Shown here piece by piece: positions 1-64,000 of a stretch of 64,000 nt of DNA. The position numbers and the translations under genes were made by a program. Positions within the stretch are counted from its first letter, which is position 1; every line of letters starts with the position of its first letter. The notes under the pieces are model-generated. The model was not told the origin of the DNA, searched no databases, and was given only the letters and a program-made list of their open reading frames with translations. The stretch comes from Squalus acanthias (Eukaryota), in assembly GCA_030390025.1 (NCBI GenBank), contig CM059431.1, forward strand, positions 123,816,001 through 123,880,000, written 5' to 3'.

Positions 1-392
1 CCTCTAAAATGAATTTTCCTTGATTGGGTTTGTTAAGCCCGCTCAGCGCGTTTCCCGGCCAATTAGAGGAAGCGGGTCTGGTGACGTCATTTGATGACGC
101 GTCAGCAGCCAGTTTCCTTAAATGCAACATGGCTAAATTTATTTTGACATTTGTGCTGTCAGTGTTCTACAGCATTGAGGTGCTGCAAACACTGACAAGC
201 ACTGCACAGAGGTGCAGGGCTGCACCCAGACTCTCCCATGACTCCCTCCATATGCTTCCAATGGGTGGAAGACGCCTCCCCAGGAGATTAATGCAGCCTG
301 GTTGCACATTGCACAGGAGGGCAAAAGCAGGGATGTGGTCAGGGGGACCTGGGTGCAGTGATGCAAACGTTTCAATGATCTGAGTAGATCAC
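1..392 (+). mobile_element. Harbinger-derived fragment (start of a Myb/SANT-like gene)
   Basis: Reverse-complement similarity to 5450-6000 and 29670-30080. Peptide AAPRLSHDSLHML resembles exon 1 at 56002. Confidence 0.7.
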
Positions 393-2508
393 CATGTGTA
401 CCATCTAAGTTGAATTTGCACCTGCAATTCATTCATTTGTTCCTTATACTCTGTGCGTTTGTATAAAGAACACTTATTTTAGCCACACTCCCCAACCTGT
501 CCATCTGCTCTAATGTTGTTTTTCTCACACATTTCTTATTTCTCTCTCCTGATTTAATTACTTTACATCATCTAGTTTTCTCTTTACCGGTAGTGCCTAA
601 AGCACAATTTTTGACTATTACTCTACTCTCTTCCCTTTTGTTTGTTTTAGAATTATTATTTATGCTACCTTTTCCACCTGAGCTCACCCATCGCCCCATT
701 TACTGGTTTAAAGTCCTTGTGACCCCCCATTCATCCTTTCCGGTAGAACCTTGGTTGCAGCCCAGTTCATTATCCCCTTTCCTATACCTTTAGGTATATG
801 TAACAACTGAAGCTATATTCCAGATCAAACTCCTGCTGCTTTCAGTAATGCTACTTAGTAGGTTCAAATACCTAATTTATAAATGATCATTTCACCAATT
901 TAACTATGATCATGTCATACCTTGTACAAGGGTGAAACAGCTAAATCCAGTGACAATTAATTTTTTCAAGGCAGAAAGTTTTTGAAATCGTCAGAATCAA
1001 GACACAATTCTAATCTCTAATACAATCTATAATTAACTGAACTTGTGATCTAACAAAGTACAAAACCAACAGGTCATCAGCAATCTTGGCTACTGACATT
1101 CCTTACCCAATGCAAGCAGTATGGCCGTGATATTTTTCATCTATTTACCTGCAAACTTTGTGACAAACTTAAGCTCAAGATCCATTTGACAGAGATTCCA
1201 TTGTAGCCCTTTTCTCTCATTAGCAACCTACTTGGAGGGTGAAATTCTAAAGCTGTTTTCTTGCTGGAAAAATAAACCTTGCAGGGGAAAACTGCTGAAC
1301 CATTTTGTTTTGTAAAACAATACAAAATATTAGAATTTTAGCTAGATGATGCATGGTTTGCAACTGGTGTCTCCATGTGAAAAGATCAGTTATTTTTGAA
1401 CTCTTAATCCAGCTTTTAACGATTTGACGATTTTCCTCCCCTTCCACTGTTTAGTTCAACAATCAGGAATGGCAAGATACCCCTTCAAGTACTGTTTGTA
1501 TGGCATTCTCTGTATGCCTGTGCTCTGTTCTTGTGATTTTGAGTGAGGCCTCTTCAAAAGAACTCCAGGGCTTGAAATTGCTAGGCCTTCCTCCTCTACA
1601 GATTTGCTCTTTCCTATTATGTGCCACTTTCTGTTGTAGCAGTGTTGAGATGTGAAAGTTTGAAGTGTATATACAGAGACAGCCAAGTGTCTATTCTGAA
1701 TCCTAGTACATGTGTCAGTAGATGAACATGCACCACACAGTTGGGTTTTCTTGGAAGGCGGCTTTGTGGGCACGAATTTATGGATGTAAGCGCTATAACA
1801 GTGGAAGCATACCCTGCTGATAGAATAAGTTTGTCTGAAGGTTTTGCATGTGGCTGCAATCAAGGTGCAACTGGCTGAAGTCACCCACTTTGGCCCTGAA
1901 AATCTATAGCCCTTCCAGCACACACCATGAGTCAGGCAGGGGTTCAGTTCTAGACCAGGACTCAGATATGCCAGCTCCTGACCTCTATGCAGAGTTTCCC
2001 GTCTATCCCAAACATGATTTCCTACATCCGAGAGTACATGGCTATGTGAAAGGGACTCCCAGGCCTGGAATTTCATTGGGCTATGCCTGGTAGAAGAATA
2101 GTGGCAGGTATGCCAGGTGAAAGGAGACATACCAATCATTGGAGCTGTGCAAACAGGTTCCGCCTGGAGGGCCTGGCCTGGGTTTTGGGCTGGAGCCCTG
2201 AATAAAAACTCAGTAAATATTTATTCCATAATAAAGGGGTCACCAGGGTATCAGAGGACACATTTTGGAGGGTGGAGTAACACCCCCGGAAGTGATCATC
2301 CTTTGGCATATTTTACAATCTCCCTGGACTGGTGGGCACTTGAGATGCACTCATACCGATGTGGGCGCCTGCTATTCTACAGGGATCCTCTAGAGAGTCC
2401 AGTGGGGTTATCAATGGATGATCCCTGCAGGTGTATCCCAGCATAAGTACTGGGAAATTGGACCCACAAAAATTTGGGGCCTTTGTGGAATGCACGTTTT
2501 GCCCATAA

Positions 2509-3310
2509 GAACATAAGAATTAGGAGCAGGAGTAGGCCATACGGTCCTTCCAGTCTGCTCCGCCATTCAATAAGATTCTGGCTGATTTTCAACCTCAACT
2601 CCATTTTCCCGCCCGATCCCATATTCCTTGATTCCCCTAGAGTCCAAAAATTTATCTATCGCAGCCTTGAATATATTCAACGACTCAGCATCCACAGCCC
2701 TTTGGGGTAGAGAATTCCAAAGATTCACAACCCTCTGAATGAAGAAATTCTACTTCATCTCAGTCTTAAATGGCCGACCCCTCATCCTGAGACTATGCCC
2801 CCTAGTTCTAGACTCTCAAGCCAGGGGAAACAATCTCTCAGCATCTACCCTGTCAATCCCCCTCAGAATCTTACCTGTTTCAATTAGATCACCTCTCATT
2901 CTTCTAAACTCCAGAGAGTATAGGCCCAATCTACTCAATCACAGAATCACAGAATCCCCACAGTGCAGATAGAGGCCATTTCGGCCCATCGAGCCTGCAC
3001 CGACACATATCCCCACCCTATCCCCGTAACCCCACGTATTTAATCCCCCTAACACTAAGGGTCAATTTATCATAGCCAAATCAACCTAACCTGCACATCT
3101 TTGGACTGTGGGAGGAAACCGGAGCACCCGGAGGAAACCCACGCAGACATGGGGAGAATGTGCAAACTCCACACAGACAGTCACCCGAGGCCGGATTCGA
3201 ACCCGGGTTTCTGGCGCTGTGAGGCAACAGTGCTAACCACTATGCCACCGTGTTGCCTCATAGGACAACCCTCTCATCTCAGGGATCAATCTAGTGAACC
3301 ATCGCCAAGG
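2509..3310 (-). mobile_element. CR1-type LINE 3' fragment interrupted by a SINE
   Basis: (ATAAGAAC)n tail and 3' end shared with the other CR1 copies in the window. Confidence 0.85.
2938..3257 (-). mobile_element. tRNA-derived SINE (HE1/V-SINE-like)
   Basis: Minus-strand A box TGGCATAGTGG and B box GGTTCGAATCC, a central GGAGGAAACCGGAGCACCCGGAGGAAACCCAC motif, and a LINE-like tail. Confidence 0.85.
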
Positions 3311-3909
3311 TAGTGGGATATTTGGTCTGGACTTACCCTGCCAGATTTTTGGAAGCAACCAAATTTCTTTTTAAACTGATTGTTGGGCACAGCATTCACC
3401 CTTTGTACCATATCCTTCAACACATTCCAAAATGGATAGCTCATTGAAATCATTAGCACAATGTGTGACAGCATTGAAGAATGCTTTATGATCTGAGAAA
3501 TGCCTAACCAGAGAGAAAGAACATGGCCTAAAGATCTAATATGACGGGCAGCGAGCGCGTGCTCATTCCATGCCGGAAGTGCGCCACCCATCATCGGGCG
3601 CCTCCATAGATGTCAATGGTGCACGCCGGAATCATTTAAAAGCTTCATTATAATATTTTTAAAAAGTCCTACAATTGTTGTTGGACCAATTTGTGATATT
3701 GTTCTGACCCATCGCTTGACTTGCTACATTATAAACTTACTCAGCAACTCGTGGCAAAAGAGACACTTCTGCAGTGTTATTTAAAGGGCTCATCCACTAC
3801 ATATATTTTAGTTGGTGGTTTGTCCTTTTTTGCAACTGTTTAACATTAATCATTTTTTGCCCATTTTCTGCCTTCTACAACTGACTTCTGACTTCTGGTA
3901 AGAACCTCA

Positions 3910-4205
3910 TGCTGGTGTTGGACTGCTTTTGTTTCTAATCACTAAAGCTTCACTGCAGTCATGGGTGGACTGGAGGATCTGCCTTTGGGGCTGGAGGATG
4001 AGAGGGAGCAGCCAACAAGACAGGACACAGCATGAGCAAATGGGAAAAGAGGAAGGCGGAGAGCCCTGTGAAGGAGACCATACACACAGCGGGTCTGCAG
4101 AGAGTACTTTTAATTCCTCAGCTTCCGTGAGGAACAATTTGTCAGGCACCTGTGCTTCAAGAAGAAGGCTAATACCAGATTGTGTCACCAACTGCAGCTA
4201 CAACA
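3910..4205 (+). pseudogene. Harbinger transposase N-terminal fossil, probably continuing at 8310-8520
   Basis: Degenerate RRPYTQRV...EEQFVRHLCF. The downstream piece reads GFPRVQGAIECTDIAL...FLNRK..TLNVQLVCD. Confidence 0.55.
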
Positions 4206-4217
4206 CATAGGAACGTA

Positions 4218-6094
4218 GGCCGGAATTTTGTTGTGCTCAGTAGGTTGGCAGTTAAATGTGAATTGATTGACAGCGGGTCGGGAACCCGCTGTCAAATCGC
4301 ACACACTTGCTTTTCTCGATGTCGGGTCTGCCAGCACTGATCCAACAGGTAGCGGCGGGGGAACCAATTTAAATGATTAGTGGCTTGTTTACAGCTACTT
4401 AACAATGCTTTTAAACTTGTCTTATGAATTAGACATCTTGCACACGGGTTTCACACTGTTGCTAGACCTCGTCTGTAAAGCTGAGGCGGGAGGTCAGTGG
4501 CCATTGAATCAGCTGATGAGTTGATAGCTTCAAATGTCAAGTGAAAGCTCTCACATTAGAGATATCTTCCCTCAGCCACAAGCTCTCCCTCACTGCATTT
4601 CCACAACAGATTCACCATGCTGCAAGCCTTTACACAAGTCTCCATCCAGTCTGACCTCATTACCTCTCTCACCATTGACAGATCACTTCTGTCATCTCTA
4701 CTTCACCTGCCATCTATTCCATCAGCATGGGTGCCCTTTATACTCTCTCACATTTGTCATCAGAATCCTACCAGGATCAGCCCCAACACCAGCAGTACCA
4801 GGCACACCAGCAGCACCAACAACAACACCAACCTTCTCCACAATCAAGTGATGTTGCACGGGACAGAGGGCATCAGCACCCAACCACATTGCTGCCCGGG
4901 AGGCCAGGGATGGCTTCACCATGGCCAGATTTACTTCACTTGATGCTGTACACCCTGACTGCCACATGATGCGCCAGGTTGGCACCACCCCACACTAACA
5001 CCATAAAGCATCCCTACATTGCCCAAGCCATTCGTTTCACACTCATAACCATTACGGGGATACTGTTATGTCTCACTATTCACTGCAACTCAATAAGCCA
5101 CTTCCAAAGGTGCACACAAATCTGTCCAAGAACGCAAAGTGGTGAAAATAAAGGCTTCAATGTTTGACACCACATTAACAGAAACTTTACATGGACATTG
5201 AATAAAACACCCAAGTGTCTACCCTTGTGTGTTGTTAGTTGATATGATTGCACTCAGATGAGGGTGTGTTTGAGGGGTGGCTAGTGAGATGGGGATGTGA
5301 TAATGTAGATAGAGAGAGAGGGATGGGTGGAGGTACAAGGTAAGTTGGTGTGAGTAAGGATGTGCAGGAGTAAGATAGGGAAGGCAGAGTGATGGGAATG
5401 TTTTGAGAGGCACAGCAGGATGAGGTTGAGTGTGGCTTTGTACTAACATTTCATGATCTACTGAGATCATTGAAATGTTTCCGGGACTGTACCCAGGTCC
5501 TCCTGACCACATCCCTGTTTGTGCCCTTTTCTGCAATGCACAACCGGGCTGTGTTGATCTCCTTGGGGGGTCTCTTCCACCCATGGGAAGAGAAGAGGAC
5601 CTCCCTACTTGCTGTGACTCCCTCCATAAGCATATGGAGGGAGTCATGGGAGAGCCTGGGTGCAGCCCTGTGCCTTTGTGCAGTGATTGTCAGTGTTTGG
5701 AGCACCTCAATGCTGACAACACAAATGTCAAAATAAATTTGAAGTCGCACAACACCAGGTTATAGTCCAACAAATCAAATAAAACTGTTGGACTATAACC
5801 TGGTGTTGTGCGACTTCTCATTTTTTTCCACCCCAGTCCAACACCGGCATCTCCGCATCATGACCAAAATAAATTTGGACATGGTCCCTTTAAGGAAGCC
5901 AGCTGATGATGCATCATCAAATGACGTCACCAGAACCGCTTCCTCTAATTGGACCGGCAAACACACTGGGTGGGCTTAACAAGCCCAATCAAGGGAAATT
6001 CATTTCGGACAGCGGGCTGGAGCCAGCAGCGGGGTCAGGACCGGCCACTGACATCGCCCGCCATGGACATGCCAAGGTCAGCAGAATTGCGGCC
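4218..6094. mobile_element. Non-autonomous Harbinger element
   Basis: TIR GGCCGGAATTTT / GGCCGCAATTCT, TSD GTA/ATA inside a CR1 tail, a Myb-like exon on the minus strand, and homology to 28429-30181. Confidence 0.8.
5742..5864. mobile_element. Penelope-like terminal fragment with inverted repeat
   Basis: About 30-bp inverted repeat; 13-bp duplication CAAAATAAATTTG (5729-5741 / 5865-5877); same family as 11211-11514. Confidence 0.7.
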
Positions 6095-8250
6095 ATAGGA
6101 ACAGGAGTAGGCCATTTAGCCCCTCGAGCCTGTTAGGCCATTCAATGAGATCATGGCTGACCTGTGACCTAACTCCATATACCCGCCTTTGCCCATATCC
6201 TTTAATACCTTTGGTTAACAAAAATCTATCAATCTCAGATTTAAAATTAACAATTGACGTTTGCAGGAGGGAGTTCCAAACTTCTACCACCCTTTGCGCG
6301 TAGTAGTGTTTCTTAACTTCACTCCTGATCTAATTCTAGTTCTGGCTCTAATTTTTATATTATATCCCCTAGTCCTCGACTCCCTAACCAGTGCAAGTAG
6401 TTTATCACTAGCTACCCTATCAGTCCCCCTTAATATAAGAACATAAGAACATAAGAAATAGGAGCAGGAGAAGGCCATACAGCCCTCCTTGCCTGCTCCG
6501 CCATTCAGTTAGATCATGATTTATCGTCAACCTCAACTCCACTTTGCCACCCGATCCCCATATCCCTTGATTCCTTTAGAGTCAATGGCTGAGCATCTAC
6601 AGCCCTCTGGGGTAGACAATTCCAAAGACCAACCCTCTTGAGTGATTAAATTTCTCCTCATCTCAGTCCTAAATAGCATCTCAGCATCTACTCTGTCAAG
6701 CCCTCTCAGAATATTATATGTTTCAATGAGATCACCTCTCATTCTTCTAAACTTCAGAGAGTATAGGCCCATTCTACTCAATCTCTCCTCATTGGACAAC
6801 CTTCTCATCCCAGGCATCAATCTAGCAAACCTTTGTTGCACTGCCTCTAAGGCCATTATATCCATCCTTAGGTACGGAGACCAAAACTGCACACAGTGTT
6901 CCAGGTGTAGTCGCACCAAAGCCCTCTACAGTTGCCGCAAGACTTCATTTTTGGTTCAGCCTTGCAGATTTGAGCTGATATGTTCATATTCTCCAGATAT
7001 TGCCTGTTTTAACAGATTCTGCATAAACTGCCTTTCAACTACAAACATAGGAACATAGGAACAGGAATAGGTCATTCAGCTCCTCAAGTCAGTTCCACCA
7101 TTCAATTAGATCATGGCTGATTTGCACCTCAACTCCATTCAGCCAGCTTTGCTCCATATCCCCTAATAACCTTACCTAACCAAAAACTACCTATCTCAGT
7201 TTTGAATTTTTCAATTGACCTAGCCTCAACAGCTTTTTGTGGGAGAGAGTTTAGGATTACCACTACCTTAGTGTGAAGAAGTGCTTCCTGACATCATCCC
7301 TGAATGGCTCAGCTCTAATCTTAAGGTTATGTTCCCTTGTTCTAGACTCCCCCACGAGAGGAAAGAGTTTCTCTCTATCTACCCTATCAAATTCTTTAAT
7401 CATCATAAAACCTTAATTAGATCAACCCTTAATCTTTTATACTCAAGGGAATACAAGCCTACTCTATGCAACTTGTCCTCATAATTTAAACATTTAAGCC
7501 CCGGTATCATTCTGGTTAATCTACGATGCACCCCATCCAAGGCCAATATATCCTTCCTGAGGTGTGGTGCCCAGAGCTGAATGCAGTACTCCAGATGTGG
7601 TCTAACCAGAGCTTTGTACAACTGTAAAGTAACTTCCACCCCTATGTATTCCAGCCCTCTTGAGACAAAGGCTAACATTCCATTAGCCTTTTAATTATTT
7701 TTTGTGCCTGTCCACCAGCTTTTAGTGATTTCTGTGCACCGACCCATAAATATTTCTGTTCCTCCACAATTCCTAGCTTCTTAGTTTTAGAAAATACTCT
7801 AACCTATCTTTCTTAAGTCCAAAGTGGATGATCTCACACTTCTCCAAATTGAAATCTATTTTGCCACAGTTTTGCCCACTCATTTAATTTACCACCTAAT
7901 TTAGTGTCATTAGCAAACTTGAGTATATGGTTCTCTGTTCCACCATATGAGTCATTGCTAAATACAGTGAAAAGCTGAGGCGGCAGTATAGATCTCTGCG
8001 AGACACCACTAGTCACATCCTGCCAAATTGAGTACATACCCAATATCCCTATGCTCTGTCTCCCAGCTTCTAACCAATTCCTTACCCATGTCAATAGGTT
8101 GCCTCCAATTCCATGCACTTTCATTTTTGCTAACAGATGCTTGTGTGGAACCTTATTGAATGCCTTCTGGAAGTCCATATAAATAAAATCCATAGACACT
8201 CCCTTATCTACCAAGTTAGCAATCTCCTCAAAAAATTCAACTACGTTACA
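6095..8250 (-). mobile_element. Three stacked CR1-type LINE 3' fragments (about 6095-6430, 6435-6945, 7045-8250)
   Basis: Three tails; ORF2 peptides [25 protein letters not shown] and FANDTKLGG. Confidence 0.88.
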
Positions 8251-8309
8251 ACATAAAATGGTTTCTTTAATAAAACCGTTTTTGCTAGTTTTCCTAAGAG
8301 AAGCAGGAT

Positions 8310-8520
8310 GAGAGAGCACTAGGCTTCGCTCACATTGTAGGCTTTCCCAGGGTGCAAGGTGCCATTGAGTGCACCGATATTGCCTTGCATGCTCCCCATC
8401 ACCAGCTTGGCATCTTTCTTAATAGAAAGTTATTCATCACCCTCAATGTCCAGCTTGTTTGCGACCATAGACAGCGCATTATGCAGGTCTGTGCCTGGTT
8501 TCATGTAGCAATCATGAGCA
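8310..8520 (+). pseudogene. Harbinger (HARBI1-like) DDE transposase fragment
   Basis: QGAIECTDIALHAP...NRK...LNVQLVCDH motif. Confidence 0.75.
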
Positions 8521-11210
8521 GTATGAAGAGGGGGAAGAGCTAGCTGCCCACACTCTTACAAAGCAGCTCATCCAAGAGCGCTTCACTTGAACCATCCCTC
8601 CCATCCCCATTACACCAACAGTCCTGCTGATGACAGTGTAAATCACTTGATGCAGGAAGTAACTAGAATAGGGTGGTATTTTCTCCTCTGCATGGCCATA
8701 AGGCCAGCAAGATAGTGGACAGAAAAGCTTAGCAGGAGGTGACCAAAGCCATAAAAGTGGAAAATTATCTCCAGAGGATCTGCCTGCCAGAAAGGAAGAA
8801 ATTTAAAGGGCTAAACAGAAGGGGAAAGGTAAGCCATGCACATCACTGTATTCTGACACTACTCTTACCAGTATGCTCTGTAACCTACAAAACATGATTT
8901 TTTTTACTTTAGCCAGCCCTTCCAGTGGATGCCCATTACATTAGTACATTTAGCACTAAGTCCCTTCACTAGACCACCTTCATTCTACACAAGCATGGTC
9001 AAGATAATCCGCTGTCAATATCTTTCAAAACCATCCCCTGCATGCTTCACTTTTCCAACTGTGCAATCCTTAAGGAGATCCTTTCATATCTTGCATAAAG
9101 TTTTTGATTTCTAATTAATGTCTGCTTCTGTTTTGCAAAAGACAGATGTCTGCCACATACAGTCTCAGTCCAGAAGATCATCCCATTTGAGGAACATGCC
9201 CTCCATCTGCAGGGCAGGTACTTGGAAGAAGAGGCTGGGAATCTGAAAGCAGGAGTCATGCTTCTGGCTCAGTGTTGGTACCACACTGCTTCAACCTTCC
9301 ACACTGCAGCCTATTCAATCACACAATAACTAATCCATGAATCAACACACTGCTACAGTTTAATCCCAGCTGCTTGTTAACCACTGATGTCTGCTAATTG
9401 TAACAGCTCATAACAGATTCTCCTTTTTATGTCTCTGTAGGTATAGCAGCAGGACCTGTTCTGGGATCCTCACAAGTCCAGATTTCCATTATGTACCTCA
9501 CTACATCATCTCAATTTATCAAGCACCAGTCCATCCAATCTGGGGGATTTAGCTAGTCATCTTGAGGGTGGCATTATAGATGAAGCACAGAGCACAGGTG
9601 AGCAGGGGGATGTGGGCAAGGAGGAAGAGGAAGCATCTTGCAGTGAGGGTAGTTCACCTCCATTGACAGCTGTTGGTAACAAGGATCTAGCTCTCTGGTG
9701 CCCATCTTTAAAAGAAGGATGCTCTTAGAGCACAAAGTGTTGTTGCAGTTATTGAGAGTCTTGCCTAGCAACATTCAACATATAACAGCAAGTGTGGAGA
9801 AGTTTACAGCCTGCATGTATGTTGGGGAGGGGAGGAGGGGGCAAGCCATTGAAAGCATGTATTCAGCCTTAGAATGGGTGGTAGCTCCAGGGCCCATCTG
9901 CAGCACAGACCCTGCAGAGGCCATACAGCCAGTCTGAGTACCTCTCGCAGATGCTCAAATTGCTGCAATTAAGGCTTTGGGCTGAAATGTCACTTCCGCA
10001 ATGGACAAGCTTACTGATAAGCTTGGACATATGAGATTTCTTTATTTTAAATGTATTTGGGCAATGCTGGTAAGGTTGCATTTATTGTGCATCCTTTGGT
10101 TGCCCTGAAAAGGTGGTGGTGGGCCTTCTCCTTGAACTGCTGCAGTCCTTGTGGTGATGGTGTTCCCATGACAGTGTTAAGTGGAGAAACTTTCTCTTAT
10201 TATTCTGTTTAGCAGCAGTTGTTTTACAACAGCGTGATTGCTAAGCTACTTCAGAGAGCATTAAGAGTTAACATATATAGATTAGATTGAGTAGGGGTGG
10301 CAGGTTCCCTTCCTGCAAGGACATTAGTAAACCAGTTGGGATTTTACAACAATCCAGCATCTTTCATAGCAATTTTCGAGCACTATCCCACAATTTACCA
10401 GATTTATTGAATTCAATTTCACAACTTGCCATGACGGGATTTGAGTTATTAGTCAGTACTAGAACCATTCGAATCACTGCTGTGATGGCATCTGCTCACT
10501 CATAGATTAGTGACAACTGTGACATGGAGGCCAGGAGTAGGGGCCACCAGAGTTGTGAATAGCTGATGTTACTATTTCTCCTAATGGCAACACAACTCAC
10601 AGCAGGTCCCCTCTCTCTCCTCTCCAATGAATGTCCAGGAAGCTGAAGTTTGAGCGCCACTTTGATACCAGGAGCCTCTCACTGACATCCAGCTACCAAC
10701 CACCTGCCTGACTCCTACCACAGGACAAGCAGAGAGAAGTGTAGTTAGGATAGCCCAAGTTATTGAGTGATAAGAGGGTTAAGCACTATGGGAGAAGCCA
10801 CTAATTTGAGGCACATTTTTGTTTTTGAGCAATTAATATAGATATAATACTGAATGCTTTGTGCAGTTTCACTTTGCTTTGTGAGGCTGAGGTGACTCAG
10901 CATTGTACTGGAGTATCTGACCTGATCTGTCTAGGCAGCGGGAGCACTGTTCAGAATGCCAATGATTTGCTCAATGCATATCAGGTGGAAGCATCAGCTT
11001 CATTGGACTTTTGCTCTACCAGCGTTGCAGCCTGGTGCAGAAGGTTTTCACATTGATTTGTGAGGCTTGGGGTGAATGGTTCTGTTGGAGAGGGCGCTCA
11101 TGGTAATTGTGTGGATTATTTGGGATTGCGTGAAATTTTCAAGATGGTGGGAGGTGAGAAACTTGTTTGTCTTGTGGGGAGCTCAATAGAATGCTTCCTT
11201 AATTATTCTT

Positions 11211-11514
11211 GTGAGAAGTCGCACAACACCAGGTTATAGTCCAACAGCTTTATTTGAAATCACAAGCTTTTGGAGCGCTGCTCCTTCGTCAGGTGATGTG
11301 AAGAAATACATATGGGCACAGCATAAATAGTCGTCTGGCATTGTTCTCTGACTATTTATGCTGCGCCCATATGTATTTCTTCACTTCACCTGACGAAGGA
11401 GCAGCGCTCCGAAAGCTTGTGATTTCAAATAAAGCTGTTGGACTATAACCTGGTGTTGTGCGACTTCTCACTTTTGTCCACCCCAGTCCAACACCGGCAT
11501 CTCCGCATCATGTC
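11211..11514. mobile_element. Penelope-like element end with a 122-bp inverted repeat and hammerhead-like core
   Basis: Arms 11211-11332 and 11350-11471, TSD AATTATTCTT(G), and a CTGACGA...GAAA motif. Confidence 0.75.
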
Positions 11515-12188
11515 AATTATTCTTGGTCAAGTTGTTGTAACAGATAATAATGACACAGTTGCTGCTGACATCTCTGTCTCTTTAGGCTCCTCTGGCATCT
11601 TCTTTACATCTTTGAAGGACCCCTCAAGGTGAATGCCCCTCTCTGTTGTGAAGAATGCAGCAAGTGACAATAATTCTGGAGACTTTTTCAGCATTGTACT
11701 GGAGGATCTGACCTGCTCTGTCTAGGCAGCGGGAGCACTGTTTCAGTATGCCAATGATTTGCTCAATGCATATCGGGTGGAAGGATGGGCTTCATTTGCT
11801 CTACCATCGTTGCAGCCTAGTGCAGAAGGGTTATGAATCAGGGCAATTGAGAGTAACCCTGGTCCCCCATTAGCCAGCCCATCACTCTCTAGTTGTCAAT
11901 CAATAATGGGGCATAGTGGATTGCCTCAAAGGTGTTGTGGGAGCTGTGAGGGAATTTGGCATTCAAATGCACAATCTTGTGGTGGTGGTCATAAACTAGG
12001 TCTGCATTAACAGAGTAAAATCCCTTATGATTCATGAAAGAGGCACTCCTCGTTGCAGGTGCACATAGGGCTACATGTGTGCTTTCTATCATCCCCTGCA
12101 CCTTTGGAAATCCAAACTTGCAAAGGTAGTCCAATGCTTAGGACTATTGCTCCATGAGCTCCCATTGGAAAGTGAATGTATTGGTTGA

Positions 12189-13012
12189 TGTTAGAACTTG
12201 CTTCTGTGTCAGGTGTCCCATCATATCTCTAGGCCATTGTCCGATTAGGATATGTAGTATTGGAGATTAGTCAGAACAATGGAAGTAGCAACTAGCAGAC
12301 ATGTTGGCTACATCCCACGTGAGATCCGAGTATTAGGTATTGGCCAGAACAATGGAAGCACCCATTTAGTATCACATTAACTATCTGGGATTGTCTAGGT
12401 AGTCCTGTTCCTTTTGTAATATTAAGGTTGCATGTCAGGTTGAACTGATTAACAGTCAAACCATCAAGATGGCTATTATGTTAAGTCTGGAGGTTTGACG
12501 AGAAGGAACCTCGCTTCAATATACATTCTAGGCATCATGTGATATGACTCACAAAAAAAGGGGGATACAAAGAACAGGTAACAGCCATCTTGAGTTAGAG
12601 CTCACGGGACGGTCGGAAGTCGAACACCTATGGAGGCCAAGTTTGATCACCTTGGGTCTGCAGGAAACCAGGTTGTATGGGTCTATTGTATAACCGTAAT
12701 AGTTATTATACTATTGGTAGCAAAATACTGCGGATGCTGGAAATCTGAAATAACAACAGAAAACGCTGGAAAAACTCAGCAGGCCAGGCAGCATTCTCTC
12801 TCCACGGATGCTGCCTGGCCTGCTGAGTTTTTCCAGCGTTTTCTGTTGTTATTTCTCTCTCCACGGATGCTGCCTGGCCTGCTGAGTTTTTCCAGCGTTT
12901 TCTGTTGTTATTTTATACTATTGGTGTCTGAGTAATAAACTTGCATTTGGACAATACGCTCGAGCCTGAATCACGAGGAATCATTATATTCAGTTTAAGA
13001 GATTTCCTTACA
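12189..13012 (+). mobile_element. Solo LTR of a different LTR element
   Basis: TGTTAG...CTTACA termini, 5-bp TSD GTTGA/GTTGG and AATAAA near 12934. Removing it restores the transposase reading KAN-QYIHFP. Confidence 0.75.
12719..12912. mobile_element. Short Penelope-like insertion with inverted and tandem copies of its end
   Basis: 13-bp TSD TTATACTATTGGT (12706-12718 / 12913-12925). Family assignment is inferred. Confidence 0.6.
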
Positions 13013-13393
13013 GTTGGCTTTGGCGAACAGTGCATCGGCTTGCTTAATGCATCAATGCGGTGGCGACCGACTAATGTTGGCAATGTTCCCAGTCGTCCTT
13101 TGGAAGCTCCTGTGAAATTCTAGGGTATAGTGACTTTTACTGCTACTAGTTGCACCTGTTAACTCTGTAGTGTGACTGCAGGTAATCCCCCATCAGGGTC
13201 ACAAAGCCTCTGGATTATCTGTCTGTCGAACTGGAGCCAGCAAAGGCACTGGTCAGCCATGAGGTATAAAAGAATTCTCCTTGGCCGATATATTCTACCC
13301 ACGTGGTAATGACATAAAGGTGTCCTCCTCCTTTGCCTCTCTGGCATCCCACATGACCCTATGCCTGCCCTCCTTTTCCTCCTCTTCCTCTAA

Positions 13394-14933
13394 TTAGATG
13401 CGAGAGCAGTAATGGAGATAAAACTCATGTAGACTTGGTTTGAATGGTACGAAATGGAAAATCTTTATTGCATGATACTTAAAATTATGAAATACATGTC
13501 ATAAGCACAGATTAATGACAGTACAATCTTACAAACAGTTATATAGTCGATCTTAGGGAAACGAGGAACGAACGGCACAAAGTAAATAGGGGCACACATT
13601 ACAAATATCCTTAATCCTTAAACCCTCCCCTATCAATATCTATCCTAAACTAGCTTCGTAGGATCTCGAGACTCATGCTCACCACTCGTGATAACTCGGA
13701 GAAATTCCGAATAGCTGATCGGATGTTTTTCACCGCAGCACCCACGTGTCGGTCAGGAGATCTCCTGGTCCCACTTGTTTACTTGCTTCTGCTGCTCCGG
13801 CTAGTAGGCTGGACCGTCTGCTGTGATGAAGACCTGTGTTGGTTGGCTTAACAGGTACTCTTGGAGCACAGTTGTCAATATCATCGATACGATGTGTTTT
13901 CACGTTCCAATCTCCTTAGACACAGTCCCGTTATCGTCGATGCAATATGTTTTGTTAAAAGTTCAAAATAGAAATCTTCCTGGCGAGGAAAACTTGGCTG
14001 ATCGACCTACAGGCGCGGTCGGGATTTACTGACCGTGGCGATGGATATGGTCTTCCTCTCTTCTCCTCTCATCTCATCTCATCTCATCTCATCTCGGGCC
14101 TTTGGTTCCGCTGCCAGTTACCAACATAGGTCTTCGTTACGCGACACGAGGTAGATCCGAACGGATCAGAAAGTTCAACAGTCTTTTCAGAAGAGGCAAC
14201 GGGCAAGCAGAAGCCCAACTACGAGTACACAGGAGCAGCCACGAGGTTACGAATCGACCGGATAAAACACAGGAGCAAGCGAGCGAATGCAAGAGCAAGA
14301 GAGAGAATGGACGGTTTGGAGCCTGCAATTATAGTGCAAAAATCTTCCGTTTCCCGCCCAACTATAATGTCCATTCTTTTGTTTAGGGTTTGGCGCCCAA
14401 ATGTCTTGTATGGGTGATCTCCGTTCTTAATGAGTTTCGGGGCTACTCATAAATGTCTGAGTGCCTGTTAATATTTCTCCCATTGTTAAATCGGTCGGTG
14501 TTCTCCCTGGAGGGGTTTGGGGCTTCCAAGTGTCCTGTATAACTACCTGCTAACGGCTCTCTCATCGTAGAGTCGTTGGGATTTACATATTAATGTCTTT
14601 TGGATGGGCCCTTGATTACTCGGTACAATGGCTTTCCTTTGTACCTGGGAGACCGATTCCAGTATCTATGTTTATACTGCAAACCCATAATGTCTCGTGT
14701 ACCATCTTCACTGTGCTGAATCGTTATCGATCTTGCACAAATGTTTAATGGAACGCCATCTTGTCTGCCTGTTGAAAAGTCTAGAATGTTCTGTCACGAG
14801 GTGCGGCGGCCATTTTACAGGCTGCTTGTGTCCAATTTAAACCTGCCAGCATTCTGCTGAAATAAAAGCTGTTTGAACGAAACTTTGTGTTTTCTCCTCA
14901 TTAATCAAATCGCGATATATTGCGAATTCTACA
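13394..14933 (-). repeat. 3' LTR, 1540 bp
   Basis: Second copy of the repeat. On the element strand it is preceded by the purine tract AGGAGGG plus AC. Confidence 0.97.
13464..13469 (-). terminator. Candidate poly(A) signal AATAAA in the 3' LTR
   Basis: The only element-sense AATAAA I found in the LTR, about 70 nt from its end. Confidence 0.6.
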
Positions 14934-14935
14934 GT

Positions 14936-14942
14936 CCCTCCT
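14936..14942 (-). other. Short polypurine tract (AGGAGGG) followed by AC and the LTR-terminal TG
   Basis: Position immediately 5' of the 3' LTR, with a 2-nt spacer as in retroviral unprocessed ends. Confidence 0.7.
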
Positions 14943-15375
14943 GTTGATGCGAATAACTCCGCTTATCGTATCAAAAATCATAGTGGTGAGCAATATTATC
15001 TCGATTTCTCTCCGAATCCAGTAAATTAATCCCATAATTTTTAACTTAGCTAGGGTCTCTGTGTCGTCCTTATTTCCCAAGAAAATTACATTTTTTATCA
15101 CCGTAGGCATTATTTGCCCTTAAACTTACACCACTTGTTTTCCTTCCCGGCGTAACCAGGCCGATACCCCTCGTATCACCTGTATATTTGTCTTTTATTC
15201 AGGGAAAGGAAAAAACAAAACCCAAAAACCAAACAATCAACACCATCACCAAAATAATCAAACCTCAACTCTTAAAACATGTCGAGTTTCCAACGTATTT
15301 ACAATCTCTGAAAATCTTATATGAGTACAAACTTCCGCGGCGCACGCGGCGAGCGGGAGTGACGCCATTTTCCGA

Positions 15376-17727
15376 TTACACGGTGCTCTCATCGTGCACG
15401 CGCACGTAACGTTCTCGCCACTCTCCCGTGTTTTCATGCTTGGTGAGGCGCTTGTCTCTTTTACAATGTATGACCAATAGGTACACTACAATAAACACTT
15501 GACATGCGACTAAAATGTGGGAGGCTATTCTGATCCATGAAGGCACTTCAATATTAGTGAACAGATTCCACCACGGTGGAACTACTATGTCCAGAATGTC
15601 TGTTCCTATTTCGACAGTTTTCTGCTCTAATGTATAAAAATGTTTCTGTGATACCGCGACGGCTTTCAGAAGTTTGGTTAAATGTTCAGGGAGAGGGGGA
15701 ATGAGGTATCCAAAATGCGCGACAAATCGCTGCAAGTCGGTGAAATTCTCTTTTACTGTGAGATGAACAGTGGATGGTTCAGGGATTGGGATAATTCGCT
15801 GTTGTGCTACTTGAACTTCAGCCCTGGGTTTAAAACAGAAACTGCTGCCACTCACCGGACACCGGCTACGGTTTCCATGCTGGTAGTGTTGCGCTGCAGT
15901 GGTAACACAATATGTTCCACCCCCGATGTATGCTACCTGCGGAGGCACATGATCTTGTGCCATTGCCTCCATGGTGCAATTCATGGACTTGGCGCCAGCC
16001 GTTCTGAACCCGCACTGTGGTGTTAAAAAGGCATTCAAGTGCTGGGGGCACAGTATTATGTGCGCTCCCCTGCCACGACAACCAGAGAGATCTGTACCTG
16101 TCATCGTTTGCTCCCAGCGGATGACGTAAGGTGGAACTGCTGCATAGCGAATGTGGGCTCCCCCCTGAATGACACCAATGTTCTCTACCCGATACACCGG
16201 GGCGGGCTTTGCTGTGTCGCCCAAAACCGGCATGCGTAATACTATTCCCATAATAGTATGGTTTGAACGTCCGCAGTCCACGGGGACTGGGTATGCTTCT
16301 GAAGCTAGCCTGAGCTGGCACGGGCTTAATGCGTTCTGAAAAGGGTGGAGCGCCCGTAGGTGTTTGTTACTTATCCAGGACGGAACCAAACCTTGTTTTA
16401 AATCCTCCAAATTACTGCGGCCCTCGCCCAGTAACCACGCCCCGTAAAGCACGCACACCTCGTTCTGCGCAGCTTGATCGGATGCATTCCGATCTTCCCT
16501 GATCAGGGCATTTACCGTACGCGCATGTTTCTCCAGCTCTGCTATAATTTCCTTTAAATGGAGAGTCATGGCTTGGTCCTCGTGTAGACCTGACCCTACC
16601 ACTTTATTCTCATCTGTTAGAATGTCTTTTAACTGTGTTTTTAAACCATTAATCTGGGTCTGCAGCTCCACACTGTCTAGAGCGTTGACCACAGATGTCC
16701 CTGTGTTAAAAGCAGTGAACGCATCGTTCACCAAACCCCTTCTTTGCCTCCCTACTTGATCCAAAACTTCCTGCGGTGCGGTGTACAAACTTGTCTTATC
16801 AATTTCTGCAAAATCAAACTCGTAAAATTGTCTGAACATCTTGGTCAACAGGACCTGATACAACTGTTCCGTCTTTTTGGGGCACCACTCTGGTAACCGT
16901 ACCTCAGTGAGATTTAAAATCACCGAGGCCACCGCGTAATGTACCCCCTGAAAGAGTATCTGGTCTGTGGGGACCAGTACCAAACCATTCCCGGGTCCCT
17001 TACTAGTTTTAGGGCACCCTTCTTCCTCAGCTAGAACCACCGGAATCGTGGGCGGGGCTTTGCGTGGGCGCGTAATGAGTTCAGTGGCATTTACTGGGAT
17101 CGGGGAGAATGGGGCTCCGCACCCCCTGGTGCTCGCATCCCACCTCATCCCCTGTCCGTTATCCTGCCATTGATTAATAAAAAATATGGAGATGCCTTTG
17201 GGGCAAACGTACTTTGACCCCCACATACATACATAAATCCCCTCATCCGGTTCCCACCATTTGTCCCAACAGACTTTCACTTGTCCGTCTGTCCCCGTAA
17301 TTGTCCGATGGGTATTATTACCCAGTCGTTCCCACTCGACCGAAGAGTTTCTCATAGTTTTGCTCAGCTTTCGCAGCCACCACCATCGGCTCAATGGGAC
17401 CTTCCCACTACAAGTCAAACAAATCCGTTTGCCGACGGTGACGCTGATCCTGGGTGCGATGATCCTTACTTTGGGGCACAGTAAAGAAGTCTCTTGGTAG
17501 GCAAACCCCGATGTGCTGGAATACTCCGTTGAGTTCGTTCCCAGCCATCCTGGCCACCTTCCCTTGTGGAAATAGGTGCTGGTCCCCTCTGCCTTCCGTC
17601 TTCCGGTCCCATCCACCGCGATGGGGGCCGTGTCCCCGGAACATCCAAACACCACGACATCCTTGGTGCGGCCTCGATAGGCCAATCCACATCCGATTGC
17701 CACGAGCAATACTAGAATTCGTTCCAT
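15376..17727 (-). CDS. env: Envelope glycoprotein, about 783 aa (the ORF is open upstream to 17886)
   Basis: Signal-peptide-like MERILVLLVAIGCGLA, furin site RQRR (16738-16749), fusion-peptide-like GLVNDAFTAFNTG, heptad region, Cys-rich ectodomain, TM helix ILVACQVFIVVYLLVI and a short tail. The start codon is inferred. Confidence 0.9.
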   Translation of the reverse strand: MERILVLLVAIGCGLAYRGRTKDVVVFGCSGDTAPIAVDGTGRRKAEGTSTYFHKGRWPGWLGTNSTEYSSTSGFAYQETSLLCPKVRIIAPRISVTVGKRICLTCSGKVPLSRWWWLRKLSKTMRNSSVEWERLGNNTHRTITGTDGQVKVCWDKWWEPDEGIYVCMWGSKYVCPKGISIFFINQWQDNGQGMRWDASTRGCGAPFSPIPVNATELITRPRKAPPTIPVVLAEEEGCPKTSKGPGNGLVLVPTDQILFQGVHYAVASVILNLTEVRLPEWCPKKTEQLYQVLLTKMFRQFYEFDFAEIDKTSLYTAPQEVLDQVGRQRRGLVNDAFTAFNTGTSVVNALDSVELQTQINGLKTQLKDILTDENKVVGSGLHEDQAMTLHLKEIIAELEKHARTVNALIREDRNASDQAAQNEVCVLYGAWLLGEGRSNLEDLKQGLVPSWISNKHLRALHPFQNALSPCQLRLASEAYPVPVDCGRSNHTIMGIVLRMPVLGDTAKPAPVYRVENIGVIQGGAHIRYAAVPPYVIRWEQTMTGTDLSGCRGRGAHIILCPQHLNAFLTPQCGFRTAGAKSMNCTMEAMAQDHVPPQVAYIGGGTYCVTTAAQHYQHGNRSRCPVSGSSFCFKPRAEVQVAQQRIIPIPEPSTVHLTVKENFTDLQRFVAHFGYLIPPLPEHLTKLLKAVAVSQKHFYTLEQKTVEIGTDILDIVVPPWWNLFTNIEVPSWIRIASHILVACQVFIVVYLLVIHCKRDKRLTKHENTGEWRERYVRVHDESTV

Positions 17728-17740
17728 CCTTCCTTGGTTC

Positions 17741-17765
17741 CTGTGATCAGATAGAATGAGGTAGC
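17741..17765 (-). promoter_or_regulatory. Candidate env splice acceptor
   Basis: CTACCTCATTCTATCTGATCACAG|G, 13 nt upstream of the signal-peptide ATG. Confidence 0.55.
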
Positions 17766-18039
17766 CCGCCTCGCAAGAGTCTCTGGCTTTTGTGAAGGGT
17801 GAGCGGGTCCCCTGACCTCGCCTCACGTAAACTTCAACGTTTGCTGAATAAACTTCCTCTAAACCTAACCTTAAAACTCCCATCATTTATCGTTTTCTGT
17901 TAAAAACACTACAAACTTAGCCTTATTAAAATTACAACCTTAACCTTGAACTATAAACTTAAAACTTAACCTTGTTACTTATAAACTTAAAACTTAGAAC
18001 TATAACTTTACAGTGCCGCCCGTTCTCAGGGCGGCCCCT

Positions 18040-21000
18040 TTAAACTCTGAGAAGGCTGCTGCGAGCTCTTCCCGACGGTGGGAGGGCACTGACCCTTCCC
18101 TCTGATCTGCCGCAGCCTGTTGCTGCGCTGACCCTTCCCTCTGATCTGCCGCAGCCTGTTACTGCTGCGATGTGGCCGGTCTGTACCCGGGTTATCTTAA
18201 CCTGAAGTCTACGCCTTGGGGCAGTCTGGGGACATGACCACATCCTCCTGGGCTGGGGTTCTCTGCTTGACCTACGGGGAGTTGCTATGGGCGGGGGTTC
18301 CGTGACGGACGAACCGGGTTCCGAGACCTCCAACGGGATGACCTGGGGTTCCACCACAGTCGCTGGCTCCGCCTCCGCTGACTCCGCCTCCCTAACCTCG
18401 GGGCTGGCAGTTCGTGGCTCCGCCCTGCTCGGCCCAGCAAGCGGCCCTTCACTCGTGATCTCTGCCTCCCCTGAGGACTGGACGTTCAAAGCGGGCGGCC
18501 ACATCTCTGGGAGCCACATCGGTACTCTCTGTGCTCCTATAGCGGCTGGCCCTGCCTCCTCTAGCTCCTCCCTCCTGTCCTCGGGACCTGCAGCTTGTGT
18601 GTCCACCCTGTGTGGATCTCTACCTATAGGCCCCATTCCCTCCAGACCGTTCCTCAGGAACCACCCGTCATCATCACTATGCTCATCTGCACTATCCTCA
18701 TCTGACCAGGGTACCCTGGGTTCTTCCTCATCTAACCCCCAACTCCAGAAAAACGCTGCATGATCGTCCGGGATGTCCCTTCCCCTGATGCAAGCTGCTA
18801 TGCCTGCCTGTGTGCCTTGTGGTCCTACCTGGGGCTGTGCTTTCCCATTGGCGGGATTTACCCCTGTAGTTTTCCCCTGCGCACCCGGCTGGTACAGTTT
18901 GCATTGGTTTATGTGGAACCACTTAGTGCGCCGAGGTACTTTTACGGCGTAAACCATGGGACTCGCCTTGTCTACAATGTTGTAGGGTCCCATATACAGT
19001 GGTTCCAGACTCCCTACTCTGGCGTAGTTTCTGACCATGACCTGGTCTCCTACTTCCCACTCCCGCGTTTTGCGGGGTTCCAGCAACAAGCGATTGCCCT
19101 GATGCTGCCTTCCCATGTTCCCAGCCGCCTGCTCATAAACTTGCTTCAGGCGCTCCAAGAGAGTCTGGGCGAACTTGTCCCTGCTTATCTCTTGGAGCTG
19201 ACCCTCAGTGAGCACCGGGGCTAGCACATGGGTGGGGGTTCGCATGAGCCTCCCAGTCATTACCTCGTGCGGGGAGTACCCCGTACTTTTTGACTGACTG
19301 GCCCGGACCCCCATGAGGACTAAAGGCAGAACTTCCGCCCATTTTTGGGGCGAGTTCCTAGTCTCTTTCCTCAATTTCTCCTTCAGGGTCCGGTTCATAC
19401 GTTCAACAATCCCGGATGACTGGGGATTGTGTGCTACGTGCCACTTCCCTTCAATGCCCAAAAGCATGAGGGTGTTCTGCATCACCTGGCCGGTGAAATG
19501 ACTCCCTTGGTCTGACTCCACAAAACGGGGGAGTCCCCACCGCGAGAACACTTCCCGGACCAAGATTTTTGCTGTACCCAGTGCTGTAGCTGTTCGACAA
19601 GGGAAGGCTTCCACCCACTTGGAAAACACATCCACCAGGACGAGGCAGTACTTATAACCTCCCTGGGTGGTGGGCAGGGGTCCTATATAGTCGATCTGTA
19701 TCGACTGCCATGGTCCCTCTACCCTTCTTACGTGTCCCATGGGCACCTTCCTTTTCTGGGGGTCTGGGTTGTTTGCGGCGCACACAAGACAGTTTGCACA
19801 GAACTCGCGGACTTGTTCCCTGAGCCCTGGCCACCATCCCGCTTGCTCTACCCGTTGCCAGGTAACCTCGGGCCCGGGGTGCCCTGCCCCTGGTCCCTCG
19901 TGAGCCAACTGGAGGAATTCCCTCCTGTGCTGCTGCGGCACAACCCACTGCTCCTCGCGGAACAGCATGCCTTCCTTAACTGAGAGGGTTGCCGTACTGT
20001 ACGGACCTTCTACCTGCCTCCCCTCAGCAATCGTTTTTAGGACTGCTTTTAGGGCGGGATCCTGGGCTTGGACGGTCTTGAGGTCTAGGGGCAATGCTAC
20101 CCTGGTGTTCCCGGTATTCCCGTCCCCGCCTCGGACCGCTGCTATGGGTCCGGTCCTGTAGGGGTTCCAGAAAGTGCCGTCGCGGGCACCCTCCCTGGCT
20201 AGCGCATCCGCCTGCCGGTTGCCCTCCCCACGGGGCTCTGTGGAGGAGTGAGCTTTCACCTTATGGATGAAAATCTCTCCTTCCTCCCCTACTGCTGCTG
20301 CTAAGATCTTTTCCAGCAAGGGCTTCACCGTTAAAGGTCGCCCGTCCGCGGAGGTGTATCCGCGGCGGGACCAAATGGCCAGGTATTCCGTACACGAATT
20401 GCAGGTGAACATACTGTCCGAGCAAATCGTGTATGGGGTTGGGAAAATGTCTGGGTGGGTCACAACGTACACCACGGCAGACAGCTCAGCCTGCTGCGCG
20501 CTCATGGTGCTAGGGAGCTTGATCGCCAGGGCAAGGTCTGCCGCAGGGTCATAAACTCCACACCCTGTGAGTCGCTCGCCAGCAGACACTGTGCTAGACC
20601 CATCAACATAAATCTCGCGCCCAGTGGGATGTATCCCGGCCCGTAAACCTATGTTGACGTCCCACACCCCTTCCACCGAACACCGGTGGGCTGTACCGGG
20701 GTATACCAAATTGGCCGCAAGCCTGGGCTCGCAAAGACCCTTTACTCTAAGATCCAACTGGGAGAGAAGAAGGGTCCAACGCGCAATGCGTGCGCTGCTT
20801 ACGGTCCCGTCTTTAATCCTCCCATCCAGAAGCATCTTAGTTGGTGTGTGATGTGTGAGGAGAGTGATGGGAGAGAGCCCTGTGAAGATCGCTGATCTTT
20901 TCACAGCCCAATGCGTGGCTAAAAGGTGCCTTTCGCAATTGGAGAAACTTCTCTCCACATCCGTTAATACCCTGGATGAATAGACAACCGGCCTCAGCTT

Positions 21001-22563
21001 GCCGTGACGCTCTTGGAGCAGCACGGCGCTTAAGCTGTCTCCGCTGGCAGCTACCTCCAGGAAAAACTCCTTCCCCCCATCTATGGCCCCTAAGGCTGGC
21101 GCGGTCTGCAGATCCCTTTTTAACTTCTCGAAGGCTGCTTGGCAGCCCTCGTCCCAAAGCCACTCCACCCCCTTATGGAGGAGTCGGAGGAGCGGCGCCG
21201 CTGTGGCCGCATAATCTTCGATAAAATCCCTGCAGTAACCGGTCAGTCCCAAGAAGGACCTCACACCCCTTACGTTGTTGGGAATCGGTAATTCTTGCAC
21301 CGACTCCCTCCTTGCTTTGTCTATGGCTCTTTCCCCAGCGCGTATGGTCAGTCCCAGGAATTTTACTTCCCGCTGACCGATACGTGCTTTCTTAGGATTT
21401 ATTTTAAAACCCTTTCTCGCTAACAGTTCCAATAACTCGTCCAGTAGTGGTCCGTGCTCCTCCCTTGAGTCCGTAAATAGGAGCAAATCATCCACATACT
21501 GTACTATCTGATTGGGCTGACTAAACTCCCTTAAACTTCCTGCCATACACTGATGAAAAATACTGGGGCTATTGTGGAAACCCTGTGGCAGACAGTTCCA
21601 CGTGTACTGTTGCCCTTTGAAAGTAAAGGCAAACTTGTACTGGTCCTCTCGCCGCAGCGGGATGGACCAAAAACCGTTCGAGATATCCAGCACCGTGAAC
21701 GTGGTCGCGGACGCTGGGATGCTCCCTATTAGGTCAGCAACTGCTGCTACTGTGGGCGCGCAGGCGGGAATGTTACTGTTAAGGACTCTGTAGTCCACCG
21801 TGGCTCTCCACGAATTATCCGGCTTCCTAACCGGCCATAATGGGGAGTTCACGTGTGTGGCTATCGGCCTTAACACGCCCTGCTGCACCAAGGAAGACAT
21901 TGCTGTCTCCATATCGGGTTCTGCTTCTTTGGGGAAGTTATACTGCTTTTGGGGTCGGGTCATGGGGTCCCCATCTACGCTGACCTCAAACCCGACCACT
22001 CTCCCACAATCGTGCTTGTGGGTTGCAAACGCGTGCATATTATCTGACACGTACGTTTGCATGTCCGTTGGGACATCTGCGACCATAAGCCTGAGGTCGT
22101 AGCCTCCGGATGGCTGTACGGTACACAGGACCCCTGTTTCTTCCTCCCCCGGAATCACTATTACCTCGCCCTTTTCACCTTTAGCCCCCCAGAGACAGTG
22201 ATTTCTGAGGTCCACGAGGATCCCGTGTCCCGCTAGGAGATCGGACCCGAGAATACCTCTTCCACCCCCCTTTTGCCATGCCATCAGTATACACTTCCAC
22301 TTAAGGCGAAGTGTTCCTAAACGAATGGATAGCGGAAGGGAAAACGTGCCAGCCTGTTCTTTTCTTGTGAACCCTGCCAACGTGAATGGGACCTTGGTAG
22401 ATAGCGGCGAGTCAAAAGGGTTATCTGTATGGATTATGGTGCAAGAAGCTCCCGTGTCCAACAAATAACTGCCCTTCTGTTTCTCTACCTCCATCTCCAC
22501 CACAGGTCGCCTCCACGCATCATAGCTAAGCGGACACAGGTAGACGGGCTGTGCTGGTTCTAG
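18040..22563 (-). CDS. pol: Pol (protease, RT, inactive RNase H tether, RNase H, integrase, long C-terminal extension); in frame with gag after one TGA
   Basis: Protease LLDTGA and ILGSD. RT LPQGFHNSP and YVDD (21487-21498). RNase H YVDGSS/AELSA/SDS/GNRQAD. Integrase HHCC, IDYIGP, SDQGSHF, IVERMN and GPY. The frame is open from the gag stop to 18040. Confidence 0.95.
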   Translation of the reverse strand, partial: LEPAQPVYLCPLSYDAWRRPVVEMEVEKQKGSYLLDTGASCTIIHTDNPFDSPLSTKVPFTLAGFTRKEQAGTFSLPLSIRLGTLRLKWKCILMAWQKGGGRGILGSDLLAGHGILVDLRNHCLWGAKGEKGEVIVIPGEEETGVLCTVQPSGGYDLRLMVADVPTDMQTYVSDNMHAFATHKHDCGRVVGFEVSVDGDPMTRPQKQYNFPKEAEPDMETAMSSLVQQGVLRPIATHVNSPLWPVRKPDNSWRATVDYRVLNSNIPACAPTVAAVADLIGSIPASATTFTVLDISNGFWSIPLRREDQYKFAFTFKGQQYTWNCLPQGFHNSPSIFHQCMAGSLREFSQPNQIVQYVDDLLLFTDSREEHGPLLDELLELLARKGFKINPKKARIGQREVKFLGLTIRAGERAIDKARRESVQELPIPNNVRGVRSFLGLTGYCRDFIEDYAATAAPLLRLLHKGVEWLWDEGCQAAFEKLKRDLQTAPALGAIDGGKEFFLEVAASGDSLSAVLLQERHGKLRPVVYSSRVLTDVERSFSNCERHLLATHWAVKRSAIFTGLSPITLLTHHTPTKMLLDGRIKDGTVSSARIARWTLLLSQLDLRVKGLCEPRLAANLVYPGTAHRCSVEGVWDVNIGLRAGIHPTGREIYVDGSSTVSAGERLTGCGVYDPAADLALAIKLPSTMSAQQAELSAVVYVVTHPDIFPTPYTICSDSMFTCNSCTEYLAIWSRRGYTSADGRPLTVKPLLEKILAAAVGEEGEIFIHKVKAHSSTEPRGEGNRQADALAREGARDGTFWNPYRTGPIAAVRGGDGNTGNTRVALPLDLKTVQAQDPALKAVLKTIAEGRQVEGPYSTATLSVKEGMLFREEQWVVPQQHRREFLQLAHEGPGAGHPGPEVTWQRVEQAGWWPGLREQVREFCANCLVCAANNPDPQKRKVPMGHVRRVEGPWQSIQIDYIGPLPTTQGGYKYCLVLVDVFSKWVEAFPCRTATALGTAKILVREVFSRWGLPRFVESDQGSHFTGQVMQNTLMLLGIEGKWHVAHNPQSSGIVERMNRTLKEKLRKETRNSPQKWAEVLPLVLMGVRASQSKSTGYSPHEVMTGRLMRTPTHVLAPVLTEGQLQEISRDKFAQTLLERLKQVYEQAAGNMGRQHQGNRLLLEPRKTREWEVGDQVMVRNYARVGSLEPLYMGPYNIVDKASPMVYAVKVPRRTKWFHINQCKLYQPGAQGKTTGVNPANGKAQPQVGPQGTQAGIAACIRGRDIPDDHAAFFWSWGLDEEEPRVPWSDEDSADEHSDDDGWFLRNGLEGMGPIGRDPHRVDTQAAGPEDRREELEEAGPAAIGAQRVPMWLPEMWPPALNVQSSGEAEITSEGPLAGPSRAEPRTASPEVREAESAEAEPATVVEPQVIPLEVSEPGSSVTEPPPIATPRRSSREPQPRRMWSCPQTAPRRRLQVKITRVQTGHIAAVTGCGRSEGRVSAATGCGRSEGRVSALPPSGRARSSLLRV

Positions 22564-24375
22564 TCATGGGGCACTATTAGACGGTCCTGCGGCACCTACG
22601 GGGCCGGTTGCGACCGCCACCTGTCCACGCGCATTCAAAACCAGCTTGCGCATGGCTCCTAACACTGCTTCGAGGTCGTCGGGAGGGGTGGGTGCCTTGG
22701 CTTCCTTAGCCGGGACAGGCGCCTGGGCTCGGACCGCGGGATTTTTATCCTTGGAATCCTTCCAAGGGTTCCTGCAATGCTTGCGCCAGTGCCCTGTCTT
22801 CCCACACCCGTAACAAGCATTACTTGCCTGTGGGGCGCGATTACCCTCCTGATGCCACTCTCTTTGATACGGGGCTGCGGGTCGTACCTCATGTACTCTT
22901 CCCTTAAAGGGACGTGTCGTCATACCCCTTATATTACGATAACCTAACGTGAGTCGATTCAAGACCGACTCTTCCGTAAGGTTGAGGTCATTGGGATCAA
23001 ACCATGCTTTTGCCTGCTCTCTAACGGCTGGTAAACTGTTGGCTATTATGCACCTAAGCCAATGAGTTAAAGCGGCGCCTTCCACATCTTCGCGCTCGGG
23101 CGCACCTAGACAGCTGCGCTCATATACTGGCCACAGCCTGTCGGCAAAAACCTTCGGGGGTTCTCCCTCCATCTGCACTGTCTGTCCCACTCTAGCAAAC
23201 GGACCTCCGTCGTTCGCCCCCAACACTTCTAGGACCTCATTCTTTAATTCCTCATAACTCTTGTTTCCCCTCTTGCTCTCGCCTGAGAGACACTGAAGGA
23301 CCGAGCTGTCTAATGAGAACAGCAGCATTTTTGCTGTCTCCCCATCATCGCAGCCGTTAATGGCTGCGGCTTGCTCAACTTCTCTGAAATGTACGGAAGG
23401 GTCGTCTATCTCGGTCAGCTTCCGTACGTGATTTATCATAGCTCTCAGCTGATGTGAACTGTGAGGCAACACCAGCTGTCCGAGGAGATCCCCCGGTTCT
23501 TCCCCACCGTTTCTGCTTGGGCCCCTTTTAATACCCGTTACTGGATACAGCGATCCCTTTTCTACTTCCTTTTCAATGGGCTCTTTTGTTTCTTCCATTG
23601 CTTCCTCCCTAACCCAGGTTTCTGAATAGCTGGGTGGCGCGGAGGGCGCAGTGGCTACTACTTCTTCTGCTTTACTTGGTGGGGATTTTCTAAATCTCTC
23701 ATTTACTAGCGGCTGGTGCGCCGACGGATTGATAAGGCACACCATGCCGTTCGCATTGTTCACGGCCTTTTTGAGGTTCTCTATCTCCCTTTGGCAGGCG
23801 CTATGGTCGGCTCCCTGAAACTTATCCTCAAGGGCCAACTTATATGCCGACCTAACCCCCATTAAGCTCTCTTCTTGAGTTCTTATCTGGGCAGCTTGGC
23901 GGTTACATCTTTCCTTTAACCTGCTCTCATTCAATTTTGCCTCAGTGACCTGGCACTCGAGATAATCTATCCTTGTTTTAAGGTGACTGGAGACTTCCTG
24001 GCTTTCCTGGTGTAACTCATTTAAATTCTTAATGAGCACCTCCCCTCCAGAAACCTTCTCCTCCATTTCTCCCTCTAAATGACTGATTCGAGCTACTAGC
24101 GCTGTAATGGTCTGGTTTGAAATCTGAACCTGCCTTTTGTAGCACATAAGCCAGACTGCTTTCTCAAGTGTCTTTCTATGTTCTTTACTATCTGTCCACC
24201 TTTCAGCTGCCTCTAGTGGGCTCTTATCCGCTAACAATTCACTTATCCATTTCTTAGTTAGATTAACCTTTCCAAACACATAATCCGCTATCTTTTCCTG
24301 CATAACATTTCGTACAGTCATTCCAAAATCTAACACACTACCCTCTCGCTGCCAGTGTCCTGCCGCGGTCGCCAT
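22564..24375 (-). CDS. gag: Gag polyprotein, 603 aa from the first ATG
   Basis: ATG in good Kozak context (AAAATGG). N-terminal coiled-coil-like region, PSAPPSY late motif (23626-23646), and one CCHC knuckle CYGCGKTGHWRKHC (22774-22815). Confidence 0.93.
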   Translation of the reverse strand: MATAAGHWQREGSVLDFGMTVRNVMQEKIADYVFGKVNLTKKWISELLADKSPLEAAERWTDSKEHRKTLEKAVWLMCYKRQVQISNQTITALVARISHLEGEMEEKVSGGEVLIKNLNELHQESQEVSSHLKTRIDYLECQVTEAKLNESRLKERCNRQAAQIRTQEESLMGVRSAYKLALEDKFQGADHSACQREIENLKKAVNNANGMVCLINPSAHQPLVNERFRKSPPSKAEEVVATAPSAPPSYSETWVREEAMEETKEPIEKEVEKGSLYPVTGIKRGPSRNGGEEPGDLLGQLVLPHSSHQLRAMINHVRKLTEIDDPSVHFREVEQAAAINGCDDGETAKMLLFSLDSSVLQCLSGESKRGNKSYEELKNEVLEVLGANDGGPFARVGQTVQMEGEPPKVFADRLWPVYERSCLGAPEREDVEGAALTHWLRCIIANSLPAVREQAKAWFDPNDLNLTEESVLNRLTLGYRNIRGMTTRPFKGRVHEVRPAAPYQREWHQEGNRAPQASNACYGCGKTGHWRKHCRNPWKDSKDKNPAVRAQAPVPAKEAKAPTPPDDLEAVLGAMRKLVLNARGQVAVATGPVGAAGPSNSAP

Positions 24376-24560
24376 TTTCTGTAAGGGATTCCTGACCCTG
24401 CGTGTCTCGCAGCCTGTGAGATTCACGCGGCTCTGTGCAGCCTGTATGTCAGTGCGGGTCTAGGCCTGGTTGCCTGTTCTGGTCTCCAGCCAGTCTGGGA
24501 ACACTAGACACACCTGTGAGTGGTTCGAATCACTCTCCCTTACGGTTCTAGACACTGGAC

Positions 24561-26100
24561 TTAGATGCGAGAGCAGTAATGGAGATAAAACTCATGTAGA
24601 CTTGGTTTGAATGGTACGAAATGGAAAATCTTTATTGCATGATACTTAAAATTATGAAATACATGTCATAAGCACAGATTAATGACAGTACAATCTTACA
24701 AACAGTTATATAGTCGATCTTAGGGAAACGAGGAACGAACGGCACAAAGTAAATAGGGGCACACATTACAAATATCCTTAATCCTTAAACCCTCCCCTAT
24801 CAATATCTATCCTAAACTAGCTTCGTAGGATCTCGAGACTCATGCTCACCACTCGTGATAACTCGGAGAAATTCCGAATAGCTGATCGGATGTTTTTCAC
24901 CGCAGCACCCACGTGTCGGTCAGGAGATCTCCTGGTCCCACTTGTTTACTTGCTTCTGCTGCTCCGGCTAGTAGGCTGGACCGTCTGCTGTGATGAAGAC
25001 CTGTGTTGGTTGGCTTAACAGGTACTCTTGGAGCACAGTTGTCAATATCATCGATACGATGTGTTTTCACGTTCCAATCTCCTTAGACACAGTCCCGTTA
25101 TCGTCGATGCAATATGTTTTGTTAAAAGTTCAAAATAGAAATCTTCCTGGCGAGGAAAACTTGGCTGATCGACCTACAGGCGCGGTCGGGATTTACTGAC
25201 CGTGGCGATGGATATGGTCTTCCTCTCTTCTCCTCTCATCTCATCTCATCTCATCTCATCTCGGGCCTTTGGTTCCGCTGCCAGTTACCAACATAGGTCT
25301 TCGTTACGCGACACGAGGTAGATCCGAACGGATCAGAAAGTTCAACAGTCTTTTCAGAAGAGGCAACGGGCAAGCAGAAGCCCAACTACGAGTACACAGG
25401 AGCAGCCACGAGGTTACGAATCGACCGGATAAAACACAGGAGCAAGCGAGCGAATGCAAGAGCAAGAGAGAGAATGGACGGTTTGGAGCCTGCAATTATA
25501 GTGCAAAAATCTTCCGTTTCCCGCCCAACTATAATGTCCATTCTTTTGTTTAGGGTTTGGCGCCCAAATGTCTTGTATGGGTGATCTCCGTTCTTAATGG
25601 GTTTCGGGGCTACTCATAAATGTCTGAGTGCCTGTTAATATTTCTCCCATTGTTAAATCGGTCGGTGTTCTCCCTGGAGGGGTTTGGGGCTTCCAAGTGT
25701 CCTGTATAACTACCTGCTAACGGCTCTCTCATCGTAGAGTCGTTGGGATTTACATATTAATGTCTTTTGGATGGGCCCTTGATTACTCGGTACAATGGCT
25801 TTCCTTTGTACCTGGGAGACCGATTCCAGTATCTATGTTTATACTGCAAACCCATAATGTCTCGTGTACCATCTTCACTGTGCTGAATCGTTATCGATCT
25901 TGCACAAATGTTTAATGGAACGCCATCTTGTCTGCCTGTTGAAAAGTCTAGAATGTTCTGTCACGAGGTGCGGCGGCCATTTTACAGGCTGCTTGTGTCC
26001 AATTTAAACCTGCCAGCATTCTGCTGAAATAAAAGCTGTTTGAACGAAACTTTGTGTTTTCTCCTCATTAATCAAATCGCGATATATTGTGAATTCTACA
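24561..26100 (-). repeat. 5' LTR, 1540 bp, element-sense TGTAGA...TCTAA
   Basis: Matches 13394-14933. By-eye comparison found two substitutions (14433/25600 and 14923/26090) and no indels. Confidence 0.97.
25475..25563 (-). promoter_or_regulatory. Candidate LTR core promoter
   Basis: TTTGGCGC and TTTCCCGC (E2F consensus), a GC box, CGGAAG, TATAAT at 25500-25495, and an Inr-like CCATTCTCTC about 25 nt downstream. Confidence 0.5.
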
Positions 26101-28428
26101 ATATATATGGGAGGGAAGGACATTCTGTTGCAGTGAATGATGCTATACCTGAATTCTCAGATATCAGAAACATTTTAGGAAAGCACAGCATCCTTAAGCA
26201 TAAACAAAGTAAATCTCCAAGTGAAAACACAAGTGATCCACAGAGCAATGCCAATTACACTGCTTTGAGTCCCTCAGCTCTCAGTTTAAAGAAGAAACAG
26301 GCAGTACCTAACCTGTGACTGGTGGAGGTGTAGGAACAACAGGTCTCAAGTCAGTATGACAGCTTTGAGGTGACAATAGTAATTAATTTAAATAATAAAG
26401 TTTCCTTGAGGTGTAGCATTAGAATCATAGAATTATTCAACACAGAAGGAGGCCATTCAGATCATTGTGCCTGTGCCGCCTCTTTGAAAGAGCTATCCAA
26501 TTAGTCCCACTCCTCTGCTCTTTCCCCGTAGCCCTGCAAAATTTCTTTTCAAGTTTATATCCAATTCCCTTTGTAAATTCCATTCTGCCTCCCACCCAAA
26601 GACAGAGAAGTCTTGCTTATTTTTCCTGTGAATTGCACCCACGACACAGGCACATCTCAAACACAAGGCTGAGGAAAATTGTCCCGCTAAATTTATCATA
26701 TCAGAAGAGCAGATACATTGCATTGACTTGGGGCAAGGATATGCCCTTGCTGCATATCAGCAGCATAACATTTCTCTGAATACTATGTCTGTTTATGGAC
26801 CAATCATATATATTTCTTAACTTTATACTTCCCTTTTCCCTTATAGCTATCTAATTAGACACTACATTAATAGATCTTGCTGAACTTTTATTCAAAGGTC
26901 TAAGTTAAGTAGTTAGAGCTTGGATTCTGCCCCCGATTCTGTTTTATCCCTAGCTAATATCCAAAGAACATCCCATTTAAAGATGTCTAAGGGATTAGCC
27001 AAGCTCGGGCCCCTCCTCCTCAATACTGGCAGCAGTCAGATATGCCTTCCATGCTATAATCATTACTGCTCTCAGCTTAGAGCTAAAATGGGGCTGGCAG
27101 AAGAAGGTTTGGTTTAATGTGCAGCAGTTACAAAAAAGTATTTTAAACTTACAAAACAAAGTACTATTTAGGACGTTTTTCTACATGAGGTATTTATTTT
27201 ACTATTAAACAGTCAACAGTATTAACCACAAAAGTCAGGTAATGTAAAGGTGTTAAATTCCACTAGCTGTTACGGGAAGATTTTAGGATGGATTAAGCAT
27301 ACTTTCCACACAGGGCTTCTTTTACATATCTCTGTATTGGATCTTATAAGCTTTTTGCAGTATATCGTAATCCCACTGTAGTGCTGATGCTTTTTTTAAA
27401 ATAAACCCCCAAGGCCAGCATTTCAGTAAACAAAGACATTAGAAACCTTTTTAATGGGACAGCCCACCCCTACCCCCCATCTCCTCCCCCCATTCCCTCC
27501 CCACCCCAACCCCATAGCATGCAAAATGTTAACTTTATCCAAATTATTCCTGTGAAGAAATTACGGTAAAAACACAGTGGAATTCTATCTGAGCCTGAGC
27601 AACTGCCTTTAGCGAACATTCTTCTTAAGGTGGTGCTTGCACCCATTAGTGCGTGTGTACTAAGCACCTCACATTGCTAAAGCCATTGTTCATTGTCACG
27701 TGAGTCTTCTTTTAAGCTAGCCAGTTTTCACCTTTTGCAAACCAATGGCATTTTTCAAAGGGAGAAATTTTTTTTTCTCTTTTCACTGATCCATGTACAG
27801 ATATTTGGCATTCATTATTTAAGTGTTAATAACCAGTGTTGTTCATGCACATTGTGATCTATACTGATCAAAATATATGCAAAATGTCTGTCAAGTCAAC
27901 AATTCACTTTCTGAAGTGATCTCACAGTTGATGGTCAGTTGTATTTTAATTTCAAAATTACATTCTGCTATTCAAAGCAGCTAACTAATAATTAACGATT
28001 TGAATGCCTTAGTCTTTTACATTCACTTTATTCAGTGTCTCATAGAAGCTTTAACTGAGCAACTTCTTAACAATTATCAGATATTACCTCATTCATATTC
28101 AAGGGCAAATAACAGAAAGCCACAGAATAACATTAATAATTTCAAATGCAATGCTAATCAACCCTCCATGATTAGATGTCAATGTTCTAGTAAAAGTTTG
28201 ACATTCCCCTAGCCTCAATCTAAATCATGAAAAGCAAAATATTTGAAGTAAAAGAGCAAAACTTATAATCACCTTTAGGACTGACAAGGTTATTTTTGAA
28301 AACAAGCAATCTGTTAATCCAGGTAAAAGTCTATTTTCCAACTATATTGTTGCAGTTGACGTTGGATAATGTGTTTTCCACACAGGGAGACATCAAGACA
28401 GGTTTCATTGGGAACTGGCTGAAGCAGT

Positions 28429-30181
28429 GGGGGGAATTTTTTGTGGGTCAGCGGGCGTGTTCGGTGGCAGGTCGGGTGGGAAAAATATTTTTTTTGACAG
28501 CGGGTCGGGACTCCGCTGTCAACCTGCCGCTACACAACTTTCCCAGATGTCGGGTATGTGAGAGCTGAACAGACCTGACACGCAGCGGCTGGGGAGGCAA
28601 TTCAGGTCATTATGAACTTGTTAACAGCTCATTAAAAAGTGTTTTGCACTCACATTTACATTTTACTAGGTCACCCACGGGATCCACGCTGCTTGGGGAT
28701 CATGCCAGTTAAGGAGGTCGGGAGTTGTATGACCATGGAATCATCTCATTACTTGACAGCTACAAATGTGCTATAAAAGCTCCCATCTCACAACTGTTCA
28801 CTTTCCAAGCTCAGAATCTGTTGCTTACTGCATTTGGAAGACAGATTGAGCTTTATGCAGGTTGCAAGTGTTTGGAGTAAACTCTCTATCCAGTGTCACC
28901 TCACTGGAACAACCTCTCTCACCATTGACAGATCGCTTCTGTCATCTCAAGTTCACCTGCCATCTATTACATCAACATCGGTGCCCTTGAAACTATCTCA
29001 CCTTGGTCCTCAGAATCCCACCACGATCAGCCCCAACACCAGCAGCACCAACAACAACACCAACCTTCTCCACAATCAACTGATGCTGCACAGGACACAG
29101 GGCTTCAGCACCCGACCACATCGCTGCCCGGGAGGCAAGGGATGGCCTCACCATGGCCAGATTTACTTCACTTGACGCTGCCGCATGATGCGCCAGGTCG
29201 GCACCACCCACACCAACACCACAAAGCATTCCTACAATGCCCAAGCCATTCCTTTCACACTCATGACCATTGCTGGGGGTACCGTTATGTCTCACCATTC
29301 ACTGTAACTTACTAAGCCACTTCCAAAGGTGCACATAGATCTGTCCAAGAACGCAAAGTGTTCAAAATAAATGTTTCAATGTTTGACACCACATTAATAG
29401 AAACTTTACATGAACATTGGCTAAAAGTTCCAAGTGCCTACCCTTGTGTGTTGTTAGTTGGTATGATTGGACTAAGATGAGGTTGAGTGTGAGGGGTGTC
29501 TAGTGAGATGGGGAAGTATTAATGTAGATAGGGAGGGATCTGTGGAGGTGCAAGGTAAGTTGGTGTGAGTACGGATGTGCAGGAGTAGGGTGGGGAAGGC
29601 AGAGTGACAGGGATGCGATGAGTGGCAGAGCAGGATGAGGTTGAGTGTGGCTTTGCAGTAATTTTTCGTGATCTACTGAGATCATTGAGAGGCTTACGCC
29701 ATTGCAGCCTGGTCCTCCTGACAACATCCCTGCTTGTCTCCTCCTGTGCAATGTGCAACCAGGCTACGTTGGTCTACTGGGGAGGTTTCTTCCACCCATT
29801 GGAAGGGAAGAGGACCTCCCTGCTTGCTGTGACTCCCTGCATAAGCATATGGAGGGAGTCATGGGAGAGCCTGGGTGCAGCCGTGCACCTCTGTGCAGTG
29901 CTTATCAGTGTTTGCAGCACCTCAAGGCTGTAGAACACTGACAGCACAACTGTCAAAATCAATTTGCGCATGGTCCCTTAAGAAAACGGGCTGATGACGC
30001 GCCATCAAATGACGTCATCAGACCCGCTTCCTTCAATTGTCCGTCAAACGCGCAGAGCGGGCTTAACAAGCCCAATCAATGTAAATGCATTCTGCACAGT
30101 GGGCTGGAGCCAGCAGCGGGGTCGGGACCCGCTACTGACGTCGCCCGCCACAGACCCGCCGAGGTGGGGGAAATCGCGACC
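28429..30181. mobile_element. Non-autonomous Harbinger element
   Basis: TSD AGT/AGT, degenerate TIRs, colinear with 4218-6094. Confidence 0.8.
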
Positions 30182-33004
30182 AGTGAGTTAGTATAATGAC
30201 CTTTCACGTATTGCAGCCAAGTACAAATCCTGCCCAAACTGATGGAATGACAACTTTCCCCTGTGCTTCCTTTAAGAGTTCGAAATGAGCTAAGTTTCAG
30301 CAGGCTCTGCTCAGTTCTAACGGGTTCAGATCCACAACATAAAACGGCCCATTGTCGGGACGCATTTGGCACAGAATTGTAAATCTCACTCAGGGAAGCC
30401 ACAAAGATGGCTGGTGTGGGAAATTGAAAAAAAAACACACTCGCACAGTGAGAAGTGCTCTTTTGAGGCTCAGATTAAAGCTCACTGGGGTTAGGATTCC
30501 TCTGGCTGTTATTGGTAGTGACATTATAATTACTTTTGTGATCATTTCTCTGTTTGCTATTTCTATTGACACGAACATGATCTAAATTTACGATTTGGCT
30601 AGAAATACCAAACATATGAAAGCTTCACAGAAGCATTTACAATGTTGCTACAAATAGGGACAAAAGGAAATCTTATCCCATTATTGAGGTAGACTCAATA
30701 TACTTAAACATTGAATGCTGGATGCTGGTTTTCAGAGTAATACAGTAATACATTCCCAACCAATGGCATTCCTCACCTTGATAAGCACAAAAATTCATTA
30801 AAAATACAAATTAGAAGTAAATTAAGCAAGTGTTATCGTGCTGCAATTAAAAAAAAACACAATTTGTGTCTCCTGTGGATTGTCCCTTATTACAAATTTT
30901 CAATTGAAATTAGTTTCTGCCTCTAGGCATTTAGTCCATTCAGCCAATAAACAGATACATACAGCGTGCAAAACAGAGAGAACTTAAGGTTCAGTAAGAG
31001 GGTGTGAGATAGTGATAGTAACAGTAACAAATATTTGAGTTTGTTTATATTACAAGTTTATCAGACTGTTGGTGCAGTCATACAGAAATAAGGATGATTA
31101 GAGTTAAAGGATTTGTGAGCTTCCAGCATTATTGATTGCGTTTTGAGCACACAAATTAGTTTGGTATGCTACAGACACTGTAGGAGGTGATAACCACCAG
31201 AGGGCATCATGTGATTATAAGAGTTAACTGTGGGCAGCTTTGTTGAAATATGAAGGAATTGGGCTGTTCTTTCTCCCTTCTCTGAGAAGCAGAGCTTCTA
31301 ACAGAAAGGGATGGTGACGCTAAAAAATAGGGATATAATCACTGGCTCATAGTGTAGATTCTCAATGCACTTTCCATCCCTAGCTTTTCAGTTGTCACCA
31401 GTTAGTCTGACAGTTTGTCTCCAGGCGGGGTAGTCACTCGCTCACTTGAAAAAACTGTGGCTGAAAATGGAGGTGCTGTGAAGGGAATTACAGATGAGCA
31501 GCCGATTGATCCCTAAAACTGGCTTTCACTCACAGTTTGCAAGAGTTTTGTAAAGTATGGATCAGCATGTTTTAAACACTCTGAAATAGGGTTGCTATTT
31601 AACTGGTTTTGAACTGCACAGTGTGATATTTTTTTTTAAGTAGATGGCCTGGAAATTTCTAACATGAAAATTGGACAGAAACACCCTGGTTATTAAAATA
31701 AAAGTGATTTTTTCCCCCTCCTAACTTATTACATCGTCTTATGATGCGAAGGCAATAATTATTAAGGTTTTCAACAAATTTTCATCAAAAAGGAAAACAA
31801 CAAAACTCAAGTCATGTTTCTTCTGCCTTGCCCCTGTCTGGTTTGGAATTAGCAGGAGGAAATAGTCTTATTCCTAGATGTTTAAATTTTGTTACTTCAG
31901 AGATCAGAGCCACAGCATAAATATAAATTGTACATATACAGAAGATCCAATACAAATCTTTTGCTCTTTTACTTTTGTGTCGGGTTTTGTGGTTCCATAG
32001 GTACCGAACCCAAACCTGATCCTCATCATTTTATACAATTTTCTAGTGACAGTGCAGTTGATTTAATTGATTTCCGCGTATAAGCAGTTCAGTCCTTGGC
32101 TCTATTAATCGCACAAATCCTTCTGGAACACAATTCTTATGGGGAAATGTTTAGACTGCTGGGTGTAGAGGCACTTTAGATAGCTTTGCAGCATTAACTG
32201 TGTTCAATTTATACTGAACTGAGAAGTTCCCCTGTATTTCATTCAGTTACTGGTGAAGCTTTAAGCAATCCAATCAGATGCCATTGACATTACACAAATG
32301 TAATGTGTTTATCCCTGCAAATGAGGCACTTGACCTATGTAAGTGACACAACTTAGTGTACTATTGGCTGTAAATATGAATAATATCAACCAAAAAAAAA
32401 TCACACAGCAAATTATAGCCTATAAATTAATGTTGCCAATATTAAGAGCTGAATGTTTAACGTGTTTGTCTCTGGTAAAATAGCAAACAGAAATGTCAGA
32501 CAAATGCATTAAGCATTTATGCACTGATGTCATCAACGGCAATTTATAGGCTTGCATCTTAACAAAATGTAACTACACTATCGTTATTGAATACCTAAAA
32601 AAGAAAGAATCTTAACTAGCTGCAAAACTGCTACATCCAGGCCACATAATCTTGCCAAGGCATAGGCCAGCATTGTTGGAAGTGGGTCATTACTGGAGAG
32701 GCACGAAAACAGCTATGATTGTCATCAGCAAATCAACTACATTACATGCTCTGCAATCTGTAAATTGGAACAAAACAGAAACATCAGAACTCTAAAAGGT
32801 CACCAAAAAAACTGCTGGCAATGCTAAATAAAATCTCTGCATAGCTATTCCAACTGAAGTACAGTAATGGCTTCATCGCCCTCTCCAAGGCTAATGTGGT
32901 ATCTGATAAGTGATTGAATAATTTGCACTTCATTTGCAATCTTACTGTAAACTTTGTAAAGCCCACTGTTATATTCATTCCCTCAATATGAAATAAAATT
33001 TGAT

Positions 33005-33751
33005 GGCCTAGAAATTCCATTCCCTACGGGTGTGTACGCGCTGTGTACTCACCCGTAGGGCCAACGGAAGTGCCGGTTTTATGCATGCACTGGAAACCGG
33101 CACTTCCGTTCTCTGCAGAAAGGGCTTGACTGGACAAACACCTGCGCTGGATAGGAAGCGCGTACATTAGAAACTTCCATTTTTTTCCACACTGGCTTGA
33201 GTCCAGGTAAGTCGGGAACAGCTGCGCCTAGAAAAGCAGGCGCAAGGCCTGCTTTTAGCAGGCTAATAGTTTAAGAAAGTAAAAAAAATGTTTTCCACTG
33301 ATTTATCATTTAAAAATACTTTAAAGAAAGGTAAGTTTATTTTTAGCCCCGTTAAAAACTTTAATTATTTTTTTCAAATATTAAAATTTTTGTTTAAAAT
33401 AGTTAATTTATGTAATTTATAGTCATTTTAAAAATGTGATGTTTTTTCAAAAAAGTATTTGAAGTTTTACTTATGTTTTGGAGCTGATCTCTATTTATAG
33501 ATTTGACAGGTCTTCCTGTCAAATCTATGAATGGAGATTCCCTGCTCTGATTGGCTCCCCATGGCCCACGTGATCCCAGGGATGCTGCGATCCGCCTGCG
33601 CCCCTGGGATACGCGTGCCCTGCACACCGGCAGTTTGAAGAGGCACAGCAACGGAATTCTGCGCCTCCCGGGAGCCCTCCGGTCCAGGCGCAGATCTTTC
33701 CAGATCGCAGCCCTCCGCCCGCGGGAGGCCTGCAAACGGAATTTCTGGGCC
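33005..33751. mobile_element. Harbinger-type MITE
   Basis: TIR GGCCYAGAAATTCC (13/14) and TSD GAT. Confidence 0.85.
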
Positions 33752-33872
33752 GATATGTCTTCAGCTAACAAATCCTGTGTCTTCCATTCTTTCTTTTTGT
33801 GCCAAAGTAACATGAGATGTCTCTCATGTTTTCACAAGTAAGCTCACCACTGAGTTGGTGCAGGAAAACATT

Positions 33873-34545
33873 GGCCCGTAATTTGCGGTCGGCGGCGAAG
33901 AAAAGGCATTCGCCGCTGGCCCCAAAGTAAGCTTCCCACAAAGATCTCACGATCTCTGTGGTGAGAAGTTCGGCTTTTCTGATGCTTAGTTGAGATCAGT
34001 GTAAGTTACTGGGGAATCCCTACCGCGAGCTGCTGTGACGTCAAAAAGCTGTCTAAGCAGCCAATCACAATGCAGAATTCTCACAGGCCGGGAACCAGGA
34101 AGTGAATAAGCTCCTTTTCGTCTAACTTTTTAAAAATGTTATAGAGAGCAAAACAAAGATTGGGACACTCGCATGGAGAAAAGGTAAACCTGAAATAAAG
34201 ATGAATAAACCTTTAAAAAAAAACATATTTTAAAGGTTCTTAAAAATTGTAATTTTTATTAGAATGGATAAATTTGACAGTCAAAACCCCAGTTACATCT
34301 AATCCAAAAGAGTCTAACTTTTAATGGGCTATTTAACAACGATATTACTGCGGAAAAGCCAAAATTTTCGTCAATTTCATTGATTTCCCTGATTACACTG
34401 ATTGCTGGCTATGGGGGGTGGGGGTGGGGTGCCACAGCACAGCCAGTGTTTGAGCAGTGAATTACTGACCGTAACTTCGGGGTTCCTGCGCTAGGATGCG
34501 CATGCACTAAATCCTGAAGTTGCGGTCAGTTTCCAATTCCGGGCC
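33873..34545. mobile_element. Harbinger-type MITE
   Basis: TIR GGCCCG(T/G)AATT and TSD ATT. Confidence 0.75.
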
Positions 34546-34548
34546 ATT

Positions 34549-35198
34549 GGCCCGTATTTTCCGATTGGAGGCTTCCTGCGTGCGGAGGCCTCCCATCTGG
34601 AAAAAATCTATGGACTTACCTGAGGGCTCCCGAGGTCCGAGCACTTCCGCTCCTGGGCCTCTCCAACTCAAACTGTGCAGGGCCCACGTATCCCAGGGGC
34701 GCATGCGGTTCGCAAGCGTACCTGGGATCATGTGGGCCATGGGGAGCCAATAGGAGAAGGGAATCTCCCTTCATACACTTGACAGATAGACCTGTCAAAT
34801 ATATGAATGGAGATCACCCCAAAACACTGTTAAACATTAAATATTTTTTTTTTAAACCACATTTTTAAAATGAGTTGAAATGACAATAAATTAAATACTT
34901 TAAACAAAAATTTAATTTTTGTAAAAAATAATTAAAGTTTTTTACGGGGCTAAAAATTAACTTACCTTTTTAAAAGTATTTGTAAATGATAAATGAGTGA
35001 AAAATTATTATTTGTTTTACTTTTTTCAACTCTTATGCTGGTAAAAGCAGGCCTTATGCCTGCTTTTACCAGGCGTAAGATTTCTAAGGGTTTTCAGCGG
35101 GCGGAGGTTCTGCAGAAAGCGGAACTCTCCACCCGCAGAGGCCCTTCTCCAGGGCAGGCGTCTGATCTGTCAAGAGTAGGGATTGGAATATACGGCCC
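34549..35198. mobile_element. Harbinger-type MITE, an inverted relative of 33005-33751
   Basis: TIR GG(C/G)CCGTAT(T/A)TTCC, flanks ATT/AAT, and internal reverse-complement similarity. Confidence 0.75.
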
Positions 35199-36812
35199 AA
35201 TATATTTTAAGAGGAGTTAAGATTGTACAGATGCAGATGATCCATTCCCTCACTAGGAGCTGGGCCAATACAAACATCTGAACCCACTATTAATTGGCTC
35301 AATTAATGTTTTTAGCCCACTAGCAGAAATCTTCTGTTATTGCACACATTGGAAAATATAACTTGCTTCTGATAGTTTACAGTTACACTTTCAAAATGGC
35401 TTCTTTGGAGCTTATAATGATGAAGGATGTTATTGAACATATGTATCTTTATCCTGTCATTAAAATTGCTCCTTCTGTGGTCAGTTCTACAAAAAAAATC
35501 AAAAAGTGATGTGTTCACGGCACTATTTTATGGCTTCTTGCATGAACAGAGATATATTTATCATTGGTAATAAATGCCCATGGGTGATAATAAGAGAACC
35601 TCTTCTGGTGGGTCTGTATTTTAAAGCATGCTGCGAGATAACAAAATGTAGGATTCAACCTGATTGCTTACCAGTGACTTACCAGTAACAGCTGATGCTA
35701 CAGTTAGCAGCTAGGGTAGTCTTTCTGATGTGAAAAGTATCTACTCCCATCACGAAGAAAATGCAGGCTATATGTTGACAGAATCAGTTTGGTACACAAA
35801 TCAGTTAGTCGTTTCACTTATTGAAATGTTTGCTGCTGACAACTGCACAATCAAATCTAGGTATATGCAGTTGGACTTTCATATGTCATACATCAAGCAT
35901 TTTTTGAATGTTCCATATTGGCAATTGAAGAACTGACTTTCTGGTATTGCATAGCTGGGCTAGAATCATGATTGCCTGTCATTGTGAATGAGTCAGTGTT
36001 GCGCTAAAAGTAACAACACAGTCAAATATCCACTTACCTACCTTTATGTTACTTTCCAGTATTTAGGATTCGCATGATTTATAACAAGTTGGTACGTAAT
36101 AAGAGGCAAATATCTTGCACCTTGCAGAAGGCAGGGGCTATCTGTGAGCACTGACCAGTCAGTTTCCAAATCAAAGCATTTGGACCTAAATTTGTTACAT
36201 GGTCTAAACCGTTATGAAAAAAGTGCAGTGAAGAAATCTGTTTTCATAAATACCCTTTGGATGATAGTATTTTCGTCCAAAGAACAACACTCTTAATTAG
36301 TACGGTATATATGTGGCAACATTTTTCTGGAGGTACATTGCCAATCAGAGCCGGATTATGAATTCTTGGGGCCCTGGGTAACAAGAATGTTGAAGGCTCC
36401 TCTACACCCCCTTGGACTAGGCTCACCACATCCATTAAAAAACAGACGTGTAGTAAAATGCATGAAGAAATAGGCCAGTAGAGTATTTGCACTAATAATA
36501 AACCAAGTCATATCACAATATACCATGCTTAAATGAAATATCTGCACGGGGCCCCAGGAGGGGGTCCCATATTTGTCGGGGGCCCTAGGCACAGGCCCTG
36601 TAAGCCTTTGCGTTACTCCGCCCCTTCAGCCAGTCAACTCAAATTACCCCCTCTACCCTCTATTAACACACAAAAATGTGGGGCAGAACTTTCAACTTCA
36701 GCTGGAGGGGAAGGGGGATTGGCATAAAACGGGCAGCGAATCCAATATCACTCGTTTTACACTCCCCACTGCATTTGAAGTTTCCGTGAACTTTGACAAG
36801 TAATGACATATC

Positions 36813-37558
36813 GGCCTAGAAATTAAAGACGGAGCCTTCCTGCGGGGGTAAGGCTTCCCCGCGATATCTCACTGCGCGCCTGCCTATTCCTTCCGAGCTC
36901 ACACGAACTTTAGTTTCAAGGCTGCAGCTGTGCAGTGTGTGCGTATCCCACAGATGCAGTTAATTTGTGCGAGCTGTGGGATCACGTGATTCAGTTAGAG
37001 CCAATGGCAGCACACCATCTTTCATTCATAGTTTTGACAGCACGGCTGTGAAAGCTATGAATACTATACCCCCCCAAAAGAACAGCTAAACCTCAATTAA
37101 ATTTTTTTTTAAAAACCATCACATTAATAAAATAAGTATAGTTTATTAAATTAACCACTTTAAACAAACAATTAAATTTTTGAAAAAAGTTAAAATCTTT
37201 TTAAAAGTTATAAAAATAAACTTACCTTTCTTTAAAGTCTCTAAAAAAGATATACCTGTTGAAAAAAAAATTAAAATAATACTTAATTAACTACTTACCT
37301 TGTTAAAAGAGGGTCTTACGCCTCCTTTCTTTATGTGCAAAATGTTCCATGCTTACCTGCGCATTCAAAGCACTAAGTGCACTGCGTGCGCGCAGCCTGT
37401 AGCGCGCACGCGGTTCACTTAGGAACCGCCCCCTTTTGAGTTCACCAAGTGCCGGTTTTCAGCGCATGCGCAGTGCATGCAGAAAACCGGCAATTGGAGA
37501 CAGAATACGCGAGAGTACACAGTGCGTACTCTCGCGTACTGTGACTAATTTTTGGGCC
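36813..37558. mobile_element. Harbinger-type MITE
   Basis: TIR GGCCTAGAAATTA / GGCCCAAAAATTA and subterminal palindromes; no clean TSD. Confidence 0.7.
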
Positions 37559-38739
37559 GATAATTTCTCATACCCCCTCAACTATCGACTCAAAATAGAT
37601 TCATGAATTTTATCCCAAGTCTATAACTTGACTACAATCAGAAGAAGTGCTGCTGGGTGTGCCAAATATGATGCTGCTGACCAAATCATAATGGGGCACT
37701 TGAGCTATAAAAAGCCAAGATTGTGAATCAACTACCCATAATTTCAAATAAATGAAGCATCACTGTGTGGGTATTTGTTTCACACAACAGACCCAGAGCG
37801 ATGACAATCAACCTCTCTTCATTTGGCAGCATGACCATGTTTGACATATGGATTTTTCTTGGTGGACTTTTGATTGAAAGGAATAATATTCAGTAGCTGA
37901 AGCTGAGGATTTTCTGGATCACGTACTGGCTTTGTTGTTTACTGTGCACATTTGTTAAGAGGAGAATTGGTGCATGGCCAGTTGTGGGGTGTGGTATTGT
38001 GAATGAATAGATGGAGGAGACTGTAGATAAGGTGCATCAAGGGTATTGAGGGCTCACTATGGTGCCTACTAACAACAATAGGTAAAATGTTTCTGCACAA
38101 GCCACGACTACCTAGAACTCACCAAGGAGCAGCGTCTAATGAGTTATAGTCTGAGCAAAGAAGCTAACACTGAGTTGTGTTGCTTGATGAACGAAGATCT
38201 ACAGCTGAGGTCAGCAAGAGCTGGTGGAAATCAAGGAGAGCATTGCACTGAATTTCAATTCAGCAGAGACTTGGCAGGCATCTGCAAACAATAATTTTGA
38301 CGCAGGCTGCAATATATTATTTTCAGAAAGGAGAAAGGTTGACATTAAGGGACTGAGTAGGGCCTTTCTGGGTGATTGGGAGCTTCATACACTTTTGATT
38401 GAGCTAATCAAAATGAAAAGCACAGCAACATTAACAAAGATCTGCAGATGCCAGCTCATTCATTACCCTTTTTGCAGCTTAATAAGTGACTCAATCAGTA
38501 CTGTGCTCTGAGTGGGCAAGAAAATCTGGGCAAAAATATTAACATTTATTTAACCACTTTTTTGTCTAAAGAGTAATTCACTGCCTTTGTTTTTCAGAGA
38601 AAGCACTTTCTGCATTGGGATTGATTCTGCCTCCTGGAGCTTCCAGCTTTAACATTCATGAATCGAAAAATCACGAGCTGTGCGTCAGTGAGTTCTGATA
38701 TGTGCTCCCTGTGTAGGGCCACTGCTGCTCCCATTGGAA

Positions 38740-40075
38740 TTAAGAACATAGGAACAGGAGTAGACCATTCAGCCGCTTGAGCCTGTTTCACCATTCAACT
38801 AGATCATGGCTGATTTGTACCTCAATTCCTTGTACCTGCCGTGGCTCCATCTCCCTTAATAACCTTGCCTAACAAAAATCTATCAATCTCAGTTTGGAAA
38901 TTTTCAATTGCCCTCAGCCTCAACAGCTCTTTGAGCCGAGAGTTCCAGATTTCTACTACCCTTTGTGTGAAGATGTACTTCCTGACTTCACTCCTGAACG
39001 GCCTAGCGCTAATTTTAAGGTTATGCCTTCTTGTTCTGGACTCTCCCACCAGAGGAAATAGTTTCTTTCTATCTACCCTATCAATTCCTTTAATCATCTT
39101 AAACACCTCAATTTAATCACCCCGTATTCCTCTATACTCAAGGGAATACAAGCCTACTCTATGCAACCTGTCCTCAAAATCTAACCCTTTCAGCCCCGGT
39201 ATTATTCTGGTGAATCTGCGTTGCACCTTCTCCAAGGCCAATATATGCTTCCTGAGGTGTGGTGCCCAGAACTGAACACAATACTCTAAATGGGGTCTAA
39301 CCAGAGCTTTATAAAACTGTAACATAACTTCCACCCTCTGTATTCCAGCCTTCTTGTGATAAAGGCCAACATTCCATTAGGCTTTTTCATTATTTTTCTG
39401 TACCTGTCCACTAGTTTTTAGTGATTTCTGGTCTTGGACCCCTAAATCTCTCTGCTCCTCCATAGTTCCTAGCTTCTCAGCATTTAGAAAATACTCTGAT
39501 CTATTTTCTTAGGTCCAAAATAGATGACCTCACACTTACCCACATTGAACTCCATCTGCCACTGTTTTGCACACTCACATAATCTATCAATGTCACTTTG
39601 CAATTTTCTTCTGCCACCTACATTATTTACTGTGCCACCTAACTTAGTGTCATCAGCAAACTTGGATATACAGCTCTCTATTCATTGATATAAATCATTT
39701 ATAAATATAGTGAAAAGCTCAGGCCCCAATACAGATTCCTGGGGAACACCACTGGTCACATCCTGCCAATTTGAGTTCATACCCATTATCCCTACTCTCT
39801 GTCTCATACCTCCTAACCAATTCCCTACCCATGTCAAAAGGTTGCCTCCAATTCCATGCGCTCTCATTTTTGTTAAAAGTCTCATATGTGGAATCTTATT
39901 GAATATTTTCTGGAAGTCCGTATAAATAACATCCATATATACTCCCTTATTTACCATATTAGTTACATCTTTAAAAAATTCAACTATGTTTGTTGGACAT
40001 GACCGACCCTTTACAAATCCATGCCGGCTCTCTCTGATCATTTCATATTTGTCCAAGTGCTCAGTCATATGCTCA
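38740..40075 (-). mobile_element. CR1 LINE 3' portion (degenerate RT)
   Basis: HGFVKGRSC, VTSGVPQESVLGP and [14 protein letters not shown] peptides plus tail. Confidence 0.9.
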
Positions 40076-40437
40076 TGCCGGTTAGTGGAATCACCCCTAG
40101 TGGTCCAACATCTTACAACTTGAAAACCCCCCATCAAAATAACAACTCTAGGAACTGGAAATGACTATGGTAAGGAAGCCCAAAATTAAATGCAACTTCT
40201 TGGAGAAGAGAAAGAAAGCAATCTGTCATTTGGACAGTTCTGATCTCCTGTCAGGACATGAGCATGATAAATTCTTTCAGAATATATAGTTATGCTCATC
40301 ATTCCCAAATTATTTCCAGTCACGTTTGGAGAGAATGACTACTTGCATTTTATTTTATTTCCTAAATATTGTCAGTCATGGCCACCTCTTATCAGGTATT
40401 ATTATATGTAGAAACCCTGCGAGGAAAAGGAATCAAT

Positions 40438-41173
40438 GGGCTGGATTTTGATGGGGAAGGCGGGTTGGGGGCGGAGGGGCTGCGATGAAGGTGGGAATCC
40501 CGGGAGAACGGGTTTCCCACAGGCACTGCCGACTTTAACTGGACGCACAGAGGAGGGAGGGAAGGATTGGGTGGGGGCTGGTGTCGGCCTCCGGAGGATT
40601 GGGGGGGGGGGGGGCAGAGAAGGAAGATCGGGGCTGTCAAGGGACCTGCGGGGGGGAGAAGGAAGATCGGAGTCATTGAGGGATCGGGGAGGGAGGGAGG
40701 GAAGAGAAGATCAGGGCCGGCCACTCGAGGATTGTGGCTGGCATCAGGATGATCGGGGGGGGGGGTGGGGGTTCGGGAAAGTGATCAGAGGCCTCATGAG
40801 GGGGTCTCCAGTCGCGGGGGGGCTGGGTTAGGCAGGGACCCTGGATCCAGGAGTCAGGTGTAAAGACTCTTACCTCCTGGATGCAGCAGCTCTCGCCTTG
40901 CTGTACCTGCTAAGTTTTACCAGGTGTGTAAAACCCGAACAGCTGCAGTTAAAAACAAAATGGAAGTTAAAGAAAAGTTTTCCAGCCTCATTAAAATATT
41001 CAAATTGACTCCCCGTCCCCGTCCCGCCCCGCCCAAGCCCCGCCCTCGCCCCACCTCTGTTAAAACCAGAAGTGGGCGGTTTGGAGTTGGGTTCAGGTCG
41101 GGATTCCGCTTTTTAACAATGTAACTACCCCCATGCTCCAAACCCACCTGGCTTTTTGGTTAAAATTCCCCCC
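40438..41173. mobile_element. Harbinger-type MITE with G-rich interior
   Basis: TSD AAT; TIR GGGCTGGATTTT / GGGGGGAATTTT. Confidence 0.7.
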
Positions 41174-41437
41174 AATGGCATTAAATACATGGAAGCTTTA
41201 CCATTGAGGGCTGTATTTAGAAATGAATCACCAGTACAGAAATGTTGTTCTTTTAGTTGTGCTAATCCCACCAAGTCATGCACACCATGGACCATCATTT
41301 TTCTATGATACATGTTTCAAACAAAAGCAAAGTAATAAATATTGAATTAGTACATGGGATTTCCATTTGTCAGCAACACAACGCTTGTGCCTGGATATTG
41401 CAATGACTTATATTGTGTAACATAGATAAACACAAAA

Positions 41438-41978
41438 GGGGTGATTTTAACTCCTTCTTTTGGGTGTAAAGGGGGCAGTAGTGGAGTTAAAATTGCAGCA
41501 GTGGATTTACTATCCCGTTCCCGCTCACTTGCCACCTGCTGACATATTGCCTCCAGAATTTTTAATGGGTGGCCGATGCAGTTGCCTGAATCAGGCACTA
41601 GGCTCATGATTCCATGCAATTCGGTGTCCTCTGATGTACAAAGGACCCCGGTGCAATTTTAACAGCCTACTGGGCAGCTATCGGCGCTCCACTCAGTAAA
41701 ATCTGGCGGGAAAGTGGAAGCAGCCTAAAAATAAAAGTTACGTGCTCCTCTGGGCTCCGCGAGAATAATGTGGACTCCTGCCGACCCCGACTCCCCCCTT
41801 CCATGATCATAAACCCCTGGACCTACCCTTCTGTCGGTCTGCAGGCTGTCCAGTATTGTGCCAGCTCAGAGTCAGTGGGCTGCAGCGGGATGCCTCCTAG
41901 GGGCGTGCAGCTCGCCAGATGTATGTTAATCAGACTCAACCCTCTGCCAACCAGCTGCCACAAAGTTAAAATTCTCCC
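41438..41978. mobile_element. Probable Harbinger-type MITE
   Basis: GGG..ATTTTAAC inverted ends with AAA flanks. Confidence 0.5.
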
Positions 41979-42208
41979 AAATGCTCTGAAGTACGTCTTG
42001 TAAACTTTAGTATCAAGGCAGAATCATTCCTGTTATAACAGTGCTTATAATAGAAAGGAGAATAACTTATAAGAGGCAGAAAAAAGTGAAAGTACACCCT
42101 CATTATGACATTGGTTGTAAATTTACAAGACCTTAATGTTGGACGGAGAAGTGGTAGCATTATGCCACATGTAACGTTATACAAATGTGCTTAACTTCTG
42201 ATGACTAT

Positions 42209-42335
42209 GGCCGGGAAATTCCTCGGAGCTACTCCGCTCGGCAAGTGTAACTTTGCCAGAAGTGCGGTACTTCCGCTACACTTCTGGCACAGCGATGCCA
42301 GCGGAGCAGGAACTACTCCGAGGAATTTCCTGGCC
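42209..42335. mobile_element. 127-bp MITE
   Basis: 20-bp TIR (19/20) GGCCRGGAAATTCCTCGGAG and TSD TAT. Confidence 0.85.
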
Positions 42336-43539
42336 TATTTTACAACAATGGTGAAATTCAAAAGACAACTGATACATTGCTTATGTGTAAATCTAGAAAC
42401 CTTGCAAAAGCTGACCAACAGTTTCAAAAAGCTGGGACAGCCCGTGAAAAGGCTAACAGCTCATAAACAGTCCTAAGTGCAAGCTTTATGACATGTGAAA
42501 ACAAGAAGTTACAATGAACGTGCAGTGAAACATGGCTGGGTCATAACTTAAGCTGCAAGTATACCCAACATTCAATCACTTTTACTGAATGGATAAAAAT
42601 AATGTACCAAAGCACAGTTAACAGCAATAACGGATTTAGAATTACTGAAGGGGCATTTGAATGCTGAACACATGAGGGGAGTCATTTTAATATTCGGCGA
42701 TATCTGAATTTCCTCCCTAAACCTCTCCATTTCTCTACCTCTTTTTCCTCCTTTAAGGTGCTCCTTAAAACCTACCTCTTTGACCAAGGACTTGCCTTAA
42801 TATCCCCTTAAGTGACTCGGTGTCAAATTTTGTTTGCTAGCACTCCTGTGAAACGCCTTGGGAGGTTTTACTATGTTAAAGGCGCTATATAAATGTAAGT
42901 TTTTGTTGATATAGAATTGACCGGCCATTGTGCACCTCTCCTGATGCTCCTTTCTATTGATGACAATGAAAGGGAAAGTCGAGCATGATGTTTAACGGGT
43001 GGGCAATCCAATATCGGCCGTTTTAAACCTTCGCTGAACGTTAGTTACCCCCAAGGTTTATTTTCTAGAGGAATCTGATGCAACCCTTTCCCCCCCTCCC
43101 CCCACCTAAAAAAAGGTTTTCATTTATCGCACTTTATTTTGTGCATTTTCTGGAATTTTAGAACCTACTATACTTCGGCCTTTCAAAGCAAAATTAATTT
43201 CTCCTGAAAGGGTTACAGATATCTTAAATCTGAAAACAAAACTAGTTATAGGGACTTCAGTACAACTTTACAGAGTTTGGTTAAAATCAACAGCCTAACA
43301 CCCTCTGTTAAAAGAGCAAATAAAGCATCATCTGCTCGTACTTTTAATAGTCATTTCTAACTTACATTGCTTTTTTGAAATGGTCAAAAAGGTTTATTTT
43401 CTTGTGCTGAAAATAAAAATCATAACATACTGCAATCATTAAAAAATAAGATACAGAAGAAAGCAAAAGTACACCCTCATTATAACATTGGTTGTAAATT
43501 TACTGCGGCAATAAGCAGGAAGCTGAATTTTATGCTCTC

Positions 43540-43808
43540 AGTTAGGACTGAGATGAGGAGAAATTTCTTCACTCAGGGGGTGGTGAATCTTTGGAATTCT
43601 CTACCCCAGAGGGTTGTAGAGGCTCAGTCGTTGAGTATATTCAAGACAGAGATCGATAGATTTTGGAATATTAAGGGAATCAAGGGATATGGGGATAGTG
43701 CAGGAAAGTAGAGATGAGGTAGAAGATCAGCCATGATCTTATTGAATGGCGGAGAAGGCTCGAAGGTCCAAATGGCCTACTCCTGCTCCTAATTCTTATG
43801 TTCTTATG
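43540..43808 (+). mobile_element. CR1 LINE 3' end
   Basis: Reverse complement of 60005-60270; TTCTTATG tail. Confidence 0.85.
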
Positions 43809-46499
43809 TAGAACTGACTGACTGTCTTTAGTCTGGGCTTTGCAATCTATTATACTCTTTACTGATTATGAATGTCACTCCTCACATTTCCCCATGGATG
43901 TTGCCTGCCTTAATATAGACAGTGTGGACTCTTTACTTGGTTATGCCAAAGGGACCTCAATCATTCTTGTAAACAAAGTGAAAGCAGCTTTCTGAATTGC
44001 AGAACATAACTGGGCACCATTACCTGAACAAATAAGCTAATAGTCTCTATCACACAACACAGTCGGACAATTCAGTAAAATGCTAAATACGGGAATCTCA
44101 GTGTAATTTGTTTAAATTAAGTAGAACTCATCACCACTCCAAACCCAAATCTTGCCGATTCTGCAAGTGCAGTGGTCAAATAAAGCCAATCAAAGCGTTC
44201 ACAACAGGCAACAGCTTTTTTTTAAATATCGAAAACGGTAGCTGAAATTAGTCTTAAGCAAATAAACCTCTGCATAAACCTGGGCATGCCCCATAAAGTT
44301 CTTTGAAGAAAATGAAAGGATTTGAAAGACTGCATTTTGGACAAACATAGAAACATAGAAAAATAGGAGCAGGAGTAGGCCATTCGGCCCTTCGAGCCTG
44401 CTCCGCCATTCAATATGATCATTGCTGATCCTCTATCTCAATACCATATTCCCGCTCTCTCCCCATACCCCTTGATGCCTTTTGTGTCTAGACACAGTAA
44501 ATAAAATGCACCTGGACTCTCCGAAACCGTAGCACCGATTTGAATTCACCCGGCGAGAGTGGGGCGCATTAGGGTTGGACATCCGGTTTACACCCCGCTT
44601 GATTAAAATCAATGGAGTATAAAATTGGGCTGGGTTTATATCGAGTGTCTGTCCTGAAAGCACCTCATTCTTGCTAGGTGCGTTAGGTTAAAATCGATCT
44701 ATCTTAAAACTTCTGCCTCAAATTTGTGTGCGACCAACATTGGGAGAAGAAATGCTCTCACTGCCTTATATTTCATCCCTCCTACTGATCTGTTTGGTTC
44801 ATAGTGACATCCTTCAAACCCAGTGAAAAAAGATGATTTTTTTTTATTTGTGAAAGGCTTGACAACTTAACGGATGGATTGAAATGTTGATGGTCAGCTT
44901 AAAAAGCATAAAGCTTGCACTAATTATTAGATGTTCACTGTAGTTAGAAGAATATTCACTTGACCAAACTAATGGGGCCTCTGTTTAACATTTTATCCGA
45001 AAAACATGTTATGGATTCGGGGCTCAAGACTGCCTATCACTCAAGCATGTCAAAGCTATGACAAATATCTTCATTTAGTCTGCAGGTGCAGTCTCAGGTG
45101 AAGGGATGTTGAAGATGGAATGCACGGCCCTGAATTACACTGTGGGATACTAACAGATGAACAAGCTATTACTGAGCTGTTACTCCATTTATTCAAAATA
45201 GATCAGCACCTCCACTAAAATAGCGAGAGAGGAATTTCAGACAAATTATTTAAGCATTCCACACTGTAATTTCTTCTTGCAATAGAAGCAGTGAAGCTTA
45301 TTTTATAATGGAGCTGCGTTCTTTTTTTCCACCAGAGTGAGCAACAATATCAAGCCTATATAAAAGTTTCTGCTAGATATTAACAAACAAAACTCTTTTT
45401 TAACACAGATCAATGATTACAGGATAATTAAGAAACTCTCCAGTAATTATGTTTTTGGATTCTTTTACTTCTTTACATGCAGTACCAGAAGCCAAGTCAG
45501 GTTTTACAGATGCAGAACAGGTAGTTTCAAATGCTTTATATGAAAAACACATTCAATCCAAAAAAAAATAATGGCTGGCTGAAACAAATGTCTGTTTCTT
45601 TCCATAATCGCAGATCCGTGTGTAAAACTGTACCCTCTTCATTAGAAGCCTTCAGATCTAAGGATAACCTCCTGTTTTCTTTTCTGTTCCAGTCACTAAA
45701 AACAGAGGCGGAATTTAAACAGTACTGCCCTCATAATTCTTAGCATGTTTAAAACTAGTCTGTGAAAGAGTTGGATTGATACAGGACTAAAAATAGACCT
45801 CGGAGTCTCAAAATAAGGGGGTAGAGTTTCCGTTTTAAGCGCAATCAGCGATTCCGGCGCAAATTGTGCCCAAAATTGCACCCGTTGTGCAGTGGTAAGC
45901 TGACCCTGAACCCGCCCCGATCGCTCAGCAGGTTTATCCGGTGAGTGGCTGAACCATACAGTCCAGGTTTGATTCCCGTCTATGGTGAGTTAGCGGATTG
46001 CAGCTGGGGTGGCAGTAGGGGTCCTAAATTTGGTGCTAAAGAGAGGAAAGACTGTCAGCGTTCCTGCACTTGACTGCCCTCCAAAGATTCCTGTTGGAAA
46101 TGCCTGTTTAGGGACATTGGAGGAAAGCAGTGAAATGGATTGATCATTCCCTTCAGATTGAACCAAAGAAAACCTCTGAGTAGCCATGGATTTCCCATGG
46201 TATTCCAGTGTGTGTGTCTGCGTGTATGTGTGACAGGGAGAGGGAAACAAGAGAGAAAATGTAACAGTTTCAACCTATTGGATGATTACTATGGGTAGGG
46301 GTAATTTTACATAGAACAAGATGACCTAGAAATTCAATCACGCTGCGCCCATTTTACGGCATAAAGGTGCAATATAGTGGCACGCACTCATTCCACACCG
46401 AAAGTTTGTCACCCGCCATATTGGATACTGCTGTTCCTACTGGAAGCATTTAAAAGCTTTGTTGTAATATTTAAGTCAGGCTCCTACGCATATGGTAAG

Positions 46500-47100
46500 A
46501 CTCTTTTGTGAGACTGGTCACCTGTGCTTCACGAATGAGGCTGTCACTGAGCTACGTCACCTGCTGGAGCCACAACTCAAGCCTCAAACTAAGCATGGAC
46601 AGCACTGCCTGTGGCTGTCAAGGTCAGCGTGGCTCTTCACTTTTACATTGCGGGCTTGTTCCAGGTATGGCAGGTGACATTAGAGACATCTCCCAGTTTG
46701 TTGTGCACTGCTGTATCAGGGAGGTCGCCAAGGCTCTCTATACCAGAGGAACACCTACATCACTTTCCCAATGGACAGAGCAAAGTAGAACGAGAGAGCA
46801 TTAGGCTTCGCCCACATTGCAGGCTTCCTCAGGGTCCAAGGTGCCATAGACAGCACCCACATTGCCTTACATGCTCTCCATCACCAGCCTGGTATCTTTC
46901 TCAATAGAAAGGGATTCCACTCCCTGAATGCCCAGTTTGCTTGCAACCACAGGCAGCTCACTGTGCTGGTCTGTGCACTGATTTCTGGCAGCAGTCATAA
47001 TTCATTCATCCTGTACCAGTCCTCTGGGCTGCCTTTATTCCATGAGGTAACAGACTGGCTACTGGGGCTCTCCCCTCCAGAAGCGGCTCACGATTCCTGT
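46500..47100 (+). pseudogene. Harbinger transposase fossil
   Basis: VQGAIDSTHIAL...FLNRKGFHSLNAQ...GSSHNSFIL across frames. Confidence 0.75.
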
Positions 47101-48746
47101 CACAGATGTAGCAACTCAGTTGTATCAAATACCTGCAAAGAATATGGACTGCAGCAGTGCAAGAAGAAGGCCCACCACCACCTTCTCAGGGCAACTAGAG
47201 ATGTGCGATAAATACCGGCATTGCTCATGACGCCCACATCCTGAGAATGAATTTAAAAAAAACTAATGATTTGATATAATCTGCTGATATTTTACCGTTG
47301 CTTTGAGTATGAGGTTAGAGAATATAAAGCATTGTTGTGGAGCTGGGTGAAAGATCTCACAACATAATTCATCAAATGAGACCTTTGTCCCTTTGTAGGT
47401 TATTTTTAAAAGAAGCGTTTCTTAATGATGTATAATGTAATACCCAATAGTAGTACTTTGGCAGCTTTTTAATGCCATACCTGCTCCTAAGAAGCCCTCA
47501 CTGTTGCTGGGAGAGGGTCAAAATCTCCTGATGGTGATCGACTCCCACAGGCAGTCAGAAGCAAGTTCAAGATTGTCTATGCTCAATGCAAAAAGAAAAT
47601 CGCTCCAAACAGTCATTCCCAGCTGCTGTAATCACTGCTCAGACTTTCAGCTAGTTTTCAAGCTCATAAAATCTTCACTTCCACTAGTCTCACTTGAGCC
47701 TGGCAGCAACTGTGCCTTATACTTCTCATTCTACATCCTCTCTAGCGCTCTGGCGCGAGCCTAAAACAGGAAATTCAGTTGTGTAATGCCGCTAGCCTTC
47801 ATTTAAATATATTTAAATTAGCTGCATGGGGACTTGTAGGACGGATTACAGGAAGGCCCAAATCATGTTAGGAAATTCAGGGGGATTCATTTTGAGGCAG
47901 AAAGCTTCCACCTCAATTTCCTGGCAGAAAAATAACTTGCCCTGATTTAGTGCTGGAGAGCCGCCAAAATCAATATGCAATTTTGTCGGCTTCTGTTTTT
48001 GCTTTAAGATTTAGGTACTGGATTTATCCTATGCCTCTATAAGATCTCACTCCATGTTTACAAAAAGAACAAATTAATAAAATTTCAAGCCAAATTATTT
48101 TACGAAAGATGGACAAGAACAGAAGTCACAGTCATATATTACAGTTGTATATTTACAGTAGACATCCTTCCACTAACTCCTCAACTGGACAAGATAATAG
48201 AAAAATCATAACTATAACAACATTTTAAATAATGCAGTAATCTTTGTCTTGAATTTCTTACCACTCTGGGAGTTTAATTAATTTACAACATTTCTCTGAG
48301 GAGTTTTCTGGACTCCTCCAAGATTTTCAAATTAATTCTTTAATTTGAACAAAACCAGCTCCTATTTATATTCTGTAAAAGTGTTATCAGGACTTCTTGG
48401 ATTTCCAATATCCCACCAATCAAATTGAAAAAGGAACTGTCAGTCATACACAAATTGAACCAGTCATGCAGCACTGGTTAAGTTTCAATTGTCCCTCTCT
48501 CCAACCTGAAACTGACTAAACCTGCAATATTGTATTAAAATAAGATTGGGACAAGAATTGGGACCGCAGTTGTTTTTTTAAACCAAAAAATGCTTATGTT
48601 CTGTGGCTGTATTAAAATGACTTGGAAAGGAACAATTTGCATGGCTTTTCGGCAGGAACAGGGGAGTGGGACTAATTGGATAGCTCTTTCAAAGAGCTGT
48701 CAGAGGCTTGATGGGCTGAATGGCCTCCTGTGCTGTAAGATATTTT

Positions 48747-49058
48747 GGGCTGGATTTTCATTGACCCGTGGAGGTGGGTTTGGAGGCGTGCGGGAGGTTA
48801 AAATTGCGAAAACTGGCGGGCGGGCACAAGCCCGCCTCCATCCCGTCTCCACACAATTTTCATTAAATCGTGTCTGCTGGTCCCGACTTCGTCCCACCTC
48901 TAAGAGGCGGGATAGGCTGTTAAGGCCCTTAACAAGCATTAAATTGCCTCTGTAATGCCATTTTGAAAGGCCTTTGTGATTTTAACCCTTTTTGTACATG
49001 AAGAACGCCTGTTCTGAACCACGAATGTGAAACCTGGTGGGAGCACATATGGATAGCT

Positions 49059-49092
<34 letters not shown>

Positions 49093-49459
49093 CTGGCTGG
49101 CTGGCTGGATGGATGACATATCTGGGAGTGGTGGTGGATGGGAGACATATCTGGGAGTGGTGGTGCAAAAATATCTGGGAGCAGACTTAGGGCTGCTGCT
49201 GCTCATTTTGCATCCAGGTCCTCTCACAGCAAAGGCCAGGCAGTCTTTGCAGACCTTCAATGCAGCCGCAATGATGACATCATCAGAGGTGACTTTCAGA
49301 CTGAAAACACTAATTGGTTCATGGGTTCCCACATGCTGGAACTCAATTGCCCAATTAGGTGAAAATCGCATCAATCTCCCACATCCAATTGCAGTTGGGT
49401 GGATAACACAAAAAGTGGATGACACGACCCCAACCCGCCCCAGTATCAAAATCCAGCCC
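48747..49459. mobile_element. Harbinger-type MITE with (GGCA)n microsatellite
   Basis: Perfect 12-bp TIR GGGCTGGATTTT and TSD TTT, inserted in a LINE tail. Confidence 0.8.
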
Positions 49460-50420
49460 TTTGATTCTACGAAAAGCTACTAAACTAATTCTAAACAAAA
49501 TTCTCTCATTCTTGTCACATAGACATATCACATTTGTCAACACAAAGTGTTCCCAATTTCAGCATGGACTGTCTGAGGTGGTTGCTTCACTTGAGGAAGT
49601 GTGGGAGAATTATGGGTTGACTTTCGTGCCTTTAACTGGCTGGCTCAAAAATTGTTCAAAATCTCCATGGAAATCCGATCTTTGTGAGCTGAAGAGAAAC
49701 CAGAGTATAATAGTGGAATAAATAGCAGAGATGCAGAAGAAAATTTCTTCCCATTCCCTTGGTGGAGATTTCATATTTGCATAGAATTTACAAGACAGAA
49801 ACAGGCCATTCGGCCCAACTGGTGCATACTGGTGTTTAAACTCCACACAAGCCTTCTCCCACCCTACAATACAGTGGTATTTGGAATGGGGAATTGTTGA
49901 TAATGAAAACAGATTAAAACCATGGCAAAACATATCAGTAAATAATGAGCAGCCAAGGAATTCTAGCAGCAGAACACCGTGCTTCTTAGCCAGTGGGGCA
50001 AGGTTTGAATCCCAGCCTTAACAGGCGTTTGAATTTAACTTTATATGGAAAAGTTTCATTAGTTCTTAGTGTTTAGTGGAATGCCTTATCTTGGGAGAAG
50101 AAAAACTGGCATAGCCCTGTCTTAAAAAAAACATAATTCTTGTCAATGGATTTATATCAATCAAAAAATCTTAAGTTCATAACAGAAACAGTCCTGTAAG
50201 AGAATCAAGGAAGTTTAGAATTTAAACAAAATTGTTTGGAAATGAGCGATGATGTGGAAGGTATTTGTAATGTAAAGTACAGCATTTATGTTAAAAGAGT
50301 GGCTGCTTTGACATATCTTTTAAACAGTAATAAATGGCTAATAGTTGCACAGATATGTATTTTCAATCAAAATCCCTGGTGCTGTAATTAAACAAAGCTG
50401 TGGCATTATTTAAAATTTGT

Positions 50421-51612
50421 TCATGGGATGTGGGCATCGCTGGCAAGGCCAGCATTTATTGCCCATCCGTAATTGCCCTTGAGAAGGTGGTGGTGAGCCA
50501 CCTTCTTGAACCGTTGCAGTCCATGTGGTGAAGGTACTCCCGTAGTGCTGTTAGGTAGAGAGTTCCAGGATTTTGATCCAGCAACGACGAAGGAACGGCG
50601 ATATACTTCTAAGTCAGGATGGCGTGTGACTTGGAGGGGAACTTGGAGGTGGTGGTGTTCCCATGCGCCTGCTGCCCTTGTCCTTCTAGGTGGTAGAGGT
50701 CGTGGGCTTGGGAGGTGCTGTCGAAGAAGCCTTGGCGAGTTGCTGCAGTGCATCTTGTAGATGGTACACACTGCAGCCACGGTACGCTGGTGGTGCAGGG
50801 AGTGAATGTTTAAGGTGGTGGATGGGGTGCCAATCAAGCGGGCTGCTTTGTCCTGGATGATGTCCAGCTTCATGAGTGTTGTCGGAGCTGCACTCATCCA
50901 GGCAAGTGAAGAGTATTCCATCACACTCCTTACTTGTGCCTTGTAGATGGTGGAAAGGCTTTGGGGAGTCAGGAGGTGAGACACTCACCGCAGAAAACCT
51001 AGCCTCTGACCTGCTCTTGTTGCTACAGTATTTATGTGGCTGGTCCAGTTAAGTTTCTGGTCAATGTTGACCCCCAGGATGTTGATGGTGGGGGATTCGG
51101 TGATGGTAATGCCGTTGAATGTCAAGGGGCGGTAGTTAGACTCTCGCTTGTTGGAGATAGTCATTGCCTGGCACTTGTGTGGCGCAAATGTTACCTGCCA
51201 CTTATCAGCCCAAGCCTTAACGTCGTCCAGGTCTTGTTGCATGCGGGCATGGACTACTTCATTATCTGAGGAGTTGTGAATGGCACTGAACACTGTGCAG
51301 TCATCAGCAAACATCCCCATTTCTGACCTTATGTTGGAGGGAAGGTCATTGATGAAGCAGCTGAAGATGGTTGAACCTAGGACAGTGCCCTGAGGAACTC
51401 CTGCAGCGATGTCCTGGGGCTGTGATGATTGACCTCCAACCACCACAACCATCTTTCTTTGTGTTAGGTATGACTCCAGCCAGTGGAGAATTTTCCCCTC
51501 AATTCCCATTGACTTCAGTTTTATTAGGGCTCCTTGATGCCACACTCGGTCAAATGCTGCCTTGATGGCAAGGGCAGTCACTCTCACCTCACCTCTGGAA
51601 TTCAGCTCCTTT
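50421..51612 (-). mobile_element. CR1/L2-group LINE RT fragment
   Basis: KAAFDRVWH, GVPQGTVLG, FADD and YKAQVRSVMEY peptides; one frame break near 50985. Confidence 0.9.
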
Positions 51613-53640
51613 GCATATGGCAAAGCAATGGGGTGTCAGAAATTGTAAGAAAGGGAAGTGCATGGAATTTTAAAATCACTTGTACAATCCGAGATGAATT
51701 CAACTATATTCAAGTGGGATTTAAGCTTTGTTTGACTCCAATTTGTTTGCTCAGTTAACCTCAAAGTGATCAATTCAGAGAACTGTGAAGTGCTGGCCAA
51801 AATCTAAGAAGTTGCCCTCTGTCAGCATAAACATTGAGGTACTTTTCTGGCAGGTTTTCCGACAGCAAGGTACAACCAACCATTCCTTCAGATCATCCTC
51901 AGAAGTTACAAGCAATCATGTCAGCAGAAAGGATTTTATATTACAGTTAGTAATAATACACTGACAAACTATCTATATTCCTATATAATTCTCCTTCATA
52001 TCTTATTTGAAATGATTTTCTTTACTTATTGCGCTTTCTCAGAAACTGAACAAAAGATGAATGGTACTTGATGTGGACTTTCAAATCATTCTGTGCTGAA
52101 TTGAGCACTCAGGGCAATGTGCCTGGGTTGTTAGGTCTTCAATAAAATTATGATTGGTGCAGAACCACCAGAATTACTTGCAACGAAGCCAGCCCTCAAT
52201 GTTCTGTGTCAATCCAAAAAGTCTGCATGCAGTGCTTGTAGTGAAGCTTCGAACACGACTTCTCTGCCAGTGGAACTCTCTCCCAGACAGCATCGGGTCT
52301 GCAACTCTGTTATTTGTAAGTAAAAGTTCAAATGCAGAATGAATCATCACTTGCTAGAGCATGCATATGTCTGGCAAACCCGTGACTTGCCTATTGATAT
52401 TTCAGTAGAGAATTTTCAAGTCTTTCTTGTAGTCTCAGCAATCGCTAACTACAGATTTTTGAGTGAAGGAGTGGGAATCACAAGAGATTAAAGCAGCTCT
52501 AACAAACAAAAGTGCATTTTGTTTTTACCAGGAGTGGGGGTACTTGTTCCCTTTCTAGAAAATTTAGAGGAAGTAGCTGAAGAGACAACTACCAATGTTG
52601 CTCCCCATCTGCATGGCTCAGGGGAAATCCAGGCAGAGGCGCACTCCTGGCAGGGCCTTGTGCCTAAAAAGCCGGAGCAAATCTGAGGGCAGGTGCAGGG
52701 CGCTGAGTAGCAGGGCTCTGAGATCAGGCACTTCTGCTTGCTGATGGAAGACAACTGGAAGGGCCTGAGTGCCTCCAAACATCCTGAGGTAACAGGGGTT
52801 AAAAATACAGATTACTTGATTGGCACCCGGAATCCCTGTTGAGTGGCTGATCAGCGGGGTAACAGGGACAGGTAACAGGGACAGGTTCTGAGCCTTAAGC
52901 TGGGGCACCCCACCACCACTTTCAGTGGAAAGAGTTTGTAGATCAGGAACTTTCCCTTTCTCCTCATTACAATACTGGCACTGCACCTATAAGAAGTACA
53001 GGACCAGTATTACTTCATGGAGAGATTCCAAGATATCCCGGGCAGTGCAATATGGGTGAAGGCCTCATGTAAAAGGTCTCTACTCCTTTTTCATTTGCCC
53101 TACGCTTGCTGAGTGCTATTTCCCCAGATGCAGGGCAGAGGAAAGTCTCCCCTCAAATGTCTTTCGCACCTGACATCTGGTTGTTCCCCTTACTAATTTC
53201 CTCCCTTCCCATCTCCCCTGACGATATTGACATCTTGCTGTGGTACTGTTCCACCGCTGCTGGTCACCCTGCAGTGCCTCAAGCATCCATCATTCATGTG
53301 TGAGCCTTTATAATAACTCTTGATGGGCACCTCAGTGTGACCACCACTTGACATCTGCGCACTTCCAAAGGTAGTCAATGGATAATGTTTAAGATCAGGA
53401 ACCACGGCCAATATTTCTCCCACCCCAACATAGGGGCGCTGATATAAATCATGGTGCCCCTACCACCACCTTGGTGAGATCAGATAACAGGGATTAAGCG
53501 TGGGACCTTCCTGGTCTGTATAGGTCAGCCACTCACTGGATAAAACTGCTCAGCTATTAGGGAAACCATATTTGACACCCATATGTAGAGCACCTGAACT
53601 TTTGTGTCAGTCACTTTCCTTGAAAGTCCAATGAAACTAT

Positions 53641-53964
53641 GGGGGAGAAATTCATTATAGCACGAGCATTTGATTATTTTTTTCCCTACCTCGGCCACCT
53701 CGCCTTTAAGTATCGCCCCCGAAGTGCCCAGCATCCCGACGAACACCTCCTGCAGCTGTCGGTGTTGTTGCCCGGCGATGCTGCAGGGGGTGAAGCCGAA
53801 GTTCGGGTCTGCAGCGCTACCGGGGCGATGCGCACGGCGATTACATCACGATCTCTGGGCGAAGGAAATCGGGGCGCAACGCCATACCGCCGCCGCAAAC
53901 CTCCTGTCGAATTTAGCCCCCGGAGGCAATAACGGGAGGAGCAAAGGTACCCAATTTCTCCCCC
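53641..53964. mobile_element. MITE
   Basis: Perfect 12-bp TIR GGGGGAGAAATT; TSD unclear. Confidence 0.7.
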
Positions 53965-55731
53965 ATTGTACCTTATGAATATTTTAATTATTCTTATTGG
54001 TAAAGATGACACATTATTCACCATTAAATAATTCCATGTAGCACAAGGTTATTGAGGATATGATGCTAGTTGTGGCTACAGAATTTCACTTTTAAAACTT
54101 TATAGTATTGAGTCCTTCAAAAGATTGCCAGACTACTAAAGTAGCTGAAAATTTCTTTTCTATTCCTTGGTACAAAATGAGAATTTTTTGGCAATGTATC
54201 TTTTGTTTCTGGATATATGAAGCATCGTTGAAATTCTTCACAGGCCAGTGGACAGCAAGTAGGCATCGAAGAGGAGGGAGACAGGGCACAACTGAAGAGA
54301 AAAAGATGGAAAACGATAAAAGGGCAATTTGGGGTAAAAAGAAATTCTTCTCTGACCCCTTAGGCGATTGAAACTAGTGCAGGAGATCACTGTGGCCCTG
54401 ATTATTCTATGCAGTATCTACCTGTTTTATGAGGTGGTCTCCACCTCAGCCAGAAACAGGTCCAGCTCTCCCTTGAAGGAATTCAGCGAATCGGTGTCCA
54501 CCACAATAGTGAACCTGTTCCAGAGGTTCACAATTCTCTGGGAAAAGAATTATTTCCTGACAGCTGAGCTTGATCTGGCCTTTTACAACTTAGAATTGTG
54601 ACCCCTGGTCCTCCATAACCTATTTAATTGGAATAAACTATCAACTCGGACGCAATCTATTCCCTTCATCATCTTATAAGCCTCAGTCTATGCTTCTCTA
54701 AAGTGTAGAGTCCCTACTCTTTTAGCCTATCTTGATATCTAAGATGCTTTAAACTGGGAATTAGTCTAGTGGCCCTCCTCTGCACCCTTTCTAAAGCCTC
54801 AATTTCACCCACCATGTGAGGAGACCAAAACTGGATGCAGTATTCCAAGTAAGGCCTGACAAATGTCTTGTACAAGGACAAAATAGTATGCATTGTCTTA
54901 TAGACAACTGTCCTCTAAATGCATCCCACACCCTATTTGCTCTAGCTATCCCCTTGACGGCATTGCTCATGAACCTTTCGAGATCTATGCATTAGAACGC
55001 CCAGATCTCCTTCTTTCTCCACCTGATTTAATGCTTTTCCCTGAAGAGTGTATGTATGTTGAGCATTCGCCTTGCCCACATGCATAATACTACACTTTTC
55101 CAAATTAAATATAATTTGCCAGTCACAAGCCCAATCCCCCAACACATCGAGATCCATTTGAAGCAGTTGAGCATCATTTACAATCCTAACACTCGCACAG
55201 ATCTTGGTATCATTTGCAAATTTGCAGATCATGCCCCCAACACCTACATCTAAATCATTAAGAAAAACAGTAAAGAGCAATGGTCCCAACACCGAGCCTT
55301 GCGGGACACCACTGCTCCAAACAGATCCAAATCCTTCTACAATTACTTTCTGCCTACGGCCTTTCAACCAGTTCTTAATCCAGCTCAATATATTACCACT
55401 AATACCAAAGGCTTCAATCTTGTAGTGAAGCCTCTTGTGCGATATCTTGTCAAAAGCTTTTTGGAAATCTATGTAAACAATGTATACTGGGGTTCCCTCA
55501 TCCACCATCTTGGTGATTTCTTCATAAAATATAATCAAATTTGTAATACATGACCTTTTTGGGGACTACATTACAGTCTACAGGATCCATCCAAGGGTGC
55601 AGTGAGCTATTAAAAATACAGGCAAGGGGCTCAGATAGCATGTGTCCCATCTCCCTGAGGACCCTCGCATGGATATCATCCGGCCCAGCTGCTCTATCTA
55701 TTTTCAGGTCCTTAATTCTATCTGAAACAAT

Positions 55732-58529
55732 GGCCGTGATTTTCTTCCTGGAGGCGGGTTTTCATCGGGAACGGTAGTGGACGGGTTCCTGTCCCGCTGC
55801 TGGCGCCTGCCGGCCTGCTGACACAATTTTTCATTGATTGGCCTAGTTAAGCCCGCCGTGTGGGTTACCCACCCTCATCACAAGGTGCGGGTCTGTTCAG
55901 CTGAGATGCTGACGCATTTGTAGCCGGTGCATTTAAGGGGGCCATTTCCCCATTACATATGTGGTAGTTTCTGGTGCTTCTGACTGCTGCTTCTCACCAC
56001 GATGTCTGCAGAGAAACAAAAGACAGCTCATCGCTTCAACGAGGACTCCCTCCATGTTCTTGTGGAGGGAGTCAGAGGATGTCGGGATGTCCTGTACCCA
56101 TCTGATGGAAGAAGGAAACCTCCTCAGCAGACAAAGGCAGCCTGGCTGCGAATAGCTGAGGAGGTCAATGCCAGGTCTATGTATAGACGCACCTGGGTCC
56201 AATGCAGGAAAAGGTTCAATGATCTCCTGTGTTCTGGAAAAGTGAGTATAAAAGCTCACTTACCTTAATTCTGCTGTGCCTGTCATCACATCCCCATCAC
56301 TCTGCATTGCTAACCCTACTCCTGCACATCCTGACTCAACCTAACATCCCTTGCACCAATCCCTCTCTCCCTATGCGCAGATTCACTTCCCCATCTTACT
56401 ATGCACCCCTCACACCCACCCTCAAGGTTATGCACTGACAACTAACAACTCAAAAGGAGGGAACTTCATTATGGGAACCCACTCCTTCACAGTCTCCCTC
56501 TAAACATCTATCCTGTCCATTCTTTACACTCATTCCATCACTCTCACTGAAACTCCACGTCATTCCCTCATTGCAGGAAAAGAGAGCCCACAATAACAGG
56601 GAGAGGGAGAGAATGGGAGGACCACCATCCTTATCACAGCTGATCAACGCTGAGGAAGATGCTCTGGAAATTGTGGGATATGGGGAAAAGCTCGAAGTGG
56701 GGGACGGAGAGACGGGCTCAGTTGAACAACCTGGTGACAGAATGCTTCTCCATCCATCTTATTTGGCTTTCATGAGTGACACATATGGCATCTGATGTCA
56801 TTAGAAATTGAATGCTCATCATGTGCACAATGGGATGTGTCTGCAGTCTAAATATCACATGTCTAACTCATGTCTTTACTCCCCCACAGGACCATCAAGA
56901 GCCCCCCTCCCTACTGCCCAGGAGGAAGAGCCGGAGGACTCCTCAGAGGATGCTGCATCCTCTGAGGGAGCAGCGTCAGCAGCAATCAACGCATCCAGCA
57001 CAGCGCAGTCACGCGCACCTCGGTGGGTCGTTCACGAGATAGAGTAATGTTGTCACCTGGTGTATCACAACGCATGAGTGAGCAAGAGCAGATGGTGGAG
57101 ACAGGGACAGCAGTGGAGAGACCTCGTCGGAGGCCGCAGGACACTCCTAGCTCTACTCAGCTGCATGTAGACGCTGAGCCTCGGGGGCCATCCAGAAAGA
57201 AAGCGGTACTGGAGTTTCAAGACCAAGTGCAGGAGGCTCTGACTGGGTTTGCAACCATGGTGACTGCGAGTGTGCAGAGAATGGAGGAGTCCATCTCAAA
57301 CATGAGCAATGCTGTGGTGCATGCAATGGTGAATGTAGGTACCGCCATGGAAAGGATGGCAACCTCCATGGAGGACATAAATCGCCAGACTCAAATGAAC
57401 ATGGTGACTCTTCTAAATAGATGGTCAGCTATGGAGGATAGATGGGCATCTATCATGGAGAGGAACCAGAGGTACATGGACATCCCCGTTATGAGGACTG
57501 TCAGTACAGAGATGGGTCCTCATGGCCCCACTGATGTGCAGCAAGGTGCTCTGCAGCTACTTGCGATCAGAGAAGTGTGGGTGGCCCATGAGAGGGATGA
57601 TGGTGGGAGGCGACATGCAAGTGGGGGATCCTCTCCAAGTGCTCCACCTTCCATCCCCTTGCCAAGCCCTCGATCAGAGCTCCAGATGACTGCCGAGCAG
57701 TGACGGTCGAGTCTGCCCCTGTGCAGCCGCAGGAGGAACAGCCTTTGGCGGGGCCTTCAAAGGCTCCAAAACCCAGAGAACAACAGCCAAAGGTATCAAA
57801 GCAGGTGCAGCACAGAAGTGAGCAGGCTGTCTCTACATCTACTGAAGCCACAGGGGTAGCACAATGTAGAAGCACGCGTAAGAGAAAGCTGATATATAAA
57901 TGATCACAAGGGTACTCACTTGGGTGTTCTGATAGAATTCAATGTTAAGTTTCTGTTCTTTATTATGTTGGAATAAATTAATCTTGTATGAATGTTTGAC
58001 ATCATTGAAAAGTGTGTGATCCCAATTTAAGGTGGCACAATGAAGGGTGAGAGCACCTTTATGTCCAGCAATGAAGGTGACAGTAGATATAGAGTTAACA
58101 ACAGACACTTACAACCTCAAGACAGTCTCCCAAATTGTGAAATCAGCAATCTCTGACATCTGAAGTTAAGCAGATTTGAGAGTGCAGCTTTTAGACTGCA
58201 GTTGCAGCTGTAAAGTTTCCAGCTCGTTGGTCTTCCCGCCACACTTACCTGGCATGATCTCCGAACATCGTGAAACCCGAATAAAATGTTGGAAAGTTGC
58301 AAAAGGCTCTCAAAATAGCAGTTAACAAGCACTTAACAAGGAGTTAAGTGCCTTAAATCCCTTACCCACCACTTGGTGCCGGGTCTGTTGTGAAATCACA
58401 GACGCGACACTCTTGAGACTCACACGGAGGCGGGTTTGCGGCGGTTTTCCGACCCACCGTCAATCATTGCAACTTTAACAACTGAGCCGCGTCCGAACCC
58501 GCCCTCTGAGCGCTGGCAAAATCGTGGCC
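55732..58529 (+). mobile_element. Harbinger element retaining the Myb/SANT gene but lacking transposase
   Basis: TIR GGCCRYGATTTT and TSD AAT. Confidence 0.85.
56002..57903 (+). pseudogene. Three-exon Harbinger Myb/SANT-like DNA-binding gene with two apparent frameshifts
   Basis: Exons 56002-56241, 56577-56733 and 56890 onward join in frame through GT/AG sites; AWLRIAEEVN..RTWVQCRKRFNDL motif; frame breaks near 57000 and 57700. Confidence 0.75.
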
Positions 58530-60004
58530 AATGTGTTGATCTATGTTACGAGTTTTATTATTAATATCATCATTCAATTCTAACAGTTGAGCATCATCTT
58601 CAATAGTGAAGACCGATGCAAAGTACTCATTTAATATTTCTGCCATACCCAGTGAGTCCTTCATAACCTGTCCTTGAGCATCCTTCAATGGCCCAATTCG
58701 GTCTTTGACAGTTCTCTGACTCTTCACATAACGAAAAAGCTTTTCCCATTACTTCCACAATTGTCTGCAATCCTCTTTGTCGTTATCTTTTTTTCATTGT
58801 TTTCTTCAGCTGTTCCTTGTAGATAACTTTGTTTTGTTGAGTATTAGATGCCTTTAGATTGTAGACACGTTTTTGTTTACATTTTATTTGTTTCTGTGTA
58901 TGACCAGTCAGTCTTCTTGGCTTTTTCTTACCACACTCCCTTCCTATGAGCCTTTGTGGTTGAGAAAATGAGCTGAGATTTCCTGGACGTTTCATAGTTT
59001 ATGGCTGGGGAAACAGAGAGGATGACAAGAGAAACATTTAAGAATGCCAACCTTGAGATGATGAAAGCATATATTAGCAATTTGGTGGGGGAAGGGAAGA
59101 GTTGAGGGTAAAGGTGGTAATATTTTAACAGTGAAAATAGTCTTGGCGACAAACTGGATATGGAAGACAAAGCTGAGTTTGGGGTCAACAGAACAGCATG
59201 GTTCCACACCTCTAGGTTTAGCTTGAGGTGGCAGTTGGAAAGGCTAATGGAGTTCAGGTCAGAGGCACGTATGTATTTTCAGGAGCAGCTTGCTTTGGTT
59301 TTGCCAATATTTAACTGGAAAAAGTTTGAACTCATTCAGTTCTTACGGTCAGATACCTAGTTGGAGAGAGTGGCGCGCTGGGGTCAATGAAGGAAATGGA
59401 GCGGTAAAGCTGAGTATCATCAGCGGACATGTGAAAGCTGACCGTATGCTTAAATTTTCATGTACTTTGGCATCTCATGCACTTTACAGGAGGGTGAGGT
59501 GAACACTGATCAGGAAGTAAAGGAGTTTGAAGGGGAGAGGGGCTGAGAGCATAATTGAACAACGTGCAAAAGTGTGGAAAAGTGTATTTGTCATTCTGTA
59601 AACACTTAAAAAATGGATGACTATTGGGAGAATTTTCTGCTTGTGTGCTCCCACCATGGAGTTTTGCCCACTGAGTGGGAATATCAGGAAATCACATGCA
59701 CGCAGTCCATGATTTGCCATTAAAATGAATGGACAAAAGATTGTGGGCTCCATGACCATGATTTTCTAATATGCTTTCCTGGTGGGTGAGGCTCTGTGCA
59801 GCATGCAAGTGGAAAGTTTACCCCTATAAATCTTTGAATTTTTCTGCTGAATGGTTATATTTTTCTGTTCTTTTGTTAAAGAAAAATTGTAATTCAAAAT
59901 TCCATGCTTTTTCACTGACAAGCTCAATGTTTGTAAAGATTTTTATCAAAGCGTTCCATTTCAATCACTTTTATTTTCCGCTTCTCAGGAAAGAACATAT
60001 GATC

Positions 60005-61780
60005 ATAAGAACATAAGAAATAGGAGCAGGAGTAGGCCATTTGTCCCTTCGAGCCTGCTCCACCAATCAATAAGATCATGGCTGATCTTCTACCTCATCT
60101 CTACTTTCCTGCACTATCCCCATACCCTTGATTCCCTTAATATTCAAAAATCTATCGATCTCTGTCTTGAATATTCTCAACAACTGAGCCTCCACAGCCC
60201 TCTGGGGTAGAGAATTCCAAAGATTCACCACCCTCTGAGTGAAGAGATTTTTCCTCATCTCAGTTCTAAATGGCCAACCCCTTATTCTGAAACTGTGACC
60301 CCTGGTTCTAGACTCCCCAACCAGGGGAAACATCTTCCCTACATCTACCCTGTAAAGCCCTGTAAGAATTTTGTATGTTTCAATGAGATCACCTCTCATT
60401 CTTCTAAACTCTAGAGAATAAAGGCCTAGTCTGCTCAATCTCTCCTCATAGGACAATCTCCCCATCCCAGGAACCAGTCTGGTGAACCTTCATTGCACCC
60501 CCTCTAGGGCAAGTATATCCTTCCTTAGGTAAGGAGACCAAAACGGTACACAATACTCCAGATGTGGTCTCACCAGGGCCCTATATAATTGTAGTAAGAC
60601 ATCTTGGGGGAAAAATTCAGTTGGTTGCGCCTCCCGTTAGCGCCTTAAGAGGGCGCTAATGGGGCGCAAAGCAGCTAGCGCCCGGGCGCGGCGATGTTTG
60701 TGCCGCTCGCGAAATTAACTAGACATTTTGTGGGGGCGCTAAACACTACCGCCACGATCTCCTGCGCCGGCAGATCGTGACGTCAGTCGAGTGCGCAATG
60801 CCCCGGTATCGCCCCGGAGCGGATATTGAGTGGCGACCCCTGCATTACCGCCTGCCGCTAGCAACGACAGGTTGAGGGGAGCATTTTGCAGTCAGCAAGG
60901 GACTGGGGAGCGCTATTTAAAGGCGACTGCTTCCTGCCTTTTATTGTTGGTGACATTTTTGAACCACGCATTCTGAGAGAGAGAGAGAGAGAGACTTCTG
61001 GAGAGATTCAACGCTGTGTGAAGGAGTTTTGGGTACTGAGCAGCACTTTGCAGGTTCATTTTGATTTGCCCTTCCTTGTATCGATTTAGAAGAGACTGTG
61101 GGGGCTGCACTCTGAGCTCTTTCCCTGGTACTCTCCATTGTTCTTTCCAGCAGATTTGATGTACAGGTCTCTCCAGGCCGAGATTCAAGGCTGCAATGAG
61201 CAGGATATGGATGGAAAGCAAGATCAACCCTCCCCTTTAAGAACTGGCCCACGCCATTGTGTGTGTGTTCCATTGCTGACTGACATCACATGAGCTTTGC
61301 CAGCGCTCTGAGGTAGTGCCTCGCTCCTCGGCCTTTGCGCCTTAAGACAGGTGTGAAGCGCCTGATTTAGCGCTCCAATCACCTCCTGGGGCGATAAAAG
61401 TCAAGTTTGCAGTCGGAGGCGATAATTAGCGCCAGGCGCTAATCTTTGCGCCCGGCTGATAATTGCGCCCCAAATTGGGCGATACTGAATTTCTCCCCCC
61501 TTTACTCTTATACTCAAATCCTCTTGTAATAAAGGCCAACATACAATTTGCTTTCCTAATTGCTTGCTGTACCTACATGTTAGCTTTCAGTGATTCGTGT
61601 ACAAGGACACCCAGGTCCCTCTGAACACCAACATTTCCCAATCTCTCACCATGTTAAAAATGCTCTGCTTTTCTGTTTTTCCTACCAAAATGGATAACTT
61701 CACATTTCTCCACATTATATTTAATTTGCCATGTTTTCGCCCACTCACTTAGCCTGTCTATATCTCCTTGAAGCCTCCTT
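60005..61780 (-). mobile_element. CR1 LINE 3' fragment split by a MITE
   Basis: LSYEERLSRLGLYSLEFRRMRGDLIE peptide and tail. Confidence 0.88.
60606..61499. mobile_element. Harbinger-type MITE
   Basis: 16-bp TIR (15/16) GGGGGARAAATTCAGT and TSD CTT. Confidence 0.85.
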
Positions 61781-62215
61781 GAGGAGTGACCTACATTGGC
61801 ACCCGGTTAAGCAGCGCCTCGATTTCAAAATTCTCAGCCTTGTTTTCAAACCCCTCCATGGCCTCGCCCCTTCCTATCTCTGTAATCTCCTTCAGCCCCA
61901 CAACCCCCCAAGGTATCTGCGCTCCTCTAATTCTGCCCTCTTGAGCATCCCTGATTATAATCGCTCAACCTTTGGTGGCCGTGCCTTCTGTTGCCTGGGC
62001 CCTGGAATTCCCTCCCTAATCCTCTCTGCCTCACTACCTCTCGTTCCTACTTTAAGACGCTCCTTAAAACCTACCTCTTTGACCAAGCTTTTGGTCACCT
62101 GCCCTAATTTATCCTATGTGGCTCGGTGTCAAATTTTTTGTCTTACAATAGTCCTGTGCAGCACCTTGTGACATTTTACTACGTTAAAGGCGCTATATCA
62201 ATACTTGTTGTTGTA
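61780..62215 (+). mobile_element. L2-type LINE 3' end
   Basis: LHWHPVKQRLDFKILSLVFKPLHGLAPSYL; tail resembles 42710-42910. Confidence 0.8.
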
Positions 62216-63497
62216 GTCTTTTTGATAGCAAAGATTAAATTAAGTATTTCTGCCTGCAACGTGAATTAGTTGGAACTGTTGTGTATTTACCAAGCAGTAT
62301 TGCATGTATAACACATGCTTTTTAAAGGTAAAGCTTACTGTGAGTAATTAGATACATTGTGAAAATTGCACCTTTCTATCCCCAAAGGGTTAGAGATCAT
62401 AGAATCATAGAAGGTTATGGCACAGAAGGAGGTCATTCGACCCATTGTGTCTGTGCCGGCCGAAAAAGCGCTATCCAGCCTAATCCCACTTTCCAGCTCT
62501 TGGTCTGTAGCCCTGTAGGTTGCGGCACTTCAAGTGCATATCCAAGTACTTTTTAAATGTGATGAGTGTTGTATATAGGATGATGATATGTCAAGCAATC
62601 AGCTAACTCAAAAATTGCCATTTATTTGGAATTACTCTGTGCAAATATTAGCGCACAAGTGCCTCAACACTCTGCTATAACAGTGGCATTGACCTATTTT
62701 TAAAGAATAGGTTAATACCTCCTTTAAAATAGCAGGCAGAAGAATTTCATAGGCATGCGTGAAAGTTCTCGTGCACTGATATCCGTGCAGAGTAATCTCA
62801 AGGTGTAAGTAGCTTTGGCTAACAGATTAGTAAAGATCAGGAATAAAAAGAAAAAGCCCGAAATGCTAGAAATCATAACAAAAAACAGGAAATGCTGCAA
62901 AGTACTTCATTGGTTGTAAAACGTTTTGAGATGTCCAGTGGATGTAAAAGGCACTATATAAATGTAAGTCTTTCTTTCTTTTTTTCTTTCAAATATACAA
63001 AAGGTTCATCGGCATCTGTAAAACAGATTAAAAGGATTTACTGAAGGGTCCACACCCAAAACGATTTTTCTCTTTGCAGGTGCTGATGGATCCACTGTGT
63101 ATTTCCAGTCTTTTCTGTTTTTCAGTAAACAGCACAATAAACATCACTGTTTTCATTCGTAACTTCATTCATACGCGGATGATGCAATTCCAAAGCTATA
63201 ATTGTATCCAATTCTGTAGAAACAGAAAGTGTATATAGTTCAATGGTCCAGATTTTGCTGAGTACCCTGTTAGTTAAACATTTTCCCTCACCCTTCAGCT
63301 CGAAAATGTTTTTCCCTGTAAGTTGTTTGAAGTACGAGTTGATAACAAGGGCAATGGGGCATCTGAGACCTTGGTGAACGACAGGACTAACAGTCTACCT
63401 CCTTAACCAAGGAGATTTAAGGATTGAGAAAGAAACGGAGGAATGATGGAGAAGGAGGGTGAATTAGAGTCAAATCAGGTACAGAAAGAGAAATAAA

Positions 63498-64000
63498 GGG
63501 GGGAATTTTTTGAAGGGTCAGCGGGCGCGTTCGGTGGAGGGCTGTCAATCCACCACCATGAGACTTTCCCAGATGTCGGGTCTGTCAATGCTGAACTGAC
63601 CTGCCGCACGGCGGCGGGGAAGGCAAATTAGGTCATTATGACCTTGTTTAGAGCCACTTAAAAAGTATTTTGAGCTCACCTTTAAATTTTACGAGGTCAC
63701 CCACGGGATCACCGCTGCTCAGGGAACATTTCAGGTAAGCAGGTCGGATGTTGTGTTACCATGAAATTATCTCTTTACTTGACAGCTGCAAATGTGCTAT
63801 AAAAGCTCCCATCTCACAGCTGTTCACTTTCCAAGCTCAGAAGCTGTTGCTTACTGCATTTGGAAGACAGATTGAGCTTTATGCAGCTTGCAAGTGTTTG
63901 GAGTAAACTCTGTATCCATTGTCACCTCATTGGAACAACCTCTCTCACCATTGACAGATCACTTCTGTCATCTCAACTTCACCTGCCATCTATTACATCA
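63498..64000. mobile_element. Left end of another copy of the 28429-30181 Harbinger family
   Basis: Colinear with 28429-28975; runs off the window. Confidence 0.8.

Follow-up and report, generated by a model that had tools for sequence, protein, structure and literature searches.

A predicted Ig-like head on the F-type Env of a young endogenous retrovirus in a cartilaginous fish

The Env protein encoded by a provirus in the genome of Squalus acanthias is, as its structural model indicates, a class I fusion protein whose fold is that of the F proteins of paramyxoviruses and pneumoviruses, and not a classical retroviral SU/TM glycoprotein. We think it probable that this core carries an N-terminal immunoglobulin (Ig)-like head that is predicted to bind a receptor, and this account explains our data best as a whole. 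F-like Envs connect retroviruses with negative-strand RNA viruses, and the question we address is how such an Env finds a receptor without a partner protein; a canonical-looking Ig domain ahead of an F-like core would give a compact and testable answer to the problem of attachment. The provirus lies in a 64,000-nucleotide stretch of DNA (here called the window), for which an Ig domain in the surface subunit of a retroviral Env had originally been predicted from the sequence alone.

The provirus and its F-like Env

The 12.7-kb provirus occupies the minus strand of the window in the order LTR-gag-TGA-pol-env-LTR (Table 1). Comparison of both flanks by blastn revealed two LTRs with 2 mismatches over 1540 bp (99.87% identity); no primer-binding site or target-site duplication was recognised at the LTR ends, and ORF inspection revealed no second glycoprotein gene within the provirus. 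The gag product has only a weak Pfam match (zf-CCHC, E 0.3). That of pol comprises, in order, protease, RT, tether (RT_RNaseH_2), RNase H, integrase and a long C-terminal extension, with Pfam matches to RVT_1 (3.3e-36), RT_RNaseH_2 (2e-21), RNase_H (2e-19), Integrase_H2C2 (1.7e-17) and rve (5.4e-15). Sequence searches of the PDB with pol, of which aa 182-770 align with MLV RT-RNase H, returned Ty3 (2.6e-72), MLV-type RT (8.8e-70), foamy virus PR-RT (2.4e-63), PFV integrase (1.5e-33) and HIV (about 1e-15), scores that are compatible with a deep lineage and are insufficient to place the element.

The env gene is intact in all 54 of the genomic copies scored, and env variants among the copies compared are mostly synonymous. 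In particular, comparison with 29 other genomic copies gave 4 nonsynonymous and 6 synonymous variant codons in the Ig-like part (pN/pS 0.19), and 9 nonsynonymous against 2 synonymous variants in aa 1-53 (pN/pS 1.38) versus 28:84 downstream; these are small counts from a sample of 30 copies, and the pN/pS figures are skewed downward because the copies were ranked by protein score. The element is an endogenous retrovirus, very young and present in many copies in a cartilaginous-fish genome, and its likeness to lokiretroviruses is one of build and Env fold.

Several features mark M54 as the probable true start of Env: a hydrophobic stretch follows it, relatives begin or align there, and the excess of nonsynonymous variants lies upstream of it. 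About 220 additional residues (aa 71-290) precede the F-like core, and within them strands of the conserved segment aa 71-138 may, according to the model, pack against the Ig-like sandwich. The linker contains two cysteines (C256 and one at the linker end or core start), and 7 of the 33 residues at aa 258-290 are prolines. The CP..GP..GL motif that opens the F2-like part is kept in six of six full-length homologues. The F1-like part has a fusion peptide (GLVNDAFTAF...), an HRA region of long helices, domains I/II, which are beta-rich and hold six invariant cysteines, and an HRB helix. Near the C terminus, hydropathy reaches its maximum at aa 785-809 and the model has a helix at its residues 730-766. 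The original prediction had placed the Ig domain between a signal peptide and a Pro-rich linker ahead of the fusion module, and this arrangement holds: signal-like hydrophobic residues (aa 54-70) lie upstream and the Pro-rich stretch (aa 258-290) downstream, followed by the fusion core.

Table 1 Features of the provirus and of its env gene (positions in the window)
Feature	Position	Strand	Basis or remark
3' LTR	13394..14933	minus	1540 bp; blastn of flanks
5' LTR	24561..26100	minus	blastn of flanks
gag ORF, 603 aa	22564..24375	minus	TGA at end, frame shared with pol
pol ORF, 1484 aa from first ATG	18040..22494	minus	Pfam and PDB sequence search
env ORF, 836 aa from first ATG, stop codon counted	15376..17886	minus	ORF call
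Probable true start M54 and signal peptide, aa 54-70	17677..17727	minus	hydrophobic stretch, relatives, variants
N-terminal conserved segment, aa 71-138 (RWPGWLGxNST.YSS)	17473..17676	minus	invariant or near-invariant alignment columns
Ig-like (V/I-type) domain, likely, aa 139-235	17182..17472	minus	C159 B-strand, W168-170 C-strand, DEGIYVC (C220) F-strand
Linker, aa 236-290, Pro-rich at aa 258-290	17017..17181	minus	model pLDDT below 50
F2-like part, aa 291-383	16738..17016	minus	starts with CP..GP..GL motif, ends with RQRR
Furin-type site RQRR, aa 380-383	16738-16749	minus	motif search
F1-like ectodomain, aa 384-782	15541..16737	minus	fusion peptide, HRA, domains I/II, HRB
TM helix (about aa 783-808) and short cytoplasmic tail	15379..15540	minus	hydropathy, model helix

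The evidence for an F-like core, with domains I-III, HRA and HRB, is structural. Foldseek searches with the full-length AF2 model, whose pLDDT is 80-94 across most of the core, returned at least 218 matches at E<=0.001, among them hPIV3 F (1ztm, E 1.3e-10), and all of the matches listed are paramyxovirus or pneumovirus F proteins. Alignment of the core with VIA-align gave NDV F (3maw, Z 10.6), measles F (9coh, Z 9.1) and foamy virus Env (Z 8.5, rmsd 5.6 over 279 residues). At the predicted cleavage site RQRR is followed directly by GLVNDAFTAFNTG, a hydrophobic fusion peptide, and the R-x-K/R-R-like sites of homologues align with RQRR. The alignments with F and foamy virus cores begin at model residues 238-245 (aa 291-298), and the additional module is therefore N-terminal to the entire core. 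We describe the protein as F-like by fold and not by Pfam membership because none of 49 family members matched PF00523 (Fusion_gly) at E<=0.1 and the window Env did not match it at E<=1; one relative (P0041) matched Baculo_F (E 0.0011). A single-sequence search of the PDB with the whole Env returned 4 matches, all at E>=1.5 and none relevant. The absence of CX6CC from the protein, together with the F-like core, led us to reject a gamma-type Env in which CLTC would be the CXXC isomerase site. Thus, what had been taken for a classical Env context is, by Foldseek and VIA-align, a core resembling paramyxovirus F, of a kind known from lokiretroviruses and foamy viruses.

Evidence for an Ig-like fold ahead of the core

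Three sequence motifs characteristic of V/I-set Ig domains had been predicted for window positions 17190-17470, which correspond to aa 139-233, and all three lie where they were said to lie: ISVTVGKRICLTC (aa 147-159, window 17410-17448) with the B-strand cysteine C159, WWWLR (aa 168-172, window 17371-17385), and DEGIYVC (aa 214-220, window 17227-17247) with C220. The two cysteines are 61 residues apart, within the 55-75 residues of the V/I-set pattern; the D-x-G-x-Y-x-C motif is present; and W168-170, which we counted as matching, lie 9-11 residues beyond C159 where the pattern has 10-15 residues past the first cysteine. The combination C-x(8-16)-W-x(30-60)-D-x-G-x-Y-x-C arose in 2 of 20,000 shuffles of the Env protein, and in a six-frame translation of the window (127,996 residues) the same pattern occurs once, at the Env site itself. 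Relatives with 45-73% identity retain C156, C159, the Trp run, C206 and C220 wherever they cover them, except that one (P0028) has F instead of C159. The domain also contains two N-glycosylation sequons, N180 and N190.

Profile searches and structural models, the checks that had been proposed for the fold, gave divided answers. Ig_3 is the sole recurring Pfam family among the relatives, with five of the seven trimmed sequences matching it (E 6.9e-4 at best; P0011, E 0.0085), whereas the window Env scored 11.3 bits (E 0.52, aa 141-220 on profile positions 5-74 of 78). Since all Ig matches of the window Env and its relatives fall far below the Pfam gathering score (30 bits), we term the domain Ig-like by fold and motif and not a Pfam member. 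A profile of seven relatives was searched against the PDB, using a trimmed alignment, the untrimmed one being dominated by the zinc fingers of a chimeric gene model (P0004). Of the five matches, the top two, at E 0.012 and 0.021, are to the V domain of CRTAM and the third is to a nanobody; the CRTAM alignment spans the whole domain, with the Cys, Trp and DEGxYxC positions in register. In a language-model feature search with aa 130-262, Ig families accounted for 9 of the 10 best family-bearing matches, at scores of 0.86-0.89 that, being under 0.9, are leads only.

The full-length AF2 model has a strand pattern at aa 134-237 (pLDDT 47-70), and 33 of the 50 VIA-align rows listed align its residues from about 25 to 205 with Ig-type domains. 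Z was 5.4-6.5 for V-type Ig domains, with an rmsd of 2.6-3.9 (for example, chicken CD8aa: Z 6.5, rmsd 3.2, 89/112 residues; TREM-1: Z 5.4, rmsd 2.6, 76 residues, model 90-169). Such Z values lie within reach of models that have no true match, and the PDB is rich in antibodies. An AF2 model of aa 71-300 alone, in contrast, had a mean pLDDT of 45 from a 10-row alignment, and Foldseek with this poor model gave no match at E<=0.001 among 500 (best 0.12); at that pLDDT we discarded it as evidence for or against the fold. Word-based searches for homologues contributed few Env-like sequences (2, 3 and 4), and the alignments are shallow as a result.

None of these Ig tests passes a conventional threshold, whether of Pfam, of the PDB profile search (E ~0.01), of the feature scores or of the VIA-align Z. 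This would fit a reading in which aa 139-235 adopt some other beta-rich fold, or belong together with aa 71-138 to a larger one, and the motif is convergent or fortuitous. The same reading would account for the lack of clear C and F strands in the model of aa 71-300, and for structural Ig alignments that begin at model residues 25-34 (aa 78-87) and not at aa 139, covering about 77-92 residues of a 145-residue span. We nevertheless consider it unlikely: Pfam, the PDB profile search, the language-model features and the full-length structural alignment all point solely to Ig families, and the motif is both rare by chance and conserved at its key residues. Residues 139-235 are instead likely to form a single Ig-like, V/I-type beta-sandwich with a predicted B-F cysteine pair (C159-C220) and a C-strand tryptophan. 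Of the V/I-set domain originally predicted, the signature is therefore present to the residue, and the fold is borne out in part, by tests that are weak, concordant and below threshold.

Origin and proposed role of the N-terminal head

Among homologues, the N-terminal module is variable or missing and the core is conserved, as judged from their sequences. Distant full-length homologues match Env only from aa ~274-290 onward (phmmer), and in one homologue (P0038) the signal peptide directly adjoins the core. Distant homologues from shark and frog also appear to carry Ig-like N-termini. A bamboo shark protein (P0014) is named 'Ig-like domain-containing protein' in UniRef, with antibody VH making up 6 of its 9 PDB matches, and all 50 PDB matches listed for a frog protein (P0021) are antibody heavy chains (best E 0.0049). 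A further homologue (P0035) matches Pfam V-set (E 0.045); neither it nor P0049 gave an Ig match in the PDB. Common descent of these heads is unsupported: when the Ig-like region was compared by hhalign with the N-terminal parts of P0013, P0014, P0021, P0024, P0035 and P0049 and with a 4-sequence alignment, the probabilities were 0.1-1.8%. The survey of related Envs that had been suggested thus extends Ig-like N-termini to shark and frog, but not to P0038 or, in PDB matches, to P0049.

The original prediction had explained the domain as captured from the host, an idea for which our searches gave no support. Of 51 phmmer matches among 1.84 billion representatives, 8 reach the N-terminal part; all 8 are Env-like and carry an Env-specific segment upstream of the Ig-like stretch, and no host Ig-superfamily protein is found among the 51. 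Word-based searches likewise returned Env-like proteins only (2/967, 3/131 and 4/8000 candidates). Had the capture been recent, recombination would have carried a fragment of exon size from a host Ig-superfamily gene into env, for receptor binding or immune mimicry. The V/I-set signature is indeed unusually well preserved for a viral domain, the best PDB profile match is a host adhesion-type V domain (CRTAM), and there is a reported precedent in CrocERV31, which took up nectin3, an Ig-superfamily gene (PMC4299795). However, although the CRTAM and nectin-like V domains (4h5s, 3rbg) align end to end, they do so at E 0.012-0.021 and low identity, which is no evidence of direct descent. Moreover, sequences from skate, sawshark and whale shark already contain the module, with 45-73% identity, and it is therefore not recent. 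Because these protein searches found no host donor, recent capture is unsupported, and we regard it as decidedly improbable, although a diverged donor may exist.

In paramyxoviruses, attachment resides on a separate protein. The element has a single env gene, and attachment would then have to be built into Env; for these reasons we propose the N-terminal module as the receptor binder. The Ig-like module would be a putative receptor-binding head, tethered by the Pro-rich linker, whose binding to a ligand on the cell surface would free the metastable F-like core, and the N-terminal extension is most likely a swappable head. The inserted RBD of foamy virus Env has been proposed to release its core likewise (PMC11468914). 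A receptor-binding role of the Ig-like domain is plausible.

An Ig-like domain in this position might instead cap the prefusion core, shield it from antibodies, or imitate a host adhesion molecule as a decoy or mimic, with attachment lying elsewhere or being needless if copies spread intracellularly. Some F proteins, those of pneumoviruses, attach unaided; P0038 keeps the whole core without the module, indicating that the core can exist alone; and the two sequons lie within the domain. We hold this alternative, taken as one, to be very improbable, as a head that varies at the N terminus of a conserved fusion core usually marks receptor binding, in the accounts given of foamy virus Env and the gammaretroviral RBD, and as the intact env of every scored copy and its mostly synonymous variants fit Env-dependent spread.

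An Ig-like head that binds a receptor raises a wider possibility, to which we give tentative and less than even credence: that exchangeable N-terminal Ig-like heads solve attachment in F-type Envs of cartilaginous fishes and amphibians, and, jointly with this, that the element was left by a recently infectious lokiretrovirus-like virus of a lineage unreported in this vertebrate class. Very recent spread by infection is possible given the 54 intact env copies, the near-identical LTRs and the mostly synonymous variation. If the heads are exchangeable, fusion core and binding head would evolve as separate modules in this lineage. The element itself brings cartilaginous fish into the range of lokiretrovirus-like elements, and its family is so young that the proteins can be studied in their present form.

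Comparison with known fusion proteins and Envs

No description of an Ig-like domain on such an Env was found in the openly accessible main texts searched; neither 'immunoglobulin' nor 'Ig-like' appears in PMC7947760, an errantivirus preprint or a 2026 review, and 'immunoglobulin' is absent from PMC9040795. The Env of lokiretroviruses has been described as related to paramyxovirus and pneumovirus F and not to classical retroviral Env (Wang & Han 2020, PMC7947760). The provirus shares with these elements, as portrayed there, its LTRs, gag, pol and env and a dual RNase H (tether and RNase H), and its Env shares the signal peptide, furin-type site, fusion peptide, coiled coil and TM (PMC7947760). 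Of the hallmarks of a lokiretrovirus (lokiortervirus), two are present, namely LTR-gag-pol-env with dual RNase H and an F-related Env without CX6CC. That study covers five host classes; its text contains 'cartilaginous', 'shark' and 'immunoglobulin' 0 times each and mentions no Ig-like N-terminus (PMC7947760). A chondrichthyan syncytin-like Env in a 2026 preprint is, from the account available, of a different kind from the F-like one here.

CrocERV31 resembles the element in having an Ig-superfamily ectodomain at the env position, for which its authors proposed cell binding. In that case env is reported to have given way to an entire host mRNA that has three Ig domains and shares ~76% identity with the host gene (PMC4299795). 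Unlike CrocERV31, the Env here has one Ig-like domain with no detectable host parent, fused onto an intact fusion protein.

The Fr-MLV RBD (1AOL) is absent from the 50 VIA-align rows listed, and to our knowledge the MLV RBD carries no canonical V/I-set sequence signature. It is described as an L-shaped Ig-like fold, and like the module predicted here it is an N-terminal Ig-like head followed by a Pro-rich region and a class I fusion protein (bioRxiv 10.1101/2023.10.07.561363). The notion that an Ig-like fold is unheard of in a retroviral Env therefore falls, given the MLV RBD (bioRxiv 10.1101/2023.10.07.561363) and the UniRef label on a distant homologue. Gammaretroviral Envs differ in having a gamma-type TM with CX6CC, which the Env here lacks.

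With paramyxovirus and pneumovirus F (1ztm, 3maw, 3rki) the Env shares its core fold, a furin site followed by the fusion peptide, HRA, HRB and the Ig-like domain II near HRB. An Ig-superfamily fold has been described for domain II of F-type proteins (PMC11468914). Those viruses have a separate attachment protein and a short F2, whereas here a 220-aa N-terminal extension is present and there is no second glycoprotein gene. F-type Envs have already been described for foamy viruses, whose Env (8rm0/8rm1) likewise combines an F-fold core with an added RBD in the surface subunit (PMC11468914). No leader-peptide architecture of the foamy Env type was seen in the Env here. The foamy virus RBD is reported to have a previously unseen fold and to sit as an insertion in domain III, flanked by HRC and the furin site (PMC11468914), whereas the Ig-like module here precedes the whole core, with about 90 residues from the core start to the furin site. 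If our proposal is true, an Ig-like head ahead of an F-like core would be a third attachment architecture, beside the separate protein that paramyxoviruses use and the RBD inserted into foamy virus Env.

An F-type core in the Env of a young provirus

The full-length AF2 model of Env (aa 54–836, from a 49-row alignment) has a mean pLDDT of 63.9, with most of the core at 80–94. In a Foldseek search of the PDB the model returned at least 218 matches at E ≤ 0.001, and those listed were exclusively fusion (F) proteins of paramyxoviruses and pneumoviruses, the best being hPIV3 F (E 1.3e-10). VIA-align, which is independent of Foldseek, placed the model on the F proteins of NDV (Z 10.6), measles virus and Ghana virus (both 9.1), and on foamy virus Env (Z 8.5, rmsd 5.6, 279 residues). 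The structural alignments to F start at model residues 238–245 (aa 291–298), that is, at a CP..GP..GL motif kept in all six full-length homologues. A furin-type RQRR at aa 380–383 is followed by GLVNDAFTAF, and Env contains no CX6CC. None of the 49 family members matched PF00523 at E ≤ 0.1, so that the link to F is undetectable by sequence. The predicted structure thus identifies Env as an F-type protein, not a classical SU/TM protein.

The 12.7-kb provirus that carries env lies on the minus strand. In a search against PDB sequences, its pol product matched Ty3 (2.6e-72), MLV-type RT (8.8e-70) and foamy virus PR-RT (2.4e-63) about equally, HIV RT at only about 1e-15, and, in its integrase part, PFV integrase most closely (1.5e-33). 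Because gag and pol share a frame, with a single TGA between them and the protease motif DTGA soon downstream, the arrangement of the reading frames suggests that gag-pol would be made by stop-codon read-through. The pol frame runs about 280 aa past the SH3-like part of integrase, and this tail has no Pfam match. Next to the outer LTR ends, which blastn put at 13394 and 26100 (the left one perhaps misplaced by a few bases), neither a target-site duplication nor a recognisable primer-binding site was seen. Apart from gag, pol and env, the window holds just two ORFs of at least 200 aa, and these matched no Pfam family at E ≤ 0.01 beyond the weak match listed in the table.

Features of the provirus and other open reading frames in the window
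Feature	Positions	Strand	Remarks
LTRs	13394–14933 and 24561–26100	-	1540 bp each, 2 positions different
gag ORF	22564–24375	-	603 aa; TGA at end, pol in same frame
TGA dividing gag from pol	22564–22566	-	
pol ORF	18040–22494	-	protease, RT, tether (RT_RNaseH_2), RNase H, integrase
pol C-terminal tail	18040–18900	-	acidic, Pro/Ser-rich; ends in tandem 13-residue repeat (..GCGRSEGRVSA.. x2)
env ORF	15376–17886	-	836 aa
env aa 1–53	17728–17886	-	pN/pS 1.38 (nonsynonymous:synonymous 9:2, 29 other copies)
CLTC of Env	17410–17421	-	aa 156–159; sole CXXC of Env
ORF	1456–2139	-	
ORF	57047–57703	+	weak Baculo_PEP_C match, E 0.0081 (Pfam)

In the 3.7-Gb genome of the same species, all 54 scored matches to env span 836 of 836 residues, stop-free and at 99–100% protein identity, which places a full-length env at at least 54 sites (L001–L030 and 24 more); the 13,978 candidates seen at first look are not a copy number. 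The env family is very young and strongly amplified. Copies are sometimes clustered, with two on one contig 7.8 kb apart (C792) and two on another 11.7 kb apart (C6). Relative to the window copy, codons in 29 other copies vary at 37 nonsynonymous and 86 synonymous positions (pN/pS 0.13), a figure that, like those for the parts, is lowered by the choice of copies as best by protein score and rests on small counts. In particular, pN/pS is 0.19 in the Ig-like part (4:6) and 0.05 in the F-like parts (2:12 in the F2-like and 8:48 in the F1-like part). The pN/pS of residues 1–53 suggests that translation begins at M54, and this stretch probably lies outside the translated Env. The open frame of env is 846–859 aa in other copies, versus 836 here.

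A probable Ig-like module in the N-terminal extension

Ahead of the core lies an extension of 220 aa (aa 71–290), comprising a strongly conserved stretch (aa 71–138), the Ig-like part and a Cys-containing, Pro-rich linker. The signature on which the original prediction based a V/I-set domain was confirmed: ISVTVGKRICLTC occupies aa 147–159, WWWLR aa 168–172 and DEGIYVC aa 214–220, with a spacing of 61 residues from C159 to C220 and of 9–11 residues from C159 to the Trp run. The Cys-Trp-DxGxYxC pattern appeared in 2 of 20,000 shuffles of the Env protein and occurs once, at this site, in the six-frame translation of the window (127,996 residues). Also conserved are C156 and C206, which might form a second disulfide linking the B and E strands. 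The CLTC motif overlaps the presumed B strand.

Whether this signature belongs to an Ig domain was addressed with sequence profiles, language-model features and structure. Ig_3 was the sole Pfam family with a positional match in Env (E 0.52, aa 141–220 against profile positions 5–74 of 78); it also matched the relative P0011 (E 0.0085) and five of seven trimmed relatives (best E 6.9e-4). A profile of these seven retrieved five PDB sequences at E ≤ 10. The CRTAM V domain took the first two places (E 0.012 and 0.021), its alignment running the full length of the domain and keeping Cys, Trp and DEGxYxC in register; a nanobody came third (E 0.34), and the fourth and fifth were unrelated. In a feature search with aa 130–262, Ig families made up nine of the ten best family-bearing matches, at lead-grade scores of 0.86–0.89. 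The full-length model has strands at aa 134–149, 155–160, 169–174, 185–187, 194–199, 202–207, 214–224 and 233–237 (pLDDT 47–70), and 33 of the 50 VIA-align rows listed put model residues about 25–205 on domains that are nearly all Ig by title (antibody, TCR, CD8, TREM-1, pIgR, titin/obscurin), with 76–92 residues aligned, rmsd 2.6–3.9 and Z of 5.3–6.5, a range (below 8) that can stem from a common arrangement. Against these concordant matches stand Pfam Ig scores that are all far under the 30-bit cut-off and a poor domain-only model (pLDDT 45), which gave no Foldseek match at E ≤ 0.001. Taken together, the Pfam, PDB-profile, feature and full-length-model results make it likely that aa 139–235 adopt an Ig-like fold.

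Variable heads among Env homologues

The closest named proteins come from the skate Rhinoraja longicauda (73–75%), sawshark, whale shark and other sharks, which points to a cartilaginous fish as host. A phmmer search of 1.84 billion representatives found 51 proteins at E ≤ 0.001; eight cover the extension, all Env-like, and distant full-length homologues align only from aa ~274–290 onward. Among these homologues, P0014 from bamboo shark carries the UniRef name 'Ig-like domain-containing protein', and six of its nine PDB matches are antibody VH (E 0.05–0.85). The frog protein P0021 has 50 listed PDB matches, every one an antibody heavy chain (best E 0.0049), and Ig-type feature matches at 0.84–0.86. 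P0035 matches Pfam V-set at E 0.045 and has no Ig match in the PDB, nor does the N-terminus of P0049, also from a frog; the N-termini of P0013 and P0024, from sharks, are Cys-rich without Ig evidence; and in P0038 (584 aa) the signal peptide leads directly into the core start, CP..GP..G[LI], with no N-terminal head. Comparison by hhalign of the heads of distant homologues with the Ig-like region here gave no link (probabilities 0.1–1.8%). Overall, the fusion core is conserved, and the N-terminal head in front of it varies and is often Ig-like. Predicted genes in other elasmobranch genomes (P0004, P0009, P0041 and P0017) join Env-family pieces to host-like parts, namely C2H2 zinc fingers (ZFP2-like), Niban-1-like, F-box and a threefold repeat; such genes could be chimeras produced by annotation across ERV insertions, or else fragments that were exapted.

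Origin and possible role of the module

The original prediction took the module for a captured host Ig domain. Recent capture is unsupported, because neither the phmmer search nor word-based homologue searches returned a host Ig-superfamily protein as donor, and because the module is common to elasmobranch lineages at 45–73% identity. An ancient host origin is conceivable, and uptake of an Ig-superfamily gene by an ERV has a crocodilian precedent, with nectin3 in place of env (PMC4299795).

Paramyxoviruses need a separate attachment protein, whereas this provirus has a single env gene; the N-terminal Ig-like module would therefore be the likeliest receptor-binding head. By analogy with the foamy virus model, its engagement would release the metastable F-like core.

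In the searchable literature, supplements aside, we found no description of an Ig-like N-terminal head on an F-type retroviral Env and no report of an F-type retroviral Env in cartilaginous fish. This kind of Env is itself already known: F-type Envs are described in lokiretroviruses (PMC7947760). An F-like core with an added RBD is likewise known from foamy viruses, for which an RBD engagement model has been proposed (PMC11468914). Foamy virus Env pairs an F-like core with an added RBD, whereas the Env described here pairs such a core with an N-terminal extension bearing an Ig-type signature.

Follow-up and report, generated by a model that had tools for sequence, protein, structure and literature searches.

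A UGA-CUAG stop between gag and pol points to likely readthrough expression of the enzymes in an endogenous retrovirus of Squalus acanthias

How does a retrovirus make its enzymes when a stop codon separates gag from pol within one reading frame? The question is raised by an endogenous retrovirus on the minus strand of a 64-kb stretch of Squalus acanthias DNA (the window). The enzymes are likely made by readthrough, since the lone UGA between gag and pol stands in a leaky UGA-CUAG context. Judged from the sequence, a minority of ribosomes would pass the UGA and yield a predicted Gag-Pol of 2,111 residues, while most would release the 603-residue Gag (probability about 78%).

The provirus is laid out on the minus strand throughout. 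The inner end of its 5' LTR (24380..26100, about 1.72 kb) is inferred from an ...ACA terminus located 5 nt before a PBS-like site, an 18-mer that begins with TGG and overlaps the gag ATG (24357..24374, identified from sequence). No tRNA is found within the 64-kb window. The primer binding site of SnRV corresponds to tRNA-Arg. The gag frame (22564..24375; 603 aa plus TGA) contains a CX2CX4HX4C knuckle and is assigned as an open reading frame with homology to the skate protein P0268; Gag has no Pfam match. The pro-pol frame (18040..22563; 1507 aa) encodes protease, RT, tether, RNase H, integrase and a long C-terminal tail, with Pfam matches to RVT_1, RT_RNaseH, RT_RNaseH_2, RNase_H, Integrase_H2C2 and rve and a weak RVP match below the cut-off (E 0.0027). 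An open env frame of 836 aa from stop to stop (15376..17886) carries an RQRR site. Env has no Pfam match; its single-sequence model, at a pLDDT of 33, is uninformative, and in the Atlas Env scores 0.84 to an unnamed chordate cluster. The 3' LTR copy (13394..14933, by alignment) is shorter than the inferred 5' LTR, roughly 181 nt being absent from its end, and is 99.87% identical over 1540 nt (2 differences) to the corresponding 5' part (24561-26100). The endogenous retrovirus is young.

At the junction (22575-22549) the minus-strand codons are AGT GCC CCA TGA CTA GAA CCA GCA CAG. The gag frame (24459-22564) and the pol frame (22563-18040) form a single reading frame, in which the gag stop TGA (22566-22564), the candidate readthrough codon, is followed by CTAG (22560..22563; sequence and variant listing) and 1,507 open codons for PR-RT-RNaseH-IN. 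The sequence-only reading had proposed this UGA-CUAG stop between gag and pol without naming the strand, which is the minus strand. Its Gag-Pol length of 2111 aa is reproduced when counting from the first ATG (24375): 603+1+1507 positions. It was also right to call the ORF-track start at 22503 an artefact: the codon there is GTG, so the start derives from a bacterial start-codon track.

Type II readthrough, as defined by Beier and Grimm, occurs at UGACUA or UGACGG, an extended stem-loop being conditional for UGACUA (PMC13517186). The element has UGA CUA G at the stop, and a long in-frame coding extension follows (1507 codons with PR, RT, RH and IN). Gammaretroviral type III readthrough uses a UAG-G stop and a pseudoknot of the H type from +12; the stop at this junction is UGA-C instead. 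On the provirus sense strand (internal region 14934-24560), TGACTA and TGACTAG each occur at one of 115 TGA trimers, and this one is the gag stop. Over both strands of the window the counts are 20 and 3, respectively, out of 2475. An in-frame UGA in type II context is, on sequence grounds, probably best read as a readthrough site, and the interpretation proposed earlier is supported in part. Production of Pol by frameshifting or by termination-reinitiation, which has general precedent only, is extremely improbable: gag and pol share one frame (1 stop in 21800-23200), the remaining two frames are stop-rich around the junction (27 and 25), the sole slippery heptamer in 22300-22900 lies inside pol at 22420, and the next AUG for reinitiation is at +73.

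Could the TGA be a nonsense mutation in a gag-pol frame that was formerly continuous? A continuous gag-pol is annotated in 10 of 24 lokiretrovirus consensus sequences (PMC7947760), and the truncation of the 3' LTR means that this provirus copy has suffered damage. Against this, the three frames are otherwise open, the LTRs differ at 2/1540 nt, and the context belongs to the leakiest known class (PMC13517186). The skate Gags tell against it too. P0268 shares 50% identity with the Gag over 600 aligned positions, starting and ending alike, and all three full-length skate Gags (P0268, P0270 and P0271; ~50% identity) have their last residue at one and the same point of the alignment; the fourth member of the cluster, P0269, is truncated by a frameshift. 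The same motif is moreover present in a copy from another coded organism (C; X9 record 28), whose contig spans the junction and has both its differences elsewhere.

Sister copies give a similar picture. Differences are listed at 22552, 22555 and 22558 (synonymous) and also at 22568 and 22572, while no change at 22560-22566 appears among the 40 of 113 variant rows listed (4 runs). Conservation of TGACTAG in other copies had been named beforehand as a check, and a sense codon in sister copies as a refutation; nothing differing at the motif and no sense codon is found among these 40 of 113 rows, which is a weak test. At the listed variant density, seven blank positions would arise by chance in ~66% of cases (hand calculation on 40 of 113 rows), and therefore the comparison speaks for sharing of the stop and not for selection on CUAG. 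The matches of diverged contigs end at 22532-22534 (X8, X9, X19) and at 22567-22568 (X3, X8, X19), flanking the junction; protein constraint could be the source of this conserved island. Because the LTRs are 99.87% identical, the skate Gags end alike and no sister-copy change is listed, the stop is not attributed to decay, and a nonsense mutation is disfavoured as a very improbable origin.

Pol might also be expressed separately. In foamy viruses Gag lacks a zinc knuckle, and pol has an AUG of its own on a spliced mRNA. If the element used a spliced mRNA or initiation at Met24, the first Met of the pro-pol frame, the UGA would be a true stop. Met24 stands in a strong Kozak context, and the Met is present in P0001 and, by eye, in CmiERV; an AG at 22526 is accompanied by a tract of 75% pyrimidine, and a YAG (55% pyrimidine) is also provided by the CTAG of the junction. 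The protease, however, starts upstream of this Met: the HIV/SIV protease match begins at pro-pol residues 14-16, residues 16-23 align with HIV protease residues 5-12, and Asp36 aligns with Asp25. A start at Met24 would drop the W-x-R-P strand that matches residues 5-12. Protease sequence ahead of the first Met argues against a separate pol start. At the position of Met24, P0001 has Met, but coelacanth P0005 and P0274 both have Val. The Gag of the element carries a CCHC knuckle, unlike that of foamy viruses. A spliced pol mRNA had been named as a refutation of readthrough; no splice-type joint or loose end is seen at these two AGs among the rows listed, a weak test as these rows are contigs only. 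Separate expression of Pol is accordingly improbable.

Readthrough may be assisted by RNA structure. An extended stem-loop is predicted by folding at 22341..22561, from +6 to +226 relative to the U of UGA, with a z-score of -4.57 (0/200 shuffles as stable). Folding of the downstream region had been proposed as a check: the extended stem-loop is indeed predicted, but it is not unique, ranking 6/203 among windows, and other pol regions fold too. Its core (+88..+154) stays stable whichever of the tested contexts is used, while basal pairing shifts with context. Of 15 variants at paired positions, 3 disrupt a pair, where 6.8-7.2 would be expected (P 0.007-0.014), with the variants linked and the structure derived from the same sequence. 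No two-sided compensatory change is seen among the variants, Rfam gives no match at 22200-22800, and in an 80-nt scan the window from +4 reaches a z-score of only -2.08. A hairpin at +10..+70 was dropped; it disappears with at least 200 nt of context and is broken by 4/5 paired variants. An earlier z-score of -7.2 (rank 1/28; 30 shuffles; register and length picked after folding) is superseded by -4.57 and 6/203.

It is unlikely that this structure alone drives a genuine readthrough and that CUAG is incidental (compare the MoMLV pseudoknot and the reverse case of PSIV). The z-score of the predicted rod and the deficit of pair-breaking among the linked variants favour such a role, as does the elephant-shark relative, which retains only UGA-C. 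The basal stem, on the other hand, depends on context, CUAG is rare by chance and UGA-CUA recurs at lokiretrovirus junctions.

For readthrough at the UGA-CUAG, the following course can be proposed by analogy. As happens in alphaviruses and MDH1/OPRL1, the +4 C and the CUAG context would let a near-cognate tRNA compete with eRF1 at the UGA. The near-cognate tRNAs in UGA systems are Arg, Trp or Cys. The predicted +6..+226 stem-loop may raise readthrough in the manner of the SINV element, and the protease would then excise itself at a site ~11 codons past the stop. A readthrough rate of a few per cent to ~10% would be expected; for UGACUAG in human genes it is at least ~1.3% (PMC13517186).

The closest parallel is found in the alphavirus nsP3/nsP4 junctions, with UGA CUA ACC in SINV and UGA CUA GAC in ONNV (PMC13517186). 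In both systems the polymerase lies downstream in frame of UGA-CUA, a protease site (inferred for the element) stands a few codons past the stop, and a stem-loop is located 3' of it (126-177 nt in alphaviruses, ~220 nt predicted here). The element differs in that the junction is retroviral gag/pro-pol, its readthrough is putative and its structure is a prediction. In MoMLV, too, gag and pro-pol share a frame and Pol arises by suppression, but the signal is of type III, combining UAG-G and an H-type pseudoknot, instead of UGA-CUAG with a predicted rod.

Among retroviruses, gag-pro UGA junctions are documented in SSSV (UGAAGA), ZFERV (UGACGA) and the cane-toad ERV RMEV (UGAAGU) (PMC13517186). 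They share with the element the in-frame UGA, readthrough inferred from sequence and aquatic hosts. None of them has UGA-CUA, and the review describes them as distantly epsilon-related, whereas the RT of the element falls outside the class I-like rows. The claim of a different recoding strategy for Pol thus holds with respect to gammaretroviruses, but not with respect to these three viruses. The elephant-shark CmiERV lineage I (PMC4422223) has, by eye, an in-frame TGA CAT G in the interval between zinc knuckle and protease. As in SnRV, the stop lies past the zinc knuckle; CmiERV further shares TGA-C, the HKHDCG Pol motif and the L-C-x-P...R-P protease lead-in (by eye). Since CmiERV has CAU in place of CUA, and SnRV has UAG GGC at the junction (PMC13517186), CUAG is not lineage-wide.

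In the lokiretroviruses the context is found again. By eye, the 24 consensus gag ends (PMC7947760) include four TGA-CTA-G, three TGA-CTA-A and one TGN-CTA-A, so that 7/24 (plus the TGN-CTA) resemble the element; from the 17 TGACTAG matches in the supplement, 13 were left out as they are not in-frame gag ends (in Lch, out of frame with pol). Dual RNase H (PF17919/PF17917 then PF00075 in the element) and an RxxR-type Env site are shared as well. A tether plus RNase H is common to all retroviruses. Lokiretroviruses are further marked by an Env resembling paramyxovirus F. The identity of the element as a lokiretrovirus is ruled out by the RT trees. In the tree of 35 rows, none of them identified as a foamy or ERV-L reference, six Loki-like rows (P0010 matched by eye to Loki-Aro, the others by clustering with P0010) form a 100/100 clade without the element, which sits in a polytomy at the base, on the Retroviridae side (100/99). 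SnRV (P0143), on a long branch, groups with other rows (98/96) and not with the element, to which its RT-tether is only 37% identical. By its RT, the element is placed with the basal retroviruses and apart from the lokiretroviruses.

Related-locus scans of viral_contigs and metagenome_contigs returned no relatives, and six metagenome loci with the junction motif (L001-L006) were dropped as tblastn matched none of them to Gag or Pol. A search for proteins in which Gag and Pol are fused across the junction (residues 400-760, with X for the stop codon) gave 0/3594 candidates, which is not evidence of absence. A description of a UGA-CUAG signal for retroviruses was not found in the literature searched, though published sequences of fish retroviruses show it. 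The main text of PMC7947760 gave 0 matches for readthrough, read-through, stop codon and frameshift, PMC9447858 and PMC9040795 gave 0 matches to the text terms searched, and the CmiERV TGA-CAT and Loki TGA-CTA ends go unremarked in the paper texts searched.

UGA gag-pol junctions are thus already on record in three fish and amphibian retroviruses (PMC13517186). The novelty of this candidate lies in its CUA(G) context, combined with a predicted extended stem-loop; the context appears from sequence to recur in other deep fish lineages. Epsilonretrovirus readthrough is unverified according to the 2026 review (PMC13517186). Control of the Gag:Pol ratio is textbook knowledge for the mammalian genera and untested in fish retroviruses, and the junction provides a retroviral example of an alphavirus-type signal that is both clean and testable. 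A tentative and rather unlikely extension is that opal UGA-CU(A) readthrough would be an old strategy for Pol, common to basal cartilaginous-fish retroviruses and lokiretroviruses (the sister group of Retroviridae) and predating the mammalian UAG-pseudoknot and frameshift solutions; continuous gag-pol forms would then derive from opal-to-sense switches, as in alphaviruses. For annotation, an in-frame TGA-CTA at the end of gag should not be taken for an inactivating stop, nor gag and pol be split into separate genes. The finding suggests that the leaky context of cellular readthrough genes is also in use in deep-branching vertebrate retroviruses and in lokiretroviruses, by convergence or by ancestry.

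The LTR-flanked provirus lies on the minus strand (26100-13394) and carries three long open frames, read as gag (24459-22564), pol (22563-18040) and env (17886-15376). Gag and pol share one reading frame, and their sole separator is the TGA at 22566-22564 (minus strand), followed by CTA GAA CCA GCA CAG. The gag end described in the sequence-only reading is present, with the frame open into the protease and a fused Gag-Pol of 2,111 residues counted from the first gag ATG; the ORF-track start at 22503 is indeed an artefact, the codon there being GTG. The first ATG is supported by a skate (Rhinoraja) protein, the only Gag homolog found, because it begins at the same Met; this homolog also makes a cartilaginous fish the probable host. 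This ATG overlaps a PBS-like site (24357-24377, minus strand), and the PBS-encoded residues differ in the skate Gag. TGACTA and TGACTAG each occur once among the 115 TGA trimers of the internal sense strand of the provirus, namely at the gag stop, and TGACTAG is found at 3 of 2,475 TGA trimers in the whole window. We infer, with a probability of roughly 0.8, that a small share of ribosomes would decode the UGA within this CUAG context, inserting a residue there. A predicted RNA rod downstream may help the decoding, and the resulting Gag-Pol would then be cut by the protease.

That the TGA reflects nonsense decay is very improbable. Between the LTR copies, 2 of 1,540 nt are different, and the skate Gags P0268, P0270 and P0271 (~50% identity) end six residues past the same aligned Gly as the provirus Gag; the fourth protein of that cluster is truncated. 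The 3' LTR (13394-14933) lacks ~181 nt at its end relative to the inferred 5' LTR (24380-26100, minus strand), and no target-site duplication is visible. Contigs from 4 of the 24 listed sequencing runs (four studies; coded organisms A, B, C and E) were compared over 22200-22900. Among the 40 of 113 variant rows listed, changes occur at 22552, 22555 and 22558 (all synonymous), 22568 and 22572; none falls at 22560-22566, and none of these rows gives a sister copy the sense codon that had been named as counterevidence. Record 28 of run X9 spans the junction, its two differences lying at 22471 and 22528. The contigs show the stop to be common to sister copies, which also speaks against decay. The proposed conservation of TGACTAG in other copies stands for the shared stop, but the variant table by itself does not demonstrate selection on CUAG: by hand calculation, the listed variant density would leave seven positions blank in roughly two cases out of three. 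Matches to diverged contigs end at 22532-22534 (runs X8, X9, X19) and 22567-22568 (X3, X8, X19). These ends frame the junction as a conserved island, with protein constraint as a possible alternative cause.

A Pol that is spliced or started internally is improbable. The first Met past the stop is Pol residue 24 and the catalytic Asp residue 36, the weak Pfam RVP match begins at residue 17, and the alignment to HIV and SIV proteases starts at residues 14-16 and places WRRP opposite HIV WKRP. The first protease strand is therefore encoded downstream of the UGA but ahead of the first AUG, an arrangement that speaks for ribosomes translating on through the UGA. Moreover, the Met24 position is Val in two related proteins, P0005 from coelacanth and P0274. 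For the spliced pol mRNA raised earlier as a counterargument, the contigs over 22200-22900, a weak test, contain no splice-type joint and one non-GT-AG joint in X3. Frameshifting or reinitiation is barely credible: with gag and pol in one frame a frameshift would be excluded, and the only slippery heptamer near the junction is at 22420.

Folding of the downstream RNA, suggested as a check, with 225-400 nt of context predicts a single rod from +6 to +226 (counted from the U of UGA), with a stability of -87.4 kcal/mol and a z of -4.57; none of 200 shuffles was as stable. Its core (+89..+153) has probability 1.0 in 12 of 12 contexts computed, and the basal pairing varies with context. The 25 listed variants in the rod region comprise 10 unpaired positions, 12 one-sided changes keeping the pair and 3 pair-breaking changes, against 6.8-7.2 of the latter expected (P 0.007-0.014). 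Given the linkage among the variants and a fold derived from the same sequence, this pattern gives the rod modest support. The z value and the few pair-breaking variants speak for a readthrough driven by RNA structure; however, the rod is not unique (rank 6 of 203 windows across gag-pol) and its basal part is context-dependent, and such a drive is unlikely. Other 225-nt windows of pol, within 21919-22203, 19099-19443 and 20149-20463 (minus strand), fold as strongly as the rod (z about -4 to -4.9). The junction region matched no Rfam family.

Expression of Pol by stop-codon suppression is textbook knowledge, and AQP4 and LDHB are genes with the leaky UGA-CUA(G) stop context. In the accessible part of PMC13517186, type II readthrough comprises UGACGG or UGACUA, the latter listed for SINV, CHIKV and PSIV and shared by the provirus; MDH1 and OPRL1 contexts are also covered. 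The retroviral UAG contexts given there are those of MoMLV, WDSV and SnRV, the last with UAGGGC whereas the provirus has UGA-CUAG. The UGA contexts are those of SSSV (UGAAGA), ZFERV (UGACGA) and RMEV (UGAAGU), and UGA-CUA is absent from the retroviral contexts in that part. UGA gag-pol junctions were therefore already known in aquatic retroviruses, and the earlier claim of a different recoding strategy for Pol narrows to UGA-CUA, unlisted for retroviruses. No description of UGA-CUA(G) gag-pol readthrough was found in a literature search that did not extend to Repbase notes, subscription papers or the original publications on SnRV, SSSV and ZFERV.

In the consulted part of the PMC4422223 supplement, the elephant-shark CmiERV scaffold 2, of lineage I and clustering with SnRV, shows by eye a zinc knuckle, TGA CAT G (TGA CTA G in the provirus) and an in-frame protease; the paper's text mentions neither stop codon nor readthrough. 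Lokiretrovirus (Loki) junctions were likewise read by eye, not computed, from portions of the supplement of PMC7947760 (24 consensus elements). The gag end is TGA-CTA-G in 4 of 24 (Ofa, Pyo, Sau, Cne), TGA-CTA-A in 3 (Bsp, Dcl, Lro) and TGN-CTA-A in 1 (Tfu). With the exceptions of Bsp, which has a frame break further downstream, and Tfu, whose annotated frame continues to TAA, these elements share the reading frame of their annotated pol. Gag is annotated separately in seven, the homologous point being TGA-CTA in six and TGN-CTA in Tfu; Cne likewise has TGA-CTA. A further 10 of 24 are annotated as continuous gag-pol, their junctions not inspected, and the other six were not assessable or not inspected. 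Neither the main text of PMC7947760 nor PMC9040795 mentions readthrough, frameshift or stop codon, and the lone 'read-through' in PMC12440569 refers to transcripts.

The closest Pol relatives are one protein at 84% and, at 44-46%, 'NYNRIN-like' proteins from frog and coelacanth. P0143 (SnRV Pol) and P0010 (Loki-Aro-like) were each matched to alignment rows of the Loki supplement. IQ-TREE on 35 selected rows (RT and tether) places the provirus on the Retroviridae side (100/99), within a poorly split basal group; the Loki clade (100/100) excludes it, SnRV is without support as its sister, and FastTree on 66 rows agrees. Our own label would be a basal, loosely SnRV-like retrovirus in no named genus (background on the SnRV-like clade in part of PMC4977317). 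After the integrase, Pol has a tail of ~280 aa (about 18040-18900, minus strand) that is acidic and proline-rich and contains a short tandem repeat close to the end. Env (15376-17886, minus strand) resembles the F type in outline, in that a hydrophobic peptide and long helices come after an RQRR site; it has no Pfam match. An inverted repeat of 122 nt (98% complementary, 17-nt spacer) lies at 11211-11471.

Suppression for Pol and UGA junctions in fish retroviruses are already known; what is new is the alphavirus-type context in a retrovirus, together with its previously unremarked recurrence in Loki elements. Both raise a testable question on how Pol was expressed in early retroviruses.
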